Shown: piece after piece, positions 1-64,000 of the stretch
How positions within the stretch are numbered: the stretch's first letter is position 1
Layout of the letters: the number at the start of each line of letters is the position of its first letter
Assembly: GCA_003345545.1 (NCBI GenBank)
Contig: PRDH01000044.1
Span: 64,001-128,000, forward strand
Source: Candidatus Thorarchaeota archaeon
GTDB lineage: Archaea; Asgardarchaeota; Thorarchaeia; Thorarchaeales; Thorarchaeaceae
Direction: 5' to 3'
DNA: 64,000 nt
The notes under the pieces: model-generated
Databases searched by the model: none
Told to the model about the DNA's origin: nothing
What the model saw: the letters and a program-made list of their open reading frames with translations, nothing else
Program-made: the position numbers and the translations under genes

Positions 1-75
1 GCCATCGCCAACTTGCAGATACTGAGGTTGCTATTGCTTTTATCAAAGGTGAATCCAAAGAGTAGCACAGTCTAC

Positions 76-612
76 CTAGTCGATGCCGTTATCCATTGCC
101 CATTCCAGCACTCGCGATGCCTGAGCACTCGCCATTCCCCAGGATTTCAGATTCAGAACAAGATTTCGAATTCCCGTGATCCAATCATCCAGCAATTCCT
201 TGATTCGGAGATGTATTCCAGAGTCTTCAGTCTCATTATAGATTGGCAGTATCTTGTCGACCAGACTCTGAGAGAGAACTAAGATTGTTTCCAAGCGAGC
301 TATCCATTCTTCTCTTGGTAGACCTGTGAGAGTCTGCGCTACCGCAAGATGATAGTCATACTGAGCTGTATAGTATCGTAGACGCCACGAGAGAAACTCA
401 ACAAACACGGTCTTGTGAGCAGTAGTCGGTGCTGTCTTCATCAGGAGGGTAAGAAAACGCTGTGTCATCTCATCAGCGGACTGGCTGGCATCGAAGTATA
501 GCGCCATTGCTTGTTGATATTGTTCCTCAGTCAGGCATTCATCAGCTCGGCCGACTGCATTCTTGAAGCGTTCAAGAAGCGCCCGTGTCTTGTTGCCTTC
601 GATATCCTGCAA
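76..612 (-). CDS. Hypothetical all-helical protein (MIT/TPR-like N-terminus)
   Basis: 178-aa ORF, amphipathic helices; N-terminal 'FKNAVGRADECLTEEQYQQAMALYFDA' resembles MIT/TPR helices. Confidence 0.6.
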   Translation of the reverse strand: MQDIEGNKTRALLERFKNAVGRADECLTEEQYQQAMALYFDASQSADEMTQRFLTLLMKTAPTTAHKTVFVEFLSWRLRYYTAQYDYHLAVAQTLTGLPREEWIARLETILVLSQSLVDKILPIYNETEDSGIHLRIKELLDDWITGIRNLVLNLKSWGMASAQASRVLEWAMDNGID

Positions 613-792
613 GACCTGCTTTCACCTCCATTACACCGCTTTGAAATGCCGAAGAAACATATTGGGGACCTATGTGTCTGGTGCTATCCATTGGCACGTA
701 GACATGTCAGTCTAGACTACTTCGACTCAACTGTGTAAGTTCATGTTTCTCATTCTAATAAGATGTTATGTAGTTCCTATTAGAACGCCTTT

Positions 793-1767
793 TCAGAGCG
801 GGGGCATGTTCCGTACCTTATGTTCCTCACTAGCTCGGGACCAAGTGAGAAACTCCTCACCTGGCGGTTTGTTTCTGTATAACTCTGACCGTTCAGCTTC
901 GAAGCACCTATTCGCTTGACCCGCGAGAGCTGCCATTGTCATTGTCCTATTTCCGGATTCTTCAGCCACATTTAGCACCGGACGTATCCAATCATTCCAA
1001 GTAGAGTCACGCATATTGTGATGATCCACAACCAGAGTGGGTACTACAGACGCAAGGTTTGACAGTGAGTAGAGGGCAGATTGAGTTTCATCCTTGCTGA
1101 GTCTGCTCAGGTAAGTAGGCGGGCCGCCAACAATCGCCAAATTGGGTTCTTGAGACAAAAAGTAGGATAGGGTGTCACGGTCAATCGGCCCTTGAACATC
1201 AGGAGCAAAGAGAAACCGAGTTCTATTGTATTCAATTGTTGTAGTAAGCACGTACCCAAGAGCACTATCGACCGACCCATGTGGCAATGGCTGTGAGTAT
1301 GTAATCGTCGTATCGCCAAATGTGAACTGTCTTCCATCCGCCCACTGGAGATCTTTGACGACAGACTTGATGTCTTTTTGAAAGAAGAAGCCCCGTCGCC
1401 TCTGAGACGGGTTGATGTTCTCGCGATAATCCTTCGCATAGACAACCTTGCCCATCAGGGTCTCCTTTCTTTCATCCTGGGTACTGAAATTATAGAGGTA
1501 ATTAGTAAATCCTGGACGCACATGGTCATAGTGATAGTGTGAGATGGAGACAATGTCGACCTCTTCCGTGGCAGCTCTTATTCGTTCAAGAGAGTCTTGC
1601 AGCGCCAAGTATTCCATTGGATGTGGTTCAAGACCATACCGTCTGGCAAGGGCTGCAGAGGGGTCAAAGAGGACACTCACGTCGGGTGTTCTTACCAGTG
1701 TACATAGCGACCGAATACCTAGACTCTCGGCAGCTAAAGGGGATACTTCAATCTCATCGATGTTCAT
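793..1767 (-). CDS. UPF0282-family metallo-beta-lactamase-fold hydrolase
   Basis: AAESLGIRS N-terminus, SHYHYDH metal motif, PHG, DVQGP, DHH motifs. Confidence 0.85.
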   Translation of the reverse strand: MNIDEIEVSPLAAESLGIRSLCTLVRTPDVSVLFDPSAALARRYGLEPHPMEYLALQDSLERIRAATEEVDIVSISHYHYDHVRPGFTNYLYNFSTQDERKETLMGKVVYAKDYRENINPSQRRRGFFFQKDIKSVVKDLQWADGRQFTFGDTTITYSQPLPHGSVDSALGYVLTTTIEYNRTRFLFAPDVQGPIDRDTLSYFLSQEPNLAIVGGPPTYLSRLSKDETQSALYSLSNLASVVPTLVVDHHNMRDSTWNDWIRPVLNVAEESGNRTMTMAALAGQANRCFEAERSELYRNKPPGEEFLTWSRASEEHKVRNMPPL

Positions 1768-2266
1768 TGGTAGACGCCCTGTAGTATACTAAATGATACC
1801 CTTTATCATCATGCAGAAGTTCTGCTTCATGCATTTGAGGTCCTCTACTCCTCTGCAGAAATCGTTTGAACATCTCAAGATCCGATGGCAAGAATTGCGC
1901 ACATGCAGCCTCAATCTCCTCCTTCTTGAACAGTGAGAGGCTTCCCTCTCTATGGTCTGTCTTGAAATCATCAATGATAGCCAGTCCGACGAAGATTAGA
2001 AAATGCGCAGAGAGGTTTCCGCGACTATCAACGAGGCGTTCCGACACCATTCCACGATACTCATAGTCACGGACGTGTTTTGCCCCCGTTTCTTCCTTGA
2101 CCTCTCTTATCCCTGCGGCTTGTATATGTTCACCGAGTGCAACCTTTCCCCCGACAAGACTCCAAAGACCCTCGTAAGGAGGACTTCGACGCTTCAAGAA
2201 TAGGTAGCTGTCCTTGTAGGGGAGAATAGTGATTGCTATTGGCACCAACTTCGTCTGTCCATCCAC
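1754..2266 (-). CDS. NUDIX hydrolase
   Basis: Nudix box GGKVALGEHIQAAGIREVKEETG. Confidence 0.9.
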   Translation of the reverse strand: MDGQTKLVPIAITILPYKDSYLFLKRRSPPYEGLWSLVGGKVALGEHIQAAGIREVKEETGAKHVRDYEYRGMVSERLVDSRGNLSAHFLIFVGLAIIDDFKTDHREGSLSLFKKEEIEAACAQFLPSDLEMFKRFLQRSRGPQMHEAELLHDDKGYHLVYYRASTNEHR

Positions 2267-2376
2267 CTCTGTTCACTCACGAGTGCCTTAGAGGTCTGTA
2301 ACTGGCTTTAAACATGCGGGACTTACAACGAGGCTAACATTCTTAGGATGCTCCGAGGACGTGATAATGGGTATAC

Positions 2377-3852
2377 ATGTTGTCCGACCTGTTGCCAGAC
2401 TCGGTCAGAGAGCGAGTTCTTGAGCAAATCACGCCAACCAAGGAAGAGGTACAGAACCAGAAGAGAGTGATAAAACGGCTGACCTCAGTCCTCGCCAAAC
2501 AGGCAGAGTCATGCGAATACCCATACTCCTTCATCGACGCACAGGGATCAACAGGGAGAAAACAGACTCAGCTCAGAGGTGCATCAGATATCGATCTCTT
2601 CGTTGGTCTTAGACCAGAGGACTATCCAGATGTTCTTGACCAACCACAGCAAGACAGACATCAGGCCGTTGATTCACTCATGAACAACTTAGTGGACGAG
2701 TGGTTCGCGCCAGCTATCGCCCATCTCGATGTTGAGAAGGTGCAGAGAGCGTTCTCGCAGCATCCCTTTCTCAGTCTCAGAACGCAGGGGCTAGACGTAG
2801 ACATTCTGGGCTGCTTTGATATTGACGCCGACACGCTTGCCAGTCAGGGGCCTATCACCGCTGTCGACAGGACCGTTCATCATTCACGGTACGTGTCAGA
2901 ACACTTGACCAGAAAGAAGCGAGAAGATGCACGTATTCTCAAGTCATTCGTCAGAGCAGGTCATGCCTACGGGGATACATGCGCAGTCGGAAGAATGGGA
3001 TTGACAGGCGTTTCACTCGAACTCATGGTTGTGGACGCACCGAATCTTGATAGTGCCTTTTACAAACTTCAACATCTTGATACAGAACCTCTCGACCCAC
3101 TGAAGCGGACGCTCAGCGACCTGAGAAAGGTACCAGCTTTTCGTGAGGATTATGTCTTTGTAATCGACCCGACAGACGTGAGCAGAAACGTCGCATCTAG
3201 CTTCAGTCCCAGGTCATATCGATGGATACAGCATAGGACAGCCAGATTTCGGGACTTCCTGGCTTCGAGTGATCAAGAGGCAATTGTCAACGAACTAATC
3301 GAAGCACCAATTCCAGACGAGGATTTGCCCAAATGGCTCAGGCCCCATAGCTTCGCGTGCGAATTCGTATCAGATGGAACAACTCATTATACCATTCTTC
3401 GAGACAAGATGCATCGTATGGCCAAGAAACTGCAGACTGAAATGACAAATGAACGAACGGGGGAACCAAGATTTGGCGAAGTTCTCACCGAGGTCTATTT
3501 CAGAGACGATCTCTACGCCCTTGGACTACTCATCGAACACCCCATAATAACACCAACGTACTTTCGTAGGGGGCCTCCTGTTCATCTGGAAACTGCAGCA
3601 GCAGAATTCACATCAGCGCATCCTGAAGCCATGATGGTAGATGGATATCTCTGCTCGGAGGAGAGGAGAGAGTGGACGCGTGCGAATGACATGATTGAAG
3701 ACTTTCTTGGCAAGAATCCCATAGAAGGACTCTCACAAGTGGCGAAACAGAGTGTTCTTACAAAACAGGTTCTCAATGTCCTCTACAGGTATGTACTTCC
3801 TATAGAACCACAGTTTCATGAGAGAATGACAAGAGTTAAGCCTAGACAATAG
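2377..3852 (+). CDS. cca: Class I (archaeal) CCA-adding tRNA nucleotidyltransferase
   Basis: GS...T.LRGASDIDLFV nucleotidyltransferase motif, TAVDRT, IDPTD..RNVASS, GPP motif. Confidence 0.85.
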   Translation: MLSDLLPDSVRERVLEQITPTKEEVQNQKRVIKRLTSVLAKQAESCEYPYSFIDAQGSTGRKQTQLRGASDIDLFVGLRPEDYPDVLDQPQQDRHQAVDSLMNNLVDEWFAPAIAHLDVEKVQRAFSQHPFLSLRTQGLDVDILGCFDIDADTLASQGPITAVDRTVHHSRYVSEHLTRKKREDARILKSFVRAGHAYGDTCAVGRMGLTGVSLELMVVDAPNLDSAFYKLQHLDTEPLDPLKRTLSDLRKVPAFREDYVFVIDPTDVSRNVASSFSPRSYRWIQHRTARFRDFLASSDQEAIVNELIEAPIPDEDLPKWLRPHSFACEFVSDGTTHYTILRDKMHRMAKKLQTEMTNERTGEPRFGEVLTEVYFRDDLYALGLLIEHPIITPTYFRRGPPVHLETAAAEFTSAHPEAMMVDGYLCSEERREWTRANDMIEDFLGKNPIEGLSQVAKQSVLTKQVLNVLYRYVLPIEPQFHERMTRVKPRQ

Positions 3853-3863
3853 AGTGTCTTCGT

Positions 3864-4964
3864 GTGATTGATGTGCCCGAGAATAAGATTGCATTCATCT
3901 CCCACCCCAAAGCGAGTATGCATCAGATGCCATTCCCAAAGCCGCACCTTGAGTCTTTCGAGAATCCATTACGGTACCAGATGGCCGAGAGGTATTTGGA
4001 AAAGAAAGGAATACTCAACCAAACAGTGAGGCTCAGAGCACCTCGTGCAAACACGAAAGATATCTTACTTGTACACTCACCATACCTTGTCGACAGCGTT
4101 GAAATTCTCTCCAACATTGGAACAGGTCAACTCGGAGAGTCGGCCTACGCCAGTCCGGGTCTTTTTCAAACAGCACTTCTTGCAGTGGGAGGAGCAATGA
4201 AGGGAACTGATGTTGTACTTTCAGGAAACGTCAAGCACGCCTTTGTGTTCATGAGACCTCCTGGTCACCATGCAACAACCTCAGATCCGGCGGGGCTATG
4301 CTACTTCAATAATGTCGCTATCGCGACGAAACATGTGATGCAGAATGAACGAGTTCACCGCGTTTCAATTGTCGATTTTGATGATCATCATGGCAATGGT
4401 ACATCCGAGATTTTCTACACGAATCCGAATGTCCAATATATCTCATTTCACGAGTATGACTATGAAAACTTCGGATTAGGCCACTATACAGAGGTAGGGT
4501 ATGGTGAGGGGAAAGGGACTAACATCAATATTCCTCTTGTTGAAACATCCCCTGACACTTCGTACAAAACAGCAATCAAACGTGTACTGGAACCTGCACT
4601 CAACGCGTTCAAACCCCAACTTATCATGGTTTCAGCTGGATACGACGCACATTATGCTGACCCTGTGGGCAACATGGATGTTGATTCAAGAACCTACTGG
4701 GAATTTGGTGACTCGATTCGCAGGATGGTCCAATCACTGAACGCATTGGGCTCCGTATGGGTCCTAGAGGGTGGCTACAATCCATTCGCCCTCGGTCCGT
4801 CAATCGAGGCAAGTCTGGATGGACTGGCTGGCAGGCAAAGGCCGGCACTTGAAGACCAAGTAGAACGAGAGAGCAACCCACTTATTCTGGAATCAAACGA
4901 CGAGATAATCGATAAGGTACTTGAAACCGTCACACCCTACTGGGCAAAGAAGAAGACTAGCTAG
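3864..4964 (+). CDS. Histone deacetylase-family (zinc-dependent) deacetylase
   Basis: RPPGHHA, G.CYFNN, DFDDHHGNGT, SAGYDAH..D, LEGGY motifs. Confidence 0.92.
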   Translation: MIDVPENKIAFISHPKASMHQMPFPKPHLESFENPLRYQMAERYLEKKGILNQTVRLRAPRANTKDILLVHSPYLVDSVEILSNIGTGQLGESAYASPGLFQTALLAVGGAMKGTDVVLSGNVKHAFVFMRPPGHHATTSDPAGLCYFNNVAIATKHVMQNERVHRVSIVDFDDHHGNGTSEIFYTNPNVQYISFHEYDYENFGLGHYTEVGYGEGKGTNINIPLVETSPDTSYKTAIKRVLEPALNAFKPQLIMVSAGYDAHYADPVGNMDVDSRTYWEFGDSIRRMVQSLNALGSVWVLEGGYNPFALGPSIEASLDGLAGRQRPALEDQVERESNPLILESNDEIIDKVLETVTPYWAKKKTS

Positions 4965-4976
4965 CAGGTTTGCCGT

Positions 4977-5576
4977 ATGCAACTCGATTCAGGACGCACT
5001 GTGCTGAGATTCATTCAGCTTCTGCCAGCAGTTTCTGCTTCAGGCGATTTTCCTCTTAGAGACCTACCAGGAATAGGCAAGCGTGTTGATGTATTATGTC
5101 GTGACTTGGCAGCATGCTTTGACTGGGGTCCTTCTGATTGGCCTCTCAGCCAACTTGAGTTGAGTGCCCTATTCAGTGACCAAGTCCTTCTGACCTTCCA
5201 GACACCGAATGAGAGAATGCCAATAGGCGAACGAGGATGGGCAATGGTTGTCAAGAATGCATTGCAGGGAAACCCACCCGACTATGTCAGGGTCACACAG
5301 GACAATCTTGAGTCTATGATCAGAAACGTCAATCAGCCATCAAGATCGCAGCTGTGGGTACTTCATGAAGAGGGAAAACACTTTAGGGACTGCAAGATAC
5401 AGGTTTCTGGAACGAAGAACAGTTTTATGCTCGGAGACTATAGAGGCTTTGATTCCCGTGCAGAGGAGCTCGTATCGAAGTATGGCCTGCCGAGAATATC
5501 ACTGGGAGGAACAAGCTATCTCAGCAGCCACTGCGTCGCTTCAGTTATCTCAAAATTTGAAAGGATGGTCAAATGA
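4977..5576 (+). CDS. trmY: tRNA (pseudouridine54-N1)-methyltransferase TrmY-like SPOUT protein
   Basis: DFPLRDLPG.GKRVDVLCR, LHEEG, FMLGD..G, ISLG..SYLSSHC SPOUT motifs. Confidence 0.75.
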   Translation: MQLDSGRTVLRFIQLLPAVSASGDFPLRDLPGIGKRVDVLCRDLAACFDWGPSDWPLSQLELSALFSDQVLLTFQTPNERMPIGERGWAMVVKNALQGNPPDYVRVTQDNLESMIRNVNQPSRSQLWVLHEEGKHFRDCKIQVSGTKNSFMLGDYRGFDSRAEELVSKYGLPRISLGGTSYLSSHCVASVISKFERMVK

Positions 5577-5938
5577 TGTCTGAGGGTAAACAATCAGGTG
5601 AAGAAAACGAGCCAAAGGCAAAGGCCATCCACAGACTTGTGAGCAAGCTTACCAAGGAGATGCTGTGGATGTACATTTTGCGGCTTCTTCAAGAGAAACC
5701 TCACTACGGATACGAGATCAAGCGGCTTATTCGTGAGAGATTCGGTTTCTCACCCGCCACAGTTAGTGGCTACGCCATCATCTATCGTCTGATCAATGAT
5801 GGACTCATCGAAGAACAACAGCCTGACGACTCTCCACGGAAGTACTATGCCATAACAGAAAAAGGCAGTGCTGCAATGGTTGATGCGAAGGCTTTCCTTC
5901 TCAGGACCCTCTCTTTGGTCTTCGACAAGACGGACTAG
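5573..5938 (+). CDS. PadR-family transcriptional regulator
   Basis: ILRLL...PHYGYEI and RKYYAITEKG motifs. Confidence 0.9.
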   Translation: MMSEGKQSGEENEPKAKAIHRLVSKLTKEMLWMYILRLLQEKPHYGYEIKRLIRERFGFSPATVSGYAIIYRLINDGLIEEQQPDDSPRKYYAITEKGSAAMVDAKAFLLRTLSLVFDKTD

Positions 5939-5946
5939 AGGGGTAT

Positions 5947-6861
5947 CTATCTCGTTGATATATTATCAGCAATCTGAACCGCTCTCTTTTCGACTTTAGA
6001 ACGAATCAGACTGAAGTCCAGGCCTGATTTCTCAATTCTATGACTTGCCACTGCCGCCCCCAGAGCACCACAATCTGCAAGACTCCGCCCCTCCAAGAGG
6101 CCGGATGCGAATCCCCCAAGGTACGTCGCGCCTGCTTCAAGAGTGTCTTTGGGCTGAGTTGGATATATAGGGACAATCATGAACTTGCTACCGTCATAGA
6201 TGAGACTTCCATTCTTGCCCAGTGTTATGATACAGCAGTCTGCCAAGGACTCTACAAGCATCTCGGCAGCAAGGTACATGTCGGTTTCACCGGTGATGAG
6301 TGACGCCTCATGCTCATTTGGTTTGATGAAGTCCAAGAAAGAACGCGTTTTTTCAATCACATGCAGCTCAGATATGACTTTGAGTTTCATATCGACTCCA
6401 GCATCGAATAGCTGAGGGTCAAGCAGAATCGTGGCATCAGATGAGTTGCATATCCATTCAATCAGCTCTGCACCAATTTCCTGCAGAATTGGGGTCAGAA
6501 GAATAATGCGCGCTGACAGGAACTCATCAGGAATGTCCCGTATTCCAATTGGCTTGGGCACTCCGAGCACAGAAACGACGGAAGCATCAGGACCGCCATC
6601 ATATTCTATCTCGAAGCCACCGGTTTCAGGCGAATCAATTGGATAATATTCAGGAATCTGTAGCTCATCAAGTTGGGCCGCAAATTGCTCGCGGTACTGT
6701 GCACTGAGAGACCCGACAATTACCATGTTTTGAATACCTAGCTGAACTGCGCTTCTCGCGCTATATGCAGCAGGACCAGATAGAGAACGCCCATTGCCTG
6801 CCACAGACCTCCTCACAAATCGGTCAAAGGATGGACTACCAATCACAACAATATCATACAT
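5947..6861 (-). CDS. PfkB/ribokinase-family carbohydrate kinase
   Basis: KPNEHEA, ITLGKNGS, DTLEAGATYLGGF (degenerate DTxGAGD, catalytic Asp apparently replaced). Confidence 0.8.
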   Translation of the reverse strand: MYDIVVIGSPSFDRFVRRSVAGNGRSLSGPAAYSARSAVQLGIQNMVIVGSLSAQYREQFAAQLDELQIPEYYPIDSPETGGFEIEYDGGPDASVVSVLGVPKPIGIRDIPDEFLSARIILLTPILQEIGAELIEWICNSSDATILLDPQLFDAGVDMKLKVISELHVIEKTRSFLDFIKPNEHEASLITGETDMYLAAEMLVESLADCCIITLGKNGSLIYDGSKFMIVPIYPTQPKDTLEAGATYLGGFASGLLEGRSLADCGALGAAVASHRIEKSGLDFSLIRSKVEKRAVQIADNISTR

Positions 6862-7570
6862 CTAGTTTGTCACCCGATTCCGATGCAAGAATCACTTTGC
6901 GGGCATAGAGAAGCCTCTGTACCACCGTAATATGAGATAGAATCCCGACAATCACAATGCAGAGAGTCAGAATATTGGTGATGTCCAGAGCCACAAAGAA
7001 TTCAAGGAGTGTAGGCACCTGTGTCAGCAGGTCAATCCAGATATTAGTTGAGGGAAATGCAAGCAGAAGAATACCTGCGATTTGCAGTAGCAGCTTCTCT
7101 TGGCGCTCTGCGATTCCCACCGTACAGCTCTTCATGCCGCCCACGGATTCAGCTTTTGCCCGAGTGAAACTTGCCATTATCATGCCAAACAATGTGAAAA
7201 AGCCCCAGAACCATGGTATGAAACTGCCCCCAAGGGGATATGGCCATATAACTGCGACCGGACCCATCATGAGCCCAAGCATGAAGAGATACTCTGCATA
7301 GCGATCAAGAACGTGGTCAAAGGTCGCTCCGAATTTTGATGAGAGACCTGCAGCTCGGGCCACCGCTCCATCAAACATGTCCAAAACGACTGTCAGTATT
7401 AGGAACACTAGACCAAGGAGAAGGTATCCTTGATAGAATATCCATGCGGTAATCAGGGCAATGATTAGCGTGAAACCAGTGATCATGTTGGGTGTGATGC
7501 CTGTCTTGGCAATGACTCGACCGACTGGCATCATCGCACGCTGGTATCGTTCTCTGAGGCTTCCAAGCAT
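6854..7570 (-). CDS. CDP-alcohol phosphatidyltransferase (archaetidylinositol-phosphate synthase-like)
   Basis: TPNMIT, DMFDGAVARAAG..SKFGATFDHVLDR signature, RAKAES, GIAERQE; start moved to MLGSLRE. Confidence 0.88.
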   Translation of the reverse strand: MLGSLRERYQRAMMPVGRVIAKTGITPNMITGFTLIIALITAWIFYQGYLLLGLVFLILTVVLDMFDGAVARAAGLSSKFGATFDHVLDRYAEYLFMLGLMMGPVAVIWPYPLGGSFIPWFWGFFTLFGMIMASFTRAKAESVGGMKSCTVGIAERQEKLLLQIAGILLLAFPSTNIWIDLLTQVPTLLEFFVALDITNILTLCIVIVGILSHITVVQRLLYARKVILASESGDKLDV

Positions 7571-7659
7571 GGTTCTCATTTCCAAAATTCTGGTCAGAGC
7601 CCGCTGCAATTTGTTGTGCTAATAAACGTGTTGTGAAATGATCCTCAGAATGCGTCCCA

Positions 7660-9333
7660 TCAGAGAACGCTTCGAATCCGTTCTGCTACCCAATCATACC
7701 CAAGAAGGTTTAGAAATGAGCCTAATCGTGGACCGTATTTCCGTGAAGTGAGAACTCTGTACATCACTGCAAATGCACGTTTCTCCTTAAGACCAGCTTT
7801 TCTAGCCTGTTCAAAGACTTGACTCTGCAAGGTCTCATCATCGAGCTCATCACCTTCGAGAACAGACAGCATCGCAGACAGGAATCTCCTATCGTCTGCT
7901 GTCAGGCTTTCGATGACCTCTTTGGGAACTCTATCGGTGATCTCTATTCGGTCACTCTCAGAACCAAACTCTAAAGCCCAATTCCTAGCCATGTTCAGAC
8001 GGGCTTGAATTAACGCTTTTGCCTCTGGCGGAACCACCTCAAGTCCGTATTGCTTCTTCAAGACATGTTCACACCTACTCACGACTGCGGGCATACCCAG
8101 CAAGTCAACCGTTTGGGAGGTCATCACCGCGAATCTGAACGACAGCTTCGGAATGTACTCCTTGCGCAAAGGTCCAGTGACACAGAGAGGATAGAGGAGT
8201 CTAGCCAGCTCCCTCTTGTCATCAGTAGCATCTTCAATACCATAGTACACCCTCTCAAACCGTTCGTACTCGTCAATAAGCTCAGGAATTCTGTCGGGTT
8301 GGATGTTTATGGCACGAGAGAGATCTGTCTTCAGCATTAGATACCGGTATAGTTCAGGTGGAGCGATTTCCATCCAAGAACGCGGCGTGAAGACAATCCC
8401 TTCAGAGGTGCTCATGTCCCTCCCCCCAATACGAACCCACTCATAGGCAACCTTCACAGGACCCGGCCATTTGAAGACACGTCGAGAAACCTCAAGTCCA
8501 GTATCGTATGAACCACCCTTCACTGCATGATCTTTGCCTGCAGGTTCGCAGGTCACTCCTAAAACGTACCACTTTGCCGGCCAGTCAACCCGCCAGACAA
8601 GTTTGACGCGAACTTCAGTCAGTGGAAACTCTCCTGAAGTACCACAGGCTTTGCATTCAAAGGTCACTATATCTGTCTTCGGATTGTAACCAGTGATACG
8701 GTTTGGCGAGATTTGACCCTTTACGCCCGACTGCAATCTTCCACATTCTGGGCATACAACTGATGCAGGATACCAATCTTTCATTGATGTTGTGTACTCC
8801 TCTGATTGTTCTTCCTCAAAGTCGCCTGCGACAAATTCGACCATTATCTTACGTATTGTTTTGGTCTCTCGAAGGCAGGTTCTTACAACATCAATCATCT
8901 CAGGAGTTTCGTACAACTTGTGAGCCCATACGATATCGGGATCAACTCCGAAAGCAGGAAATGTCTCGATGAGCTCGTTTGCCCAATGATCTCCAAAGCT
9001 GTCGCAGCATCCAAACTCATCCGGGATGTCAGAGTATGGAACGCCAATCCAAGTTTCAAGAGGAAGACTGGTAGAGGGAGGCAAAGAGCGTAAGGGGTCA
9101 AAGTCATCGACGACAAAGACAGTTCTGGCTTTCTTGCCCATTCGTTTCAATTCGCGTTTAATGACGTCACATATTATCAATTCACGGACAATACCAATAT
9201 GGATGCTGCCACTTGGGCTCTTGCCAGACGAGATGATGTAAGTGTCAACATCACGTTCCAAGACTCTATTCACTACATCTCGTATCCAGTGTATCGAGAA
9301 TTCCTCTTCTTGTGGTTCTTCTGATGACATCAA
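7660..9333 (-). CDS. lysS: Lysine--tRNA ligase, class I
   Basis: SPSGSIHIG, DDFDPLR, KLVWRVDWPAKW, EPAGKDH, C-terminal GPRLGSF. Confidence 0.95.
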   Translation of the reverse strand: MMSSEEPQEEEFSIHWIRDVVNRVLERDVDTYIISSGKSPSGSIHIGIVRELIICDVIKRELKRMGKKARTVFVVDDFDPLRSLPPSTSLPLETWIGVPYSDIPDEFGCCDSFGDHWANELIETFPAFGVDPDIVWAHKLYETPEMIDVVRTCLRETKTIRKIMVEFVAGDFEEEQSEEYTTSMKDWYPASVVCPECGRLQSGVKGQISPNRITGYNPKTDIVTFECKACGTSGEFPLTEVRVKLVWRVDWPAKWYVLGVTCEPAGKDHAVKGGSYDTGLEVSRRVFKWPGPVKVAYEWVRIGGRDMSTSEGIVFTPRSWMEIAPPELYRYLMLKTDLSRAINIQPDRIPELIDEYERFERVYYGIEDATDDKRELARLLYPLCVTGPLRKEYIPKLSFRFAVMTSQTVDLLGMPAVVSRCEHVLKKQYGLEVVPPEAKALIQARLNMARNWALEFGSESDRIEITDRVPKEVIESLTADDRRFLSAMLSVLEGDELDDETLQSQVFEQARKAGLKEKRAFAVMYRVLTSRKYGPRLGSFLNLLGYDWVAERIRSVL

Positions 9334-9378
9334 TGAGTCCTCGAATGTTCCCCCAAGCTAATGTCTAAAGAATCTTAC

Positions 9379-11232
9379 TCAAGATGAGAATTCTGACACC
9401 GTGACGTTATTTCTGGTCATAAAGAAGATGTATACAGGAATGGAGGATAGAAGAATGACAGCTATGATTGCAGCGAATAGCGCCAACATCGAGAGTGGGA
9501 GGTATGACAGAGTTGGCACCGCTGCTTCGGGGATGAGTGCGTAAACACTTAGTAAGGTCCCGACAATCAGTGCTGGAATGCCCGCACGCACTCCTACATC
9601 CAAACCCTCGGCTATCATTATTTTCGCGATGAAAGAGGGCTTTGCACCGATAGATTGCATGATAATGTAGTCTCTCAATCGACCAAATATCGAAACAAGC
9701 ATGTAGTTCATGAGAGCAAGGAACGCGCTCACCAGAGCCATGAGAGCAAGAGGATTCAGGAGAATCCATACTGCGTGTATAGCCTGTAGGTTCTCTTCAA
9801 GCACAGCCTGTTGAGTATAGATGCCTAGCCCATAGTTTTGAGCAAGGTCTTCGATTCGATTGAGTACTGTGTCATCATACGAATCGACCTGCACAAGGAG
9901 AAGATTGCAGCCTGTCACGCTGTAAAACTCCTGAAGCTTCGTCAGGCTTAAGATTGCCGTCATTCCTCCATTGAGTGTGTCAAAGGCTTGAGCACGGACC
10001 TCGAGGGGCTTGCCGGTAATAAGCAGTGACTGGACAAAAGGATCATCGAATAGCGTATTTGCTAGAGCCCCTCCAAGCCACACTTGCTGTGAGCTATTGA
10101 CTCTGAAGCCTTCGTAGTACCAGTCTGAGAGAGTTGATGTCCAATCAATGCCAACAAGTAGCGCCGAACCTTGTCGCTCTTGGCCGATTCTCTCATACTG
10201 CTGTAGCTCCTCATTCCATACTGTCCCCGGATGTTCCTGTACGTCGTCAAAGATAATGAGCCGCTGTTCCAATGCAGTGACTGCCAGATCGCCTTGAAGC
10301 TCAGTCACAAGCGAGTCATTAATCATATCAGTCGGAGCAAGGAAGTTGAACGAGCTGTTGAGGGCTGAACCATCGAATGAATATGCATCATAGTACTGGT
10401 TCAGCATGTCAGGATTGCCTACTGCTATGATATTAGTTCCCATAGAGCGCATCATGTATGATTGAGATGTGGTTTCAACAACGCCGCCTCCAATCCACAG
10501 AAGGGACGCAATTGTAAAACTGAGAAATAGGGAGAGAATGGTCCGCCTTGTTCCCTTGATGCGACGACCTATACCTTTTGACGCAATTCGGAAGCTAAGA
10601 CCTAATCCATCTAGGAATCCGGTTCTTCTGACGCGCGATCCCACGTCAGGATTGAGCGCGACTGAAGGTGATTCCTGAACAGTGTCGTAAATCGGTTTCT
10701 GAGAGGAAAAGTAACCTGCAAGGACATAGAAGGCAGCAAGAAACGCAAGCTGAAGCCAGGGAAACTCTAGGGTGAATTGTAGCCCAGGCATGACACCTGC
10801 AATCCAAATCATGCCTGCCAGATATAGGAGGGTGCCAAAAGCTAGGCCGAAAACGACACTCGCAAGAAGCACTATTACTGATTGGGCCATGAAGAAATCA
10901 AAGATTGAATCTATGAGTGTCCCCATTGCTTTCATGAGGCCAATATCACGACGGCGGGTGACCATTTCAAGAGATACAGTCGTCGAAACAACGACGGCAC
11001 CCAAAACAAAGACAAGCAGAAGAATCGACCAGATGAATGTGGAGAAGAGCATCCCCATTGATGACGAAAGGGCTCTAGCTAATGCAAAGGAATTCACATC
11101 GAGAAGGATATTGCCAAAGAGGAAGATGAATGTCGTAGACATCACAACACTGGTGAGGGATATCATAACAAGCACACTTCGGAATGGACGGCGTTTGAGA
11201 TCCTTTGATGCAAATCCTTGAAACTCAGACAT
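9379..11232 (-). CDS. ABC transporter permease, FtsX/MacB family (two FtsX domains)
   Basis: Multiple TM helices; RRRDIGLMKAMG and RLRDYIIMQSIGA motifs; start at MSEFQG overlaps the ATPase stop. Confidence 0.88.
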   Translation of the reverse strand: MSEFQGFASKDLKRRPFRSVLVMISLTSVVMSTTFIFLFGNILLDVNSFALARALSSSMGMLFSTFIWSILLLVFVLGAVVVSTTVSLEMVTRRRDIGLMKAMGTLIDSIFDFFMAQSVIVLLASVVFGLAFGTLLYLAGMIWIAGVMPGLQFTLEFPWLQLAFLAAFYVLAGYFSSQKPIYDTVQESPSVALNPDVGSRVRRTGFLDGLGLSFRIASKGIGRRIKGTRRTILSLFLSFTIASLLWIGGGVVETTSQSYMMRSMGTNIIAVGNPDMLNQYYDAYSFDGSALNSSFNFLAPTDMINDSLVTELQGDLAVTALEQRLIIFDDVQEHPGTVWNEELQQYERIGQERQGSALLVGIDWTSTLSDWYYEGFRVNSSQQVWLGGALANTLFDDPFVQSLLITGKPLEVRAQAFDTLNGGMTAILSLTKLQEFYSVTGCNLLLVQVDSYDDTVLNRIEDLAQNYGLGIYTQQAVLEENLQAIHAVWILLNPLALMALVSAFLALMNYMLVSIFGRLRDYIIMQSIGAKPSFIAKIMIAEGLDVGVRAGIPALIVGTLLSVYALIPEAAVPTLSYLPLSMLALFAAIIAVILLSSIPVYIFFMTRNNVTVSEFSS

Positions 11233-11983
11233 TGTCGTGCAACTCTCCGGATTCCATCCTGAATCGACGAGCACCAGATTGATCTATGATTCGCTCGTCA
11301 TGTGTCATGATGATGACCGCTTTGCCTTCTTTGTTCAATTCCAGAAGAAGGTCCCTTACCATCTGACCACTCTCTCCATCCAAATTCGCAGTCGGTTCAT
11401 CAGCGAGAATTATGGGAGGGTCATTTGCCATTGCACGAGCAATTGCCACTCGCTGTTGTTCACCTGAACTCAGTTGCCACGGAAGATGATCCGCTCGATC
11501 GCTCATCTCAACGCGTTCCAGAAGGGCCATTGCCTCCGTTTCCAGCTCGTCCGAGCTCTTTGCTGAGAGCTGCATTGGAAACAGCACGTTCTCGATTGCA
11601 GTCAATGTCGATACTAGGTTATAGCTCTGAAAGATGAATCCAGTATTGCCCAATCTGAAAGATGACCTGAATGTCTCATCATAGTCATTGATTGGTACAT
11701 CCATTACGAACAACCGACCAGATGTGACTAAATCAATGGCTCCGATTATGTTCAATAGCGTTGTCTTACCTGATCCAGATCGCCCTGAGATTACCACAAG
11801 GTCCCCCAGCGCCACCTCCAGATTCACTCTCTTCAGGGCTTCGATCTCCTTTTTTCCGAGCCTGTAAGTTCGCGTGACATCGACAAGTTTCACAGCATGT
11901 TTGACTTTTGGAAAGTCGTCCTCGCTCAGGTCATCCTTTGCATAGTCGACAGCATCTTGGTGATCATCATCAACCATTGGCAA
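11225..11983 (-). CDS. ABC transporter ATP-binding protein (LolD/MacB-like)
   Basis: Walker [36 protein letters not shown]-loop. Confidence 0.95.
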
Positions 11984-12073
11984 TTCACCCGGTCATCCGG
12001 CTTCCAGTATCTCTGCTCTGGAAAGCACGTCTGGTCAGCATCTAGTTCCAAGATAAGCATAGAGTTCGGGCAG

Positions 12074-12877
12074 TTATTGTACTAGAATACCCATGCTGAC
12101 AAGAGTGGAGCGTGCCCAATCTGTGAGAATCACTGGCTTTTCACGACCAAAGACCTTGACTGATCTAAGGATGTCAGCTCTCAGGAGGCCGCTCGTGTAG
12201 TACGAAATCAAGCTCTTATCGACATCAAGAACCTTGCTGATCTCTGCCTGTGTTGTCTGCCCGTTCTTCATGCACTCAAAGAGAATCGATCCCACTGTAG
12301 GATTTCGTGAGAGTGCAGCTAGGAGAAGGACTCTATCCTCGGCTGAGAAGTCAGGGGGGAAGATATGACGGACATTGCCATACCTTATTGATACTACCTC
12401 ACGTGCGTCTTCCAAGCTCTTCAGATGATATTGGAGAGCACCCATTGCACATCCCAGGCTCCTGTGAAGCTGACGCAGATGTACACCCGGGTCAGCAGTG
12501 ACTTCCTCCACAATTCTATCTCGGAGTCTTAGAGCTCGACGATCTCTGGTACGCTCGAGCGATATTGTCCCAATAATCAATGCCCACAGCCCTACGTCAG
12601 CGGATGGAGGAGTCCATTGAGTCCAGAAGTCAAGCGTGCCTATGCCAGCCACCAGAAATGAATCAAGAGAGAAATTCATAGTGCCGCTACTGACTATGCT
12701 CAGGGCAAATCCAAGGTCTAAGACAGCCTGATTATTGTTCAATGTTGCGGGTAGAAAAGGAGCAACCGAGTCCGCATCGCCATAACTTGATTCTGACAGA
12801 GCAAACCCAACTACACTCCACGTGATAAGGAGAAAAGAGAGTCCAATGAGGAGTTTTCTAGCGACTTGGCTGCTCAT
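12074..12877 (-). CDS. Membrane-anchored tandem winged-helix transcriptional regulator
   Basis: N-terminal hydrophobic segments, then PGVHLRQLHRSLG...GALQYHL and a second HTH (TQAEISKVL..DKSLISYY). Confidence 0.75.
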   Translation of the reverse strand: MSSQVARKLLIGLSFLLITWSVVGFALSESSYGDADSVAPFLPATLNNNQAVLDLGFALSIVSSGTMNFSLDSFLVAGIGTLDFWTQWTPPSADVGLWALIIGTISLERTRDRRALRLRDRIVEEVTADPGVHLRQLHRSLGCAMGALQYHLKSLEDAREVVSIRYGNVRHIFPPDFSAEDRVLLLAALSRNPTVGSILFECMKNGQTTQAEISKVLDVDKSLISYYTSGLLRADILRSVKVFGREKPVILTDWARSTLVSMGILVQ

Positions 12878-12945
12878 GAGTCTTCTACCGCGAGATTGCT
12901 TATGATGATTTCGCAGTTAAAGAGTACGTTTGTTGAAAGGATGCA

Positions 12946-13503
12946 CTACGGAGTGACGCCTCGCGCTGGATATGTCAGTGTGATCTTGAAGGTGCATGTA
13001 TCGGCACCGGCAGACATGCAAGTATCCTCACTGACAATCAATTTCTCGTACTCAATTCTATTGAAGTCGGTAAGATACTCCAAGACTGCCTCTATGAAGC
13101 CTTTCAGAAAATAACAGGATGGCTCTTCGCTCTCATAACCGGAGGCATAGGGATTATCGCCAACTTCGATAATTGCTTCCTCGTCAAGCCACAACTTGTA
13201 CAACTTGGCTATTCTGATATCGCCAAAGGGAACGATGAGTGTTTCCAAAGCCATCTTGATGAACTCAACTATTCCTTTGAAATCACCAGGGGGCTTTTGC
13301 TTGCCTACCTTGAAGTACTCTCGTTGGGCCTCAAGACCTGCAAGTCGACCAGCTGAATAGTACAGGTCACGTACACGATCTGGGAACATGACTGCAATAC
13401 GACTGCCAATCTTGTTCCAAGTCTTGGCGAAAAACGCAGACATCAGATCACGATCTTTCAGCCGACCCTGCCACCAAGGAATCACTCTTTCCTCTTTTGA
13501 CAT
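12946..13503 (-). CDS. V4R-domain protein
   Basis: LYYSAGRLAG, NPYA, SCYFLKGFIEA, EDTCMSAGADTCTF. Confidence 0.85.
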   Translation of the reverse strand: MSKEERVIPWWQGRLKDRDLMSAFFAKTWNKIGSRIAVMFPDRVRDLYYSAGRLAGLEAQREYFKVGKQKPPGDFKGIVEFIKMALETLIVPFGDIRIAKLYKLWLDEEAIIEVGDNPYASGYESEEPSCYFLKGFIEAVLEYLTDFNRIEYEKLIVSEDTCMSAGADTCTFKITLTYPARGVTP

Positions 13504-13564
13504 GTGAGAGTCCTCTAATGAACGATTCAGTATGAAACCGCGTTAAGTGCTTTGTTATAATCAG

Positions 13565-14038
13565 CTATGTGAGACGCACATTCCAGACACACATATTTGC
13601 ACCTGTTGCACGCGATTGCTCTTGGAAGACTTTGGCATCCACACCCTTGAACTGGAGTATGGACTCAAGTATACCACTGAAGACTTCGCAGTATCCAAAG
13701 CCACGCATACCCTCTAAATTGACGTCTTGACACCAAACACAGCTTTCGTCAGTGATGCGAACAGACCCACGTGCACTCTTCATATCCACATCATTCGGAC
13801 GTTTGTCGTACAGTGCCTTGTAGACTATCTCGATTAGCTTGGCAACATCCTCGCGCGTCGTGACACTGTCTTTAGTCTTTTCTACGATTTCAGTGTTGAG
13901 ATATATCTGTTGACCAATCTCATGACCCAAGTCACGGAGTTTCTGATTTGCTTCATCGATGTTGGATGTTTCAGAGAGCACACGATCTACGTAGTGCGCA
14001 TAGAGGCTGAGTAAAAGGGGGTTTTCTGTCTTTGGCAT
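13565..14038 (-). CDS. TRAPPC3/Bet3-like V4R-fold protein
   Basis: LLLSLYAHYV...EANQKLRDLGHEIGQQI resembles Bet3 helices; CVWC, YCEVFSGILESIL; start at MPKTEN. Confidence 0.78.
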   Translation of the reverse strand: MPKTENPLLLSLYAHYVDRVLSETSNIDEANQKLRDLGHEIGQQIYLNTEIVEKTKDSVTTREDVAKLIEIVYKALYDKRPNDVDMKSARGSVRITDESCVWCQDVNLEGMRGFGYCEVFSGILESILQFKGVDAKVFQEQSRATGANMCVWNVRLT

Positions 14039-14062
14039 CAGATTCGCACCTATCAATTACTA

Positions 14063-15049
14063 TTAGACAGTCTTGCCAATCATCTTCAGTCCAGCTTTTC
14101 TATACTTGGCAAGGATCTGAACAATCTTCGGGAAGGGAAGGTTCGCTTTCTCAGCTATTTGCTCGGGAGTCAGTCTTCCATCACACATTCTGATGATCTG
14201 GACGTCCTCGCCAGCAACTTTCGAGAGGTCACCCTCAAACCTGGGACACTTCACATACCTTCCTAGTTGAGGACCTGCGCTTGCCACTGAAGGGGCTTGT
14301 GGAACCTCATCCACTCGTGGTACGACGATTATGCCTCTTGTGGCGCTCCACTTAAGAAGATCAATTATCCTATCTGTCGGTTGAAACATCGAATCTGCAA
14401 TGGTGTTCACAGAGTTCCCTCCATCGACCAACATAAGCACGTCAAAGCCAAAATTGCGATAGAGACCCTTCATCTCCTTGTACAATGCAGAATCAAGTGA
14501 CAAAGAATTGCCGTACTCAGGACCTCTTCCGGGGACCGTCGTGGTGGTCACATTGAAGTCATTGACACTCAGTTGCTCTGGCACTTTGATGGGCACAACA
14601 GGAGCAGAACCCTCAGGGGAAGGAGCAGGTAGCGTAGTTGCCTCAACGGAAGCAGCCTTGACAGCAATGCTCTCAAGGACTTGAATATTCAACTCGGAGG
14701 ATTCCTCAAAGTCCTCGGGGGGCGGCGGCAGTTCAATACCTTCAAGAAGACGCAGGACATTCTTGGTCTTGGCAATAGCTAGTCCAAGCTGAAGTTCAGG
14801 AACGTATAGTACTGTCAATATCCAGTTTTCGTCAACAGGGGACAGGACAACGAGGCCTTTTTCGGTATCGATTGTCATTAGGCGAAGGTCCGCCTTGTAT
14901 AGCTTGATGCTGTCTTTCACTCGCGGGAACAGCTCGTCAGGAAATGCAAAACTTACAAATGGCCTGCCAATTTTCGTCATCAGGGAATATCCAAGAACCT
15001 GATCGTCGAATCTCAGTTTGGATAGGGCTTGCTCGAGATTTTTGGACAT
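14063..15049 (-). CDS. Roadblock/LC7-like domain + Pro/Glu linker + tandem winged-helix protein
   Basis: N-terminal alpha-beta-beta-alpha-beta-beta-beta-alpha pattern ending QLGLAI; two DG-x3-4-I-A winged-helix units; paralog of 16917-17864; start at MSKNLEQ. Confidence 0.7.
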   Translation of the reverse strand: MSKNLEQALSKLRFDDQVLGYSLMTKIGRPFVSFAFPDELFPRVKDSIKLYKADLRLMTIDTEKGLVVLSPVDENWILTVLYVPELQLGLAIAKTKNVLRLLEGIELPPPPEDFEESSELNIQVLESIAVKAASVEATTLPAPSPEGSAPVVPIKVPEQLSVNDFNVTTTTVPGRGPEYGNSLSLDSALYKEMKGLYRNFGFDVLMLVDGGNSVNTIADSMFQPTDRIIDLLKWSATRGIIVVPRVDEVPQAPSVASAGPQLGRYVKCPRFEGDLSKVAGEDVQIIRMCDGRLTPEQIAEKANLPFPKIVQILAKYRKAGLKMIGKTV

Positions 15050-15225
15050 AGCACTACACCTCACGGACACTAGCCTGACCGAGAACTGCCCGTACAACCT
15101 CTACTCTCCAAAAGTTTTCTGAAAAGGATTGCGGTTGTGTTGTGGCTTTTCATAGTAAGAATCAATCAAAAACTGTTAAGAGGGGACCACCCACACGCAT
15201 GAAGACACTGTCAAGAGGAGATTCG

Positions 15226-15807
15226 ATGAGAAACCTAGTGGGCGGACTCTTAGGAATAGTCGTGGGTTCATGCGCATTTGTTGGTGTGACTGGACTTCTA
15301 CCGCCACAGCCAGCATACCCAGAACCATTCAATACGATATGGTTCATTCTAGATGGAAGTTGGTCACTTCAGTCCACCATCCAAGGGCTCTTCAATTACC
15401 CAACAGCAGCTGCATATCTGATATCATGGATCATAATCGGAATGATAATCGCACCTTTCTCACGGAAAGGATGGAATACTCTCCGATCGGCTTTATGGGT
15501 CGGAGTCTTTCTTGCCATCTTTGCTTTGATATCCCTGCTTTTGAAGAATCCGTCATTCTGGGATGTTGCCCTGAATCCGATGAGGAACTACGCTCTAGTA
15601 ATCCAGTTTGCCATGTCTATGGTTGCATCTCTCTTTGTCATGATAAGTGCTCTTCCAATTACCGCGGCTGTCGAGATGGTGCGGCGGACCGCAGAGCCAC
15701 CTATTCCAGGAAAGATCGAAACTGTATGCCAATGTGGCGCTGTCTTCAAATCAAATCCACTGATCTGTTCTGAGTGTGGTGCAATTCTCAGGAATTCAGA
15801 CGATTAG
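15226..15807 (+). CDS. Membrane protein (about 4 TM) with C-terminal zinc ribbon
   Basis: Hydrophobic helices; CQCG...CSECG; GAGGAG upstream of ATG 15226. Confidence 0.75.
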   Translation: MRNLVGGLLGIVVGSCAFVGVTGLLPPQPAYPEPFNTIWFILDGSWSLQSTIQGLFNYPTAAAYLISWIIIGMIIAPFSRKGWNTLRSALWVGVFLAIFALISLLLKNPSFWDVALNPMRNYALVIQFAMSMVASLFVMISALPITAAVEMVRRTAEPPIPGKIETVCQCGAVFKSNPLICSECGAILRNSDD

Positions 15808-16322
15808 CGATCCCTAGTAATCCCACCACCAAGAATGGCACCGATGATGCACGCGATGCATGGATAGATAGCTCCCTCTAGAGCAACTTCCATCAAGAGC
15901 AGTGACCCGGGTGCAAAAATGGCTGCGATGTCAAAATCTGGAGAAATCACGAATATGAGGAGCCATGTCAAAAGAGCACCTATGATAGCTGCAAACACAG
16001 CAGCCAAAATAGCAGGCAGGAAGTCCTTTGACATAAGACCAGCAATCAGACCAGCTGCTCCCCATGCGAGAAACATTAGGACCGAGGCACCAGTAGCACC
16101 ATAGCCGACTACGCTTCCAAGACTGGATCCTCCCAAGGCTGATGGATAGAGAATCGTGCCAACAACAGCTATTCTGATTTCGAGGTCACTATTGCTGAGG
16201 AAATCCTGTACGACTGTGGGGGATATTAGATCAGCAGGCATGTAGGTTCCGAATGTCATAACGACGAATGTGATGGCGAATGCAGTTATGAGTCCGAATA
16301 TCGTGCCTAGACCTTGACCCAA
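15804..16322 (-). CDS. Gly/Ala-rich membrane protein (about 4 TM)
   Basis: Hydrophobic helices; W-x3-G-x-I...S-K segment shared with 15226-15807. Confidence 0.75.
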   Translation of the reverse strand: MGQGLGTIFGLITAFAITFVVMTFGTYMPADLISPTVVQDFLSNSDLEIRIAVVGTILYPSALGGSSLGSVVGYGATGASVLMFLAWGAAGLIAGLMSKDFLPAILAAVFAAIIGALLTWLLIFVISPDFDIAAIFAPGSLLLMEVALEGAIYPCIACIIGAILGGGITRDR

Positions 16323-16402
16323 TCATTAGCCTCCATAAATGGTACTTACACGATAGTTTCGCGCTAAGTGTTTTATACCTATTCCGGATGGCCAGTCACA
16401 CA

Positions 16403-16909
16403 CTAATCTCGGAGAACAAGCGTCCAAGTACAGGTTTCATCGCCAACTGCCTTGCAGGACTCCTGATAGCTCTCAGCTGAGAACCCTCGCAGTTTCATGA
16501 CCGCATCGAACACTCCGCTCACAAGCACGCAGTACTGAAGGCCGGGCATGTCTGAAATAGACACACCTTCACAAATAGGACAGATGTCGTCAGTGAATTT
16601 GATTGTTCTCTTATCCTTACTGACTTCAATTCTGGTGAAGAATTGTCCTGAGTTCACCTTATACGCAAGCTGCAATGTTTTTGAGAACGTTGGAAAGTCA
16701 ACTGCATGTTGTCGGATTCTATCGGCATAGTCCATTAGAAGTGTTTCACCAACTCGAAAACCAATGTCCTTCATTTTTCGATTGATCTCTTCAACATTAT
16801 TACTTGTACTCATGACTAGGTTCACAAGCTCTCTATAATTAGCTTGGAAAAGAACCTTCGACACTTTGGTCGTCATGAATCTCCACGCGATTTTCCCTTT
16901 AATACTCAT
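16403..16909 (-). CDS. TRAPPC3/Bet3-like V4R-fold protein
   Basis: KVSKVLFQANYRELV...EEINRKMKDIGFRVGETLLMDY closely follows the Bet3 N-terminal pattern; CPIC, YCVLVSG, ESCKAVGDETC; start at MSIKGK. Confidence 0.82.
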   Translation of the reverse strand: MSIKGKIAWRFMTTKVSKVLFQANYRELVNLVMSTSNNVEEINRKMKDIGFRVGETLLMDYADRIRQHAVDFPTFSKTLQLAYKVNSGQFFTRIEVSKDKRTIKFTDDICPICEGVSISDMPGLQYCVLVSGVFDAVMKLRGFSAESYQESCKAVGDETCTWTLVLRD

Positions 16910-16916
16910 TTTTTTT

Positions 16917-17864
16917 TCAAACTCCTGATTTCTTGTCTGTAAGTACCATTTTAAGAGTCTTCCCACGGTAGGGAAGAATGCTCTGTAAGACTTGGAAGTA
17001 TTGCATACCAAGCTGTGTGGCAATTTCCTGAAGGCTTCGTGTTCCGTCGCAGAGCGCGAGGACGGAGCGATGCTCCTTCTTTGCTTTCTCAATGTTGCCT
17101 TCAAAGAGAGGTATCCCAATTATCTCTTTTTGTCTAGTTTCCTCTGGTTCTGGGCACTGCACATCAACAACCTTCTCTGCCAGACACCATTTAACGATCT
17201 CTTGTACTCGTTCTACCGGTTTTGTTAAAGCTCCAGCTATCGTATAGATCGTCATCTTCTGATCGATAGTGAGAAGAATATCGATAGCAAGGTTGGAGTA
17301 GGCTTTCTTCAACGTGGCATTGAGAGCTGAGTCAAGAGTCATAGCATCTCGATACCTCTCCCCCCGAAGGACAACGCATCCGTGATGCAGCTCTATAGCT
17401 TCTGGGCGGGTCGACGTTTCCTCGACAACAGAGGGTATGGCTTCTACCACAGGAGCCGATGCTGACTCCATGGAAGCCTCAGGCCCGGTTGGCTCAGAAA
17501 CGAGAACCTCATCTGCTTCAACAGGAACCGGAGGCGGTGGAAGTACTACTTGTTCCAAGAGCTCGACAACTGATTTCGCTCTGGAGAGTGCAGTACCAAG
17601 CGTAAGCTCTGGTGTGAAGAGAACAGCAAGAACCCACTGAGGATCCACTCGTGACAAGATGACGCTTCCGTGGCTGGTCATGATATTGACGAGTTTCAGA
17701 CCACCCGCGTGAATCTTGAGCGTGCCCTTGATTTGAGGCACAACCTCGTCTGGAAGTGAGAAGGAAAGGAAAGGCTGGCCATCGTTTGTAATCAACGCAT
17801 AGCCTGTCACGGACTCATCGAATTTTAGCTTCGTGAGTACGCGTTCTAGTTCCAACTGGTTCAC
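16917..17864 (-). CDS. Roadblock/LC7-like domain + linker + tandem winged-helix protein
   Basis: Paralog of 14063-15049 (KLKFDESVTGYAL vs KLRFDDQVLGYSL; PLFEG..CDG vs PRFEG..CDG). Confidence 0.7.
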   Translation of the reverse strand: MNQLELERVLTKLKFDESVTGYALITNDGQPFLSFSLPDEVVPQIKGTLKIHAGGLKLVNIMTSHGSVILSRVDPQWVLAVLFTPELTLGTALSRAKSVVELLEQVVLPPPPVPVEADEVLVSEPTGPEASMESASAPVVEAIPSVVEETSTRPEAIELHHGCVVLRGERYRDAMTLDSALNATLKKAYSNLAIDILLTIDQKMTIYTIAGALTKPVERVQEIVKWCLAEKVVDVQCPEPEETRQKEIIGIPLFEGNIEKAKKEHRSVLALCDGTRSLQEIATQLGMQYFQVLQSILPYRGKTLKMVLTDKKSGV

Positions 17865-17899
17865 CTAACCTCGCTCAGGCAGCACAGGTAATCCATTTG

Positions 17900-19009
17900 T
17901 CAACAGTGCATAAGTAGCTTGTTGCCATCTCTGGAAACGGTGGGTTTTTCATTGAGAAATGTGATAAGTTCCTGCCGAGATGGATGTGATGCCGTCGGTG
18001 ACGAAACATAGAGGGCGGCTATCGCACTCGCAAGAACAATCCGATCGGAGGATGAAAGTGCTAGGAGGAGCCCGTAGATGTCCCCGGCATTCCATGCATC
18101 ACCAGCTCCGCAAACAACTTTGCTCTCAACTTGGAATGAAGGGACTGCATTGACTTCGTCACTATTGACTGCTGCTGAGAAGAGTGGTGTATGCAGATCA
18201 ATCTTGACTCCAGTTTCCTGTGAGACCTTCTTGGCTGCTGCAATCCATTTTTTGGGATGAGATACGATTGCCCGCCAACGATCATCCTTCCCTGTAAGGG
18301 CCCATGCGAGCCAACCTACTTCATTCTCATTGGCACCTAAAACGTCGACTAGACCTTCAGCTATGACATCCTTTACCAGTGGAATCACCAGCTCAGGATT
18401 ACTTGAGGGGTCACCCATATCCATGAAGGTGATTGATGACGAGGTCTTTTTCACCTGCTCAAAGAGACCACGCGCGAGATCTGGACCTTTGTGATTATGG
18501 TTCAGATTCACTAAGGCAACAAGGCCACAACTACGAATGAGTTCAAAATCTGAGTCTGTAAGACTATCAAATCCAAAGGATGATGCAGATCCGCTATCAC
18601 TAATCATCAGATTGATTCTACGTCCCTGAAATTCGGCTTCAAGCGAAACCGTGGACGATAGACGACCATCCCTGTGAACATGACTCTTGTCTAAGCCTGG
18701 TAATGTTAGGGCATCAAGGAGAGAAGCGCCGTATTCATCTGTGGTGACTATCATCTTTGCTTCCAGGCCTAGGGCAAGCAACGCAGAGGCAGTATTCACG
18801 CAATTGCCGCCCCTGCGGATGAATTGCTCACTGCCCATTAGATTGCCGCCCCCTTGTTTGGCAAGGTCATCAAGAGATTTCAGGAAGTCCTCGTACTTGG
18901 AGAGAGTTACAAAATGATCGACGAAGAAATCAGGAAGAATGACAGGGTAGCGTACAGCAGGAGGGTTCTCAAGTATTGAGATGAGATGAGCATAATCCAT
19001 CTCGATCAC
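17900..19009 (-). CDS. PfkB-family carbohydrate kinase
   Basis: GGNCVNTA, NENE, GAGDAWNAG. Confidence 0.85.
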   Translation of the reverse strand: MIEMDYAHLISILENPPAVRYPVILPDFFVDHFVTLSKYEDFLKSLDDLAKQGGGNLMGSEQFIRRGGNCVNTASALLALGLEAKMIVTTDEYGASLLDALTLPGLDKSHVHRDGRLSSTVSLEAEFQGRRINLMISDSGSASSFGFDSLTDSDFELIRSCGLVALVNLNHNHKGPDLARGLFEQVKKTSSSITFMDMGDPSSNPELVIPLVKDVIAEGLVDVLGANENEVGWLAWALTGKDDRWRAIVSHPKKWIAAAKKVSQETGVKIDLHTPLFSAAVNSDEVNAVPSFQVESKVVCGAGDAWNAGDIYGLLLALSSSDRIVLASAIAALYVSSPTASHPSRQELITFLNEKPTVSRDGNKLLMHC

Positions 19010-19028
19010 CAGACACTGTCACTATAGG

Positions 19029-19478
19029 CTACACTTTCTTGAGTGCGGCTTTGACCATCTGTGTGATGCGATCTTCTGTGATGCCTGTCTTCTCGGCCAC
19101 CTTAGCGATGTCGCAGTATGCAAGGTCAGATATCGTTTCGACTCCAGCAGATGTTAGAAGTTTTGCCTCTTCAGCAGTCACTGACTTGAGCATAGAGAGC
19201 CCATCGACAGATTTCTTTGCACTTGCAGCAGCAGCGCTCTCCTCCTCCGCTAGAGCCTTGATGAATTCTTCAAGGTCCTTCTGATACTGCTTCAATGCTT
19301 CGATATTTTCAGGATATGCAGTCCTTCGTCTCATATCAACAAGGAGACCCATCTTGCGAGCATCGTCCACAGTGAGTCCTGATTGTACAGTTTCTTCAAT
19401 ACTGAATCCGCGGCCACGTCTGAATCGAGCATCAGCTGGTGACTTCACAGCCGGCTCAGCGATAATATCAAAGCTCAT
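19029..19478 (-). CDS. rpl13e: Ribosomal protein eL13 (L13e) with C-terminal helix-hairpin-helix extension
   Basis: RRGRGFSIEE...GL....ARKMGLLVDMRRRT..PENIEALK L13e signature; HhH-like tail; start at MSFDII. Confidence 0.85.
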   Translation of the reverse strand: MSFDIIAEPAVKSPADARFRRGRGFSIEETVQSGLTVDDARKMGLLVDMRRRTAYPENIEALKQYQKDLEEFIKALAEEESAAAASAKKSVDGLSMLKSVTAEEAKLLTSAGVETISDLAYCDIAKVAEKTGITEDRITQMVKAALKKV

Positions 19479-19556
19479 CGATTCTTCCACCTGACTCGGG
19501 CCTCGAGCCTTTGGTCTACTTATCAAGCTTTCGAGATGGACAAAGAAGAGACAAGC

Positions 19557-20381
19557 TTATGCAAAATCATCCAGAGATAGTTGGCGGACTTCACCATGCT
19601 CAAGCATACTAAGTAGTTTTCGTTCCTGTCCAGGACTCATAGTTCCCAGGAGAGAGAGCATCTGAAGAGCATTTAGGGGAGCATTTCCTGCAAAGTGGTT
19701 ATTGAAATATCCGAATGCACAATCTACTGTGCCCATCAGCTGACGCAAGCGTGGTATCCAAGCTTCAAGCTCTGCAAGGGAGTATCTGTAGTTATACCAT
19801 AGGCCTTCATTCTGTCCATGCCAGCGAACGTATGAAAAATCGGTAGTGACCCTGAGATTGATTGGCAGTTTCGGTTCGTCAACGACAACACTGGCAATAT
19901 TATACTGCTCCAGAAGGCGCCACACAGGCTCAGCTAACCAGCTATCATGCCTGAACTCGATTGCATACCTGTAAGGAGACCTTAACTCGGAAAAGAATGC
20001 TTCAAGATTCGCCATCGTCGAAATTTCCCAAGGAGGGAGCTGGATGAGTAGGACGTCGACTCGAGTTTCAATTGGGTGCAGAAGTTCGAAGAACTCGTCA
20101 AGAACTTGCCGAACCTCCCCGGTAACATCTAGACGAAAGTCGTGCGTGACTTTCTTCGGCAGCTTTGCAGTAAAGAACTTGCTTCGTTGAGTGGTACTAA
20201 GGTGTCTGATGAAGTCAGGTTTGGGGAGCGCATAGAAGGTGGAGTTGATCTCCGCAGTATCAAAATATTGCAGATACTGCTGCAGCATTGAGCCTCCAGA
20301 TGTGTAGAACACATCCTTCCAGTCTTTTGCATAGGACCATCCACTTGTGCCAAGATGAAGTCCCTTTCTCATATTGCTCAT
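19557..20381 (-). CDS. DUF72 family protein
   Basis: GTSGWSY, EINSTFY, QLPP, EFRH, YVRWHG, YRYS..EL, YFNNH. Confidence 0.92.
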   Translation of the reverse strand: MSNMRKGLHLGTSGWSYAKDWKDVFYTSGGSMLQQYLQYFDTAEINSTFYALPKPDFIRHLSTTQRSKFFTAKLPKKVTHDFRLDVTGEVRQVLDEFFELLHPIETRVDVLLIQLPPWEISTMANLEAFFSELRSPYRYAIEFRHDSWLAEPVWRLLEQYNIASVVVDEPKLPINLRVTTDFSYVRWHGQNEGLWYNYRYSLAELEAWIPRLRQLMGTVDCAFGYFNNHFAGNAPLNALQMLSLLGTMSPGQERKLLSMLEHGEVRQLSLDDFA

Positions 20382-20458
20382 GCCATATACTGTTGCATTT
20401 GTGTTTCTCTTTTGCGGAACGTGGTTTGACATAAGGATGATGTTCATAAGAGCGCAAG

Positions 20459-20794
20459 GTGTTGAAGGAAATTGTGAATGTTATGTTTGCCAGTAATGTG
20501 AAAGCGGAGTTCGATAACCTAGAAGTGCACCTAGGGCCCCTCAGGGACAGTAAGTTCAAGGCAACATGCTCTGTTTCGTACGAGGAACAGATGCTGATAA
20601 TGGATGGAGGCAAGAGAGTGGCACGGATGCATGCTCGGAATATAGGAAATGTACATCTGGAGAAGAAGGCGATCAGAATTGCAGGATTGAACTTCGAGGT
20701 CAAGGAGGGCGATGATGTAAGCGTGGTGAGTGGGTCTATTCGACTTGAGCTAGGCGACGCTGCAAAAGAATGGTACCGAGAGCTGTGGGGCTGA
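20459..20794 (+). CDS. Hypothetical protein, possible stand-alone PH-like domain
   Basis: Beta-rich 111 aa ending in helix AAKEWYREL. Confidence 0.6.
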   Translation: MLKEIVNVMFASNVKAEFDNLEVHLGPLRDSKFKATCSVSYEEQMLIMDGGKRVARMHARNIGNVHLEKKAIRIAGLNFEVKEGDDVSVVSGSIRLELGDAAKEWYRELWG

Positions 20795-20844
20795 GACAAG
20801 ACCTTTTAACGATATGAAGTCAGCACGGAATACATCTACTTGGA

Positions 20845-22161
20845 GTGAGTATGATGTCCCAGAAGATTGAGTATATCGAACTGAGATTCACAGATTTGTT
20901 GGGGAGGATGAAGGCTATGGTTGTTCCCTGCATGCCAGCGGACAACTTGGAAATGCTCTCTTCGGACCCCGCATTAAAGAAGGGAACGAGTTGCGACGGC
21001 AGTTCAGTCACTGGATTGGCCTCAGTCGAATCATCCGACCTCCAGCTTGATCCGGACGCTTCAACACTCATCGAGATTCCATCGGCACCTCGGCGAACAG
21101 CTGCAGCGATGTGTTTTGTGAGAGAGAAGGAAGCTATGGGAAAGGGCATGGACTACTATCCACTTGATAGCCGGGGTCAGTTGCACAGACTGTGTCACGA
21201 GGCTCTACCAGGGAATCTTCAACTGAGAATCAAGGTTGAACCAGAGTTCTATATCATCACTCCAGAGGGAGACTATTTTGACGAGGCGGGATATGCTGAT
21301 ACGCATCCACTGAATCCAGCGATGGATATGCTCCTGGAGCTCGCATCAGCCATCAGAGAGGTAGGTATGCGGCCTCGGGTCATTCACCATGAACACGGCA
21401 GATCCCAGCAAGAAATAGAGATAGACTATGACGATGCAAGAAAGATGGCAGACAACATTCTCATCTTCAAGAATCTAGCAAGAGCGATAGCCCAGAGTCA
21501 AGGCGTCGATGTTACATTCATGCCAAAACCATTTGCAGGTGAAGCAGGAAATGGACTTCACTGTCATCTTCAGCTATGGGACGGAAAGAAGAACCTCTTT
21601 GGCGATGAAAAGAACAATGGACTATCAGAAACGGCCAAGATGTTCATCGCAGGCCTGATGGAACATGCGCCTGCGATAACCGCTATTGCGAATCCAACTG
21701 TCAATTCCTACAAGAGGCTAGTGCCGCACCACGAGGCACCTGTCTATGTCACATGGGGCGAGAAGAACAGGACTGTCCTCGTAAGAATCCCCACATTTGG
21801 CACAAGTGAGAAGGCTGCGGTTGAGCTAAGGTCAGGGGACTCCATGGCGAATCCATATCTTCTGTTCTCCGCGATTATTGCGGCAGGCATGGATGGCATC
21901 AATAGGAAACTAATGCCTCCTGAACCCTGCACTGAAGACATCTTCATGATGACAGATAGGGATCGAGCAAAACGAAAAATCAAGACGCTGCCGACCACAC
22001 TTGAAGAAGCCCTCGATTGTCTGGAGGCAGACTCTGTAATAGTGGATGCCCTGGGAAGTAAGATTGCCAAGGCCCATATCGGACTCAAGCGCGAAGAATG
22101 GCGGGAGTATGTGAGTGAACAAGTATCAGACTGGGAATGGGAGAAGTACCAAGATCTCTAG
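20845..22161 (+). CDS. glnA: Glutamine synthetase type I family
   Basis: FTDLLG, DGSSV, EPEFY, HHEHG..QQEI, FMPKPF...GNGLHCH, NSYKRLVP, ELRSGD..ANPYL. Confidence 0.9.
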   Translation: MSMMSQKIEYIELRFTDLLGRMKAMVVPCMPADNLEMLSSDPALKKGTSCDGSSVTGLASVESSDLQLDPDASTLIEIPSAPRRTAAAMCFVREKEAMGKGMDYYPLDSRGQLHRLCHEALPGNLQLRIKVEPEFYIITPEGDYFDEAGYADTHPLNPAMDMLLELASAIREVGMRPRVIHHEHGRSQQEIEIDYDDARKMADNILIFKNLARAIAQSQGVDVTFMPKPFAGEAGNGLHCHLQLWDGKKNLFGDEKNNGLSETAKMFIAGLMEHAPAITAIANPTVNSYKRLVPHHEAPVYVTWGEKNRTVLVRIPTFGTSEKAAVELRSGDSMANPYLLFSAIIAAGMDGINRKLMPPEPCTEDIFMMTDRDRAKRKIKTLPTTLEEALDCLEADSVIVDALGSKIAKAHIGLKREEWREYVSEQVSDWEWEKYQDL

Positions 22162-22339
22162 GTTTGCAAACGACGAATTAGACAGTGGGCACATCTCTCA
22201 GAAGAGCCTTGATGCTAAACCGATTCTCATCAGTCCCGTTATGCAAATGCCATTCAACCCTAACCAATTCATTAGGCAATGCTCGAATACAAGTAACAAC
22301 TGTTATATCGGGCTATAAAAGACCGCGGTCAGACGAATT

Positions 22340-23734
22340 ATGGGAAATGATAAACGAGGCAGAAAGAGTGTCCAGAGAGCCGCGGCTCTTTCTGTCATTG
22401 CTGCTCTTGTGCTTACATTGATGAAATTAGTGGTTGGATTACTTACTAATTCAATCGGCGTAATCTCGGAGGCACTTCACAGTGGTCTGGATCTAATGGC
22501 AGCAGGAATTACTTTTGTAGCGGTGAGATCAGCGTCAAAGGAACCAGACGGGGAGCACCAATATGGACATGGCAAGATTGAGAATTTCTCAGCACTCATT
22601 GAAACGGTTCTTCTTTGGATAACATCTTTTTGGATCATAAGCGAAGCAATACGAAGGATTGTGAGAGAGGAGTTCATAGAGCCATCGTTGTGGGGAATAG
22701 CTGTCATGCTCACGAGCATCTTTGTAGATTATGAGAGAAGTAGGATGCTCTATCGAACTGCACGAAAGTACAATAGTCAAGCACTCGAAGCTGACGCGCT
22801 TCATTTCAGCACGGACATGCTGAGTTCAACAGTCGTTCTCCTAGGTCTGGTCGTCGTATCACTCGGTTTCCCCATAGGAGACCCTCTCGGTGCCCTTGGA
22901 GTGTCAATTGTGATCATCTATGTTTCATACAATCTCGCGAAAAGATCTTTCAACTTCTTGGTAGATCGTGCTCCAGAAGGAGTCAAAGAAGCTGTAATCC
23001 AGGCCTGCTCTCAAACTCCAGGTGTGTTAGGTTGTTCGAGGGTGCGTGCACGAACATCAGGACCAGATCTGTTTGTGGATGTTGTGGTAACGGTGGATGA
23101 AACTGTGACCACAAGCGCAGCACATCGCATCACTGAGTCCATAGAGTCGTGTCTGACAGGTCTTGCGCCGAGAGTGGATGTTGTTGTGCATGTCGAGCCA
23201 GCAGAGATAGCCCCTGACGATTACATCAAATTGAGTCTGTACCAGAAGCTGCAAGTCCTAGCCAGAAGAGAGCCCAGGATTCTAAGTGTCCACAATATCC
23301 GGATCTTCACTTTTAAGGACCAGTTCGAAATCGTTGCGGATGTTGAGATGTCATTGGATTTGACCCTAGAAGAGGCTCATAGAATATCCGACGAGCTCGA
23401 GGCAGAAATCAAGAAGACTGACCCAAGAGTCAAAACGGTTCTATTACATCTTGAAACGTACTCTGAGGAAAGCGAAGGAGTAGATATAACAGCTACATCA
23501 GAGGACATTGTGAATCAGACCCGAACGATTATCGAGAAATTAGCCTTGAGGATCAAGTGTCCCAAGGTAATCGTGACGAAAGAAAAGGCAGGCATTTCAC
23601 TCCTGATTCAATGCAGCACTGATGGAACAATAAGCCTTAACGAGAGCCACGAGATTTCTGATGCAATTGAGAAGAACATTATGGAGTCAGTCTCTGATGT
23701 CAACCACGTCTTTGTCCACATTGAACCGCTATGA
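22340..23734 (+). CDS. Cation diffusion facilitator (CDF) transporter with three C-terminal dimerisation domains
   Basis: EALHSGLD, HQYGHGKIE, ADALHFSTD; three repeats ending in H.EP/H.ET. Confidence 0.92.
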   Translation: MGNDKRGRKSVQRAAALSVIAALVLTLMKLVVGLLTNSIGVISEALHSGLDLMAAGITFVAVRSASKEPDGEHQYGHGKIENFSALIETVLLWITSFWIISEAIRRIVREEFIEPSLWGIAVMLTSIFVDYERSRMLYRTARKYNSQALEADALHFSTDMLSSTVVLLGLVVVSLGFPIGDPLGALGVSIVIIYVSYNLAKRSFNFLVDRAPEGVKEAVIQACSQTPGVLGCSRVRARTSGPDLFVDVVVTVDETVTTSAAHRITESIESCLTGLAPRVDVVVHVEPAEIAPDDYIKLSLYQKLQVLARREPRILSVHNIRIFTFKDQFEIVADVEMSLDLTLEEAHRISDELEAEIKKTDPRVKTVLLHLETYSEESEGVDITATSEDIVNQTRTIIEKLALRIKCPKVIVTKEKAGISLLIQCSTDGTISLNESHEISDAIEKNIMESVSDVNHVFVHIEPL

Positions 23735-23770
23735 CCCAAGCTTAATATCGCTGTTTCGATAACCATTGTC

Positions 23771-24568
23771 GTGGGGTACTTGATATTGGAAAAAGGCTGT
23801 GATGCAAAAGTATTGGGGTCGCCTGATGCTCATGTTGTTCAGACGAAGGAAATGAAACTCAAGGCGCCGCTCATGGTATGTTGCTTTCCATCTGCTGGAG
23901 TTGTTGGTCCAATCGTTGCTCATGAAATCATCGAGCAACTCAAGATGGAGGAGATTGCCCATCTGAGGTCAAGGTACATGCCTTCAGCAGCAGTGTTTCT
24001 GGAGGGACGGCTTCGGCATCCGTTCAGAATCTATGGAAACAAGAAACTCGATCTGATTGTTGTTACCGCTGAGCTTCCAGTATCAGAAGATGGGTTGTAT
24101 GTTGTCAGTTCTGCATTACTTGATTGGGCAGCAGGGATGGGTGCAAAAGAGATAGTAATTCTTGATGGGATACCAGTAGAGGGACTGCCATCTGAACGCA
24201 AAGTGCTGTTTGCAGCAGAAGAGGAGAAGATAGCAGAGCTGGCAAAGGACAAGGACATGGAGATCTTGGACAGGGGCATCATCACGGGTATTGCTGGTTC
24301 GATTCTCTCCGAGACGCTATGCAGATCGATGGTCGGTTTTGCACTATTGACGCCAGCAATCTCTGTCATACCAGACCCCGGAGGAGCTCTACAACTACTT
24401 GAGGCGCTCAACAGGCTCTACGATTTGAAGATAGACCTCACTAACCTCAAGGAAGGCAGCGAAATAATACGCCGCAAGATGGAAGAGATGGCTCAACAGG
24501 TTGATGGGATGCAGCAGCAGCAACAGCAGAGTGCTGGGCGTCGTGGGTATGAGCGTATGTATGCCTAG
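23771..24568 (+). CDS. PAC2-family proteasome assembly chaperone (PbaB-like) with C-terminal HbYX motif
   Basis: FPSAGVVG, PFRIY, GIITGIAGSIL, PDPGGA; C-terminus MYA; true start probably slightly downstream. Confidence 0.85.
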   Translation: MGYLILEKGCDAKVLGSPDAHVVQTKEMKLKAPLMVCCFPSAGVVGPIVAHEIIEQLKMEEIAHLRSRYMPSAAVFLEGRLRHPFRIYGNKKLDLIVVTAELPVSEDGLYVVSSALLDWAAGMGAKEIVILDGIPVEGLPSERKVLFAAEEEKIAELAKDKDMEILDRGIITGIAGSILSETLCRSMVGFALLTPAISVIPDPGGALQLLEALNRLYDLKIDLTNLKEGSEIIRRKMEEMAQQVDGMQQQQQQSAGRRGYERMYA

Positions 24569-24617
24569 TCGTAAGGGGCTGATATCATTGTGCTTCTAGG
24601 CAGCTGCACACGCGTTA

Positions 24618-25175
24618 TCAGTCTGCACAGGTGTCATACGCTTCCTTAGCACCCTCAGCATTGCTCTCGCCGGCTTTTCCTTTCCACTTTTCACGTATGA
24701 CCTTCTGAATTGTATCAAGCTTGACGAGTCCAGTGGCCTTGGCAAATGCCCCTAGCATGGTCGTATTGATAACAGGCAACCCTCCGACCAGGAGTCCATT
24801 CTTTAATGCGATACCGGTCCCATCATATGTGTAGACATGACCTTTGCGAACTTGTATCTCAGCAGCATGTTTTGGAGTGTTGATGATTACCTTTCCCTCT
24901 TCCTTCAGACCCTCAGTGACATCAGTCAAATCGAGAAGCGTAGAGTCAAGGACTGCTACCACATCAGGGGTGTAGATCTGGCTTCGTACATTGATCTCCT
25001 CATCAGCTATCCGTGTGAACGCCTTCACGGGGGCTCCACGGCGCTCAGCTCCGAAATAGGGGAAAGCTTGCACGCCCTTGTATCCATCAATGTAGGCAGC
25101 CTTTGCCAGCAGTTCAGCGGAGGTGACACCACCTTGTCCACCTCTGCCGTGCCAACGCACTTCAATCATCTTCAT
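24618..25175 (-). CDS. porG: Pyruvate/2-oxoacid:ferredoxin oxidoreductase gamma subunit
   Basis: EVRWHGRGGQGGVT, FGAERRGAPV, NTTMLGA. Confidence 0.9.
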   Translation of the reverse strand: MKMIEVRWHGRGGQGGVTSAELLAKAAYIDGYKGVQAFPYFGAERRGAPVKAFTRIADEEINVRSQIYTPDVVAVLDSTLLDLTDVTEGLKEEGKVIINTPKHAAEIQVRKGHVYTYDGTGIALKNGLLVGGLPVINTTMLGAFAKATGLVKLDTIQKVIREKWKGKAGESNAEGAKEAYDTCAD

Positions 25176-25356
25176 TCGAAATGACGCCTCAACTGACCTG
25201 TTGGTCAAGCCCTGCGCGACATAAGCCAGACATAACCTTTACGTTTGCACTGTGTCTCAGTGGGGAGTCCTAATAGAGAATCACAATCGGTAGCCTACAT
25301 CACGGGCACCCGTCAATGTCTCTCTGGATAACAGCAAAGTAGCTGCAGGGCGCTCA

Positions 25357-26742
25357 TCAAAGATATGAATCCTCTTGAAGAGCATGAATGACTCCATCTG
25401 CTGATTGAGCAGCTTGTTGCAGACCTACACCAGACCCAGCAGTATCGGTACCGACAATATAGAGTCCATCTATAGGAGTTCTGGGGCCAGGTCTATCAAG
25501 GTCTGTTTGCCCAGGAATTAGTTTCGCACGAGTGGCATATGACATCTGAGCATGTTCCATCTCGACATGATCAAGGATGCCGGGGTAATATTTCTCGAAA
25601 CCATTGCCCTTCATCATTGCTACATGTTCATCAAGAGATTTACCCGGCTCAGCCATCATAGCAATGGCCACCAACTCTCTTCCATCAGGAGCACAGGTCC
25701 GGTCAAAACTTGAAACGGATACAATCCAGCGGTTTGGATTTGGATGGACGAGTACCCTATTCTTGCGGTCTCCGATGACAACTTTCTTCAGACCCAGCCA
25801 GAGAGTGATGCCTTTAGTCGGTTCCATCTTGCTCCATCTGCTGAAGAATGCGCGACTCTCTGCCATATCAGATTCGACAATCTTGTCCATGGACCAAAGA
25901 GGAATATCGCTCACAATTCGAGAATGCTGGATGTTTCTGCCCCCGACGGTCAGACCGGTCACATGTGCATCACTCTCAAGAATCCTCTCAACTGGAGCAT
26001 CAAGAACGTAGTCCCCGTTTATCGTCTCAATCACTCTCTTGACGAGACCCTCCATCCCTCCGATGACATAGCCTTCATCATACTCGCTTGATCCGAAAAG
26101 CAGTTTCTTTGCTGATGCAAACTTCGATGGTTCCCTATCTGTGTCCTTGAGCGTGCGTAGAGCCTCGTATGCAGAGGCCTCGGAAATGGGGACTCCCGCA
26201 GCCATGTAGATGGCACTCTGCATCACATCAAGCATGACTTTGTTCGTCGCGCCTCTAGCTTGCATGAATTCGAGGAATGAGATGTCCTTGTACTTTCGCA
26301 TCTCATCAAGTTTCATCGTCTTTATCTTTGCACCAATCCTGACAAGTCCCAGACGACCTCTCCAGCCTGTGAGGGGCCACCTCAGGGTTTCTCCGATGCT
26401 CGAAGGAATTGGCCCGGTCTTATCACACACGCGGAACTCCCAGCCGTCATGGAGAACAAACTCTGGAGGCGGAGAGAGATAGCTCTTCAGAAATCTGACG
26501 AAAGCGCCACGTGTCACACGCGTTATGACATGCAAGCCCTGATCGACACGATATCCATCGACCCAATACCCATGCCACACACCACCAAGACGACTCTCCT
26601 TCTCAACCACCAAGACCTTTCTCCCTCTTGCCGACAGGGCAAGCGCAGTAAGGAGGCCGCCTGCTCCGCTACCAGCAATGATGACATCATACTGATTTGG
26701 ATCAACTAGGTCAAGGGAGATCTGTTTCATCGAATGGCTCAC
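25357..26742 (-). CDS. FAD-dependent oxidoreductase (phytoene dehydrogenase-like)
   Basis: YDVIIAGSGAGGL...VVEK...LGG; C-terminal TPIDGLYIVG. Confidence 0.85.
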   Translation of the reverse strand: MSHSMKQISLDLVDPNQYDVIIAGSGAGGLLTALALSARGRKVLVVEKESRLGGVWHGYWVDGYRVDQGLHVITRVTRGAFVRFLKSYLSPPPEFVLHDGWEFRVCDKTGPIPSSIGETLRWPLTGWRGRLGLVRIGAKIKTMKLDEMRKYKDISFLEFMQARGATNKVMLDVMQSAIYMAAGVPISEASAYEALRTLKDTDREPSKFASAKKLLFGSSEYDEGYVIGGMEGLVKRVIETINGDYVLDAPVERILESDAHVTGLTVGGRNIQHSRIVSDIPLWSMDKIVESDMAESRAFFSRWSKMEPTKGITLWLGLKKVVIGDRKNRVLVHPNPNRWIVSVSSFDRTCAPDGRELVAIAMMAEPGKSLDEHVAMMKGNGFEKYYPGILDHVEMEHAQMSYATRAKLIPGQTDLDRPGPRTPIDGLYIVGTDTAGSGVGLQQAAQSADGVIHALQEDSYL

Positions 26743-26929
26743 ACAAAGTGGGTTTCATCGTCTACTTAAGCGTGTCCACACACTCGTGAAATTGCAGTCG
26801 AATCTTGATGCGTCTGCGAGGTAGATAGCATCAAAAAAAAGACAGATATCAGGGCAACTGTTATGAGGAAACAGAAATGCAAAAGACACAACAAACTGAC
26901 TGAAACAAAGTGAAGGAGAACAAATAGCC

Positions 26930-28735
26930 TTGACCCCTAGCGATGACCTCCTTAAAGAAGCCAAACAGGTACTTGCAAATGGAAATATGGAGGAGGGCGT
27001 GAAGAAGCTCGTAAAAGCAGCAGAGAACTTGGAAACGAAGAACGAATACGAAATGGCTGCAAAGACCTACGAAGAAGCAGCGCTCGTCTATCGAGATCTA
27101 CATCATGCAGATGAGAGCTTCAAGCTGTTTGATAGGGCAACCTTGATGATGGTCAGAATGCCTCAGGGCCCGGGAGTCTACAGAGAGATAGTCCGACTCA
27201 ACATAAGAGCCGGAGAAATCGCAGATGCAGCAAATGAACACAAGAGAGCTGCTGATTTCTATTTCAGAGCCAAGGACTTTGCAATGACAGATGAAGAGAA
27301 GAAGACCACCAACATTCGAGCAGCCGATGCCTTGGAGAATATCGCAGATGGCACAGAGGAACAGGGGGACTTCTCTGAAACAATAAGCCTCCTTCGAAAG
27401 GTCAGCAGGCTCTACTACACTGCCGGTGATGAGGAGCTCGGAGAGAGAATCAATGACAGGGCAGTCAGGGTAGCTCTGCATTGGGCAAGAACTTCAAAAA
27501 TCAAGGGCGACTTCCTCTCTGCAGGAAATGCCCTAGCAGAAGCGGCTCAGATCATGCAGACAATAGGGGAGTCTCCCGAAGCAACGCGTATTATGATGGA
27601 GGCTGGAGAGCTATACGAGGCTGCACAACTCTATGAAAAGGCAGGAAACATCTATGATGCTGCTCAAGAAGCCTATAAACTTCAACGGCTGACATCGGCC
27701 AGAAATCAGGCACTCGCTAACGCTGCAGAGGCATATCTGAAGATGGAGGGCACACCCGAGGCTGTGGCTCCTCTCCTAGTGAAGGGAGGCAATATGTTCA
27801 GCGAGCTAGGCAGAGGTATGAGGGCAAAGTGGGCATTCAAGCGGGGGAGTGAGATGTTTGAAGAACTGGCTAAGAGAGCGGCATCAGACAGAGAAGTCGA
27901 CTCGGAGAAGAAATACCTTCGATATCAAGCCATGTGCTTGAAGAACGCAGGATATGAAGACCGAGCCGAGGAGATCTACTCGCAGGTAACAAAGTACTAC
28001 CTTGGACAGGCTCAGAATCGGAGCAAGGCAGGTGACAAGGAACGACAAGCTATCGCGCTGGAGGAAGCAGCAGAAGTCTTCCTTGAATCAGGTCAGAAAG
28101 AAGAGAGCAAGAAGCTCGTTGAACAAGCAATCACTCTGTACGTTGAACTAGCTGAGGAAAAATCCACCGCAGAAGACTCAGAAACAGCATCAAAGCTCTA
28201 CGGCCGAGCCGCAGATTGTGCTGCGCGACTAGGTGATACAGAGAGAGACCAATCATTCCACTGCATGGCGAGTGAAAAAGCAGAGCAGGCGGCGGAGTAC
28301 TATAGACAACTTGGAGTCCCTGAATTGGCGACAATCTGGATTAGGACTGCTGGAACAGAGGCACTACAGACAGGTTCGGACAAGATGATAGAGAAAGCCA
28401 TCCAACTGCTTACGAAGTCTGCGGAGGGATTTAAGGCCGCTAACGAACTCAAGGAAGCATTCGAGGATCTGTTCGGAGTGTTTGAGGCGCACTTCATGCA
28501 TTACCCCGACAGACGAAAGCAAATCAAGACGACGATTTCATCCATGGAGGAAATAGCAAAGACTATGCAGGATGACATAATCAATGCACTCACATCCTTG
28601 ATTATTGCATTGAACGAGGGCAATCACATTGGCGCTCTTCTCATCCTTCAGGAAAACGAAGAAGGCCTCCTGACCAAAGAAGACCGAATCCGTAGCCTAA
28701 TTGCTCAGTCCAAGATTGTGAGGGCTACAAGATAG
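26930..28735 (+). CDS. Alpha-solenoid (alpha-SNAP/TPR-like) repeat protein
   Basis: Recurrent AAxxYxxAA helical repeats over about 600 aa. Confidence 0.75.
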   Translation: MTPSDDLLKEAKQVLANGNMEEGVKKLVKAAENLETKNEYEMAAKTYEEAALVYRDLHHADESFKLFDRATLMMVRMPQGPGVYREIVRLNIRAGEIADAANEHKRAADFYFRAKDFAMTDEEKKTTNIRAADALENIADGTEEQGDFSETISLLRKVSRLYYTAGDEELGERINDRAVRVALHWARTSKIKGDFLSAGNALAEAAQIMQTIGESPEATRIMMEAGELYEAAQLYEKAGNIYDAAQEAYKLQRLTSARNQALANAAEAYLKMEGTPEAVAPLLVKGGNMFSELGRGMRAKWAFKRGSEMFEELAKRAASDREVDSEKKYLRYQAMCLKNAGYEDRAEEIYSQVTKYYLGQAQNRSKAGDKERQAIALEEAAEVFLESGQKEESKKLVEQAITLYVELAEEKSTAEDSETASKLYGRAADCAARLGDTERDQSFHCMASEKAEQAAEYYRQLGVPELATIWIRTAGTEALQTGSDKMIEKAIQLLTKSAEGFKAANELKEAFEDLFGVFEAHFMHYPDRRKQIKTTISSMEEIAKTMQDDIINALTSLIIALNEGNHIGALLILQENEEGLLTKEDRIRSLIAQSKIVRATR

Positions 28736-28792
28736 ACTGTTCATGTCTTTCGGAAGATAGAAGAGAGTCAGATACTCTCTCCCTGAAATCAG

Positions 28793-29221
28793 GTGGATCA
28801 TTTGAGTTTCTATCACGAGATTCTGGAGTTCCATACTCAGGGTGACTGTGACATGATAGACATCACTAAGGGAGTAGAGGATGTTGTCAAGAGAAGTGGA
28901 ATGACTTCAGGGATCTGCACTGTCTTCTGTGCAGGATCAACTGGTTCAATCACCACGATAGAATACGAGAGTGGCCTTCTTTCAGATTTTCCTGAAGCTA
29001 TGGAGAGAATTGCTCCAAGCAACGCTGAATACAAGCATGATCTCAGATGGAGAGATGGCAATGGCTATTCCCATGTGAGAGCATCAATTGTAGGACCTAG
29101 TCTCACGGTTCCATTTGTGAATAGACAACTGACGCTAGGAACTTGGCAGCAAGTAGTCTTTGTAGACTATGATAATCGACCACGGAATAGAACCGTTGAG
29201 GTGGTGATTATCGGAGGGTGA
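28793..29221 (+). CDS. YjbQ/UPF0047 family protein
   Basis: NGYSHVRAS, LGTWQQVVFVDYD. Confidence 0.9.
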   Translation: MDHLSFYHEILEFHTQGDCDMIDITKGVEDVVKRSGMTSGICTVFCAGSTGSITTIEYESGLLSDFPEAMERIAPSNAEYKHDLRWRDGNGYSHVRASIVGPSLTVPFVNRQLTLGTWQQVVFVDYDNRPRNRTVEVVIIGG

Positions 29222-29524
29222 CTAGGGAATCTCAAGATCAGATTTCAGGTCCCAGGACAGCTCGCGTAGGCTATGATTGACTGGTTCAGAGTCACGTATC
29301 TTGAGCGCCAAGTAGTGTATCCTCATAGCTCTTCGGAGGCGATGTATCTGAAATGGAGCATTCCAGGTTGCAGAGGGATTCCTGTACCCGTGCGTATCCA
29401 TCAGGTCTCGAATTGTTTCTAATTCCTTTTTGACCTGGAGCTTGATGTCATCAAGGTCCCGCTGAATTGTTAGTGCAGGTCTTTCTGTCATTATGGACAT
29501 CTCTACATCCTTTTCAGAAAGCAA
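29222..29524 (-). CDS. Hypothetical protein
   Basis: 100-aa ORF filling the gap, co-directional with the nob1 operon. Confidence 0.5.
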   Translation of the reverse strand: MLSEKDVEMSIMTERPALTIQRDLDDIKLQVKKELETIRDLMDTHGYRNPSATWNAPFQIHRLRRAMRIHYLALKIRDSEPVNHSLRELSWDLKSDLEIP

Positions 29525-29569
29525 GTACCAATTTCATATCATGTAAGACTTGGGTATTACCCACATTTC

Positions 29570-30091
29570 CTACTTTCTGCCCTTCTTGAACACTCTTCGG
29601 CGCATCGGAGTACCGCAGACAGGGCATTCAAGGCCAGCCTTAGACGCTACTGACCTGTGGCCACAGGCCGGGCAGATTGAAACCCATTTAATGTCATCCT
29701 TGAACTTCCCGCTGGGATCCACAGTCTCAATACCCATATGGCGAGCTGTGTTCAAAACTGCGAGATCTGTAGATACAAGCACAATACTGCTTCCATCTTG
29801 CCTCTTTGAATGTGCCAACGCAATCAATTCAATGTCGGTTTCCGAGAGAATAGAATCATCGCCAGTTTCAGTCGCCGCTCTTCTTGCAGCATTGATTGAA
29901 TCAGTCGGGGGCGCTTCTTCCCTAAGTCTATCGAGAACCTCCAGGAGGTCTGCTCGGAATTTGCTTGGTCGATTGCGAATCTCATCCACCACGTCGGTCG
30001 TCGTGGAAAACACACCCTCACCCACCCTTTTTGTCCAAGTGGAGAACAGCGCGCCTGCATCAACAACATAGGTACGTGGCATTCGGTTCAC
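29570..30091 (-). CDS. nob1: NOB1-family PIN endonuclease
   Basis: YVVDAGA, TGD...LSETDIELIALA, STD, CPACG...CPVCG zinc ribbon. Confidence 0.9.
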   Translation of the reverse strand: MNRMPRTYVVDAGALFSTWTKRVGEGVFSTTTDVVDEIRNRPSKFRADLLEVLDRLREEAPPTDSINAARRAATETGDDSILSETDIELIALAHSKRQDGSSIVLVSTDLAVLNTARHMGIETVDPSGKFKDDIKWVSICPACGHRSVASKAGLECPVCGTPMRRRVFKKGRK

Positions 30092-30973
30092 CTAGAGAGT
30101 CCTTGGAACAAGCCGTGTGTTCAGACGGTCGTAGTAGTTGTTATAGAGCCGGATGAAGCGTGTCACTTTCTCAGACTTCTTCAACCATACTCTCTCATTG
30201 GGTTCGATGTCCCATCGTGTCTGACCATCAATGACTGCAAGACCCGGAGCGCCGGGCTTCACTAATTCGAACTCCAATTTGGCGTAGTCAGGAATCACCA
30301 TGGATTTCAGTTCAAACCTCGGAGGACACACTGGAACGAAGACAAAGCCGTTCACGTCAGGTGTCAATATGGAACCTCCGGCTGCAAGTGCATAGGCGGT
30401 GGACCCACAGGGTGTCGCGAGCATCGCACCATCTGCCCTTCCATAGTCAACTTGCACGCCATCCAGAAGGATCTGTAGTGTCAGAAGTCTTCCAGGTAAT
30501 TTTGATACCACGTAGACCTCATTGAGAGCACTGGGAAAGACCCTCTCGCCAACGCCTGAACTTATGTTGAGGTTGGTTTCAATGATACAGTCGTTGGCAA
30601 GCACTCGCCCAAGAGAAGCCAATGCTGTGCTTGTTCCAATCTCTGTGAGAAATCCAACGGTCCCACGGTTGATACAAAAGAGTGGGGTTTCGCGATCCTT
30701 CAATTGAGACAATGTATAGAGAATCGTACCGTCTCCACCGATAGTGATGACAAAATCCGCATCTATCTCCTCTATGGGGGTTGGCTTCACTGTCATATCA
30801 GGAAGACTGAGAGATCCCGGGTCCACCTGAATCTCAATACCCTTGGAAAGAAGAAACTCAACTATGCGTTGCGCCAGAGGGGTTACCTCGGTGCGACCGG
30901 GCTTGCACACAAGTCCCACGGCTCGCTTCTCACTGAGTATCTGAGGGTTCTGTACGATCACTGATAGGCACAT
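30092..30973 (-). CDS. nadK: NAD kinase
   Basis: GGDGTIL, GTVGFL, ALNE, DG..ATPCGSTAYALAAGG. Confidence 0.93.
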   Translation of the reverse strand: MCLSVIVQNPQILSEKRAVGLVCKPGRTEVTPLAQRIVEFLLSKGIEIQVDPGSLSLPDMTVKPTPIEEIDADFVITIGGDGTILYTLSQLKDRETPLFCINRGTVGFLTEIGTSTALASLGRVLANDCIIETNLNISSGVGERVFPSALNEVYVVSKLPGRLLTLQILLDGVQVDYGRADGAMLATPCGSTAYALAAGGSILTPDVNGFVFVPVCPPRFELKSMVIPDYAKLEFELVKPGAPGLAVIDGQTRWDIEPNERVWLKKSEKVTRFIRLYNNYYDRLNTRLVPRTL

Positions 30974-31108
30974 CCAAGATTGGCTCTAGCGATAACCATT
31001 TTACTCTTACTACTGCTGATTCGTTGCACGGGAACACGCCCCCAAATATATATAGACGAATCGAAAGGTGTGTATCAGTGGTCTGCACGACACAGTTGGT
31101 GAATAAAG

Positions 31109-31510
31109 GTGGATATTAGAAAAGCTGAAGCAAAGAGCTTGAAGCCCGGAGCGTATATGGTAATTGATGACGAACCATGTAGAGTTGTGTCTATGGATAA
31201 GTCCAAGCCTGGGAAACATGGTGCCGCAAAGGCAAATATCATTGCAGTTGGTTTCTTTGATAACAGGAAACGCAATGTCATCATGCCTGCAGACCGTATG
31301 GTAGATGTTCCAGTCATAAACAAGAGAGTTGCCACGGTGATTGCTGATACAGGAGAGAACTATAGCCTGATGGATACTGAGTCCTTCGAGACCTATGACC
31401 TCCCCAAACCAACAGATCAGGATCTTCTCTCGCAGATAAGCCTCAATAGTGAAGTAGAAGTCTGGGAATTAATGAATCGACGTGTTATTACCAGAGTCAA
31501 GACAGCATAG
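31109..31510 (+). CDS. eif5a: Translation factor aIF5A
   Basis: SKPGKHGAAK hypusination motif; GTG start. Confidence 0.96.
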   Translation: MDIRKAEAKSLKPGAYMVIDDEPCRVVSMDKSKPGKHGAAKANIIAVGFFDNRKRNVIMPADRMVDVPVINKRVATVIADTGENYSLMDTESFETYDLPKPTDQDLLSQISLNSEVEVWELMNRRVITRVKTA

Positions 31511-31530
31511 TCCAGAAACGACACATTGGG

Positions 31531-31983
31531 ATGGTCGATATGGATTCAATGGATAGAGTTGATGACAAAGACCTGCAGATTATTGAGATTCTATCCAGCA
31601 ATGCAAGGATTTCACTGAGGGACATCAAGAAGAAGGTGAACCTGAGTCCAAGCTCGATTCGAAACAGGATGGAGCACCTTGTTGAGATTGGCATAATCAG
31701 GCGGTACACCGTGGATATTGACTACAGAAAGATGGGATTCGATATTCAGGTTCTTGTCCAGATAACAGCCAGACCAGGAACGTCAAGAGACCTCTACGCC
31801 CAATTGTCAAAGTACAAGCAGGTATCAGAAGTACTGAGGACCGCTGGTCCCGCGAACTTCATACTCAGAGTGCGTGTCAAGGACATAGCTGAACTTACCC
31901 GTTTCATTACTGGGGAGCTCGAGAGGCTTGAAGGTGTGCAACGCATAGAAACCATGTTCATCCTTCCCGATGACGAAGAATGA
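31531..31983 (+). CDS. Lrp/AsnC-family regulator
   Basis: DDKDLQII..L..NAR.S HTH plus C-terminal RAM domain. Confidence 0.92.
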   Translation: MVDMDSMDRVDDKDLQIIEILSSNARISLRDIKKKVNLSPSSIRNRMEHLVEIGIIRRYTVDIDYRKMGFDIQVLVQITARPGTSRDLYAQLSKYKQVSEVLRTAGPANFILRVRVKDIAELTRFITGELERLEGVQRIETMFILPDDEE

Positions 31984-32057
31984 TGCAAGACTCCCTATTA
32001 CCTAACTCTCTTTCCTACACCTATTGAGTCCGCCAACTCATACAGGAAGAAAGATAG

Positions 32058-32175
32058 TGGTGCGGAGGGCGAGATTTGTTCCGATTCAGAGTAGTCCTGA
32101 ATCGCTTGAACTCGCGTACTCCTACGAGATAGGGACCTGAACCCTACGCCTTTGACCAGGCTTGGCAACCTCCGC
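32058..32175 (-). tRNA. tRNA-Leu(CAG) with 30-nt T-loop intron (32076-32105, position 58/59); CCA encoded
   Basis: Acceptor GCGGAGG/CCTCCGC-A-CCA, anticodon arm TAGGG-TTCAGGT-CCCTA, long variable arm, T-stem GCGAG/CTCGC; BHB cleavage restores T-loop TTCAAAT. Confidence 0.93.
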
Positions 32176-32202
32176 TCAATCGCATTTTGACTTGTTCACA
32201 CA

Positions 32203-32215
32203 TTTAACCATATCG
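32203..32215 (-). promoter_or_regulatory. Putative BRE/TATA promoter of tRNA-Leu
   Basis: Minus strand CGATATGGTTAAAT about 27 nt upstream of the mature 5' end. Confidence 0.4.
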
Positions 32216-32322
32216 CAGTTTCAGGTCACTCCGCGATGCTCTCTAGTTCGCCGCCTCAACTCATGCCAGTCACTTTTGTCTGAACTGAAATTGACTTAAC
32301 ACAGTTCGTCTATGCTCATGAC

Positions 32323-33429
32323 ATGATTGTGGCGGTCTCTGACATTCATCTCGGTGACAAGGCATCGAATAGGGCAGGATTCATAGATTTCATCGAGAGA
32401 TACCTGAAACCGAACTCAGAGAAGATCACTGAACTATACCTGCTTGGAGACATACTCGACTTCTGGAGGAGGGATGCCTCAACAGTCATTTCTGACAATC
32501 TAGAGATCCTGAATTCCATTTGCTCATTGGGGTTTCATATCTTCTACATCGTTGGTAACCATGATCTAATAATGGGAGATGTCAGCAGCGGCCATCCAGG
32601 GAGAGAGACACTTGCCGAACTGACTCACTATCCTAATAGTATGACTATCTGCATGAGCCGCCACTCGAGTGATGGAAACAGGAACTTCTGTTTCACTCAC
32701 GGCCATCAGTTCGACTATTGGTATGCACTCCCATTTTATCAGGCGTTCTGCAGAGCGATGTGCCATGCTGATAAGACTTGGAAATCGGCAGTGAAAACCT
32801 GGGATTTGGTAGTATCATTCCTGAAAGGCGAGTCAGCTATTGCATCAACTAATGCCTCCCAATTGCCAATTGGTACTCGAAGCAAAATCGAACGCAGACT
32901 TGCGGGGCCCTTAGAAGGAAATTCAATGAGTAAGGATGAGTCTGCCGTAGCTGAACTGGACTTGCTTCGTCAATTCATTGACATAGGGTATCTATGCTCA
33001 GCCGCTTCACATACCCACTACTTTGAGGCAGCCAGAAAAGAGGCTACGAAGCTGGCAAGAATGCGCGGAAGCGGGCTCTCGGACATCGAGAGTGTACGAG
33101 ATCTAAATCGACTAGTATCCAATGGTACACCCGAAGAACTTCTCAACCATTTCCTTACGGTCTGGTCTGATGTACATCGATGGGCAATTGGGTTCAGGGA
33201 AGGGGGCTCGATACACACAGAGCAAGTTTTGCACCGTCTTAGACGCATAACTGCCACGTTGACGTCTGGTCTTTCGCCTGATGAATTCTTGATGAGCGGT
33301 CATGAACATCTAGGATTTGTTGACAGGTCCAATAGTGTGGCTGACTCAGGATGCTGGCTAGGAAAGCAAGGATCATTCATCACTATCAATGAGGGTGCAG
33401 TCAGCCTCTCGAGATGGCCGAAAGTCTAA
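32323..33429 (+). CDS. Calcineurin-like metallophosphoesterase (LpxH-like)
   Basis: SDIHLG, LLGDILD, GNHD, THGH, SGHEH, DSGCW. Confidence 0.85.
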   Translation: MIVAVSDIHLGDKASNRAGFIDFIERYLKPNSEKITELYLLGDILDFWRRDASTVISDNLEILNSICSLGFHIFYIVGNHDLIMGDVSSGHPGRETLAELTHYPNSMTICMSRHSSDGNRNFCFTHGHQFDYWYALPFYQAFCRAMCHADKTWKSAVKTWDLVVSFLKGESAIASTNASQLPIGTRSKIERRLAGPLEGNSMSKDESAVAELDLLRQFIDIGYLCSAASHTHYFEAARKEATKLARMRGSGLSDIESVRDLNRLVSNGTPEELLNHFLTVWSDVHRWAIGFREGGSIHTEQVLHRLRRITATLTSGLSPDEFLMSGHEHLGFVDRSNSVADSGCWLGKQGSFITINEGAVSLSRWPKV

Positions 33430-33646
33430 GGGTTCAGCAGAGTGACAACATGCTCGTCGTACAGAAGGCAGCCATAGCCAAGAATGCACTGCACCTCGTC
33501 ATTTTGCAGCTGAATTGATTCTGATTCGTGAGATCTCTCCCTCCCATCATCGACTGCTTGGCAATAATATACTCAAAGTCCTTATTAGCGAGAGATTGCT
33601 CTGTATATCCTTCACAACGGGTGTTGTGATTTGGAGGAAAGAATAC

Positions 33647-34006
33647 ATGTCTAGTAAACCGACTGGAATTGTTATTCTAGCTATACTACAGCTGATTCAA
33701 GCTCTTGCGGCTCTAGCAATAGGTGTCCTTGCACTAATGGCAGGTGCACTATTGCTCCCAATATTCGGGTTGCTATTAGCGTTCTTCCCATTGCTCCTCG
33801 GAATCATAGGTCTGATCCTATTCTATGGGTTATGGACCTTGAAGGGTTGGGCGTGGTTATGGACTCTAATCATTAACCTACTGAGTATCATCGTGGGTGT
33901 ATTTGGTAATCTGGCAGACCTGATGAACCTACTTTCACTCGCAATTAGCATCATAATTGTGATTTACCTGTTCACGCCAGGTGTAAGAGCAGCATTCAAG
34001 AAGTAG
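33647..34006 (+). CDS. Small 4-TM membrane protein
   Basis: KPTGIVILAIL...YGLWTLKGWAW...YLFTPGVRAAF; GGAGG upstream of ATG. Confidence 0.8.
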   Translation: MSSKPTGIVILAILQLIQALAALAIGVLALMAGALLLPIFGLLLAFFPLLLGIIGLILFYGLWTLKGWAWLWTLIINLLSIIVGVFGNLADLMNLLSLAISIIIVIYLFTPGVRAAFKK

Positions 34007-34027
34007 TGTTTTCCTGATGAAACAAGC

Positions 34028-34073
34028 GAAGTTCTGGAAAACGATCATCCAGGACTTCCTGTTCTTTTTTTTT
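34028..34073 (+). terminator. Hairpin plus T-tract terminator
   Basis: 11-bp stem GAAGTTCTGGA/TCCAGGACTTC (one G-U) followed by T9, about 20 nt after the stop. Confidence 0.6.
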
Positions 34074-34155
34074 CCCACTGCAACGGGCATCTTACTAGGG
34101 CGTGCTGTATCAAGCTGCTATCTTTCTTGAGTCACCTGCTGGCGGATAGCTATGA

Positions 34156-34413
34156 ATGTCATCATACGCAGACCAAGCATGGTCGATGTCTATGTCTGCT
34201 GACAATCAGGACTATGCGGGGGATATTGGTACCGGAGGTTGTTTCATTATAGTCAGCTTCAGCTTGGCAATGGCTGCAGCTCTATACCTAGCGGCAGGAA
34301 CCTTCTACAATTTCGTTGTGTTTCTGGTCATCGCCGCATTGGTGGGGTTTCTTGGATTCTTTGGTGCCTATAAAGCTCTCATGAAACAATCAAGAAGAAG
34401 TGAAACTAACTGA
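34156..34413 (+). CDS. Small 2-TM hypothetical protein
   Basis: Two hydrophobic helices, basic tail. Confidence 0.55.
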   Translation: MSSYADQAWSMSMSADNQDYAGDIGTGGCFIIVSFSLAMAAALYLAAGTFYNFVVFLVIAALVGFLGFFGAYKALMKQSRRSETN

Positions 34414-34590
34414 AGTTTCGAATACTAACGTCGAAAAGGGCGACAAGAAGAGATATCGCAGAGGACATGACATCATCCATCTGACGGCATGTTTTGCCTC
34501 TAGTCTGGAGAATGCTGTAACATGTGTCACCAGAGATGGGCACAAAACTCTTTTCTCACCCGTGACGCACAAGTTGTTGGTGAGATATCC

Positions 34591-36261
34591 TTGAAGATTG
34601 CCATGGCACAGATGAATCCCACTGTCGGCGACATAGATGCTAACGTCAGGAAGATTAGAGCCTTCATTCAGAGGGCCAGAGAAGGCGGTGCCAAGCTTGT
34701 GGCATTCCCAGAGCTTGCGGTGACAGGATATCCGCCTCATGACTTATTGTACGAGAAGGAGTTCGTGAAGGCAGACAAGTCAGCTATTGGTACTATTGCG
34801 AAATCATGTCGTGGGTTGACCGTGGTCGTTGGATTCGTCGACTATGACGAAGACTGGAAGCTGTACAATTGCGCCGCTGTTATCTCGAATGGCAAAATTG
34901 TTGGAACAGTCAAGAAGACATTGCTGCCGACATACGATGTGTTTGACGAAGAAAGGTATTTCGAACCGGGAAAAGCAAGCGAGATTATACCTCTGAATGT
35001 CACTATTGCTGGAAAGAAAGTGAATCTTGGTATCGAAATCTGTGAAGACCTTTGGGATGAGGAGTACGAAACAAAAGTGACAGACCTGCTCACAAAGCGA
35101 GGTGCAACACTCATCATCAACATCTCATCTTCCCCATTTCACATAGGTAAGGGATTCCTGAGAGAGCAAGTCGTAAGAACCAAGGCCGTCAGAAACAAGA
35201 TCCCGATACTGCTATGCAATCTGGTTGGGGGGCAGGATGAACTAGTATTCGATGGCCAAAGTCTTGGCGTTGATGCTGAAGGTAAACTCATGGCCTTTGG
35301 CGAGGCGTTTAAAGAAGATCTCGTCTTTGTTGACCTGAATATCAGTAATGGAACAAGCAGGGAAATCGCTCCACCGTCATACAATCGCCAGAGAGAGATG
35401 TTCGATGCGCTCTCCCTTGGCATCCATGACTACTTCATGAAGACAGGCTTCAAGCGTGCAGTGCTCGGCCTAAGCGGTGGGATAGATTCCGCAGTGACTG
35501 CGTGTATAGCAGTCGAAGCGCTCGGTCCAGAAAACGTAATCGGAGTGTCAATGCCCTCCCGCTTCTCAAGTCGCCACAGCAAAGATGATGCTGAGCGGCT
35601 TGCGCACAATCTGGGAATTCACTTCGTGAGATTCCCGATACAAAGGATTGTGAATGCATACCATAGTGCTCTGAAGCAACCTCTTGAAGAGATCCGTGAA
35701 CTCTTTGGATTGGACCCGGCCAATGATGATCCCGTGGCAGATGAGAATATACAGCCGAGAGTCAGAGGCAACTCGCTCATGGACTTTTCCAACCGATTGA
35801 GAGACCTTAGTATTCTTGTCCTAAACACTGGAAACAAGACTGAACTGGCACTTGGATACTGCACACTCTATGGGGATATGGCAGGCGGGATTGGAGCATT
35901 GGGAGACGTCAGCAAGCTGCAAGTCTATGAACTTGCAGAATATGTGAACTCAAGAGCAGACAAGAAGATCATACCAGAGAGTACTATCAAGAAGAGACCT
36001 TCAGCGGAGCTGCGGCCGGATCACTTCGATCCATTTGATTTTGATATTGTTAGCCCGATGGTCGATGAGATTATCGAATACAGATTGAGTAGGAAAGAAC
36101 TGATTGCGAAGGGCTACCCTGCTGACGTCATCGATGATGTTTACACAAGAATTCGGAGCTCTGAGTACAAACGTTGGCAAGCACCGCCCTGTATTAGAAT
36201 ATCGCAGAAGGCTTTCGGTATGGGCTGGAAAATGCCGATTGTGAATCATTATGATGGATAA
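34591..36261 (+). CDS. nadE: Glutamine-dependent NAD+ synthetase
   Basis: Nitrilase domain (FPEL, K..LPTY..FDE.RYF, ICEDLW) plus synthetase (LGLSGGIDS, ENIQPR, TGNKTE, PSAEL); TTG start. Confidence 0.95.
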   Translation: MKIAMAQMNPTVGDIDANVRKIRAFIQRAREGGAKLVAFPELAVTGYPPHDLLYEKEFVKADKSAIGTIAKSCRGLTVVVGFVDYDEDWKLYNCAAVISNGKIVGTVKKTLLPTYDVFDEERYFEPGKASEIIPLNVTIAGKKVNLGIEICEDLWDEEYETKVTDLLTKRGATLIINISSSPFHIGKGFLREQVVRTKAVRNKIPILLCNLVGGQDELVFDGQSLGVDAEGKLMAFGEAFKEDLVFVDLNISNGTSREIAPPSYNRQREMFDALSLGIHDYFMKTGFKRAVLGLSGGIDSAVTACIAVEALGPENVIGVSMPSRFSSRHSKDDAERLAHNLGIHFVRFPIQRIVNAYHSALKQPLEEIRELFGLDPANDDPVADENIQPRVRGNSLMDFSNRLRDLSILVLNTGNKTELALGYCTLYGDMAGGIGALGDVSKLQVYELAEYVNSRADKKIIPESTIKKRPSAELRPDHFDPFDFDIVSPMVDEIIEYRLSRKELIAKGYPADVIDDVYTRIRSSEYKRWQAPPCIRISQKAFGMGWKMPIVNHYDG

Positions 36262-36283
36262 CAAGTCTTGGCAATAATCACGT

Positions 36284-36721
36284 TCAGACGAGAATTGTAA
36301 CAACAGGACAGTCAACATTGCGAATCACAGACTCAGTGACGCTCTTAGAGAAACTGCCAAGAATGCCTCGTTTCTTTCGTCGTTTCATCATGAAGACCAA
36401 GGAATATTCCGAGGAGCTTGCTTCCTCAGCTATAGCGTCTGGAACTCGTCGCGCCGTGACTATTTTAGTAGTCGCCACATAGCCCTGGTTGTTAAGCCAG
36501 TCCCGAAGTGGATTGAGCATATCTTCAGCCTTCTTGAATACGTCGCCCATCCCATCAGTATCTAATGGTGTAGAGATCGGGGTTTCGATGACATGAAGTA
36601 ACATCATACGGTTTGTGTGGAATGGTAGCAAGAGAAGCATTGCAGCAGTCATATCAGAGTATTCTAGCTTGCCAGAGATGGGTATCAGGACGCAGGCATC
36701 ATCGTCGCTCAAATGATTCAA
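36284..36721 (-). CDS. Universal stress protein
   Basis: VLIPI, LLHVIE, SVTESVIRNVDCPVVTI. Confidence 0.85.
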   Translation of the reverse strand: MNHLSDDDACVLIPISGKLEYSDMTAAMLLLLPFHTNRMMLLHVIETPISTPLDTDGMGDVFKKAEDMLNPLRDWLNNQGYVATTKIVTARRVPDAIAEEASSSEYSLVFMMKRRKKRGILGSFSKSVTESVIRNVDCPVVTILV

Positions 36722-36728
36722 CCTCCTA

Positions 36729-36995
36729 CTAATCTACACTCTTTCCATCTTTCTTGTGGGTATACATTATGACGCTGGACACTGTTGTTTTTATTCCATC
36801 AATCCTTAATATATCATTCTTGAGCATGTTTCTAAAGCCTATCACATCATCTGCACTGACTACTGCAACTAAATCGGATTCTCCTGTGACTTCATACACA
36901 TCCGTGACTTCGGGCAACGACGCCAAAGCCTTGGAGACATCGTCTAGGTCTTTCGATTCAACCGTTATGTTTAGTATCACGCTGATTTTTGACAT
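36729..36995 (-). CDS. Stand-alone Lrp/AsnC ligand-binding (RAM) domain protein
   Basis: LPEVTDVYEVTGESDLV...ILRIDGIKTTVSS; no HTH. Confidence 0.85.
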   Translation of the reverse strand: MSKISVILNITVESKDLDDVSKALASLPEVTDVYEVTGESDLVAVVSADDVIGFRNMLKNDILRIDGIKTTVSSVIMYTHKKDGKSVD

Positions 36996-38917
36996 TATCT
37001 GCGCACCACCATGAGTTTCCCGGGGGCGATGGTCGATATGAGGGAAACCATGTCATCATAGCCCTCACGCTTGCCCTTCTTAAAGGCCTTTCCCCGGACA
37101 ACTATCACAAAGTCATACTGATCAGATATGGCAGCCTCGGTCACTATCTTTTTCGGAGATCCAACATGTACTACTTCCTTGGTCTCAAATCCAGAGGATT
37201 TGAGTTCTGCGGAGATGCTTCTCAGATCGGAGCTGGCGAGTGTTTTGTATTCACTTGCCATTGCGAGCGGCAGCTTCCATTTGTCAGTCGAGATGATGCT
37301 CATGAGAGTGAAACGAAATCTGGTATCAAAACTGCTCTGCAATGAGTCCACGATTGTCTCCTTCTCTTCAGGTCGAATGAGAACGAGTGCATTCATCTTG
37401 TATGTCATGGCCTTGATGCTAGAGCCGATATCTCGACTGAAGAGTGGCTTCCCAATTCTGCGCCGATATAGAACATATATCAGAATGCCGATTCCAGTCC
37501 AACTGAGTCCCAAGAGACGCCCCATTGGATGAAAGATAATGACCAAAAGCCAAATGGATGAACATGCTATGATGCCAACAAGACTGGGAATTGGAATCTC
37601 GTATATCTTTTCATTGATGTTTAACCTGATGGCCAGTGGCACCTCCCAGGAGCGATGTGCCTCCGTATCTGTCTGCCGCAAGACTATCAGAGAGACATTG
37701 ACCATCAGGTAAGAGAGAAGAGCTCCAAAGTTGTAGAGATCGGCTACCCAGTCAAGTTGACCAATGAGTGCCATCACCGCGCCGATAGAGCCAAACACAA
37801 CAATGGTCCTGATGGGAGTTCTGGTCCTAGAATTGACCTTTGAGAACCATTTCGGCAACAGACCAAAGTTGCCCATTGAAAACACAACTCTCGAAACACC
37901 AATGACTCCCGTATTCGAAGATACAAGGCAAATCGCAAAACCCGTGAAGGCGACAATAGGAAGCAACGTAGTGCCTATCCCAGCAATGGATTGCACAAGT
38001 GCAGAAACCGGATCTTCAAGGTTTGCACCAAGTGTAGCCCAAGAGATCATTCCAAGACTTATGGCAGATAGCCCAACGGCAAACAGAAGAACAGATACAA
38101 TGGACATCTTGGCGGCACGCGGTATGGTTCTGTCAGGTCTCTTTGTTTCTTCTGCAGCCTGAGCAATTGATTCGATACCAATGAAGGAACTCATAGCGAG
38201 AGTCACTGCATAGAGGAAATTCTGATCACCGTAATTGGTGCTCCAGATATAGGCGATATGCCCAAATGGATCAGGAGCGCCCCTAATTGAGATCTGCACA
38301 CCAAATAGATCCAGATTGAAGGCAAGCAGCATCCCCAGAACCATAATCGATGAGAGCACTACGATATTCAATGCAACCATTGTCATATTGAGCGTGGATG
38401 CTTCCTTTATGCCCGCTATGTTGATCCCGATGAGGACAAGCACAATGGCAAAGGCGACAAGACCTATGGCATTCACAGCCACTTGTAGGCCCAAGATTGT
38501 GAAGGTAAATGTAGTCAAGGCGAGCACGGGAAAGAAGAAAGTGAGATAGCCAGTTGTGGCGATAGCAAAGAGCGCTGTGCACACCGTATAGTCCAGCATC
38601 ACCAACCACCCTGCAAGAAAGCCTGCAAAGTCATTGAATGCCTTCATGGCATAGACATGTGCACCGCCTGCGTAGGGATAGGCGGTTGCTAGTTCAGCAT
38701 AGGCTAAGCCTGTGGCTATGTACGTTACAGATGCGATGATGAAGGCCACAGGAGCCCATCCAGCAGCATAGGCAGCAACTAGACCCAGTGCAACATAGAT
38801 GTCAGCACCTACATCCGCATATCCCATTGCAAAGGACCCGAACCAACCGATATCCCTCTTGAGAGAGACCTTAGTCGGCTTGCTCTCGGTTCCTTCAACA
38901 GAGGTCAAGAACAGCAA
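36995..38917 (-). CDS. APC-family amino acid permease with C-terminal USP-like domain
   Basis: LKRDIG, ADVGADIY, YAELATAYPYAGG, GIESIAQAAEE; soluble USP-like tail. Confidence 0.9.
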   Translation of the reverse strand: MLFLTSVEGTESKPTKVSLKRDIGWFGSFAMGYADVGADIYVALGLVAAYAAGWAPVAFIIASVTYIATGLAYAELATAYPYAGGAHVYAMKAFNDFAGFLAGWLVMLDYTVCTALFAIATTGYLTFFFPVLALTTFTFTILGLQVAVNAIGLVAFAIVLVLIGINIAGIKEASTLNMTMVALNIVVLSSIMVLGMLLAFNLDLFGVQISIRGAPDPFGHIAYIWSTNYGDQNFLYAVTLAMSSFIGIESIAQAAEETKRPDRTIPRAAKMSIVSVLLFAVGLSAISLGMISWATLGANLEDPVSALVQSIAGIGTTLLPIVAFTGFAICLVSSNTGVIGVSRVVFSMGNFGLLPKWFSKVNSRTRTPIRTIVVFGSIGAVMALIGQLDWVADLYNFGALLSYLMVNVSLIVLRQTDTEAHRSWEVPLAIRLNINEKIYEIPIPSLVGIIACSSIWLLVIIFHPMGRLLGLSWTGIGILIYVLYRRRIGKPLFSRDIGSSIKAMTYKMNALVLIRPEEKETIVDSLQSSFDTRFRFTLMSIISTDKWKLPLAMASEYKTLASSDLRSISAELKSSGFETKEVVHVGSPKKIVTEAAISDQYDFVIVVRGKAFKKGKREGYDDMVSLISTIAPGKLMVVRR

Positions 38918-39049
38918 CTCCAGTGCCGAAATAATAGTGCAGTCGCTGAGATTCCTGTTTATGTACTTACTGCTGTGAGTGTGACAATCGAATCAGCACA
39001 ACTTCTGACAAGACAGGATCTGGCGAGGTTCAAAGTGCAAGGAAGAGAG

Positions 39050-39151
39050 GGCCCAGGGGGGGATATTCGAGCATCACAGGATTCGTAATGCCTATCGAAC
39101 CCCCTTCAAGGGAGCCACAATCCCTTATGCTGCCGGTACACCACCTAGGCC
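39050..39151 (-). tRNA. tRNA-His(GUG) with encoded G-1 and 30-nt T-loop intron (39064-39093, position 59/60); CCA not encoded
   Basis: G-GCCTAGG/CCTGGGC-C acceptor, anticodon arm AGGGA-TTGTGGC-TCCCT, T-stem GGGGG/CCCCC; BHB cleavage restores T-loop TTCGATT. Confidence 0.92.
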
Positions 39152-39369
39152 ATGGCTTATCCTTGTCAGGACTCACTCATCCGTTGATAAGGAATTTCTT
39201 ATTAGCTTATCCATCATTTTGCTGTTTCTCTATGCCAAATCTTTATTCTCGCAATACTGCTAAGAATCAGACTGGACAAGATGAAGAATGAAAGCAACAG
39301 ACTGCTTTTTGGACAGCAATATATAAAAAGCCACAATTGAATATTCGGGCAAAATAAACGAAATTCTAG

Positions 39370-40248
39370 GTGAGAGAACTGAGGGAAGTTAGAATCTTGC
39401 TCCCTAAGGAAGTATACAGTCACGGTGAAGTAATCACTGGAATTCTTGAAGTTATGACCGATAAGGAGTTTGATTCAAAGGTAACATCAATAACTTTCAA
39501 TGGAAGAATAAAAGCAACTGCAAAAGGAGTGCCAATAGTTTCTGGAGGTGAGATGCACACACAGATTGGAGAACTAGATACTAATATAGTTGAGAGTACT
39601 ATTGTACTCGCTGAGGATAAACACTATCCTGAGGGGAAGTACACATTCAATTTTTCGTTTGAATTACCTACCTCGAAACATACCTTCCTAGAAAACTTGT
39701 ACATAAAATCCGGGTTGTTCCCCACCCATAAAGGTTCAGCTTCGTCTGTTGAATACATGCTTTATGCAGCTGTTGAAATATCAAGTTTAACGACACTTAA
39801 AGCACAGATTCCTATTACTATAATCGTTCCGCTGGACGAATACCCGAAGGTTGTGAAAAACGAGAAGTCGCTCAAAGATGTTGTATTCCTTGAAACCGAT
39901 TCAGATCTGTTCTGTATTGGAAAACCATATGAAGTTCGATACCGAATCAAAGAAGGGGCAAAGGTCAAAAAAATTCAGTTTGAATTTGTTAACACCGAAT
40001 TTGTTTCTTTGAATCGCCTTGGTGCAATATCATCACATTCGTTGTATGAAACAGAAATAATCCCTCAAGAACGTGTATCTGAGTGGCAAACAATTGTACT
40101 AGAGCCGGATGTTGTAATCCCGCAATCTTTCAAATGTGAGGTTTTAGAAAGCACCCTTCAATTGAACGTTACAGCGGAGTTAGGGAGATTCAACAAAGTC
40201 CAGGTCAAGTTGCATCTGCTTGCTCATCATTGCCCTGATACTGAATGA
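39370..40248 (+). CDS. Arrestin-like (arrestin_N/SpoOM-type) beta-sandwich protein
   Basis: VYSHGEVITGILEV, G.YTFNFSFELP, PT.KG...VEYMLYA; second sandwich ending IPQSF...LQLNV. Confidence 0.72.
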   Translation: MRELREVRILLPKEVYSHGEVITGILEVMTDKEFDSKVTSITFNGRIKATAKGVPIVSGGEMHTQIGELDTNIVESTIVLAEDKHYPEGKYTFNFSFELPTSKHTFLENLYIKSGLFPTHKGSASSVEYMLYAAVEISSLTTLKAQIPITIIVPLDEYPKVVKNEKSLKDVVFLETDSDLFCIGKPYEVRYRIKEGAKVKKIQFEFVNTEFVSLNRLGAISSHSLYETEIIPQERVSEWQTIVLEPDVVIPQSFKCEVLESTLQLNVTAELGRFNKVQVKLHLLAHHCPDTE

Positions 40249-40379
40249 CAATTAGGTTATCAGTGAGTAGTTGTTTTTTCACTTGCATCGTATCCACATG
40301 CTTTCCAAGCAGCCAACATTGCTGGGTTCTTTCTAAGATACTCCTTCTTAACATCTTCTGGAACTTTGTTCATCATACA

Positions 40380-40963
40380 CGATAGATTGACACACCTCGC
40401 GCAGTGCGCTACGAACGGTCTTTGGTGAGATACCGATCTTCTAGGCTATCTCTGAAGTCGCATCAAAGGATTGGATTGCAGTACGCGAAGGACTTTGAGG
40501 TGAAGATGACTAAATTCTCCTGTGAGAGTTTCGTGGTTTGAAAGGACAACATACAAATCGACAGATGCAACTTCTTCTAGATTCCTAAGAAAAGTATTGA
40601 CCTCATGTAACATCTCTGTACCGATGAATTCACGCCATAGAAGGTATGCCCCACCCTTCACAGTAACTATTGTGCCAATATGTCCGATGAGTGGATTGTA
40701 TCCGATTTTTTTTTAACAACATCTGAGGAAAGTTCAGTACCATTTGTAAGAACAATTGCGTGATATGAGTCCGCACCAACTGCCCCAGGAGCATATGTGA
40801 TGAGAAATTGGGAGAGGACATGGCTGTCAATCAAACTATGCAAACGGTTTTTCACTGCATTCGGAGTTAGATTCACAATACGAGCTAGCGCCTCGTAGCT
40901 AATCCGGCAATTTGCATAGGCCATTTGTATGATAGTCCGATCGATGGCATCCAATCTTACCAC
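40380..40963 (-). pseudogene. Frameshifted double-HTH Lrp/AsnC-type regulator
   Basis: LDAIDRTII...RISYEALA HTH; frame breaks at an A9 run (40706-40714), resumes as IGYNPLIG...LHLKVLRVLQSNPLMR, then shifts again into KIGISPKTVRSALR. Confidence 0.65.
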
Positions 40964-41085
40964 AACTTGTTTTTCTTATTCGTTGTTACTAGATGGCTTT
41001 TCCGCTCTGGGCTGTATTTGAAAACCTGAGGTTTAGTAACTTCCAAATAGCAGTGATTTGTTGAGTATGGTGAGGATATGTCACA

Positions 41086-41640
41086 ATGGAGAAGATGATC
41101 TCAGCAGTTGACAAGAAAGCAAGTATGCGCAATCTGGCTGTATTCACCGCCATGAGTCTAGGTATCATGCTAGTCATGTTCTACGTGACACAGATACTGG
41201 TCTACGATGTCTATGGCGAATTCGTCATGCCAGACCTCCGGCTTTCATACAGCATCCTGGATATTCAGACAATCTTCTCACTAGTAGGTCAAGAGGGCAT
41301 GATTGCTTGGGAACAGGTTCACCTGCTTGATTACATACTTCCACTGGCCTACTCACTTGCCATAGCCTTTGGAATCATGTACGAGTTGGGAAGAACGTAT
41401 CCTGAGAGAAACGGTCTGAAGAAACTAGTATTGATCCCGCTTCTTGGATGTATCATGGACTACCTAGAGAACTTGCTCATTCTCTCTCAAATCCTTTCAT
41501 ACCCCAATCTCTCAGAGCCCATCATTATGCTTGCGAGCATTTTCACAACTATGAAATGGATTTCCATGGCCCTAGGTTTCGCTGCAATCTTGGGTTTCTT
41601 TGTGGTCATAGTATACAGGAGAATCTCATCTCGTCAGTAG
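41086..41640 (+). CDS. Membrane protein (about 4 TM)
   Basis: PDLRLSYS, LDYILPLAY, DYLEN motifs. Confidence 0.8.
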   Translation: MEKMISAVDKKASMRNLAVFTAMSLGIMLVMFYVTQILVYDVYGEFVMPDLRLSYSILDIQTIFSLVGQEGMIAWEQVHLLDYILPLAYSLAIAFGIMYELGRTYPERNGLKKLVLIPLLGCIMDYLENLLILSQILSYPNLSEPIIMLASIFTTMKWISMALGFAAILGFFVVIVYRRISSRQ

Positions 41641-41865
41641 TTGAACGAAAGAGCTCTCTCTGTAATGGAGCGACGGGGGACGCCATTTCAGCAGGGACAT
41701 TGGCTTGTATACTGCTGAGAAGGAAGATTTCACTTCAGAGATGAGAGGAAGGGCCGTTTCAAAGTCCAGAAAGCATAACACAGGATGAACACTAATCACT
41801 ACTTTCTTAATACGTAAACATTATACGCTGCAAGACACCGGCCTCGCCAGTCTGGAGCAGATGCA

Positions 41866-43044
41866 ATGTTCGAGGAACAGGGAATGGACAGGGACAAGAT
41901 TCTGGAGATCCTTGACACGCTTTTAGCGAATGATGCCACATATCAGACAGGACGTCCTGTCGCATCCATGTCAACAATACCCCATAGAATAGGTTCAGAG
42001 GTCTTCTCAAAGACACTTGAGAAGAATGCAGGTCGGCTTCATACTTTCAAGGGCTCTGGCAGAGTAGAACAGGAGGTCATTGCGATGATTGGAAACCTCC
42101 TCAACTTGAATACACCCTTTGGCACAACGACTTCGGGTGGGACAGAGTCGAATATACTGGCAATGTTAGCTGCCAGGGAGTCATCGAAGAAGATAACCAG
42201 ACCAGAGATCATTGCACCAAGAACCATCCACTTCTCAGTAGACAAGGCTGCATGGTTGCTCGGAGTCAAGTTGATCAAGACATCTGTCGACAAAGAATAT
42301 CGTGCGATACCGAGGGCAGTGGAGTCCAAAATCACGAAGAATACGGTCGGGATGTTTTGTACAGCGGGTACGACTTACCTCGGACAAGTAGATCCTATCG
42401 ATGAACTGGGCAAAATTGCGCACGACCACGGACTCCCACTTCATGTTGATGCTGCCTTTGGAGCGTTTGTCTTGCCGTTCCTCAAAGATCTTCATGAAAC
42501 AGATATCGAGTTCGATTTCAAAGTGAACGGAGTCACAAGCATCAGCTCTGACCCACACAAGATGGGTCTTGCACCCATTCCTGCAGGGTGTATCATCTTC
42601 AGGGAGCAGCAGTCTCTAAAGGCTATTACCCGGAAAGTGCCATACCTTCAGGGGGCGAGTTCAAAGCAAGCCACCATCCTCGGGACCAGACCAGCGGCAT
42701 CCATTTTGGCAACCTGGGCCGTTATGAAACATCTAGGCAGAGAAGGATATCGAGAAACAGTGAAAGAGTGCATGAGAAGGACACGTATTGCAAAAGATCG
42801 CATCAACAGGAATCCTTTGCTCAGGAGTGCAATAGAGCCTGTCATCAACATCATTGGAATCAAGAGTAAGGAAGTAGCATTGGACACACTTGTGCTCAGA
42901 TTAGAAGCCAAGGGTTGGAGTGTATCTACATCCCCATTTCCGCCAACTCTGAGACTTATCGTGATGCCACATGTGACTGAGGGGGCTCTCAACGCGTTTC
43001 TGAACGATCTCGATGAGGCGGCTACGACGATACCTGCGGAGTAG
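41866..43044 (+). CDS. mfnA: PLP-dependent L-tyrosine/L-aspartate decarboxylase
   Basis: SMSTIPH, TSGGTESN, HFSVDKA, HVDAAFG, DPHKMG, LGTRP. Confidence 0.9.
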   Translation: MFEEQGMDRDKILEILDTLLANDATYQTGRPVASMSTIPHRIGSEVFSKTLEKNAGRLHTFKGSGRVEQEVIAMIGNLLNLNTPFGTTTSGGTESNILAMLAARESSKKITRPEIIAPRTIHFSVDKAAWLLGVKLIKTSVDKEYRAIPRAVESKITKNTVGMFCTAGTTYLGQVDPIDELGKIAHDHGLPLHVDAAFGAFVLPFLKDLHETDIEFDFKVNGVTSISSDPHKMGLAPIPAGCIIFREQQSLKAITRKVPYLQGASSKQATILGTRPAASILATWAVMKHLGREGYRETVKECMRRTRIAKDRINRNPLLRSAIEPVINIIGIKSKEVALDTLVLRLEAKGWSVSTSPFPPTLRLIVMPHVTEGALNAFLNDLDEAATTIPAE

Positions 43045-43052
43045 AATGATCG

Positions 43053-43397
43053 CTACGCGGACTTGATGGATTCCAACTCCTCTTCTAACCCGATAATGCG
43101 CTCATTGAGCTCGAGCATAGTGTTCAACAAAAGAGAAACAAGATAGCCATAGTTGACCACGTACTTGTTCTCCTTTCGGTCGATTATGTTTGCTTCCTCG
43201 AGTCTCCGTGCCGCGTTCGTTATGGACTGCTTCGAAACTTTTCGCTCATTAACAAGTTGGTCGACAGTCTTTCTGACTTCTCTGGGCTCAACAGGTTCGC
43301 CTTTCAGACTGTTGAGAAGGCTATGGAGAACCATTAGACCAGCACTCATCCGTGGATTGGCAAGTTTCACAAAGGCAACATCAAGATCAAGTACCAT
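43053..43397 (-). CDS. Winged-helix protein with C-terminal coiled coil
   Basis: SKQSITNAARRLEEANII HTH; heptad tail. Confidence 0.65.
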   Translation of the reverse strand: MVLDLDVAFVKLANPRMSAGLMVLHSLLNSLKGEPVEPREVRKTVDQLVNERKVSKQSITNAARRLEEANIIDRKENKYVVNYGYLVSLLLNTMLELNERIIGLEEELESIKSA

Positions 43398-43587
43398 GCA
43401 TTCGCTCCTACACGCAGGTTCGTGTGGATGTGGTAAACGCTTGGTCCGTGAAAAAGATTATCCTTAGCTATTGAAGCCCCTGAGGCCTCTTGGTACAAGT
43501 GAAAAAGAGTAAACGTTTACCATACTTGCGGATATTACAAAAGAAACATATGATGGTAGACAAGTCATTCTGTGAGTGTGACTCGTA

Positions 43588-44262
43588 GTGGTTGCTGACA
43601 TGGATCGGATTGTCTTCGTTTCCGTGATTCATACGGATTTGGAGAGTGTTGAACACGCACGACAGGTTGTTCGCGATACAAGACCTGACGTCGTAGCAGT
43701 TGAGCTCGACCACGACCGATATCAACAACTCGTCAATCCTCCTGATATCCGGACTGGCAACCTTCCTCCTATGACAGGGAACAGCGCTCAAGACCTTATG
43801 CAGCAACTGGCAGTCCTAGAGAAGAGTCTTGGAGAGATGACTGGGTCGAATATTGGAGATGAGATGCTCGCAGCCATTGAAGAAGGTCGTGCTGTCGGAG
43901 CGAAGATTGCGCTGGTCGACAGGCCAATGCAGGTAACGATTCAGGCAATGATGAAAGTTCCACTTAGTGAGCTCTATGGACTGACAAATATCTTGCCAGA
44001 AGCAACAAAGGACATCGAGGGCAGTGGAGCCTCGCATATGTTGGAGATGCTCAAGGAGGAGGGAGCTGTCGAGGATATTATGAAGCAGTTCCAGATTGAA
44101 TTTCCAGGTCTCGCCCGGGTCTTGATTGAAGAGAGGGACCTGTATGTTGCTAAGGCACTCCGCTTCATCCTCAATGATGTGAAAGGCAACATCGTGGTCG
44201 TACTTGGAGCGGGGCACGTACAAGGAGTCAAAGCAGCCTTGGATAGACTCTGCGCGTCCTAG
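43588..44262 (+). CDS. TraB/PrgY-domain protein
   Basis: PDVVAVELD..R, G.EMLAAI, LVDR, ERDLY, VVVLGAGH. Confidence 0.88.
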   Translation: MVADMDRIVFVSVIHTDLESVEHARQVVRDTRPDVVAVELDHDRYQQLVNPPDIRTGNLPPMTGNSAQDLMQQLAVLEKSLGEMTGSNIGDEMLAAIEEGRAVGAKIALVDRPMQVTIQAMMKVPLSELYGLTNILPEATKDIEGSGASHMLEMLKEEGAVEDIMKQFQIEFPGLARVLIEERDLYVAKALRFILNDVKGNIVVVLGAGHVQGVKAALDRLCAS

Positions 44263-44924
44263 AAACCCAGAGCCTTCAGGAGATTGTCGACACCGTCTCC
44301 TGTCTTCGAACTCACTCTGAATACCGGCAAATCAGCATCTACTTCGCGAATATCCCTTACAAGTGCATCTACATCGAACTCCAGAATGTCAGCTAGATCA
44401 ATTTTGTTGATGACAACCATATCGGCTCGCTTGATAGTCAGAGGATGTTTTCTTACCATGTAAGGCCCTTCGGTCACACTGACAACGACTATCTTCTTGT
44501 CAGCACCGAGAGAGTATCCTGCTGGACAAATCAGATTGCCAACATTCTCAATGAATACGACATCGTACTTCGAGAGATCTACATCATCGAGGGCAACACG
44601 GATCATTCTTGCATCAAGATGACATGCAGTCCCGGTATTGATTTGGACTGTGTCGATTTCATGAGACCCGACCCGATCTGCATCAATAGTGGTTGCGAGG
44701 TCGCCGGCCACCATCAGGATTTGACGTCTTCCACGTAGACGGTCACAGAGAGCCTCTATTAGCTGAGTCTTCCCGGTTCCAACTGAGCCCATTATGTCGA
44801 GGACAACCAGCCCGTGCTCTCTGAACTTCTTCTTGTTCAATGCAGCAGCGTCCTCATTTGCGCCGAAAAGATCCTTTCGTATGTCTATTCCCACAGTCTT
44901 GTGCTTCTTAGGTGATCCAGTCAT
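44259..44924 (-). CDS. hypB: Hydrogenase nickel incorporation GTPase HypB
   Basis: GSVGTGKT, TGTACHLDA, ENVGNLICP, SVTEG, NKIDL. Confidence 0.93.
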   Translation of the reverse strand: MTGSPKKHKTVGIDIRKDLFGANEDAAALNKKKFREHGLVVLDIMGSVGTGKTQLIEALCDRLRGRRQILMVAGDLATTIDADRVGSHEIDTVQINTGTACHLDARMIRVALDDVDLSKYDVVFIENVGNLICPAGYSLGADKKIVVVSVTEGPYMVRKHPLTIKRADMVVINKIDLADILEFDVDALVRDIREVDADLPVFRVSSKTGDGVDNLLKALGF

Positions 44925-44930
44925 ATTGAA

Positions 44931-45506
44931 TTACGCCTCTTTTCTGTCTAATTCCTCAGTTTTCATTTCAGAGTAGATGTAAGGTCCCACAATGGGACGG
45001 ATAATCTTCTTCTCCACTACAAGAGCCATGGCAGCCCAAAGGAAAGCCTGAATCATATCGATCGTAGCCGCTATCAGATTGACGACAAGAGAATCCACAA
45101 GTGACGAGAACACGGTCATGGTCGGGATGAAACCACCGATGATTCCACTACCCAGTAACACCAATGCGTAGTATCTCATGGTGTCACGCCTGACGAAATA
45201 AATGACACAACCAGATCCAACGCCAAGGCAGATGTTCCCGAACATAGGAAGAAGTGGTACTTCTGAACCAGATAGAGCGCCTGATGCTCCGACTATTGCT
45301 CCAACTGTGATACCTCCTGGTAGTCCACCAACAATGCCTCCTAAGAGTGAGAACATGAAACCAGGTGTCAGAACAACTGCATTGGGTATCACAGGTATCT
45401 GGACTGTATATCGAACGACAATGCCGAGAGCCGCTATGACAGCTAGGGTCGTGAGTGCCACAGTGTTTCGTCTAACAGGTAAGAAGGTCATGGGCTCTCT
45501 CCTCAA
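44931..45506 (-). CDS. ECF-transporter S-component-like membrane protein
   Basis: About 6 TM, AVIAAL, GIVGGLPGGITVG. Confidence 0.65.
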   Translation of the reverse strand: MRREPMTFLPVRRNTVALTTLAVIAALGIVVRYTVQIPVIPNAVVLTPGFMFSLLGGIVGGLPGGITVGAIVGASGALSGSEVPLLPMFGNICLGVGSGCVIYFVRRDTMRYYALVLLGSGIIGGFIPTMTVFSSLVDSLVVNLIAATIDMIQAFLWAAMALVVEKKIIRPIVGPYIYSEMKTEELDRKEA

Positions 45507-45518
45507 TTGCCGGATTGA

Positions 45519-45893
45519 CTAGAGCGTCTGCGTCCAGCTCTCCAACAAGAACCTTCTGGTTGCCTTGTACCAGTCCTCCAGTCGGGCAAGAATCTGTTCT
45601 TTGACTGCCTCTGCGGATGTTGCAGTATACTCGAAGAAATATCCACCGCGTTCTATTCGGTGTGATTCACGGTCTACGAGTCCCTTAGAGTGGAGTCTAT
45701 TCAGAACTCTCTGGACAGAACTTCTATCCTTCCCAATCCTCTCTGCAATCTGCTCAACTGTCTTCGATCCAGATATTAGTGAGAAATAGACATCGAGTTC
45801 GCTATTCCTGAGACCAAATGCACAGCAAAGGAGGTCGGACGGCTTCTCAAAGCTCTTTTGAAACAGACCCACCAGAGGATTCGACGCGTTCAT
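45519..45893 (-). CDS. TrmB-like HTH transcriptional regulator
   Basis: LLCCAFGL...ELDVY..L, TVEQIAERIGKDRSSVQRVL..L, GG..FEY. Confidence 0.85.
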   Translation of the reverse strand: MNASNPLVGLFQKSFEKPSDLLCCAFGLRNSELDVYFSLISGSKTVEQIAERIGKDRSSVQRVLNRLHSKGLVDRESHRIERGGYFFEYTATSAEAVKEQILARLEDWYKATRRFLLESWTQTL

Positions 45894-46010
45894 TGTAGTT
45901 CGAAAGGGGGAAATTTCAAGATAAGGGTTGTGCAAAGACTGTGCACAGACGGTCGTGATAATACTTCGGTTCAAAAGGTCTTGATTCATCTCCCAGATGG
46001 TGCACCTCAC

Positions 46011-46466
46011 TTGGAATTCAATTCATATCGGGACGACCGCGAAGATGACCAGTGGACACGAAGAGAGATTCCTGAAAGGCGCATTCAACCAGTCAATCTT
46101 GCACCCTTGAAGGGTGCGATAGAGGCGGATCCCGTCAGGTCGAGAGTTCTGAAAGTCCTGGTTGAGGACGGATCGTGGGTCACCACAGCGGACCTACTCA
46201 GGGCAGCCAGGCAGGAGAGAGCCATTGTTGGGGCAGTCACAATCGGGACTATCCTCAACGGCCTCAATGAGCTCGTATCATCGAGGCTCATCATCAGTAG
46301 GACATCACTCACGTCTGGCATTGATTGGGCAGAGTGGCGAATCAATCCGGATTGGCTTGAGCCTACTCGAAAGCTGCTGCAGATGCTAAATCGTCCCAAG
46401 TTTCAATCAGCAAGCTCTGAAGACTTTGTAGGAAAGGCAGAGCGACTACTCAGTGACACAACCTAA
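46011..46466 (+). CDS. Hypothetical winged-helix-like protein
   Basis: DPVRSRVLKVL...TTADL; start uncertain (TTG 46011). Confidence 0.55.
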   Translation: MEFNSYRDDREDDQWTRREIPERRIQPVNLAPLKGAIEADPVRSRVLKVLVEDGSWVTTADLLRAARQERAIVGAVTIGTILNGLNELVSSRLIISRTSLTSGIDWAEWRINPDWLEPTRKLLQMLNRPKFQSASSEDFVGKAERLLSDTT

Positions 46467-46497
46467 TATTCACTCATTATTGAGTAGTTAATAGAGA

Positions 46498-47187
46498 ATG
46501 GGTATATTAATAAAGAAGGTATCAAGTCAGAGGCCTATGGTAGATGCCAAAGTCGATGAATTCTCAGATACTGGTGCGGAGAGGTCGGCAGCTGATTCCG
46601 AACTCGAACTCACTAAATCTGTAGAAACCAGTGAACGCACGAAGAAAATCGCTGTCGGAGCTGTGCTGGCGGCATTGTCCGTAGCTGTGGCACCATCAGT
46701 AGGATTCATAGCTCGAATGGCGGGATGGGGCATAGCACTTTTCGACCATGTCTCTTTGTTCTGGATGGTATCGTTTGTGATAGGAGGGCCGTTAGTTGGT
46801 GCAATCAGCCTAGTAGCCGGTGCAATGGCCTTGTTCCCCTTTGATCCGTTTGCTCCGTTTGGCCCGATTTTCAAACTGGTGGCTACATTTCCAATGATGG
46901 CGATTCCATGGTTCGGTGTTCATCGATTAAGGAAGGAGATAGGAGGAGAGGCGCTGTCCAAACGAAGGTTCTATGCTACACTCATGGTGATAGCATTTCT
47001 TGTTCGCATGGCATTGATGATACCTATCAATCTCGTCTATGCGTCCATATTTATTCCCGATTGGGAAGTCAGCTATATTCTAACATTCGTAATAATACTG
47101 AACTCATTTCAGAGTTTCTGGGATGCCACGATTCCGTTTATCATTGTACATTCAACGGGAGTGTTCAAGTATTTCAAAATGTGGTAG
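46498..47187 (+). CDS. ECF S-component-like membrane protein
   Basis: KKIAVGAVLAALS, GGPLVG, multiple TM helices. Confidence 0.7.
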   Translation: MGILIKKVSSQRPMVDAKVDEFSDTGAERSAADSELELTKSVETSERTKKIAVGAVLAALSVAVAPSVGFIARMAGWGIALFDHVSLFWMVSFVIGGPLVGAISLVAGAMALFPFDPFAPFGPIFKLVATFPMMAIPWFGVHRLRKEIGGEALSKRRFYATLMVIAFLVRMALMIPINLVYASIFIPDWEVSYILTFVIILNSFQSFWDATIPFIIVHSTGVFKYFKMW

Positions 47188-47280
47188 GTAGAACAGGTAT
47201 AGAACAACCGGCATTCGCTTAAATAGACACAGGCAATATTGAGGGTCAGAGATAACCCGCTCTATGTTGGTGTTTGGGTT

Positions 47281-48120
47281 ATGGTACGACGCTGTGAGTT
47301 CTGTGATAGCCCAGTTCCAGCTGATGCTACGGTATGCCCAGTCTGTAGAGAGAATATTGCTGAAGAATCAGTAGAAAGACTCCTTCCTCTACTGAAACGG
47401 CCAGAACGCAAAGAAGTCCGGTTCATGAGCATCCGTGAACGGTTGTGGGGTGTTTTACGAAGACCATCAGCAACATACCGTGATATTGGTCAGAGACCGG
47501 ACGCAGCAGGACCATTCATCATCATCATAATGAATGCTGTTGTTATGATGGGACTGTTCCTGGGATTATCTTCCAAGGTAAATACCCTAGTCGTCTTGAA
47601 TGGGACTTCTGGTGAGACTGCAGAGGTCAGTGTCTTGCTCAGTCAAAGCGGGTTATCATTCGGTCTAGCAGCGATAGTTGGAATAATGCCAGGGATAATG
47701 CTGGGCATTATCTATCTCATCATTGGGACAGCCTTTGCTCATTTCGCATTCAAGTTGACCGGTGGCTCGGGAGGAAGGATGAAGACACTATCAATTGTCG
47801 GATACAGCATATTTCCAGTTGTTCTCATTCGCCTCTTGTCAATTCTCATGATTTTCATTCTGGTTCCGTCCTATCCGACTCTTGTGGATCTCAGCAACCC
47901 ATCTTCTATCTCGGCAATTGCGCAGAGCCTTGTGACTTGGGCGTATGATTTGAACATCTGGCGGATAATCGACGTGATGACGACAGGAGCAATGGTTTGG
48001 ACAGGCTTTCTGCTGATTTTTGGCATTAGAGAGGCTCACAACACTTCAACGAAGTGGGCTGTCGTTGTTGCCATCATTTGCACGATTATCTTGGGATGGA
48101 CATTTTGGCAGGTACACTAG
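47281..48120 (+). CDS. Zinc-ribbon + Yip1-domain membrane protein
   Basis: CEFC...CPVC; GVLRRPSATY, GG.G...TLSIVGYS..P, GIREAH. Confidence 0.8.
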   Translation: MVRRCEFCDSPVPADATVCPVCRENIAEESVERLLPLLKRPERKEVRFMSIRERLWGVLRRPSATYRDIGQRPDAAGPFIIIIMNAVVMMGLFLGLSSKVNTLVVLNGTSGETAEVSVLLSQSGLSFGLAAIVGIMPGIMLGIIYLIIGTAFAHFAFKLTGGSGGRMKTLSIVGYSIFPVVLIRLLSILMIFILVPSYPTLVDLSNPSSISAIAQSLVTWAYDLNIWRIIDVMTTGAMVWTGFLLIFGIREAHNTSTKWAVVVAIICTIILGWTFWQVH

Positions 48121-48124
48121 GTGC

Positions 48125-49075
48125 TCAGAGATAGATCACAAAGAGCGGGATTATGACAAAGGCAATCAGACCAACGAGTGCCCCTACTTTGTCAAGAGTG
48201 CTGGCGAGTATCAGGCGCTTTCTATTCGCAGGACCTGTCAGTGGTAGGACTCCTGCGGCCATAACGATACTGTCACCTAAAAACAACAGCGGCCAGAGGG
48301 TAATGTCTGCATATCCCCATATCCAGATGAGTGTATAACTGAGGACCCCGAGGAAGTTAAGCACTCCTGCTACAACGGCAGCAGGCAAATAGCCATAGAC
48401 TCTAGCTATTGTTCGGACGTTACGAACATTATCACCTTCGACATCCTCCGCTCCTTTGATGGTTTCCCGAGCCTGCAGGATCAGAAATGCGGTGAAGAAG
48501 AACAGCCATGCTGGTATTGGAATCGGATTGACGGTGAGCGTCCCAAGTACCTCTGCATATGCAACAGACCCGTAGATCACGCCGAAGGCGAATGAGAAAG
48601 CCACCATGAAGTTGCCGGCTATTCCCAGAATCTTCACTTTGGCAGCATAGGTATACCCAATGATCTCGAAACAGAGTACGATGACCGCACTAATGGGGCG
48701 ACTTGGCAACCATGCAAAGACAACACCAAGGATGCTGAGCAGAGCAACAAACCTCCACGCCTGCCGAACAGTAAGTCGACCACTGGGTAGTGCTCTATGA
48801 GGTCTATTGATCTTGTCAACCTCGATATCGTAGATGTCGTTTACTACATTGCCTCCAGCTGCCACAACGAAATATGTAATGTATCCATAGACGAAGAGGT
48901 GTAGGAGAGAGGAAAGTCCAGGGCCCATGTTTCCCCATTGCGTACTATATGCTATGGCAATCCCAGCAATGACAGTGAGTCCACCGATAATGCAATTCTG
49001 CGGTCGAATAATCGACACAAAGGCGCCAAGGTCAATTCCGCGGGATTGTTCAGTTTCTGCCATTCTACTCTCCAT
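48125..49075 (-). CDS. Digeranylgeranylglyceryl phosphate synthase (UbiA family)
   Basis: IRPQNC, NDIYDIEVDKINRPHRALPSG, REtIKgAEDVEGD. Confidence 0.9.
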   Translation of the reverse strand: MESRMAETEQSRGIDLGAFVSIIRPQNCIIGGLTVIAGIAIAYSTQWGNMGPGLSSLLHLFVYGYITYFVVAAGGNVVNDIYDIEVDKINRPHRALPSGRLTVRQAWRFVALLSILGVVFAWLPSRPISAVIVLCFEIIGYTYAAKVKILGIAGNFMVAFSFAFGVIYGSVAYAEVLGTLTVNPIPIPAWLFFFTAFLILQARETIKGAEDVEGDNVRNVRTIARVYGYLPAAVVAGVLNFLGVLSYTLIWIWGYADITLWPLLFLGDSIVMAAGVLPLTGPANRKRLILASTLDKVGALVGLIAFVIIPLFVIYL

Positions 49076-49182
49076 CCAGTATCTATGACGGACGATGGTG
49101 CAGATTAAAGACTTGTGGGCAGTTGTATAAAGACCAAATCACTGATATTCTGGGCTGGAGTTCTGATAGGAGAAGATTCACG

Positions 49183-49329
49183 ATGACTCGAAACTTACCG
49201 AGAGGCCAACTGCTCAAGTTGATCTGTATCTATACAAGGACTTGGCCGGCCATGGACTGTGCCTATCTCGTGGCTCTTGAGAAGAAGTATGGAATAGATG
49301 TCGCCATTGAAATGGACAAGGAGGAATGA
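49183..49329 (+). pseudogene. Probable truncated gene remnant (DUF6125-like N-terminus)
   Basis: RTWPAMDCAYLVALEKKYGIDVAIEMDKEE then stop; only about 48 codons. Confidence 0.4.
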
Positions 49330-50182
49330 TGTCCTGCAAAAAGCTCTCTTTGGACCTGCAGGCTATCCTGACACCGCGCGGGGAAGCCTGAAGAGAGTCT
49401 TCAAGATACTTGTGGATGCAGGAGCAACCGCCTTGGAATATGCGGCAGTCTACGGATTGCAGGCATCGGAAGGCAAGGCAAAACAAATCGGCGACCTTGC
49501 CCGACAGAGCGGAATCATGATGAGTATGCACGAAGCATATTATATCAATTTCGCATCCAAGGACCCCAAAATACGGGAGAAATCAAGACAGCGGTTAATC
49601 CATGCCCTCAGGTTCTCACCGTTGATGAGTGTGAAACGAATTGTGTTTCATCCTGGCACACAGGGCGGCATGATCCCGGCAGAGGCACATATCGTTGTGA
49701 GGGATGCCTTGAGAAGTGTCTGGGAAGAAGCTGGACGACGAGGTAGAGGAGCATTTCTGGCACCCGAAATAGCCGGCAAGATAGTCATGTACGGTTCGGT
49801 CGACCAGATCATAGCACTCTGCCACGATGTGGAAGGGTGCATTCCTACGATTGACTGGGCGCACCTGTACGCACGAAGCCAGGGCAAGATAAACGATAGA
49901 GAGAGCTATCTGAAGATTCTGGCGCAGTTCGAGAACGCACTTGGTAGTCTGTTTGTGGACAATATGCACTTTCACATTAGCGGAATCACATTCACTGAGA
50001 AGGGAGAGGTATCTCATCAACCATGCGGCGAAGAGTGGGGCCCTGACCTCCACCCGATGATGGAGATCGTGCACGAGCTTGGTTACAAGCCTACTTTCAT
50101 ATGCGAATCGCCAAATCCTCTTCAAGGAGCTTTGTTTGCCAAGTTCTTATTCGAACAGATAGAGATGGGAAGAAATGAATGA
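49298..50182 (+). CDS. nfo: Endonuclease IV (AP endonuclease family 2)
   Basis: FGPAG, SMH..YYIN, VFHPG, PE.AGK...GS, IDWAHLYAR, HFHISGI, ICESP; start uncertain. Confidence 0.88.
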   Translation: MSPLKWTRRNDVLQKALFGPAGYPDTARGSLKRVFKILVDAGATALEYAAVYGLQASEGKAKQIGDLARQSGIMMSMHEAYYINFASKDPKIREKSRQRLIHALRFSPLMSVKRIVFHPGTQGGMIPAEAHIVVRDALRSVWEEAGRRGRGAFLAPEIAGKIVMYGSVDQIIALCHDVEGCIPTIDWAHLYARSQGKINDRESYLKILAQFENALGSLFVDNMHFHISGITFTEKGEVSHQPCGEEWGPDLHPMMEIVHELGYKPTFICESPNPLQGALFAKFLFEQIEMGRNE

Positions 50183-51515
50183 ATATGCCTTCGTACTGGG
50201 CTCGAACTGGTTGCTCAGCATAGCAGAACTCCTGGCACACGTACAGGACAGAGGCCTTGGAGTCACCCTCGTAGATCACTCGAGGCATATCGCTATCCTA
50301 GATGTGAAGGAGAAACTAGACAACAACCAAATCGTCGATATCCAGAGTTCACTAGGAGGGTGCTACAAGACTGGTCGAGTAATCTATAGATACGATATTG
50401 ATGTTGTTAGGAACGCGTTTCCCGTTGATGGCAAACTCACAAAGGAAGACCGTGATGAACTCATAAAGATGCCATGGCTCCCCAGGGTGTGGCAGAATCC
50501 GAGGGCGAAGAAGATCAAGTTTGGAGTAAGCACATATCCTGAGTTCGATGGCAGGTCTGCCATTCAGTACAGAAGATTCACGCGAACGATGGATGAACAA
50601 ATCAAGAGTGCCCTGATCGAAAAAGGAGCAAGGAAGGTCGATTATTTTGCCTATGACAAACCAGACAAGCGAGTGACCGAGAGAATGAACCTCGCACTCT
50701 GGCCAAAGTCAATTGCTGAGAACAATCTTCTCTTTCCCCCGAACAGCGAGATTCTTGCGGCATTCACCGCGAAGTACCTGTACTTTGCCAGAACGCTTGT
50801 CGTCTACGATTCTGCTCTCCAACAATATCGCGATGAATCACGACCATACATATCTTCTGAGATAAGTACAAGTCCAAAGATCTGCAGAACTCTGTTGAAC
50901 CTGGCAGGAGCAAGACCAGGAGATACTGTACTTGACCCGTTCTGCGGAACAGGCACACTTCTCATGGAAGCTGCCATGCTTGGAATGAAGGTCATAGGTG
51001 TAGACATTGAAAGTAACCAGGTCCAAGGCACAAAATCGAACCTAATCTGGTTCGGAAAGGACGCTGGGCAGCGAGTGGATTTTGAGGTAATTCGAGGAGA
51101 CGCTAGAGAGCTCTCAAAGCTCGTAAAGAAACGAGTTGATGCGATTGCATTCGAGCCTAGTCTAGGTCCAATCTACTCGAAGCCGCCTAAGAGAGGCGAT
51201 GTAGAGGCCAGCGTAAGAGAACTGACGGAGTTGTATCGTACAGTGCTGACCCAGGCCGCAGAGATATTACATCCAGAAGGCCGTGTTGCCATGACCATTC
51301 CTGTCATTGTCACAGACGGGGGTACGACTTCGATAGAGGTCAGAGAGATGCTCAAAGGAACAGGATTCGAAGTCTATAAGCTACTTCCTTCGGGGTTGAT
51401 TCAGAGCAGAAGTGAGGGTGACAAGAGACTGCGAATCAATCCAGATAGAGACCTTCTTCCAGAGCGTAAGAGAGGGCAGTTCGTTCAACGAGCTCTCATT
51501 GCACTAACGAAGTAA
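50175..51515 (+). CDS. Trm11/TrmG10-like SAM-dependent tRNA methyltransferase
   Basis: RP.....STSPKICRTLLNLA, VLDPFCGTGTLLMEA, GDAR, EP.LG. Confidence 0.82.
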   Translation: MNEYAFVLGSNWLLSIAELLAHVQDRGLGVTLVDHSRHIAILDVKEKLDNNQIVDIQSSLGGCYKTGRVIYRYDIDVVRNAFPVDGKLTKEDRDELIKMPWLPRVWQNPRAKKIKFGVSTYPEFDGRSAIQYRRFTRTMDEQIKSALIEKGARKVDYFAYDKPDKRVTERMNLALWPKSIAENNLLFPPNSEILAAFTAKYLYFARTLVVYDSALQQYRDESRPYISSEISTSPKICRTLLNLAGARPGDTVLDPFCGTGTLLMEAAMLGMKVIGVDIESNQVQGTKSNLIWFGKDAGQRVDFEVIRGDARELSKLVKKRVDAIAFEPSLGPIYSKPPKRGDVEASVRELTELYRTVLTQAAEILHPEGRVAMTIPVIVTDGGTTSIEVREMLKGTGFEVYKLLPSGLIQSRSEGDKRLRINPDRDLLPERKRGQFVQRALIALTK

Positions 51516-52352
51516 TCAGAACAGATAGCGAACAACGTCATCAAGGATGGCATAGGTTTCCAGTCTTTGAATGTCCCCCTTGACATATGGCATGACATCA
51601 TCAAAGATCATGTTTCGATACTCCTTAGGTGCGACAGTCTCCTGTGTCACTTTCCCTAGCAATCGCAGCAGTTCTTCCAAGGCGTCCCTCAAATGCTGAT
51701 AGGACACATCATAGACATCAATCTGAAGGACTTCAATACCCGCAGTATCAATAGGCACAGAGCTGAGGAAAGGATATTGACTGAGAAGGTGTTCAACGTG
51801 TTCGGTCATTTTGGCAACAATCTGACTCTTCTTGGCTTTGGTCGCCTTCACCTGCATGACGCCTCTGAAGAGATGACTATAGACCTCAAGGCAGTCCATT
51901 GATTTACCAGCGACCAAGCTCTCATCTGTTTCTTCATACTGTGTAACAAGCACATCCACCCAGTCACCGAAGCCCTTGAAAGTATTGCGAGTTCCAGGCC
52001 AATTCTTCAATAGTGTAGCGACATCACTACCAGGAGGCACAACATTTGTCATGAATTCCTTCAGAGCATACTCCAGCATGAAGCGCATGTGTCCAAGCCG
52101 GGCGGCCTTGCTCACGACCATAACGAACAGAAGATAGTCGTTCGCCTCCCAGACATACCGGTTGGTTTCCGTGTCGATTGTCTTGAGGGTCTCGTTAGAT
52201 GCCTTATCGATGAAGGTGTGGGTTGCAGAGAGAAAGGGGGCTATCAGATCCATATCTAGTTTCACAGCATCAGAATAGGCCTTGGCAACAATATTCCTGC
52301 CACTACCTCGCTCGATCACCCAGACTCCTAGAATGGACTTCTTGCTGGACAT
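51516..52352 (-). CDS. Longin-domain protein with helical C-terminal domain
   Basis: ILGVWVI..GSG..IV...Y....DLIAPFLSA..TF...LKTI.....YVW....LLFVMVV (beta-beta-alpha-beta-beta-beta-alpha-alpha); start at MSSKKS. Confidence 0.72.
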   Translation of the reverse strand: MSSKKSILGVWVIERGSGRNIVAKAYSDAVKLDMDLIAPFLSATHTFIDKASNETLKTIDTETNRYVWEANDYLLFVMVVSKAARLGHMRFMLEYALKEFMTNVVPPGSDVATLLKNWPGTRNTFKGFGDWVDVLVTQYEETDESLVAGKSMDCLEVYSHLFRGVMQVKATKAKKSQIVAKMTEHVEHLLSQYPFLSSVPIDTAGIEVLQIDVYDVSYQHLRDALEELLRLLGKVTQETVAPKEYRNMIFDDVMPYVKGDIQRLETYAILDDVVRYLF

Positions 52353-52470
52353 AGCATCATCTCTTGGGAGTATTGTTGAAATGAAGTATGATAAGCCTAT
52401 ATGTGACAGGAGGCATACACGAGAAGACGTACCTAGAAGAGAAGGCAAGACTTGCGTCCTGCCCCTTCAT

Positions 52471-53433
52471 TCACGTTGTGGATATGCCTAGCTTCTCTAC
52501 CATTTCCTTGTAGCGGTTCCTTACTGTCACCTCGGTGACCCTAGCAGTCCGTGCAATCTCCAGTTGTGTTCTTCGTGCACCTGTGAGTATGCTCGCAACG
52601 TAGATTGCTGCAGCAGCCATTCCCTTGGGATCTTTTCCGATGGTGAGCCGTTGTTCCCTTGCAAGGTTCAAGATGTCTATCGCCTTCTTCTTAGCTTCCC
52701 CTGGAAGATCCAGTTCGGTCCCGAATCGATGTACAAACTCGATTGGATTACTGAATGGTATCTTCAGGTTCAGATGGCGAATAATCAGACGAACACAGAG
52801 ACTCAGCTCCTTGCGGGTGATATGTATCTGATCACAGACCTCCTCCAGCGGGCGAGGAACTTGATGTACTCGACAGGCTAGATATAGAGAGGCTGCTATC
52901 ATCCCGAGAATAGTACGGCCCCGAGTCAGTCTCTTGCGAAGGGCCTTTCTGTAGATTACAGCAGCAGTCTCCCGAATCGAGTACGGGATACTCAACTGGG
53001 AACTTATCCTATGGAGTTCGGTCATTGCGACGGCAAGATTGCGTTTGTCTGAGGAGTGTACCTTGGTGCGTATCTGCCACTTGCGGAGGCGATGTATCTG
53101 CGCTCTCCGAGTAGAAGTCAGCTTTCTTCCTGATGCGTCGACATTCTGATTGCCAATTATCGTGGTAAGACCCTGATCGAATTTGCTCCAGTCTGTCGGA
53201 CCTCCTACACGCTGTCGAGAGTTTTGCTCGTCAGCAGTGAAGGCACGCCACTCTGGACCCACATCAATTGAGTGGTCAGATAGAACGAGTCCGCAATTGC
53301 AGCAGATGACCTCACCACGAGTGTGGTCAATGTAGACTTCAATACAAGAACAAGCAGAACAACAATAGCTGGCCGCACCAATATGCTCCTTAGTTTGTTT
53401 TGTCCGAGTTTGTTTACTGGCCAGTCCAATCAT
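52471..53433 (-). CDS. tfb: Transcription initiation factor IIB
   Basis: Zn ribbon, GPEWRAF, two cyclin repeats, GKDPKGMAAA, VTEVTVRNRYKE. Confidence 0.96.
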   Translation of the reverse strand: MIGLASKQTRTKQTKEHIGAASYCCSACSCIEVYIDHTRGEVICCNCGLVLSDHSIDVGPEWRAFTADEQNSRQRVGGPTDWSKFDQGLTTIIGNQNVDASGRKLTSTRRAQIHRLRKWQIRTKVHSSDKRNLAVAMTELHRISSQLSIPYSIRETAAVIYRKALRKRLTRGRTILGMIAASLYLACRVHQVPRPLEEVCDQIHITRKELSLCVRLIIRHLNLKIPFSNPIEFVHRFGTELDLPGEAKKKAIDILNLAREQRLTIGKDPKGMAAAAIYVASILTGARRTQLEIARTARVTEVTVRNRYKEMVEKLGISTT

Positions 53434-53820
53434 CTCCGTACAGGCCCACCGAATGATGGCCCTGCGGTTCGAGCTATCAGTGTTTCATATGCATGTAGTC
53501 TCTCAGGCGCATGAGGGACTACTTCGGGCACGGCTGTGGACAACTGTCCCCGAGAGGACAAGTAGCCTTGCGCAGATAACAAATGATTATAAACCCTTTG
53601 CACTTTTATCAAACAAATCGTTGTATATACCAAGAATCATGCGTTTCTGTGCCACTTGGAAGATTGAAAGCATTCAATTCGAAGTATCCTCTTGGTTGAT
53701 TTCGAACATTCTGCCTGTAACTCACGAGCCAAACTGAAAGGTAGTAGTTCTGATTCTGCTCATGCGCTTACTTTATGAAGATAAACAGGTGAGAGTGTAT
53801 CATCAGAGAAGCGGACCACT

Positions 53821-55731
53821 ATGAGCAGGAGAAAGCAAGTCAATCCATGGGATCATGCAAGACAGGTAGTAGTGAGCATTCTGTCTAAGGCGTCAGCAGC
53901 AGATCCTGAGGTTGTCAACAGCTCTATCGAGATCCCTCCTGATCCGACTCTTGGAGACGTAGCATCCACGATTGCATTTGCTCTCGCGAGGGAACGAAAG
54001 AAGAATCCGGCAGCGATTGCTGCGGATCTGCTTCCAAGACTGAGAGAGCTTGTTAGTGCTGAGCCTCTTGTCAAGTCAGTGGAAGCAAAGGGGCCCTACA
54101 TCAATATCCTTCTCGACAGAGGTGCCTTCTCTAAAACGACGATCATGTCAGTTTCTGAAAGTGGTGATGACTATGGAAACAGTGCCGAGTTCGACGGGAA
54201 GAGAGCTCTGATTGAATTTCCTGCTGTGAATCCGTCAAAACCTTGGCATATAGGGCACACCAGAAACGCGGTCTTGGGCGACACGCTCTCGAATATCCTC
54301 GAGCGTGTCGGCTATGATGTCGTGCGCCTTGATTATATTAATGATCTGGGGCTGCAAATCGCTCAGCTTCTCTGGAAACTGAAGAATGTGGGCAATCAAG
54401 ACGTCAGGGAGAAGTATGATCACTATCTAGGACATCTCTATGTAGAGGTCCAGAAAACCTTTGAATCCTCTCAGGATGTAGAGAAGGAAGTCAGAGAGAT
54501 ATCAAGAAACCTTGAGAATCTCAAGAGTGATGATGCCAGACTCAGTGGAGTAATGGTAGAGAGATGCGTGAAGGCACAGTATGAAACGTCCTATAGACTA
54601 GGCATCTTCCATGACTACCAGGTATGGGAGAGCGCAATCGCGCACAGTGGCTTGCTGGACCAGGCCCGGGAAATGATAGTGCAGAGTAAGAATATCATGA
54701 AACTCGAGGAAGGAGATAAAGCTGGATGCATCGTCGCAGACCTCTCCGTGATTGATGAGTTCAAGGACATGAATGAGCCCTACAAGATCCTATTCCGCTC
54801 TGATGGTACGAGAACATATACGGGGGCAGATGTCGCGCTGCAGCTTTGGAAGTTCGGAATTATCGAAGATCCTTTCCGCTACTCGTTATTCGAAACGCAG
54901 CCTAACAAGGTGGACCTTCTTAGAACCTCGCTAAAAGGGAGGAGAGCAAAACTTGGTAAATTCGATATTGTGCTCAATGTAATCGCATCCAGACAAGCGC
55001 ATCCTCAGAAAATGGTCTACACTATTCTTGACCTCATGGGATACAAGAAGGAGAGCGAGAATTCTCATCATATAGCGTATGAGTTTGTGGGACTAGAGGG
55101 AGAAGACTTCTCGGGAAGGCAGGGTACATGGATTGGCTACTCAACAGACGACGTCTTGAGCAAGATGACAGAGTTGGCGGAAATAGAAGTCAACAAGCGC
55201 AATCCAGATGAAGGGGCAGAACTGAAAAAGAAGATAGCCAATCAGGTTGCCGTGGGTGCGATACGTTACTTCATGCTCAATGCCTCACCAGACAGGAAAA
55301 TCACCTTTCGATGGAACGAGGTGCTTGATTTTCAGGGAGACGCCGCACCCTATCTTCAGTACTCGCTAGCGAGAGCATACAGAATCATGGAGAAGGCAGA
55401 AACAGGGCGGATAGAAGAACGTGACTTCCGCGCGCTCACCTCTGAGGCCGAGTTTGAATTGGTGAAGGCAATCTCGAAGTTCCCAGAAGAGGTACTCGAC
55501 GTTGCGAGGTCATTGAAGAAGGATGTCTGGGGAACAAGTTTCGCTTCCAACAGACTTACTAGCTATGGATACGGGCTCGCCACTCTGTTCAGCAAATTCT
55601 ATGATTCATGCCCTGTGCTCAAAGCAGAGCCAGATATCAAAGAGGCCAGGCTTGCGCTTGTCAAGGCATTCATGGTCACCATGACCAACTGCCTTAATCT
55701 CCTGGGCATCCCGATAGTTGAACGCATGTGA
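53821..55731 (+). CDS. argS: Arginine--tRNA ligase
   Basis: NPSKPWHIGHTRNA, YINDLG, RSDGT..Y, PYLQY..AR, C-terminal ERM. Confidence 0.96.
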   Translation: MSRRKQVNPWDHARQVVVSILSKASAADPEVVNSSIEIPPDPTLGDVASTIAFALARERKKNPAAIAADLLPRLRELVSAEPLVKSVEAKGPYINILLDRGAFSKTTIMSVSESGDDYGNSAEFDGKRALIEFPAVNPSKPWHIGHTRNAVLGDTLSNILERVGYDVVRLDYINDLGLQIAQLLWKLKNVGNQDVREKYDHYLGHLYVEVQKTFESSQDVEKEVREISRNLENLKSDDARLSGVMVERCVKAQYETSYRLGIFHDYQVWESAIAHSGLLDQAREMIVQSKNIMKLEEGDKAGCIVADLSVIDEFKDMNEPYKILFRSDGTRTYTGADVALQLWKFGIIEDPFRYSLFETQPNKVDLLRTSLKGRRAKLGKFDIVLNVIASRQAHPQKMVYTILDLMGYKKESENSHHIAYEFVGLEGEDFSGRQGTWIGYSTDDVLSKMTELAEIEVNKRNPDEGAELKKKIANQVAVGAIRYFMLNASPDRKITFRWNEVLDFQGDAAPYLQYSLARAYRIMEKAETGRIEERDFRALTSEAEFELVKAISKFPEEVLDVARSLKKDVWGTSFASNRLTSYGYGLATLFSKFYDSCPVLKAEPDIKEARLALVKAFMVTMTNCLNLLGIPIVERM

Positions 55732-55732
55732 T

Positions 55733-57082
55733 TTATCCTGAAGTGATGGTTGCACCTTCGATAACGATAGAAGGTGTGACCATCGAGAAGGTCGTTCGAC
55801 TGTCACTTCCCACATGGCTTATCCGCCTCAAGAGATCACGCATATTGATTCCAATCAGAGTGTTCTTGAGCGCGTGCTGAATCTCGCCATTCTTGACGTA
55901 GTAGCCCTCACCAATCATGGCACTGAGGTCGCCAGTAGTCAGGTTGGGACTATCGCCAGTATTCCTGCATACCACGCCCTCATCAAGCTCTGAAATGAGT
56001 TCATTGAGGTCGCCCTTCCCTGGGGATACGATGAAGTTGGTCGTGGAGATGTCTGGCAGTCCAGAATAAGAGGGTCTACTGGCATTGCCAGTGTTGTCTA
56101 CATTTTCTTTGTTCGCAGTGTAGGAGTTGTGAAGGAGGCTCCTGAGGACACCAGCTTTGATGACTGAGGTCCGCTGCGATGGAAATCCTTCTGCATCAAA
56201 CGATCGTGTGCCAATCCCGCCTGGTAGCAGCCCATCGTCAACTATCTCTAGCTTTTCAGATGCAATGCCCTCGCCTAATGCATCTGTAATGTATGATCTG
56301 CCCATTTGGACCTCATCAGCGTTCACTGCATCGGCCAGCCCGCGTCCAAGAATGGCACTTGCTCCGAGCGGTGCAAACAAAACGGACATCTCTCCACCAT
56401 CGATTGTCTTGGGTCGCAAGAATCCTCTTGCAAGTTCTGCAGCGTTCGTACCAACCCATTCAGGGTTGATTTCATTCAACCTTCGTGAAACCTGATATTC
56501 ATAACTTGCAGTCTGATCCTTGCCATCCTTAATGATTGGGTATGTATAGATAGAGATACATGTTTTCCGCTCACTCTTGACTATGCCAAGAGAGTTTACA
56601 ATTGCATTGACGCCTGAGGAACTCTGCACTGCTGCCTCAATCGCATGGCTCCATTTGTCGAGTGACCCCTTGCATGCATCAATTGCTCGAATTAGGAGGC
56701 CTGTAGTCTCCTCCGAGGTGAGCTCATCGAGTTCCTTGTCGAATATACCTCTCGCCGAGTGATGGGATGACTCCGAATTCGGAAGAGTCACAAAGTCAGG
56801 ATCAGCGATGGATGCCCTTGCGAGGCTCATCGAGTTGGTAACGGCCTCCTCAATGTCTGAATCATTGAGCGTTGTCACATAGGCAAATCCTATCTTCTTG
56901 CCGACAATCGTCCGAATCCCTATGCCAGCATCTCTTGTTTCGCATGCGTTCTTGATTGAGTTGTTCTCAGCAGTAATTTCAAAAGATCTGCTCTGTGCCA
57001 GATAGGCTTCAGCTTGGCTGGCGCCCATTTTTTCAGCAAGCGTGATTGCTTTTTCACCAATCGCAAGCAGAGGACTGAGCAT
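55733..57082 (-). CDS. pmbA: PmbA/TldE family protein
   Basis: GIGIR...K.GFAY, FDAEG, TGNA, TGDLS; no HExxH. Confidence 0.88.
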   Translation of the reverse strand: MLSPLLAIGEKAITLAEKMGASQAEAYLAQSRSFEITAENNSIKNACETRDAGIGIRTIVGKKIGFAYVTTLNDSDIEEAVTNSMSLARASIADPDFVTLPNSESSHHSARGIFDKELDELTSEETTGLLIRAIDACKGSLDKWSHAIEAAVQSSSGVNAIVNSLGIVKSERKTCISIYTYPIIKDGKDQTASYEYQVSRRLNEINPEWVGTNAAELARGFLRPKTIDGGEMSVLFAPLGASAILGRGLADAVNADEVQMGRSYITDALGEGIASEKLEIVDDGLLPGGIGTRSFDAEGFPSQRTSVIKAGVLRSLLHNSYTANKENVDNTGNASRPSYSGLPDISTTNFIVSPGKGDLNELISELDEGVVCRNTGDSPNLTTGDLSAMIGEGYYVKNGEIQHALKNTLIGINMRDLLRRISHVGSDSRTTFSMVTPSIVIEGATITSG

Positions 57083-58468
57083 CTACATACCTCCTACAGG
57101 CACTTTCCTGATTCTTGCGTGAGGCCCGCCAGCCATTGTCGGTACTGCCTGACCTCCCTTGCTGCACGTTCCTGCATCAAGCAGGAAGTCTTTACAGACA
57201 GCATCCACTTTAGCAAGCACTTCCAGGATGTTACCCGCAAGGGACACATCTCTGACCATCTGACCTTTCTCACCATTCTCAATCACATAGCCGTAACTCG
57301 CTTGAAACATGAATTGCCCTTTTGCAGACTGTGTGTACCCATAGTTGGGACTACAGAGAATGATGCCATTCTTCGTGTCTTGGATGAGTTCATCGACCTG
57401 CCAGTCTCCAGTTTCCATGTAGGTGTTGCTCATCCTCGGTAGTGGCTCATGCATGAATGACTGGCTCCTAGCAGCACCATTTGGCTCCAAGTCGAGTCTT
57501 GTTGCGGTTTCGAGGCCATGAAGTAGCTCAGTCAGAATGCCATTCGTGACTAGATGCCTTCTTGTTGCTCTTGTCCCTTCCCAATCATACTCATAGGATC
57601 CTCGCATTCCCTCAAGAGTGGGATCATCCGTGATGCTCAGATTATCCGGTCCAACTTCGGTTCCAATCCTGTCTTCGAGTACAGTCGCATGTGCTGGCCA
57701 ATTGTCTGCCTCAACAGCATGGCCAAAGGCTTCATGGACCATCACGCCATTTAGAATGGGGTCCATCACAACATCGTAGACTCCCCCCTTGGCACACACA
57801 GAAGATAGCAGGTCAATCACGAGTTCCCCAGCAGCGGTCCCGATATTCTGCGCCTCACTGGCGCTCATGACTTCGTATCCACCTCGCAGACTCAACGACT
57901 TGAATGTACTTTGTCGGTTTATGCCATCTTTGGCTGTCGGGGCAGAGATGATACGTGGAATAGCGTTTTCAGTATAGATACTTGTACCGAGAGAATTAGC
58001 AACATAGAGCTCAGTCCAGAGGTCTGTATAAACAGTTCGCGTCGAAGAGATGCGCCTGTCGTAGTCCCGTGTCTGATCGTCAATCATCTTGGCGAATGCC
58101 ATCTTCTCATCAATAGAAATACTGCTGAAGGGTTTCCTCGCACTATAATGAAGACGGTCTTGAAATGATGGACCATCTATCGCGAATCGTTCAGTGGTCT
58201 TCTCTCTGGTTGCGAGAGCCATCTTTGCAACCGACCTGCCCATAGACCTCATACCATCTCCGGTCAGGTCAGTCGTCTGGGCAAATGCCCAGGCACCATC
58301 AACAAATGCTCGCATCCCTGCGCCCTTGATGCGGGATGATAATGACTGCTTGGAAACACCGTCATTGAGTTCTATGATTGTTGTTGCGCTGTTCTCTATT
58401 CTCACGTCTGAAAATCGGGCGCCGGTTTTTAGGGCAGATTCAATGGCAATCCGCGCAAGGTCTTCCAT
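57083..58468 (-). CDS. tldD: TldD family metalloprotease
   Basis: HEAFGHAVEAD, PRMSNTY, CSKGGQ. Confidence 0.92.
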   Translation of the reverse strand: MEDLARIAIESALKTGARFSDVRIENSATTIIELNDGVSKQSLSSRIKGAGMRAFVDGAWAFAQTTDLTGDGMRSMGRSVAKMALATREKTTERFAIDGPSFQDRLHYSARKPFSSISIDEKMAFAKMIDDQTRDYDRRISSTRTVYTDLWTELYVANSLGTSIYTENAIPRIISAPTAKDGINRQSTFKSLSLRGGYEVMSASEAQNIGTAAGELVIDLLSSVCAKGGVYDVVMDPILNGVMVHEAFGHAVEADNWPAHATVLEDRIGTEVGPDNLSITDDPTLEGMRGSYEYDWEGTRATRRHLVTNGILTELLHGLETATRLDLEPNGAARSQSFMHEPLPRMSNTYMETGDWQVDELIQDTKNGIILCSPNYGYTQSAKGQFMFQASYGYVIENGEKGQMVRDVSLAGNILEVLAKVDAVCKDFLLDAGTCSKGGQAVPTMAGGPHARIRKVPVGGM

Positions 58469-58597
58469 AGGTATCTCTTTTGCTCAATCTGAGCGTTTCA
58501 CTGCGTGTTTTAACTTCTCTGGCATGGACAATGGCTTGCATGGTCTGGCGGGATTTCGGGAATGTTGCTTGAGTAATACACACGTCTTTCTTAGGTA

Positions 58598-60208
58598 ATG
58601 CCTCTTCTAGATGTGACCACCGGAGGTACTCAGTTGACAGAAGAGGCAACATCTGAACTGTGTCGATCCTGCCAGAAGAACAGAGCAACCCACATGTGTG
58701 AAGACTGCGGAGCAGCACTTTGCTTAGAATGTCTAGATAGCAGAACCACTGAGTATAGTGTATGTGGAGACTGTCACCACTCTCTCGGAGAAGCCATACC
58801 TGGGGAGAAATTCGAGAGCTGTCCTGAGTGCAAATCTGAGAACCTCACCAAGGGAAAACGTACTATTGATATTTGCGCTAGGTGTCACTCGGTTCGGGTC
58901 GTTGTCCTTGAGGATAAGAGAAGGACACTAGCCCTTGAAATGCGCCATGCCGTCATGACAATTCAGTATGGACATACCAAGCTTCGCGAATTCAACAGCA
59001 AACTCAGTGTCACTAAGCGTCTATTGGTGTCGCTCAGGATGGCGAATTTTCTCCATTACAAGTGGCTCGAAGAAAAGATAGAGGCAATCCAAGAGGAACT
59101 GCCAGCAATCAAGAACCGAATCGGAAGTCAGGCAGAGATAGTAGCCAGAAGGATGTCTGCTGAAACCAAGAACTTCATAGACTATGCTCTTTGGAGCCCA
59201 TCCCAATTTCCATTCATTGAGGGAATAACCAACAGAATCACAGAGCTCGGAATCTACTACAAACAAAACGTTGACGAGGCAATCGAGTCCCTCAGAACCA
59301 CACTGAAGGATGTCAAGAGGCAATTGGATGGTCTCGATTACTATAGGAATCACTTCACAAACTTCTACGAACATAGCCAGCTCTCTGTCGGAGAGCTCCC
59401 AGTGTGCGCTCTACCAGACGTGAAAGTAGCAGGAAGTGATTTCCTCAAGAACGACAAGGCCCTAGGAACACTGTACCTGACAAATAAGAGGCTCTTATTC
59501 TTGGCTGAGACTGGAAGAGTCCGCAGAAAGATGGAAACAATCTTCGATTTTCCGCTTCTTTATCTGAAGTCGATAGAGGAGGACGGGCGGTTTCGAAAGA
59601 GGCTAGTCCTGAAGCTCAAGCAGGGCGATGTGAGAATATCTTGTTCGGACCAGACAAAGAAGGTCTTACCAGACTATGTGGAGATCGCTCGCAAGTTCGA
59701 TAGGTATGTCCAGACGGACATGCAGAGAGTGCGCAAAATCGAGCAAGAAGAAGTCAGTATCAGCGATGTGAGGCTAAAGATCGAAGGGATGGTCTATTCA
59801 CTACTATCACCGAACAAGAAACAAGACGATGCCACAGCAATCGGGTCAGACCTTCGGTACCGAACCCAACCTTGGTCCACGTCCCAAGTTCAACCAAGGG
59901 AGATTCCTTATGGCACAGGCTACACGTCCCCGGAATTCTTCAGAAGGGATTTGGAGAGAACAATTGGCCGGAGCAGCCAGCCGCAAAATGGTGACATGCA
60001 ATACCGACCAAGCGAATCTATTGATACCCTTCAAAGAAACTCGGAGTCCATCTATGGAGCCATACGAGAAACTGTACACTTGTTGAGAGATGGTCGCTTA
60101 GTGACAGAAGACTTCATTCGAAGGTACAAAGATCTCATGAGAGATTCCTATCTCAACAGAAGAGAGATTCAGCGCCTCTCAAGAGAGTCCAGAGATCAAT
60201 TCTGGTAG
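58598..60208 (+). CDS. ESCRT-associated B-box/Zn-finger - coiled coil - GRAM/PH-like - steadiness-box-like protein
   Basis: Multiple CxxC pairs, heptads, GTLYLTNKRLLFL, C-terminal AIRETVHLLRDGRLVTEDFIRRYKDLMRDSY. Confidence 0.65.
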   Translation: MPLLDVTTGGTQLTEEATSELCRSCQKNRATHMCEDCGAALCLECLDSRTTEYSVCGDCHHSLGEAIPGEKFESCPECKSENLTKGKRTIDICARCHSVRVVVLEDKRRTLALEMRHAVMTIQYGHTKLREFNSKLSVTKRLLVSLRMANFLHYKWLEEKIEAIQEELPAIKNRIGSQAEIVARRMSAETKNFIDYALWSPSQFPFIEGITNRITELGIYYKQNVDEAIESLRTTLKDVKRQLDGLDYYRNHFTNFYEHSQLSVGELPVCALPDVKVAGSDFLKNDKALGTLYLTNKRLLFLAETGRVRRKMETIFDFPLLYLKSIEEDGRFRKRLVLKLKQGDVRISCSDQTKKVLPDYVEIARKFDRYVQTDMQRVRKIEQEEVSISDVRLKIEGMVYSLLSPNKKQDDATAIGSDLRYRTQPWSTSQVQPREIPYGTGYTSPEFFRRDLERTIGRSSQPQNGDMQYRPSESIDTLQRNSESIYGAIRETVHLLRDGRLVTEDFIRRYKDLMRDSYLNRREIQRLSRESRDQFW

Positions 60209-60212
60209 TACT

Positions 60213-60830
60213 CTACATCCCCAACTCACGTTCTAAGGATTTGATGTCATCCTCTAGAGACTCAATCTCGCCAAGGGGTTTCTTTACTGCAGCAGCGTCT
60301 GTAAGACCTGCTTCTATGTCAATCTCCTGCATTGCAGACGTGAGATCTTCAGACGAGATCTCCATAGTCGAGTCAAGAGCCTCATCGGATATGTCCGTTT
60401 CAATCTCGAATTCTTCAAGGCGTCGAGCAATCTCGTCAACGTTCGCGACGACCTTTGTCGAGTCAGTAGATTCGCCCAGCATGCCAAGAATCTTCGCCAC
60501 TTCCTGAAGAGCTAGAGAGGTCTTTGCCGACGTCTGAGCACGATTCAGGTGTGCAAGGATTTTTAGAATCTGAAGTCGTGACTTGTCGACGGAGAGCGCG
60601 TAGCGTCTGAAGCGGATCATCTCGGTAGCATAGGTTCGATATGCGTCAACCTGCCCGCCCTTCCGCGCACGTACAGCCCTGGCGCGTGTATCCTGTTCCT
60701 CTTTCTCGAGTTTGTTTCTCTGTCGAGCAAGCTGTTTGCTCAGGATTCTTAGACGACTGGAAATCTCACCAACATCTGGTTTCTTCTTACCCCAGGCAAA
60801 TGCCTTTCTTATTGAAGCCAAAGAATTCAC
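60213..60830 (-). CDS. ESCRT-III (Snf7 family, Vps2/24/46-like)
   Basis: Amphipathic N-terminal helix (LASIRKAFAWGKKK), basic helical hairpin, acidic C-terminal half, MIM1-like LEDDIKSLERELG; adjacent to vps4. Confidence 0.88.
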   Translation of the reverse strand: MNSLASIRKAFAWGKKKPDVGEISSRLRILSKQLARQRNKLEKEEQDTRARAVRARKGGQVDAYRTYATEMIRFRRYALSVDKSRLQILKILAHLNRAQTSAKTSLALQEVAKILGMLGESTDSTKVVANVDEIARRLEEFEIETDISDEALDSTMEISSEDLTSAMQEIDIEAGLTDAAAVKKPLGEIESLEDDIKSLERELGM

Positions 60831-60902
60831 CTTACTCCTGAATCAAGGATTTGAATCAATGATGATGGGCTATTCGTTTAAACCTTCGTAGCTACCTGCT
60901 CT

Positions 60903-60935
60903 CAACAACGCGCTCTCGTGCGTTGTTGTATAAAC
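60903..60935. promoter_or_regulatory. Inverted repeat abutting a TATA-like element between divergent ESCRT-III and vps4
   Basis: CAACAACGCGC-TCTC-GTGCGTTGTTG followed directly by TATAAAC. Confidence 0.45.
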
Positions 60936-60983
60936 GACACAGAAAGTCTTAACATCCTACACACATTGTACACATGAACACGC

Positions 60984-62213
60984 ATGGCCGGATCGGATAG
61001 TGATAGATTGGACCTGGGGCTCAAGACTCTGCTCGACAGAGCCATAGAACTCGATCAGAGAGGAATGAAGAACGAGGCGTGCCAATTATACCTCAAGGCA
61101 AGTAAGATATTGATCAAGCTTTCAAACTCAGCCGCTCTTCCAACCATAAGAAAACACTACTTCAATCGCGCCCAAGAGTGCGTTGATAGGGTTAGATTCC
61201 TCTCAGGCATTAAGAAGAAATCGGCAGGACCTGTTGATGGTCTTGCTGAACCGCCAAAGGCAGACTTTGGTCCTGCCAAGCCTACGCGAATCAAGCAAGC
61301 ATCCAAGGTTGAGCAGGAGATTGACGAGGATGCGAAACGACTGCGAGAGATGATCTCGGACACAATCATCTCTGAGCGGCCCAAGATCAAACTGTCTGAA
61401 GTTGCTGGACTCGAAGACGCAAAACAGGCGATTAATGATGCAATAGTCACACCAATGAAACATCCGGAGCTATTCAAGGGCAAGGCAAGACAGCCATGGA
61501 GAGGAATCCTATTCTTTGGACCAGCAGGCTGTGGAAAGACACTCATTGCAAAAGCAGTGGCATCAGAGGTGAACGCGACATTCTTCAATGTCTCTGCCGC
61601 GAACATCGTCAGCAAGTGGTTGGGAGAGTCCGAACGCTTGGTCATGAGCCTCTTTGAACTGGCCAGAAAGAATCAGCCTGCAATCATTTTTGTTGATGAG
61701 CTCGACTCTATCGGTGTGTCGCGCTCTGGAGATGATGTTGGGGGAGAACGACGACTTAAGACCCAACTGCTTACAGAGCTTCAGGGTCTTGGAAGCAATC
61801 CAGAAGACAGAATCACTCTGATTGGAGCCACGAACCTACCGTGGGAGCTGGACTTTGCACTTCGGTCGAGATTTGAGAAGAAAATACATGTTCCACTTCC
61901 TGGACGAGAGGCAAGAACAGCAATCTTTGAAACCCATATGGAAGACATCGAGGTTTCTCCGACCATTGACTACGAAGAGATGGCAGATCTGACCGAAGGG
62001 TACAGTGGTCGAGACATAAGCATCGTCTGCCGAGAGGCAGCAATGGAACCAATCCGAGACCTTCAGCGCACTGGAAGAATGGACGATGAGAGAGAAATCT
62101 TGGACATCCGGCCCGTTTCAAGGGAAGACTTCTTGAGCGCCATCGAGAACATCAGACCTGCAACTCCCCCAGAGGATGTCAGGAAATACATTGACTGGGC
62201 GGAGGGTTCTTAG
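60984..62213 (+). CDS. vps4: Vps4 AAA+ ATPase (MIT + AAA)
   Basis: N-terminal MIT; VAGLEDAKQAI, PWRGIL, GPAGCGKT, SKWLGESE, FVDELDS, ATNLPWELD, TEGYSG. Confidence 0.93.
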   Translation: MAGSDSDRLDLGLKTLLDRAIELDQRGMKNEACQLYLKASKILIKLSNSAALPTIRKHYFNRAQECVDRVRFLSGIKKKSAGPVDGLAEPPKADFGPAKPTRIKQASKVEQEIDEDAKRLREMISDTIISERPKIKLSEVAGLEDAKQAINDAIVTPMKHPELFKGKARQPWRGILFFGPAGCGKTLIAKAVASEVNATFFNVSAANIVSKWLGESERLVMSLFELARKNQPAIIFVDELDSIGVSRSGDDVGGERRLKTQLLTELQGLGSNPEDRITLIGATNLPWELDFALRSRFEKKIHVPLPGREARTAIFETHMEDIEVSPTIDYEEMADLTEGYSGRDISIVCREAAMEPIRDLQRTGRMDDEREILDIRPVSREDFLSAIENIRPATPPEDVRKYIDWAEGS

Positions 62214-62216
62214 AGG

Positions 62217-62954
62217 TTGGGCATGAGAGAGAAGCGGAAAGAGAAACGAAGAGAAGAGGCCCAGGAAGAACCAGAAGATACTGAGGTGGTCAGGACAGTT
62301 CAGGAGGCAGAGACCTCCCCAGTAATAGAGGAAGACATTCACACACCCGAGGTCATCATTGGGAAGCCCGATGCGACTGAAGTAGTCTCTGAGAATGAAG
62401 CTGTCACAGACGAAACCGAAGCAGAGAAACTTCAGAGCGTACCAGTCGTTTCGATGCCCCCTTGGGGTAGCCCCGAGGAGAGCGAATGGATGTACGGTGT
62501 TCCTCCAAGAGAAGAGGATAGAATCTTGTGGGCAGAGGAGTGGTCAGATTATCTGCTTCAATGGGCAGAACTCAAACAGATCCATGTACTATCCCTTGCT
62601 GTGTTCATTAGTGAACCTCCTTTCAATGATTTGAGAAACAAGGTCGACTCCTTCAAGATGATTTCCGAGGTCCTCATCGATAAGGAGGTGGCGGAATGGA
62701 GTGATAGGCGAAGACGCCAACTCAGAATCTTTTGGAAACCACTTGAGGACTGGGCGGACCTGATATATGAGTGGTCCCTGAGAACAGGAAAGCTAAGACT
62801 AGATGTGAAGTCCATAGTGATACAGGAGTCAAAGGAGAGCTTTGCAAAGCTTCCTGAAAGAGACCTCCATGTTGTTATGGGGTTGATGGTAGAGAAAGGA
62901 TTTGCTGAGTGGATTGATAAGAAGAAGGGCGCAGTCCTGGTATCGACTCAGTAG
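62217..62954 (+). CDS. vps25: ESCRT-II Vps25-like protein with acidic N-terminal extension
   Basis: MPPW...PP...W..EWSDYLLQW, PPF, AEW, IFWKPLEDWADLIYEW. Confidence 0.85.
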   Translation: MGMREKRKEKRREEAQEEPEDTEVVRTVQEAETSPVIEEDIHTPEVIIGKPDATEVVSENEAVTDETEAEKLQSVPVVSMPPWGSPEESEWMYGVPPREEDRILWAEEWSDYLLQWAELKQIHVLSLAVFISEPPFNDLRNKVDSFKMISEVLIDKEVAEWSDRRRRQLRIFWKPLEDWADLIYEWSLRTGKLRLDVKSIVIQESKESFAKLPERDLHVVMGLMVEKGFAEWIDKKKGAVLVSTQ

Positions 62955-63772
62955 GCTCCTTGGTTTGAGGTTTCAGGTTTATCTCGTGCTCTGAGACCCG
63001 GAAAATAATACCTCCCGCCTGTTGAGAAACGGATATCTGCAACTGCCATTCCGGTTTCTACGAGGCTCGTGAGCACTTGACGTGCATGATCTTCGGACCA
63101 TTTGAGCTGCATCATCACGTCTTCTACTGAAACATGACCTTTCGATGCTGCCAGGTTGACCACATCAGCTTGATCACGGCGGAGTTCGAGCGGCCTTAGC
63201 TCTACGACCTTCACTCCTCCACGAAGAGTCCGAATGCCAGGCAACAGACCGTTCTCTGACACCCGATTGACTGCCTCGATTACATCATTGTATGTAACGG
63301 ATTTCATCTCAGGAAGACGGCGTACGACCTCGACAATGAGCTCCGCAAGCCCCATTAGTCCCTTCGAAGCGTGCTCAGTCGCAACATCAAGTATTGCTAA
63401 GCCAATATAATCATAGTACTGGTCAGCATTCATTCCCTGATAGGACGTTGCGGAAGCACTCTCGCGGAGCCTGAGAAGGTCAGCAGCATCTGGAAAGACC
63501 TCTGTTATCCGTTCGCCTGCAAAGAAGCCCCCGACATCCAGTCCGCTTCGCTTCAGATTATCAATATGGCTCCGCACCTCCTGAAGGAGTGCTTGTGATT
63601 CTCTCTGGAATGATCCAATATCAACAGCACCCAGGTCATACAGCTTCTTCAGCTGGTCAAGCGTGGCAATGGAGGCATAGAGTTCTGTTTCGAATCGCTC
63701 CTGCATCGGTGATAGTTCCTTCTCTATTCTGAAAGTCCGCACAATGCTGACAAGACTCATTAAATTGCTCAT
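62948..63772 (-). CDS. Vps28-N-like::EAP30 (Vps22/Vps36-like) fusion protein
   Basis: N-terminal ELYASIATLDQLKKLY...FQRESQALL; C-terminal DQYYDYIGLAI...GLMGL..VTYNDVIEAV...GHVSV..LKWS..AR.VL..LV..G.A..D....RYYFP. Confidence 0.8.
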   Translation of the reverse strand: MSNLMSLVSIVRTFRIEKELSPMQERFETELYASIATLDQLKKLYDLGAVDIGSFQRESQALLQEVRSHIDNLKRSGLDVGGFFAGERITEVFPDAADLLRLRESASATSYQGMNADQYYDYIGLAILDVATEHASKGLMGLAELIVEVVRRLPEMKSVTYNDVIEAVNRVSENGLLPGIRTLRGGVKVVELRPLELRRDQADVVNLAASKGHVSVEDVMMQLKWSEDHARQVLTSLVETGMAVADIRFSTGGRYYFPGLRARDKPETSNQGAY

Positions 63773-63802
63773 GCTTTAAGTGAGAGTATTATCTCGCTAC
63801 TA

Positions 63803-64000
63803 CTAGGGTGTGAGTCTGTCTCTGTCTCGCGGTAGAAGTGTGGCCTCACGGATATTATCAATGCCAAGAATCTGCATGGTAAGCCGCTCGACTCCAAGGC
63901 CTAGTCCACCATGTGGCGGAGCACCATACTTGAAGGGATCCAGATAGAAACTGAAGTCTGGAGGATTGAATCCCTTTGCTTTGAACCGCTCAATGAGAAG
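63803..64000 (-). CDS. aspS: Aspartate--tRNA ligase, C-terminal part (gene extends beyond the window)
   Basis: Translates as ...[48 protein letters not shown]-stop (class II motif 3). Confidence 0.88.

Follow-up and report, generated by a model that had tools for sequence, protein, structure and literature searches.

Our results suggest that a two-gene module found across Asgard archaea, in which a scaffold with Roadblock and winged-helix domains is paired with a TRAPPC3/Bet3-like protein, is present in two cognate copies at this Thorarchaeota locus, and that these copies form a GTPase-regulating platform. We give this reading, as the best explanation of the whole, a probability of roughly 45%. 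The functional coupling of the scaffold and Bet3-like genes is well supported. The features of the locus, numbered within the window (the whole 64-kb stretch of DNA that was analyzed), are as follows:

16917..17864, minus strand: P0001, unit A scaffold (315 aa), with a Roadblock-fold N-domain, a Pro/acidic linker and two winged-helix domains, an NPRL2-like architecture (ORF, paralogy)
16403..16909, minus strand: P0002, unit A TRAPPC3/Bet3-like protein (168 aa; Pfam TRAPP, match to 7YH3)
15804..16322, minus strand: P0003, Gly/Ala-rich polytopic membrane protein (172 aa; hydrophobic segments)
15226..15807, plus strand: P0007, membrane protein with a C-terminal Cys4 zinc ribbon, opposite to both units (start uncertain: 15142, 15200 or 15226)
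14063..15049, minus strand: P0004, unit B scaffold (328 aa), NPRL2-like architecture (ORF, AF2, Foldseek)
14735..15049, minus strand: Roadblock-fold domain of P0004, residues 1-105 (AF2 model, Foldseek, profile)
14066..14554, minus strand: tandem winged-helix region of P0004, residues 166-328 (WH1 ~166-245, WH2 ~262-328; domain model, Foldseek, VIA)
13565..14038, minus strand: P0005, unit B TRAPPC3-like protein (157 aa), ortholog of the crystallized Thor-TRAPPC3
12946..13503, minus strand: P0006, V4R-domain protein (185 aa; Pfam V4R), the third Bet3/V4R-fold gene
12074..12877, minus strand: double-HTH regulator (HVO_0163-type N-terminal HTH and MarR-like wHTH), a downstream syntenic neighbor

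All seven ORFs of the original prediction are present, P0007 on the plus strand and the other six on the minus strand, and its two parallel units are confirmed in coordinates and spacing, with gaps of 7 nt between P0001 and P0002 (16917/16909) and 24 nt between P0004 and P0005 (14063/14038). The duplication it proposed is real: P0001 and P0004 are paralogs over their full length (34% identity, E 1e-61), as are P0002 and P0005 (23% identity, E 2e-25). P0002 and P0005 are the only two PF04051 (TRAPP) genes of the genome, which also has exactly two scaffold genes, each adjoining one Bet3-like gene. Because there are exactly two genes per family and each pair is adjacent, the one-to-one adjacency is far above chance. 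Metatranscriptome contigs of at least 99% identity span several locus genes, and one crosses the P0004/P0005 junction, which we take as a weak hint only.

Both Bet3-like proteins exceed the gathering score of Pfam TRAPP (PF04051, 27 bits), P0002 with 30.8 and P0005 with 41.2 bits, and the V4R label for P0006 likewise holds (39.5 bits, cut-off 31); three Bet3/V4R-fold genes are thus found in one locus. P0005 is, judged by sequence, the ortholog of Thor-TRAPPC3: its matches to 7YH3 and 7YH2 have E-values of 2.9e-87 and 1e-85, and its Cys4 zinc ligands (C100, C103, C117 and C150) show little or no variation across 50 homologs. P0002, whose matches include 7YH3 (E 6e-21) and chains of eukaryotic TRAPPC3 (E 3e-5), has cysteines at 110, 113, 127, 152 and 160 and a conserved N-terminal extension (M-G/S-x-K-G...W), and of both paralogs it is the nearer to pan-Asgard homologs (32-45% identity). 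The crystallized Thor-TRAPPC3 is a homodimer with zinc and an internal hydrophobic cavity (PMC10933270); this ortholog's V4R-type Cys4 zinc site and ligand cavity persist in the Bet3-like proteins. P0006 has three cysteines (130, 162 and 170), matches the MJ1460 structure 2OSD at E 0.011 and, with 71-86% identity between genera, is better conserved than any other gene in the locus.

Conservation of gene order, the test that the original prediction had set itself, was found both within and beyond the family. Within the same GTDB family, an 11-gene order (L13e, PfkB, A scaffold, A Bet3, TM, TM-Zn, B scaffold, B Bet3, V4R, HTH, ABC) is kept in 15 of 16 additional genomes, and orthologs of P0001 occur in 15 of the 16. 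Among 43 family genomes searched, most have both Bet3-like copies at a distance of ~2.9 kb. Alone, this family-level synteny adds little, because it includes the unrelated flanking genes L13e, PfkB and ABC, which are equally syntenic. However, many other Asgard families also have the core pair, in otherwise different contexts. The sister family has a single unit of scaffold, Bet3-like and V4R genes, the V4R homolog (47% identity to P0006) again lying at the 3' side. Overall, 20 out of 28 loci have a gene with the same wHTH directly adjoining the Bet3-like gene; these loci come from the sister family plus eight more GTDB families, and in a ninth the wHTH gene lies ~1.5 kb away. The phylum-wide conserved part of the partner is a generic winged helix and not the Roadblock domain; the partner N-domains differ between families, and profile comparison detected no relationship between them. 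In the single instance found of a fusion (G033), the N-domain of the partners in two families (f16, E 2e-24; f4, E 9e-22) is joined straight to a Bet3-like domain, so that longin-like and Bet3-like domains are kept and the wHTH is dropped. A Heimdall longin-TRAPPC3 fusion was reported by Tran et al. (PMC10933270). The adjacent pairing of scaffold and Bet3-like genes across Asgard archaea is apparently undescribed.

As the original prediction had stated, the locus holds no GTPase gene: no Ras-family gene was found at E <= 1e-10 in the locus or the 64-kb window, the nearest one, on the same contig, being ~16 kb distant from the locus and ~3 kb ahead of the window start. Tran et al. state that the GTPase genes of MK-D1 do not generally form operons together with those for RB, longin or TRAPPC3 proteins (PMC10933270). 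Family f16 has two to three Ras-family genes in tandem, immediately upstream and in the same orientation, and a cluster in family f7 comprises KaiC, a KaiC-GTPase fusion, Robl_LC7, KaiC-like, Bet3-like and Ras genes. Since the genomes with such clusters have 10-31 Ras genes each, ~0.03-0.04 Ras genes would be expected by chance within 3 kb on either side. Of about twelve other families, only two show this linkage, and one f7 genome (L028) is without it.

Two lines of evidence bear on the nature of the scaffolds. First, the AF2 model of P0004 (pLDDT 81) predicts an N-domain with the DSSP order H-E-E-H-E-E-E-H, corresponding to an a-b-b-a-b-b-b-a topology, for which Foldseek returned the Thor, Loki, LAMTOR2 and MglB Roadblock structures 7f8m, 9jue, 5y3a and 6h5b (TM by target 0.6-0.75). 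The scaffold family profile also matches Thor Roadblock 7F8M at E 0.002 and 7F8F at E 0.006. The roadblock label is therefore upheld by topology, Foldseek and profile, but not by Pfam, as Robl_LC7 is not significant in P0001 or P0004 (E 0.12, in one paralog only); Pfam NPR2/NPR3 gave no significant match in either. Secondly, each scaffold has two winged-helix domains, and not the one originally proposed. P0001 matches the HTH_47 profile (E 5e-5) and, weakly, those of DUF742 and PqqD. In Foldseek searches with full-length P0004, NPRL2/Npr2 chains were best (E 3.6e-7 across 356 columns), and with the C-region model (pLDDT 81) the first 11 rows were all GATOR1/SEAC chains, which reached VIA Z scores of 7.9-9.9 compared with 5.4-7.5 for the remaining matches. 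WH1 fits NPRL2 residues 163-236 with an rmsd of 2.1 Å over 74 residues. For the modeled C-region, the GATOR1 subunits NPRL2/NPRL3 are the best match (VIA Z 9.9), and the scaffolds probably correspond to the family described as "NPRL2-like" by Liu et al., who found it in most Thor MAGs (10.1101/2020.10.19.343400). The wHTH family is rare (85 clusters among 1.84 billion representatives), and a 328-aa protein identical to P0004 is already recorded as a Thorarchaeota hypothetical protein.

The main rival to a GTPase-regulating platform, unlikely but credible in our judgment, is a split ligand- or redox-responsive transcription regulator, in which the winged helices bind DNA, the Roadblock domain dimerizes and the V4R/TRAPPC3-fold neighbor senses an effector. 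This would be a two-polypeptide version of the HTH-V4R regulators (MsvR) or of the V4R activators PoxR, XylR and DmpR, and V4R domains do bind effectors in PoxR. Conservation of the wHTH across Asgard families, where N-domains vary, agrees with such a role, as does the basic character of WH2 (net charge +6 in P0004 and +4 in the other scaffold), which is expected of a DNA binder. WH2 superposes on the HTHs of NarL, AsnC and MarR (rmsd ~2.2 Å, Z 5.4-5.9), but it also resembles the peptide-binding PqqD/RRE domains, and the whole C-region is clearly nearer to NPRL2/NPRL3, which are protein-interaction modules (Z 9.9 compared with 5.4-6 for DNA binders). Among distant relatives of the wHTH, some match DNA-binding families of the TrmB, MarR and ArsR type, and nine of 59 match Pfam HTH_NPRL3. 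The Bet3-like and V4R proteins do match MsvR, but weakly, at 15-20 bits against a cut-off of 220. Another HTH regulator lies directly downstream (HTH_HVO_0163_N, E 3e-16; HTH_24, E 3e-6); it is syntenic in the family and was not seen beside the sister-family unit, and its membership in the module is uncertain. Against a regulator, the G033 fusion dispenses with the wHTH, and the Ras and Roadblock neighbors in f7 and f16 would be unexpected for a plain transcription factor.

The original prediction listed a TM gene in unit A and a divergent TM-Zn-ribbon gene with unit B; the two proteins, P0003 and P0007, are mutually unrelated. P0003 has no Pfam or NCBIfam match and belongs to no known family; an atlas search gave Asgard hypothetical clusters only. 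It keeps its syntenic position in each of the 16 additional family genomes and was not found in the sister family. P0007 has ~4 hydrophobic segments, cysteines at 196, 198, 209 and 212 and a weak rubrerythrin-like match in its zinc ribbon, and is syntenic across the family at 30-49% identity. Two membrane-protein genes between the units in 16 of 16 further family genomes, together with three Bet3/V4R-fold genes in one locus, would suit the handling of a hydrophobic ligand or lipid at the membrane, whereby the TRAPPC3-like and V4R cavities ferry a molecule to or from the membrane proteins and the scaffolds are adaptors with no GTPase. The authors of the Thor-TRAPPC3 structure, with its internal cavity, speculated on ligand transport; palmitate is a ligand of mouse TRAPPC3, as phenols are of PoxR (PMC10933270). 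We nevertheless consider this improbable: the membrane-protein genes are missing from the sister-family unit and from the examined loci of other families, and are therefore outside the conserved core, and no role is left for the Roadblock/NPRL2-like architecture or for the GTPase neighbors elsewhere. That the locus is no functional unit at all, with adjacency due to inherited synteny and a neutral segmental duplication, would accord with the rigid synteny reaching L13e, PfkB and ABC but is very improbable, given the adjacency in the sister and eight further families, the fusion, the loss of A scaffold and A Bet3 together in one family genome and their joint disruption in another, and the persistence of both paralog pairs intact since before the radiation of the family.

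According to the platform reading, each Bet3-like dimer would bind a small hydrophobic ligand and associate with the scaffold encoded next door. The Roadblock domains would dimerize, possibly as an A/B heterodimer in the manner of the NPRL2-NPRL3 and LAMTOR pairs, and the platform so formed would control at least one of the ~20 Ras-family small GTPases encoded elsewhere in the genome. P0006 may be an extra ligand-binding subunit of unit B, and the two membrane proteins a possible Thorarchaeaceae-specific anchor. We infer a physical complex, heterodimerization, a ligand, a GTPase target, GTPase regulation and membrane association. Of the original proto-TRAPP/Ragulator-like proposal, the repeated linkage of a Roadblock/longin fold with a Bet3 fold stands (fusion, Ras neighbors in two families), but the scaffolds resemble NPRL2/NPRL3 and not TRAPP longins or Ragulator subunits. 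Because of this resemblance, and of the zinc site and ligand cavity in the Bet3-like proteins, a ligand sensor plus GTPase-regulator scaffold fits the data better than a proto-TRAPP GEF core.

Compared with known systems, the locus shares with MsvR, PoxR, XylR and DmpR a zinc domain of the V4R fold, with Cys ligands and a ligand cavity, that is linked functionally to a winged helix; here, however, the two are on separate polypeptides, and the wHTH region is nearer to the NPRL2/3 C-terminal domain than to DNA-binding HTHs. The Roadblock-fold platform recalls MglB, Ragulator LAMTOR2/3 and the Streptomyces conservon CvnB-CvnC, and a weak match of P0001 to DUF742 (CvnC-type wHTH; E 0.009, below the family cut-off) recalls the Roadblock, wHTH and GTPase system of the latter; in the Thor scaffolds, by contrast, Roadblock and wHTH are fused, and the locus has no GTPase or histidine kinase gene. 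NPRL2/NPRL3 (GATOR1/SEACIT), the best structural matches for full-length P0004 and its C-region alone, share the domain plan, with a Roadblock/longin-type domain at the N-terminus and winged helices in the C-region, and likewise come as two paralogs per genome. They differ in that the scaffold N-domain has Roadblock topology (N-terminal helix) and not longin topology, and in that GATOR1 has no Bet3-fold protein such as the one paired with each scaffold; the locus showed no DEPDC5-like gene. As in the eukaryotic TRAPP core (TRAPPC3/Bet3 with the longins TRAPPC1, C2 and C4), a Bet3 fold is genetically coupled to a Roadblock/longin-fold protein, and the Bet3-fold copies are paralogous, as are TRAPPC3/C5/C6. 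However, the partners here are Roadblock and winged-helix proteins instead of sybindin or sedlin longins (Sybindin matches were sub-threshold and in relatives only, E 0.03-0.07), and the V4R-type zinc site of the Bet3-like proteins is absent from eukaryotic TRAPPC3. Of Thor-TRAPPC3 itself (7YH3, 7YH2), P0005, with all four zinc-binding cysteines, is the ortholog and P0002 a paralog. Tran et al. treat it in isolation, and the passages searched in their paper make no mention of the adjacent scaffold gene, the second paralogous unit or the V4R neighbor (PMC10933270). The conserved pairing thus gives the crystallized protein a candidate partner that is open to testing.

Our results support well the view that, in Asgard archaea, a gene for an NPRL2-like protein combining a Roadblock domain with winged helices (here called the scaffold) and a gene for a zinc-binding protein of the TRAPPC3 fold form a conserved functional pair, and that the Thorarchaeaceae have retained two diverged copies of this pair (units A and B) together with a V4R gene. 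The locus is laid out as follows:

17864-16917, minus strand: P0001, scaffold protein of unit A, ORF of 315 aa
16909-16403, minus strand: P0002, Bet3-like protein of unit A, ORF of 168 aa
16322-15804, minus strand: P0003, membrane protein, ORF of 172 aa
15049-14063, minus strand: P0004, scaffold protein of unit B, ORF of 328 aa
14038-13565, minus strand: P0005, Bet3-like protein of unit B, ORF of 157 aa
13503-12946, minus strand: P0006, V4R protein, ORF of 185 aa
ending at 15807, plus strand: P0007, membrane/zinc-ribbon ORF

The original prediction described two closely spaced units built from paralogues, and it holds on each count: the scaffold and Bet3-like genes are separated by 7 and 24 nt, P0001 matches P0004 from end to end (34% identity, E 1e-61), and P0002 is related to P0005 (23% identity, E 2e-25). 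Sequence comparison revealed no relationship between the membrane proteins P0003 and P0007. One flank of the locus carries genes for a PfkB kinase, L13e, DUF72 and GlnA, the other those for a double-HTH regulator, an ABC ATPase/FtsX pair and LysRS. The L13e gene (19029-19526, minus strand) encodes an unusual fusion, kept in synteny across the family, of an L13e core (Pfam E 8e-11, residues 32-110) with a following helix-hairpin-helix domain (HHH_5, E 3e-4, residues 112-161). The HTH gene (12074-12877, minus strand, 267 aa), likewise syntenic throughout the family, lies between the V4R gene directly 5' of it and the ABC ATPase/FtsX pair, and joins an HVO_0163-type N-terminal HTH (E 3e-16) to a MarR-like winged helix. 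Metatranscriptome contigs from three studies (at least 99% identity) cover parts of the HTH gene, P0006, P0004, P0003 and PfkB, and one of the same identity bridges the P0004/P0005 junction; since contigs prove neither transcription nor an operon, this is a weak hint of expression only. The interval 16403-17864 yielded no contig in three metatranscriptome runs, from which absence of transcription cannot be concluded, and a promoter/terminator scan of bacterial type, uninformative for archaea, stayed at background level.

The Bet3-like and V4R labels were confirmed by Pfam. P0002 and P0005 match TRAPP (PF04051) with 30.8 and 41.2 bits (gathering cut-off 27) and are the only such genes in a scan of the whole genome, while P0006, which contains three cysteines, matches V4R (PF02830) with 39.5 bits against a cut-off of 31. 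Judged by its alignments to the crystal structures 7YH3 (E 2.9e-87 over residues 1-156) and 7YH2 (E 1e-85), P0005 is the orthologue of Thor-TRAPPC3, and it is by this orthology to the homodimer 7YH3 only that a Bet3 alpha/beta fold dimerising via N-terminal helices can be assigned. Tran et al. (2024, PMC10933270) describe Thor-TRAPPC3 as a homodimer resembling TRAPPC3/C6, with a Cys4 site for zinc and cavities in its interior, and suggest that it binds a ligand. The cysteines ligating zinc in 7YH3 are retained by both P0002 and P0005, and all four are invariant or nearly so among 50 homologues. P0002, the paralogue of P0005, still matches eukaryotic TRAPPC3 directly (E 3e-5); a word-based search, and hence weak evidence, found no fused forms of greater length. 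P0002-type proteins and other Asgard Bet3-like proteins have in common an N-terminal extension, M-G-(I/V)-K-G-x-(I/L)-(A/G)-W (16880-16909 in P0002; alignment A4), that is missing from the crystallised P0005 type and may be an amphipathic, membrane-binding or regulatory segment.

The scaffolds had been labelled roadblock-wHTH proteins. The Roadblock part of this label stands, on the evidence of a structural model and its matches, and the single winged helix gives way to two. In the AlphaFold2 model of P0004 (58-sequence alignment, pLDDT 81), an N-domain is followed by a disordered Pro/acidic linker and two winged-helix domains. The N-domain is predicted to follow the a-b-b-a-b-b-b-a order of the Roadblock/LC7 fold, in which both terminal helices (N and C) occupy the same face, and Foldseek aligns it, at TM by target 0.6-0.75 and E 2e-6 to 6e-4, with 7f8m, 9jue, LAMTOR2 and MglB, that is, solved Roadblock dimers from Thorarchaeota and MK-D1 as well as those of LAMTOR2 and MglB. 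The scaffold family profile matches the Thor Roadblock 7F8M with E 0.002. In Pfam, P0004 remains below the Robl_LC7 (PF03259) cut-off (E 0.12, 12.6 bits vs 23) and P0001 gives no match, both have a near-threshold match to HTH_47, and a PDB search with P0004 as a single sequence returned nothing significant. The genome scan placed all 11 canonical Robl_LC7 genes outside the locus.

With full-length P0004 as query, Foldseek ranks NPRL2/Npr2 chains from GATOR1/SEAC highest (E 3.6e-7 over 356 aligned columns). When the C-region was modelled alone (pLDDT 81), GATOR1/SEAC chains, their identities inferred from residue numbering, took the top 11 Foldseek rows, with VIA-align Z of 7.9-9.9 against 5.4-7.5 for other matches and 5.4-6 for generic DNA-binding winged helices. 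The first winged helix superposes on NPRL2 residues 163-236 with an rmsd of 2.1 A over 74 residues (VIA-align). These models point, at fold level only, to an NPRL2-type winged-helix region. Pfam NPR2, NPR3 and HTH_NPRL3 do not match P0001 or P0004 at E <= 1, and HTH_NPRL3 is matched only by 9 of 59 distant winged-helix relatives. The scaffold family is probably the "NPRL2-like" Thor family of Liu et al. (10.1101/2020.10.19.343400), whose preprint text makes no mention of TRAPP, V4R or Bet3.

Conservation of gene order, a check proposed with the original prediction, was found within the family. The entire locus is syntenic within the genus, a P0002-type gene is present in 43 of 43 genomes of the GTDB family searched (most with both copies, ∼2.9 kb apart), and 15 of 16 further genomes (about 14 genera) have the complete order L13e, PfkB, P0001, P0002, P0003, P0007 (opposite strand), P0004, P0005, P0006, HTH, ABC. 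The sole exception, G094 (L097, C16:1-9000), lacks P0001 and P0002 together; its membrane-protein genes and unit B are kept. In another genome, G042 (L089, C41:22000-34000), both look disrupted: P0001 appears to be in two pieces, and P0002 has an in-frame TAG. Unit A may have been lost or be decaying as a whole in these genomes, or the assemblies may be at fault. Taken alone, family-level order counts as weak evidence for function, since the synteny extends just as well to flanking genes unrelated to the module.

Pairing at the level of the phylum is the stronger evidence. In the sister family a lone unit is present, in which a scaffold gene (45% identity to P0004) is accompanied by a Bet3-like gene and a V4R gene (47% identity to P0006). 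When HMMs of the three scaffold domains were run against 28 loci around P0002-like genes in other Asgard families, the same winged helix was found in the gene immediately adjoining the Bet3-like gene at 20 of them (the sister family and eight further families), and in a ninth further family ∼1.5 kb away. This winged-helix family is a rare one: 1.84 billion proteins contain just 85 representative clusters of it. The winged-helix partners of family f12 (L025, L065, L077, L078, L080, L081) are short (159-180 aa), and their N-region, with a C-x-x-C near the start, resembles neither Roadblock nor the N-domain of families f16 and f4. In the Bet3-like tree one long branch carries the P0005 type and the sister-family copy together (support 98/97). 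The remaining Asgard copies make up a single clade (100/100). Branches of the P0002 type are short. The topology agrees with a duplication no later than the family split, after which unit B diverged faster; the root is uncertain, the excessive length of the V4R outgroup branch making it unreliable. Tandem diverged Bet3-like pairs in families f8, f19 and f7 (L069, L070 (G031), L074 (G063), L028, L067) are independent duplications, recalling TRAPPC3/C6-type heterodimers.

The partner N-domain varies, being Roadblock-like in three families and a different domain in f4 and f16. The latter gives weak longin/Sybindin signals only: Pfam Sybindin and Fuz_longin_1 matches are sub-threshold, a profile of these N-domains (A6) finds MON1 longin alone among PDB sequences (E 0.33), its comparison with the Thor scaffold profile (A3) is not significant (E 0.16), and an Atlas feature search offered no more than leads at 0.81-0.82. 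A longin assignment is a lead, helped by a published Heimdall longin-TRAPPC3 fusion. In genome G033 this N-domain (E 2e-24 to f16 and 9e-22 to f4 partners) is joined directly to a Bet3-like domain in a protein without a winged helix; no other cluster of the kind appeared in a 5.8-billion-protein database (a word-based search, so weak evidence), and Tran et al. (PMC10933270) mention the comparable Heimdall fusion.

As originally stated, the locus holds no GTPase gene; there is no Ras-family gene anywhere in the window, and the closest on the contig is ∼16 kb from the locus. Such linkage, absent also from most other families, occurs in two. In f16 the partner and Bet3-like genes are immediately preceded, on their own strand, by a tandem array of two to three Ras-family genes and followed by a MoxR-VWA gene; in G066 (L063 3244-9029, plus strand) three such Ras-family genes precede a longin-like-winged-helix gene, a Bet3-like gene and a 659-aa MoxR AAA+/VWA protein. 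In two genera of f7 the cluster comprises KaiC, a KaiC-Arf/Ras GTPase fusion, Robl_LC7 (E 6e-11), KaiC-like, Bet3-like and Ras genes (L066 6043-9760, minus strand; L029 4305-8773, plus strand); the fusion (380-420 aa) is unusual in itself. Since f16 and f7 genomes have only 10-31 Ras-family genes, ∼0.03-0.04 would be expected within 3 kb either side.

The most likely mechanism, to which we give a probability of roughly 0.45, is that a Bet3-fold dimer would bind a ligand and dock on a dimeric Roadblock platform of the scaffold, which in turn would regulate small GTPases. A complex prediction for P0004 (A3) with P0005 (A4), run without controls, scored 0.04 where the mark is 0.32; it speaks neither for nor against binding. 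The main rival, a split ligand-responsive transcription factor, draws on the conservation of the winged helix across Asgard, its positive charge and the V4R domains known in regulators, but we consider it unlikely given the NPRL2/3-like C-region, the G033 fusion without a winged helix and the GTPase/Roadblock gene contexts. Ligand transfer by the Bet3-like and V4R proteins with the two membrane proteins would account for the family-specific membrane-protein genes but leaves the conserved core unexplained, and is improbable.

Both protein families are already published: Thor-TRAPPC3 has a crystal structure, but its partner and function are not known, and NPRL2-like Asgard proteins are described by domain architecture only. 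We found no description of the conserved pairing, duplication, fusion or GTPase-cluster contexts in the papers that we searched. The two families now emerge as one gene pair that has been conserved, duplicated and, on occasion, fused; some lineages carry it in the midst of genes for Ras-type GTPases, Roadblock proteins and KaiC. A vague "ESP inventory" thereby becomes a defined, cloneable set of candidate interactors, and the pair lets one test concretely whether cooperation between Bet3 and longin folds is older than eukaryotes. Should it prove to be a transcription factor, it would caution against trafficking readings of TRAPP-like and GATOR-like folds in Asgard genomes.

Among known systems, MsvR-type HTH-V4R factors were considered and rejected (NCBIfam MsvR 15-20 bits vs a cut-off of 220); MsvR carries HTH and V4R on one polypeptide, whereas here the domains sit on separate proteins. 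TRAPP is a multisubunit Rab GEF with longin subunits, and what is shown of a TRAPP-type partnership for the Bet3-like proteins is genetic linkage to Roadblock/longin-fold genes. NPRL2/NPRL3 of GATOR1 have a catalytic arginine finger, DEPDC5 as partner and Rag GAP activity; the locus showed no DEPDC5-like gene. The N-domain of NPRL2/NPRL3 is a longin, whereas that of P0004 has the Roadblock helix order, yet the 356 columns still align to NPRL2 chains; Roadblock and longin folds are related. The pair might be an ancestral Asgard sensor-regulator complex, a ligand-binding TRAPPC3-fold dimer on a GTPase-controlling dimer of Roadblock/longin plus winged helix, a reading to which we give only slim odds. 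If true, it would represent a precursor logic common to TRAPP (Bet3 + longin) and to longin GAP complexes (NPRL2/NPRL3), and the thorarchaeal duplication would be a snapshot of homomeric assemblies becoming heteromeric.

Follow-up and report, generated by a model that had tools for sequence, protein, structure and literature searches.

Among prokaryotes, the nearest relatives of the eukaryotic membrane-sorting machinery are the ESCRT proteins of Asgard archaea. For Thorarchaeota, the literature reports the absence of ubiquitin and also of canonical ESCRT-I. Which protein could link membrane and cargo to ESCRT-II in these archaea, a point bearing on whether ESCRT sorting started without ubiquitin, is the question raised by a gene found in the window, i.e. 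the whole stretch of 64,000 nucleotides of Candidatus Thorarchaeota DNA which was analyzed. The gene and its surroundings are as follows.

58598..60208, plus strand: open reading frame of a Znr_CC_PH_SB protein, 536 aa from ATG 58598, probably 524 aa from TTG 58634
58622..58627, plus strand: GGAGGT, Shine-Dalgarno-like motif, 6 nt upstream of TTG 58634
60213..60830, minus strand: ESCRT-III, Snf7 family (Pfam Snf7, 5.2e-10), convergent with the target gene, the gene ends being 4 nt apart
60984..62213, plus strand: Vps4 ATPase (MIT, AAA and Vps4_C)
62217..62954, plus strand: Vps25-like ESCRT-II subunit (Pfam ESCRT-II, 2.3e-13)
62948..63772, minus strand: Vps22-like ESCRT-II subunit (EAP30 winged helices), probable start at Met23, nt 63706

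The translation of 58598-60205 (plus strand) is uninterrupted and 536 aa long. The true start is probably TTG 58634, which would give a protein of 524 aa, because the GGAGGT motif precedes this codon and most homologues begin with M-T-E-(E/D) at the matching position. Contigs of two metatranscriptome libraries overlie the ORF, which is no proof of transcription, start site or strand. A preliminary description, made from the letters alone, had read the frame as a chain of zinc fingers, coiled coil, PH domain, linker and steadiness box; the frame is real, and every feature listed there is present and conserved.

The gene product almost certainly belongs, as the Thorarchaeota representative, to the Asgard family Znr_CC_PH_SB (asCOG cog.011556), which was defined with the same architecture (three Zn ribbons, coiled coil, PH, steadiness box) by Makarova et al. 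(2024, mBio, PMC10936438). By sequence comparison it is the orthologue of ThorAB25_08990, called SB and subjected to two-hybrid assays by Hatano et al. (2022, Nat Commun, PMC9192718); the ThorAB25_08990 sequence given in the supplement, compared by eye, features the family motifs end to end. The Thor AB_25 locus (L022) encodes a protein 68% identical across residues 7-536, in the same gene order. Word and profile searches retrieved no fewer than 165 close homologues, as well as 116 clusters formed at 50% identity. The family profile is present in 292 of 400 Asgard genomes, and reaches Loki-type proteins of 640-790 aa, identical in domain order, at E 1e-33 to 1e-45. Membership was judged through the AB_25 and Loki-type relatives, GC14_75 As_004-p_01543 being the described Loki member. 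Invariant columns number 66 among 95 Thorarchaeota homologues; together with the 12 invariant Cys residues and the C-terminal motif described below, this conservation across the family indicates that the quoted features are not due to chance. As the family and its likely role were published in 2022 and 2024, the preliminary reading is confirmed, yet it is no discovery, the gene being another species' copy.

The whole-protein AlphaFold2 model has a mean pLDDT of 80, and the chain divides into five regions.

58661..58885, plus strand: zinc module, residues 22-96, six invariant CxxC pairs, modelled at pLDDT ~88
58907..59374, plus strand: helical stalk, residues 104-259, from the AlphaFold2 model
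59381..59710, plus strand: PH domain of the GRAM/GLUE/bPH kind, residues 262-371, from fold match and Pfam across the family
59807..60010, plus strand: Y/P/Q-rich linker, residues 404-471, poorly conserved and mostly disordered
60020..60202, plus strand: steadiness box, a Vps23-type helical hairpin, residues 475-535, from model, profile and Pfam

Domain support comes from family-wide and domain-wise profiles and from the fold, not from the window's protein alone; all Pfam matches on this protein are below threshold, and a single-sequence search of the PDB gave nothing significant. The structure prediction and the domain-wise HMM searches suggested in the preliminary description were both run, and a PH fold as well as a C-terminal helical hairpin were found.

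The six Cys motifs quoted earlier are all present (CRSC 22-25, CEDC 34-37, CLEC 42-45, CGDC 56-59, CPEC 75-78, CARC 93-96), and none of the 12 Cys varies among 30 sequences, relatives at 17-37% identity included. The module should form three Cys4 zinc sites, arranged as a B-box/RING/ZZ-like cross-brace and a zinc ribbon. Of 95 homologues, 49 are matched by the Pfam zf-B_box model, the best at E 7.9e-6; the score is over the Pfam cut-off in one relative (P0161, 25.5 vs. 24.1 bits) and under threshold in the window's protein. A profile of the module matches the B-boxes of TRIM2 (2.7e-4) and CONSTANS (8e-4), the RINGs of BRE1 and TRIM21, and the RNF4 RING, for which the summed E of 4.9e-7 derives from two stretches of a tandem-RING chain, each at ~5e-3 to 1e-2. 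Foldseek searches with the module gave nothing at E <= 0.001. In VIA-wide comparisons the best structure was the COL2 tandem B-box, at a Z of only 4.9; B-box, ZZ, RING/U-box and MCM-type ribbon folds scored alike, none of them above this value. The proposal of a B-box-like finger is plausible on the homologue counts and profile matches. The epithet TRIM-like stands insofar as a probably B-box-like finger is followed by long helices; a separate N-terminal RING was not found, one cross-brace module lying ahead of the helices, and the term is thus an architectural analogy only.

FYVE zinc fingers carry a (R/K)(R/K)HHCR basic motif for PI3P. This motif is missing in the window's protein, which has ATHMCEDCG at the corresponding Cys pair, and a FYVE reading (matches at E 0.01-0.02) was for this reason rejected.

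The long coiled coil noted earlier corresponds to three long, confidently modelled helices (104-148, 155-189, 201-252) plus a short one, pLDDT being mostly 80-97. The stalk leads into the PH domain, which includes GTLYLTNKRLLFL (residues 290-302), quoted in the preliminary description within 59390-59710. The GRAM/GLUE-type fold attributed to this region was recovered by VIA-align, the best superpositions being those to the MTMR2 PH-GRAM domain (Z 12.9, rmsd 2.8, 107 residues aligned), Lam6 (Z 12.2) and the EAP45 GLUE domain (2hth_B; Z 11.4, rmsd 3.5, 106 aligned). When PH regions only were searched, Pfam matches were to bPH_3 in 22, Vps36_ESCRT-II in 21 and GRAM in 15 of 27 sequences; the five matches of a PH-only profile to the PDB, all sub-significant (E 0.04-0.9), are of the bPH/BBS5/Vps36 kind. 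Basic residues K287, R298, R309, K311 and K341 are conserved, and the domain is a predicted membrane anchor. RhoGEF DH-PH tandems topped the whole-model Foldseek search; at rmsd 17-26 Å (7-15 Å by VIA-align) they were set aside as a coincidence of helices plus PH.

The low-complexity Y/P/Q linker is likewise present at ~404-471. Its pLDDT is < 50 at 407-443 and 457-471, one low-confidence helix spans 445-457, and the family consensus consists of 'x' throughout. The steadiness box beyond it is made up by helices 475-497 and 503-535, both at pLDDT ~96. It includes AIRETVHLLRDGRLVTEDFIRRYKDLMRDSYLNRREI (residues 479-515, ~60032-60142), a C-terminal motif seen again in relatives that belong to several further Asgard families. 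A profile of the C-terminal 70 aa matches the yeast Vps23 core at E 2.6e-5 (2f66_A), chain A (Vps23) of the 2f66, 2caz and 2p22 crystals being hit over a range of 2.6e-5 to 2.7e-4, and human TSG101 at 0.016. Pfam Vps23_core was found in 21 of 33 C-terminal members (best 4.8e-6), Pfam CdvA in 2 of 33 C-terminal fragments (best 2.6e-4). These figures bear out the TSG101-type hairpin which had been proposed; the whole-protein profile reaches Vps23 in the PDB at only E 0.56-1. The top match of the C-terminal profile, the phycobilisome linker Glr2806, reflects a 17-residue repeated motif and was discarded.

Canonical ESCRT-I components were looked for in the genome to which the window belongs, which is 93% complete, and no match above noise was found for ubiquitin, E2 (UQ_con), UEV, Vps23 or Vps28; nor does the window's protein match UEV. 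A steadiness-box HMM run on the same genome gave one other near-full-length weak match, a GIFT-domain protein (C44:139406-140800), and did not detect the Vps22 N-terminus; further matches on two contigs (C19, C15) were dismissed as generic coiled coil. ESCRT-III paralogues of this genome lie on C44 and C19. Thorarchaeota being without ubiquitin, UEV-Vps23 and Vps28, this Znr_CC_PH_SB protein is their only ESCRT-I-like part. The earlier suggestion of an ESCRT-I-like adaptor without UEV fits both this genome and the ESCRT neighbourhood, and the same conclusion was drawn by Makarova et al. (2024, PMC10936438).

Snf7, Vps4, Vps25 and Vps22 genes adjoin the target in 59-69 of 72 Thorarchaeota loci, Snf7 being adjacent in 69. 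Unrelated genes (ArgRS, TldD) are also kept in this synteny, which is for that reason weak on its own. ESCRT genes flank distant relatives in three other Asgard families as well (L105, L107, L110), Snf7 again among the adjacent genes. At 5 of 10 distant loci tblastn with Thorarchaeota queries revealed no ESCRT genes within ~9 kb, a result which is not evidence of absence. One genus (g80) has a protein, P0152, that joins the Zn-helix-PH head to EAP30 winged helices, these being nearer to Vps22/SNF8 (5.5e-6) than to Vps36 (3.4e-3). EAP30 winged helices behind the PH domain are seen in this fused relative only, and find no match in the window's protein. By the Rosetta-stone argument the fusion links the head to Vps22; its architecture is Vps36-like, and it is an addition to the published papers.

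A second link to Vps22 is suggested by structure prediction. The feature concerned is the following.

63452..63706, minus strand: Vps28-N-like helical hairpin at the Vps22 N-terminus (residues 1-85, numbering from Met23), on which the steadiness box is predicted to dock

The Vps22 N-terminus matches the Vps28 N-domain weakly (E 0.10-0.16; chain B of 2f66, 2f6m, 2caz and 2p22). The predicted complex of Vps22(1-85) and target(470-536) scored 0.78, vs. 0.17 for the best of three controls. In calibration, 58 of 80 solved complexes and 2 of 110 mismatched pairs attained this mark; the counts are only rough because own alignments were used. At least 97% of the contacts were common to the runs, partner pLDDT was at least 82, and the residues most conserved in either protein lie in the predicted interface (target 493-522, Vps22 3-40), among them the invariant F506 and L513 of the target, with A11 and T15 on the Vps22 side. 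The pass may reflect model memory of the solved Vps23-Vps28 headpiece or ESCRT-I cores, the weakness of the Vps28 matches and the failure of the steadiness-box HMM to detect the Vps22 N-terminus speak against it, and the chances that the steadiness box docks on the Vps28-like hairpin of Vps22, a contact predicted under controls, are put at about even. The controlled prediction of a partner surface on Vps22 is a further addition to the published papers.

Taken as a whole, the probable reading is that of a Znr_CC_PH_SB member working as a single-chain ESCRT-I-like adaptor, docked onto ESCRT-II through Vps22. The N-terminal module, holding three predicted zinc ions, would recognize protein or cargo; the rigid helical stalk would be the second working part, the basic GRAM/GLUE-like PH domain would keep the adaptor on the membrane, and the flexible linker would carry at its end the Vps23-type steadiness-box hairpin. 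By packing against the Vps28-like hairpin at the N-terminus of Thorarchaeota Vps22, it would wire the adaptor directly to ESCRT-II (Vps22-Vps25), which would nucleate ESCRT-III and Vps4. Adaptor and Vps22 would jointly cover the roles of eukaryotic Vps23, Vps28 and the Vps36 GLUE domain without ubiquitin, UEV, Vps23 or Vps28. A tentative and rather doubtful extension is that of a merged ESCRT-I/II complex, in which the Vps23-type hairpin would clamp the Vps28-type hairpin of Vps22, PH domain and zinc head would replace the contacts of Vps36 (GLUE plus NZF), and P0152 would be the covalent version. If this were true, the g80 fusion would put the head forward as a possible ancestor of the Vps36 GLUE domain, or as a near relative of it, and the pathway would be ubiquitin-independent.

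Hairpin and stalk may alternatively recruit ESCRT-III, encoded by the convergent Snf7 gene, straight to the membrane and bypass ESCRT-II, as in the CdvA-CdvB pair of Sulfolobales. The constancy of the Snf7 neighbour, in the 69 Thorarchaeota loci as in the three distant ones, and the two CdvA matches among C-terminal fragments are in line with such a route; the steadiness box has been related to the CdvA hairpin in published work, and the text of Hatano et al. (2022, PMC9192718) hints at contacts of Thorarchaeota ESCRT-I/II with ESCRT-III bypassing Vps25. Yet Vps23_core matches are far commoner and stronger than those to CdvA, CdvA binds a winged helix which in Asgard ESCRT-III is only putative, and the Vps22 complex prediction passes its controls, all of which makes the direct route unlikely. 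A self-assembling scaffold, steadiness boxes and stalks of several copies bundling into a homo-oligomer that would act as membrane coat or sensor and have no fixed tie to ESCRT-II, would account for the long helices, typical of dimeric stalks, and would have a precedent in the stable dimer that Odinarchaeota Vps23 forms via the same kind of region, as reported by Hatano et al. (2022, PMC9192718). The fusion of the g80 head to Vps22-like winged helices points instead to ESCRT-II, and the hetero-complex prediction passes; the two readings are compatible with each other, and a scaffold devoid of the ESCRT-II link is held to be improbable.

The zinc module also invites comparison with TRIM-like E3 ligases, in which a RING/B-box-like module would recruit an E2 and modify cargo, the coiled coil dimerizing as in TRIM proteins. 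The profile matches to the RNF4, BRE1 and TRIM21 RINGs and to the TRIM2 B-box go in this direction, and a RING domain is named in the legend to Supplementary Fig. 8 of Hatano et al. (2022, PMC9192718). Against them stand the 93% complete genome with no match for ubiquitin, E2 (UQ_con) or UEV, the reported lack of ubiquitin in Thorarchaeota, the presence of a single cross-brace module rather than RING plus B-box, and structural matches which are weak (Z <= 4.9) and tied with ZZ domains and zinc ribbons. A ligase is hence very improbable, and the adaptor docked onto ESCRT-II is the reading retained here.

The analysis brings to light no new kind of object, its modest additions being the partner-surface prediction on Vps22 and the natural fusion of head and winged helices; docking prediction and head fusion provide concrete constructs for pull-downs and structures. 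Compared with the described Znr_CC_PH_SB family and ThorAB25_08990, the window's protein shares architecture, ESCRT neighbourhood and lineage; Thorarchaeota copies are ~520 aa long, Loki-type members 650-790 aa with longer linkers, and nothing else of substance differs. With TRIM and other B-box-coiled-coil proteins it shares a cross-brace finger, probably B-box-like, followed by long helices. It differs from TRIM proteins in having no RING before the B-box and an extra zinc ribbon, and neither E3 activity nor a ubiquitin system is indicated by its genome. Like Vps23/TSG101 it has a helical stalk and a flexible linker leading to a terminal steadiness-box hairpin, whose predicted partner is a Vps28-like hairpin. 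Zinc fingers and PH domain, however, take the place of UEV, and in Thorarchaeota the Vps28-like partner hairpin is part of Vps22, not a separate Vps28. Unlike Vps36/EAP45, the window's protein is without winged helices, and its zinc fingers stand at the N-terminus instead of interrupting the PH domain. The two have in common a GRAM-like PH domain, alike in fold and weakly in sequence, which in the window's protein as in yeast Vps36 is accompanied by zinc fingers; the relative P0152 carries the likeness further, its head being fused to EAP30 winged helices.

The putative adaptor encoded in the window is a member of an Asgard family already described. Family cog.011556 (Znr_CC_PH_SB) has been defined as a likely ESCRT-I component, the PH domain of which is expected to bind membrane (Makarova et al. 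2024, PMC10936438). ThorAB25_08990, named SB, is one of six Thorarchaeota proteins in a two-hybrid set, the other five being Vps22, Vps25, Vps4, ESCRT-IIIA and IIIB; Vps28, Vps23 and ubiquitin are not in the set, and RING, CC, PH and SB domains are named in the legend (Hatano et al. 2022, PMC9192718). As the window protein is 68% identical to that of the AB_25 locus, the finding is a correct rediscovery.

58598-60208 (+), stop-free ORF, translated into 536 residues: the proposed adaptor
58622-58636 (+), GGAGGT and, 6 nt on, TTG (58634), which lies 12 codons downstream of the ATG of the annotated ORF

The true start is probably the TTG, at which M-T-E-(E/D), the N-terminus of most homologues, is found. 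Two wetland metatranscriptome libraries (different studies) yield short contigs that align within 58628-60068 at 99-100% identity, a weak hint of transcription; one further contig lies at 62101-62251. The features read from the sequence in the preliminary description are all in place: six CxxC motifs in a Cys-rich N-terminus (residues 22-25, 34-37, 42-45, 56-59, 75-78, 93-96), the PH motif GTLYLTNKRLLFL (290-302), a Y/P/Q-rich, low-complexity linker (about 404-471) and the C-terminal motif AIRETVHLLRDGRLVTEDFIRRYKDLMRDSYLNRREI (479-515).

At least 165 homologues were found by word-indexed search, nearly all named records among the best 120 being labelled Thorarchaeota. In the alignment of 95 full-length homologues, column identity averages 63% and 66 columns are invariant. 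Searched with a profile, 1.8 billion representatives gave 116 clusters, some of 600-1171 aa; where a name is given, it is Promethearchaeota, Odinarchaeota, Heimdallarchaeota or Asgard group. In whole-genome searches the profile matched 292/400 Asgard genomes, including 82/85 of the window's own family, but none in some other Asgard families (e.g. 0/31 and 0/22 genomes).

An AlphaFold2 model built on the homologue alignment (mean pLDDT 80) contains:

residues 20-103, β-rich zinc region
residues 104-148, 155-189 and 201-252, three long helices
residues 268-365, β-sandwich with C-terminal helix
residues 407-443 and 457-471, pLDDT <50, in the mostly disordered linker
residues 475-497 and 503-535, confident helical hairpin

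The β-sandwich is the GRAM/GLUE-like PH domain that had been proposed, as seen when Foldseek candidates were compared by VIA-align:

MTMR2 PH-GRAM, Z 12.9, rmsd 2.8 Å, 107 aligned
Lam6 PH-like, Z 12.2, rmsd 2.6 Å, 107 aligned
BBS5, Z 11.7, rmsd 2.2 Å, 99 aligned
EAP45 GLUE, Z 11.4, rmsd 3.5 Å, 106 aligned

Among 27 PH-only fragments, Pfam bPH_3 was detected in 22 (best 1.9e-7), Vps36_ESCRT-II in 21 (1.1e-5) and GRAM in 15 (7.4e-5); matches of the window protein's own fragment are below threshold (E 0.02-0.09).

The tail assignment to a steadiness box holds as well. A profile built from the C-terminal 70 aa at 33 loci, eight of them in other Asgard families, matches the yeast Vps23 core (2f66_A, E 2.6e-5, positions 10-63 against 9-62; 2caz_A and 2p22_A, about 2.5e-4) and human TSG101 (6vme_B, 0.016). 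Pfam Vps23_core is found in 21/33 fragments (best 4.8e-6), Mod_r in 8 and CdvA in 2. The model thus has both a PH fold and a Vps23-type hairpin.

The zinc module is less easily named. Since none of the 12 Cys varies among 30 sequences, with identity down to 17%, three Cys4 sites are expected. Its profile matches the RNF4 RING (a summed E of 4.9e-7 for two segments of a tandem-RING chain), the TRIM2 B-box (2.7e-4) and CONSTANS B-boxes (about 1e-3), and Pfam zf-B_box is found in 49/95 homologues (best 7.9e-6). Modelled separately (pLDDT 88), the module has no significant Foldseek match; the best VIA-align match, the COL2 tandem B-box (Z 4.9), is tied with ZZ domains, RING/U-box domains and MCM-type ribbons. 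The name "B-box-like" is thus reasonable but not exclusive. Published labels also disagree, being "RING" (Hatano et al. 2022, PMC9192718) and "Zn ribbons" (Makarova et al. 2024, PMC10936438).

Downstream of the adaptor lie, in order, Snf7 (−), Vps4 (+), Vps25 (+) and EAP30/Vps22 (−). Of 72 Thorarchaeota loci, 59-69 keep this order; since ArgRS and TldD are retained upstream too, synteny within the class is by itself weak evidence. More telling are distant relatives, which adjoin Snf7 (L105 and L110) or Vps25-Vps4-Snf7 (L107); the L111 relative, itself fused to Vps22-like winged helices, lies about 7 kb downstream of a separate Vps22 gene. An ORF of 310 aa (51516-52448, −) weakly matches a longin domain (Fuz_longin_1, E 0.005) and, in 38/72 Thorarchaeota loci, is kept upstream of the adaptor at a distance of about 7 kb.

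In the adaptor's own genome (2.69 Mb, 93% complete) Vps23_core, VPS28, UEV, ubiquitin and UQ_con have no match above noise, and UEV-Vps23 is missing from Loki- and Thorarchaeia (2023 preprint). ESCRT neighbours and the missing UEV support the proposed ESCRT-I-like adaptor without UEV, an interpretation already known. RING and B-box matches notwithstanding, a TRIM-like E3 ligase is unlikely, because neither ubiquitin nor E2 is matched. The genome has two Snf7 genes and one clear EAP30 gene; weak EAP30-like matches in a 278-aa ORF (G000:C29:977-1174, −; E 0.003) and a 788-aa ORF (G000:C19:66902-67264, +; E 0.009) may be divergent winged-helix ESCRT-II paralogues.

With neither Vps23 nor Vps28 matched in the genome, the adaptor's hairpin would dock on a Vps28-like N-terminal region of Vps22, plugging the protein straight into ESCRT-II.

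62948-63772 (-), Vps22 ORF, probably 22 codons too long; homologues begin at Met23 (nt 63706), the probable start

The N-terminal helical region of Vps22 is invariant, and the sole PDB matches of residues 10-72, though weak (E 0.10-0.16), are to the yeast Vps28 N-domain (chains B of 2f66, 2f6m, 2p22 and 2caz); in 2f66, 2p22 and 2caz, chain A is matched by the adaptor tail. Predicted as a complex, Vps22(1-85) and adaptor residues 470-536 scored 0.78 (best of three controls, 0.17) and passed a mark attained by 58/80 solved complexes and 2/110 mismatched pairs. Contacts agree between runs to 97% or more, the partner's pLDDT is 82 or higher, and the predicted interface (adaptor 493-522, Vps22 3-40) comprises the most conserved residues of each. 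The pass may mirror the resemblance of the pair to the solved Vps23-Vps28 headpiece, and supports, but does not show, binding of the steadiness box to the Vps22 N-terminal hairpin. The data are likewise compatible with a CdvA-like mode, in which ESCRT-III is recruited directly, and with self-assembly via hairpin and stalk. In a 465-aa protein 11.4 kb past the window end (G000:C44:139406-140800, +; L117:11406-12800), an IFT52 GIFT domain (Pfam 2.3e-15) precedes a long coiled coil. The C-terminal 64 residues resemble the steadiness-box profile (domain E 0.2) and Pfam VPS28 (E 0.1) weakly; they could be an extra hairpin for the same headpiece, or the resemblance could be coiled-coil noise.

We read the adaptor as a membrane-bound, zinc-finger-headed, ESCRT-I-like protein joined directly to ESCRT-II; its membrane binding, the ligand of its zinc module and the cellular process served are what we infer. 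Additions to the literature are modest, namely the predicted docking on Vps22 and a Vps36-like fusion. Asgard Vps22 (cog.002769) is reported to carry a fused steadiness box (Makarova et al. 2024, PMC10936438). In genus g80, proteins of three genomes (G298, G299, G300) have the same zinc-helix head; the one copy examined is from G299.

L111:9701-11506 (+), P0152/P0239, 601 aa, fused relative

From the zinc module through the helices to the PH domain (Pfam Vps36_ESCRT-II 1.8e-4), P0152 is built like the adaptor; EAP30 winged helices (Pfam 1.8e-11) then replace linker and steadiness-box hairpin, which points the same way as the adaptor-Vps22 link. The architecture of P0152 is Vps36-like; among PDB chains, its winged helices match SNF8 (5.5e-6) better than Vps36 (3.4e-3).
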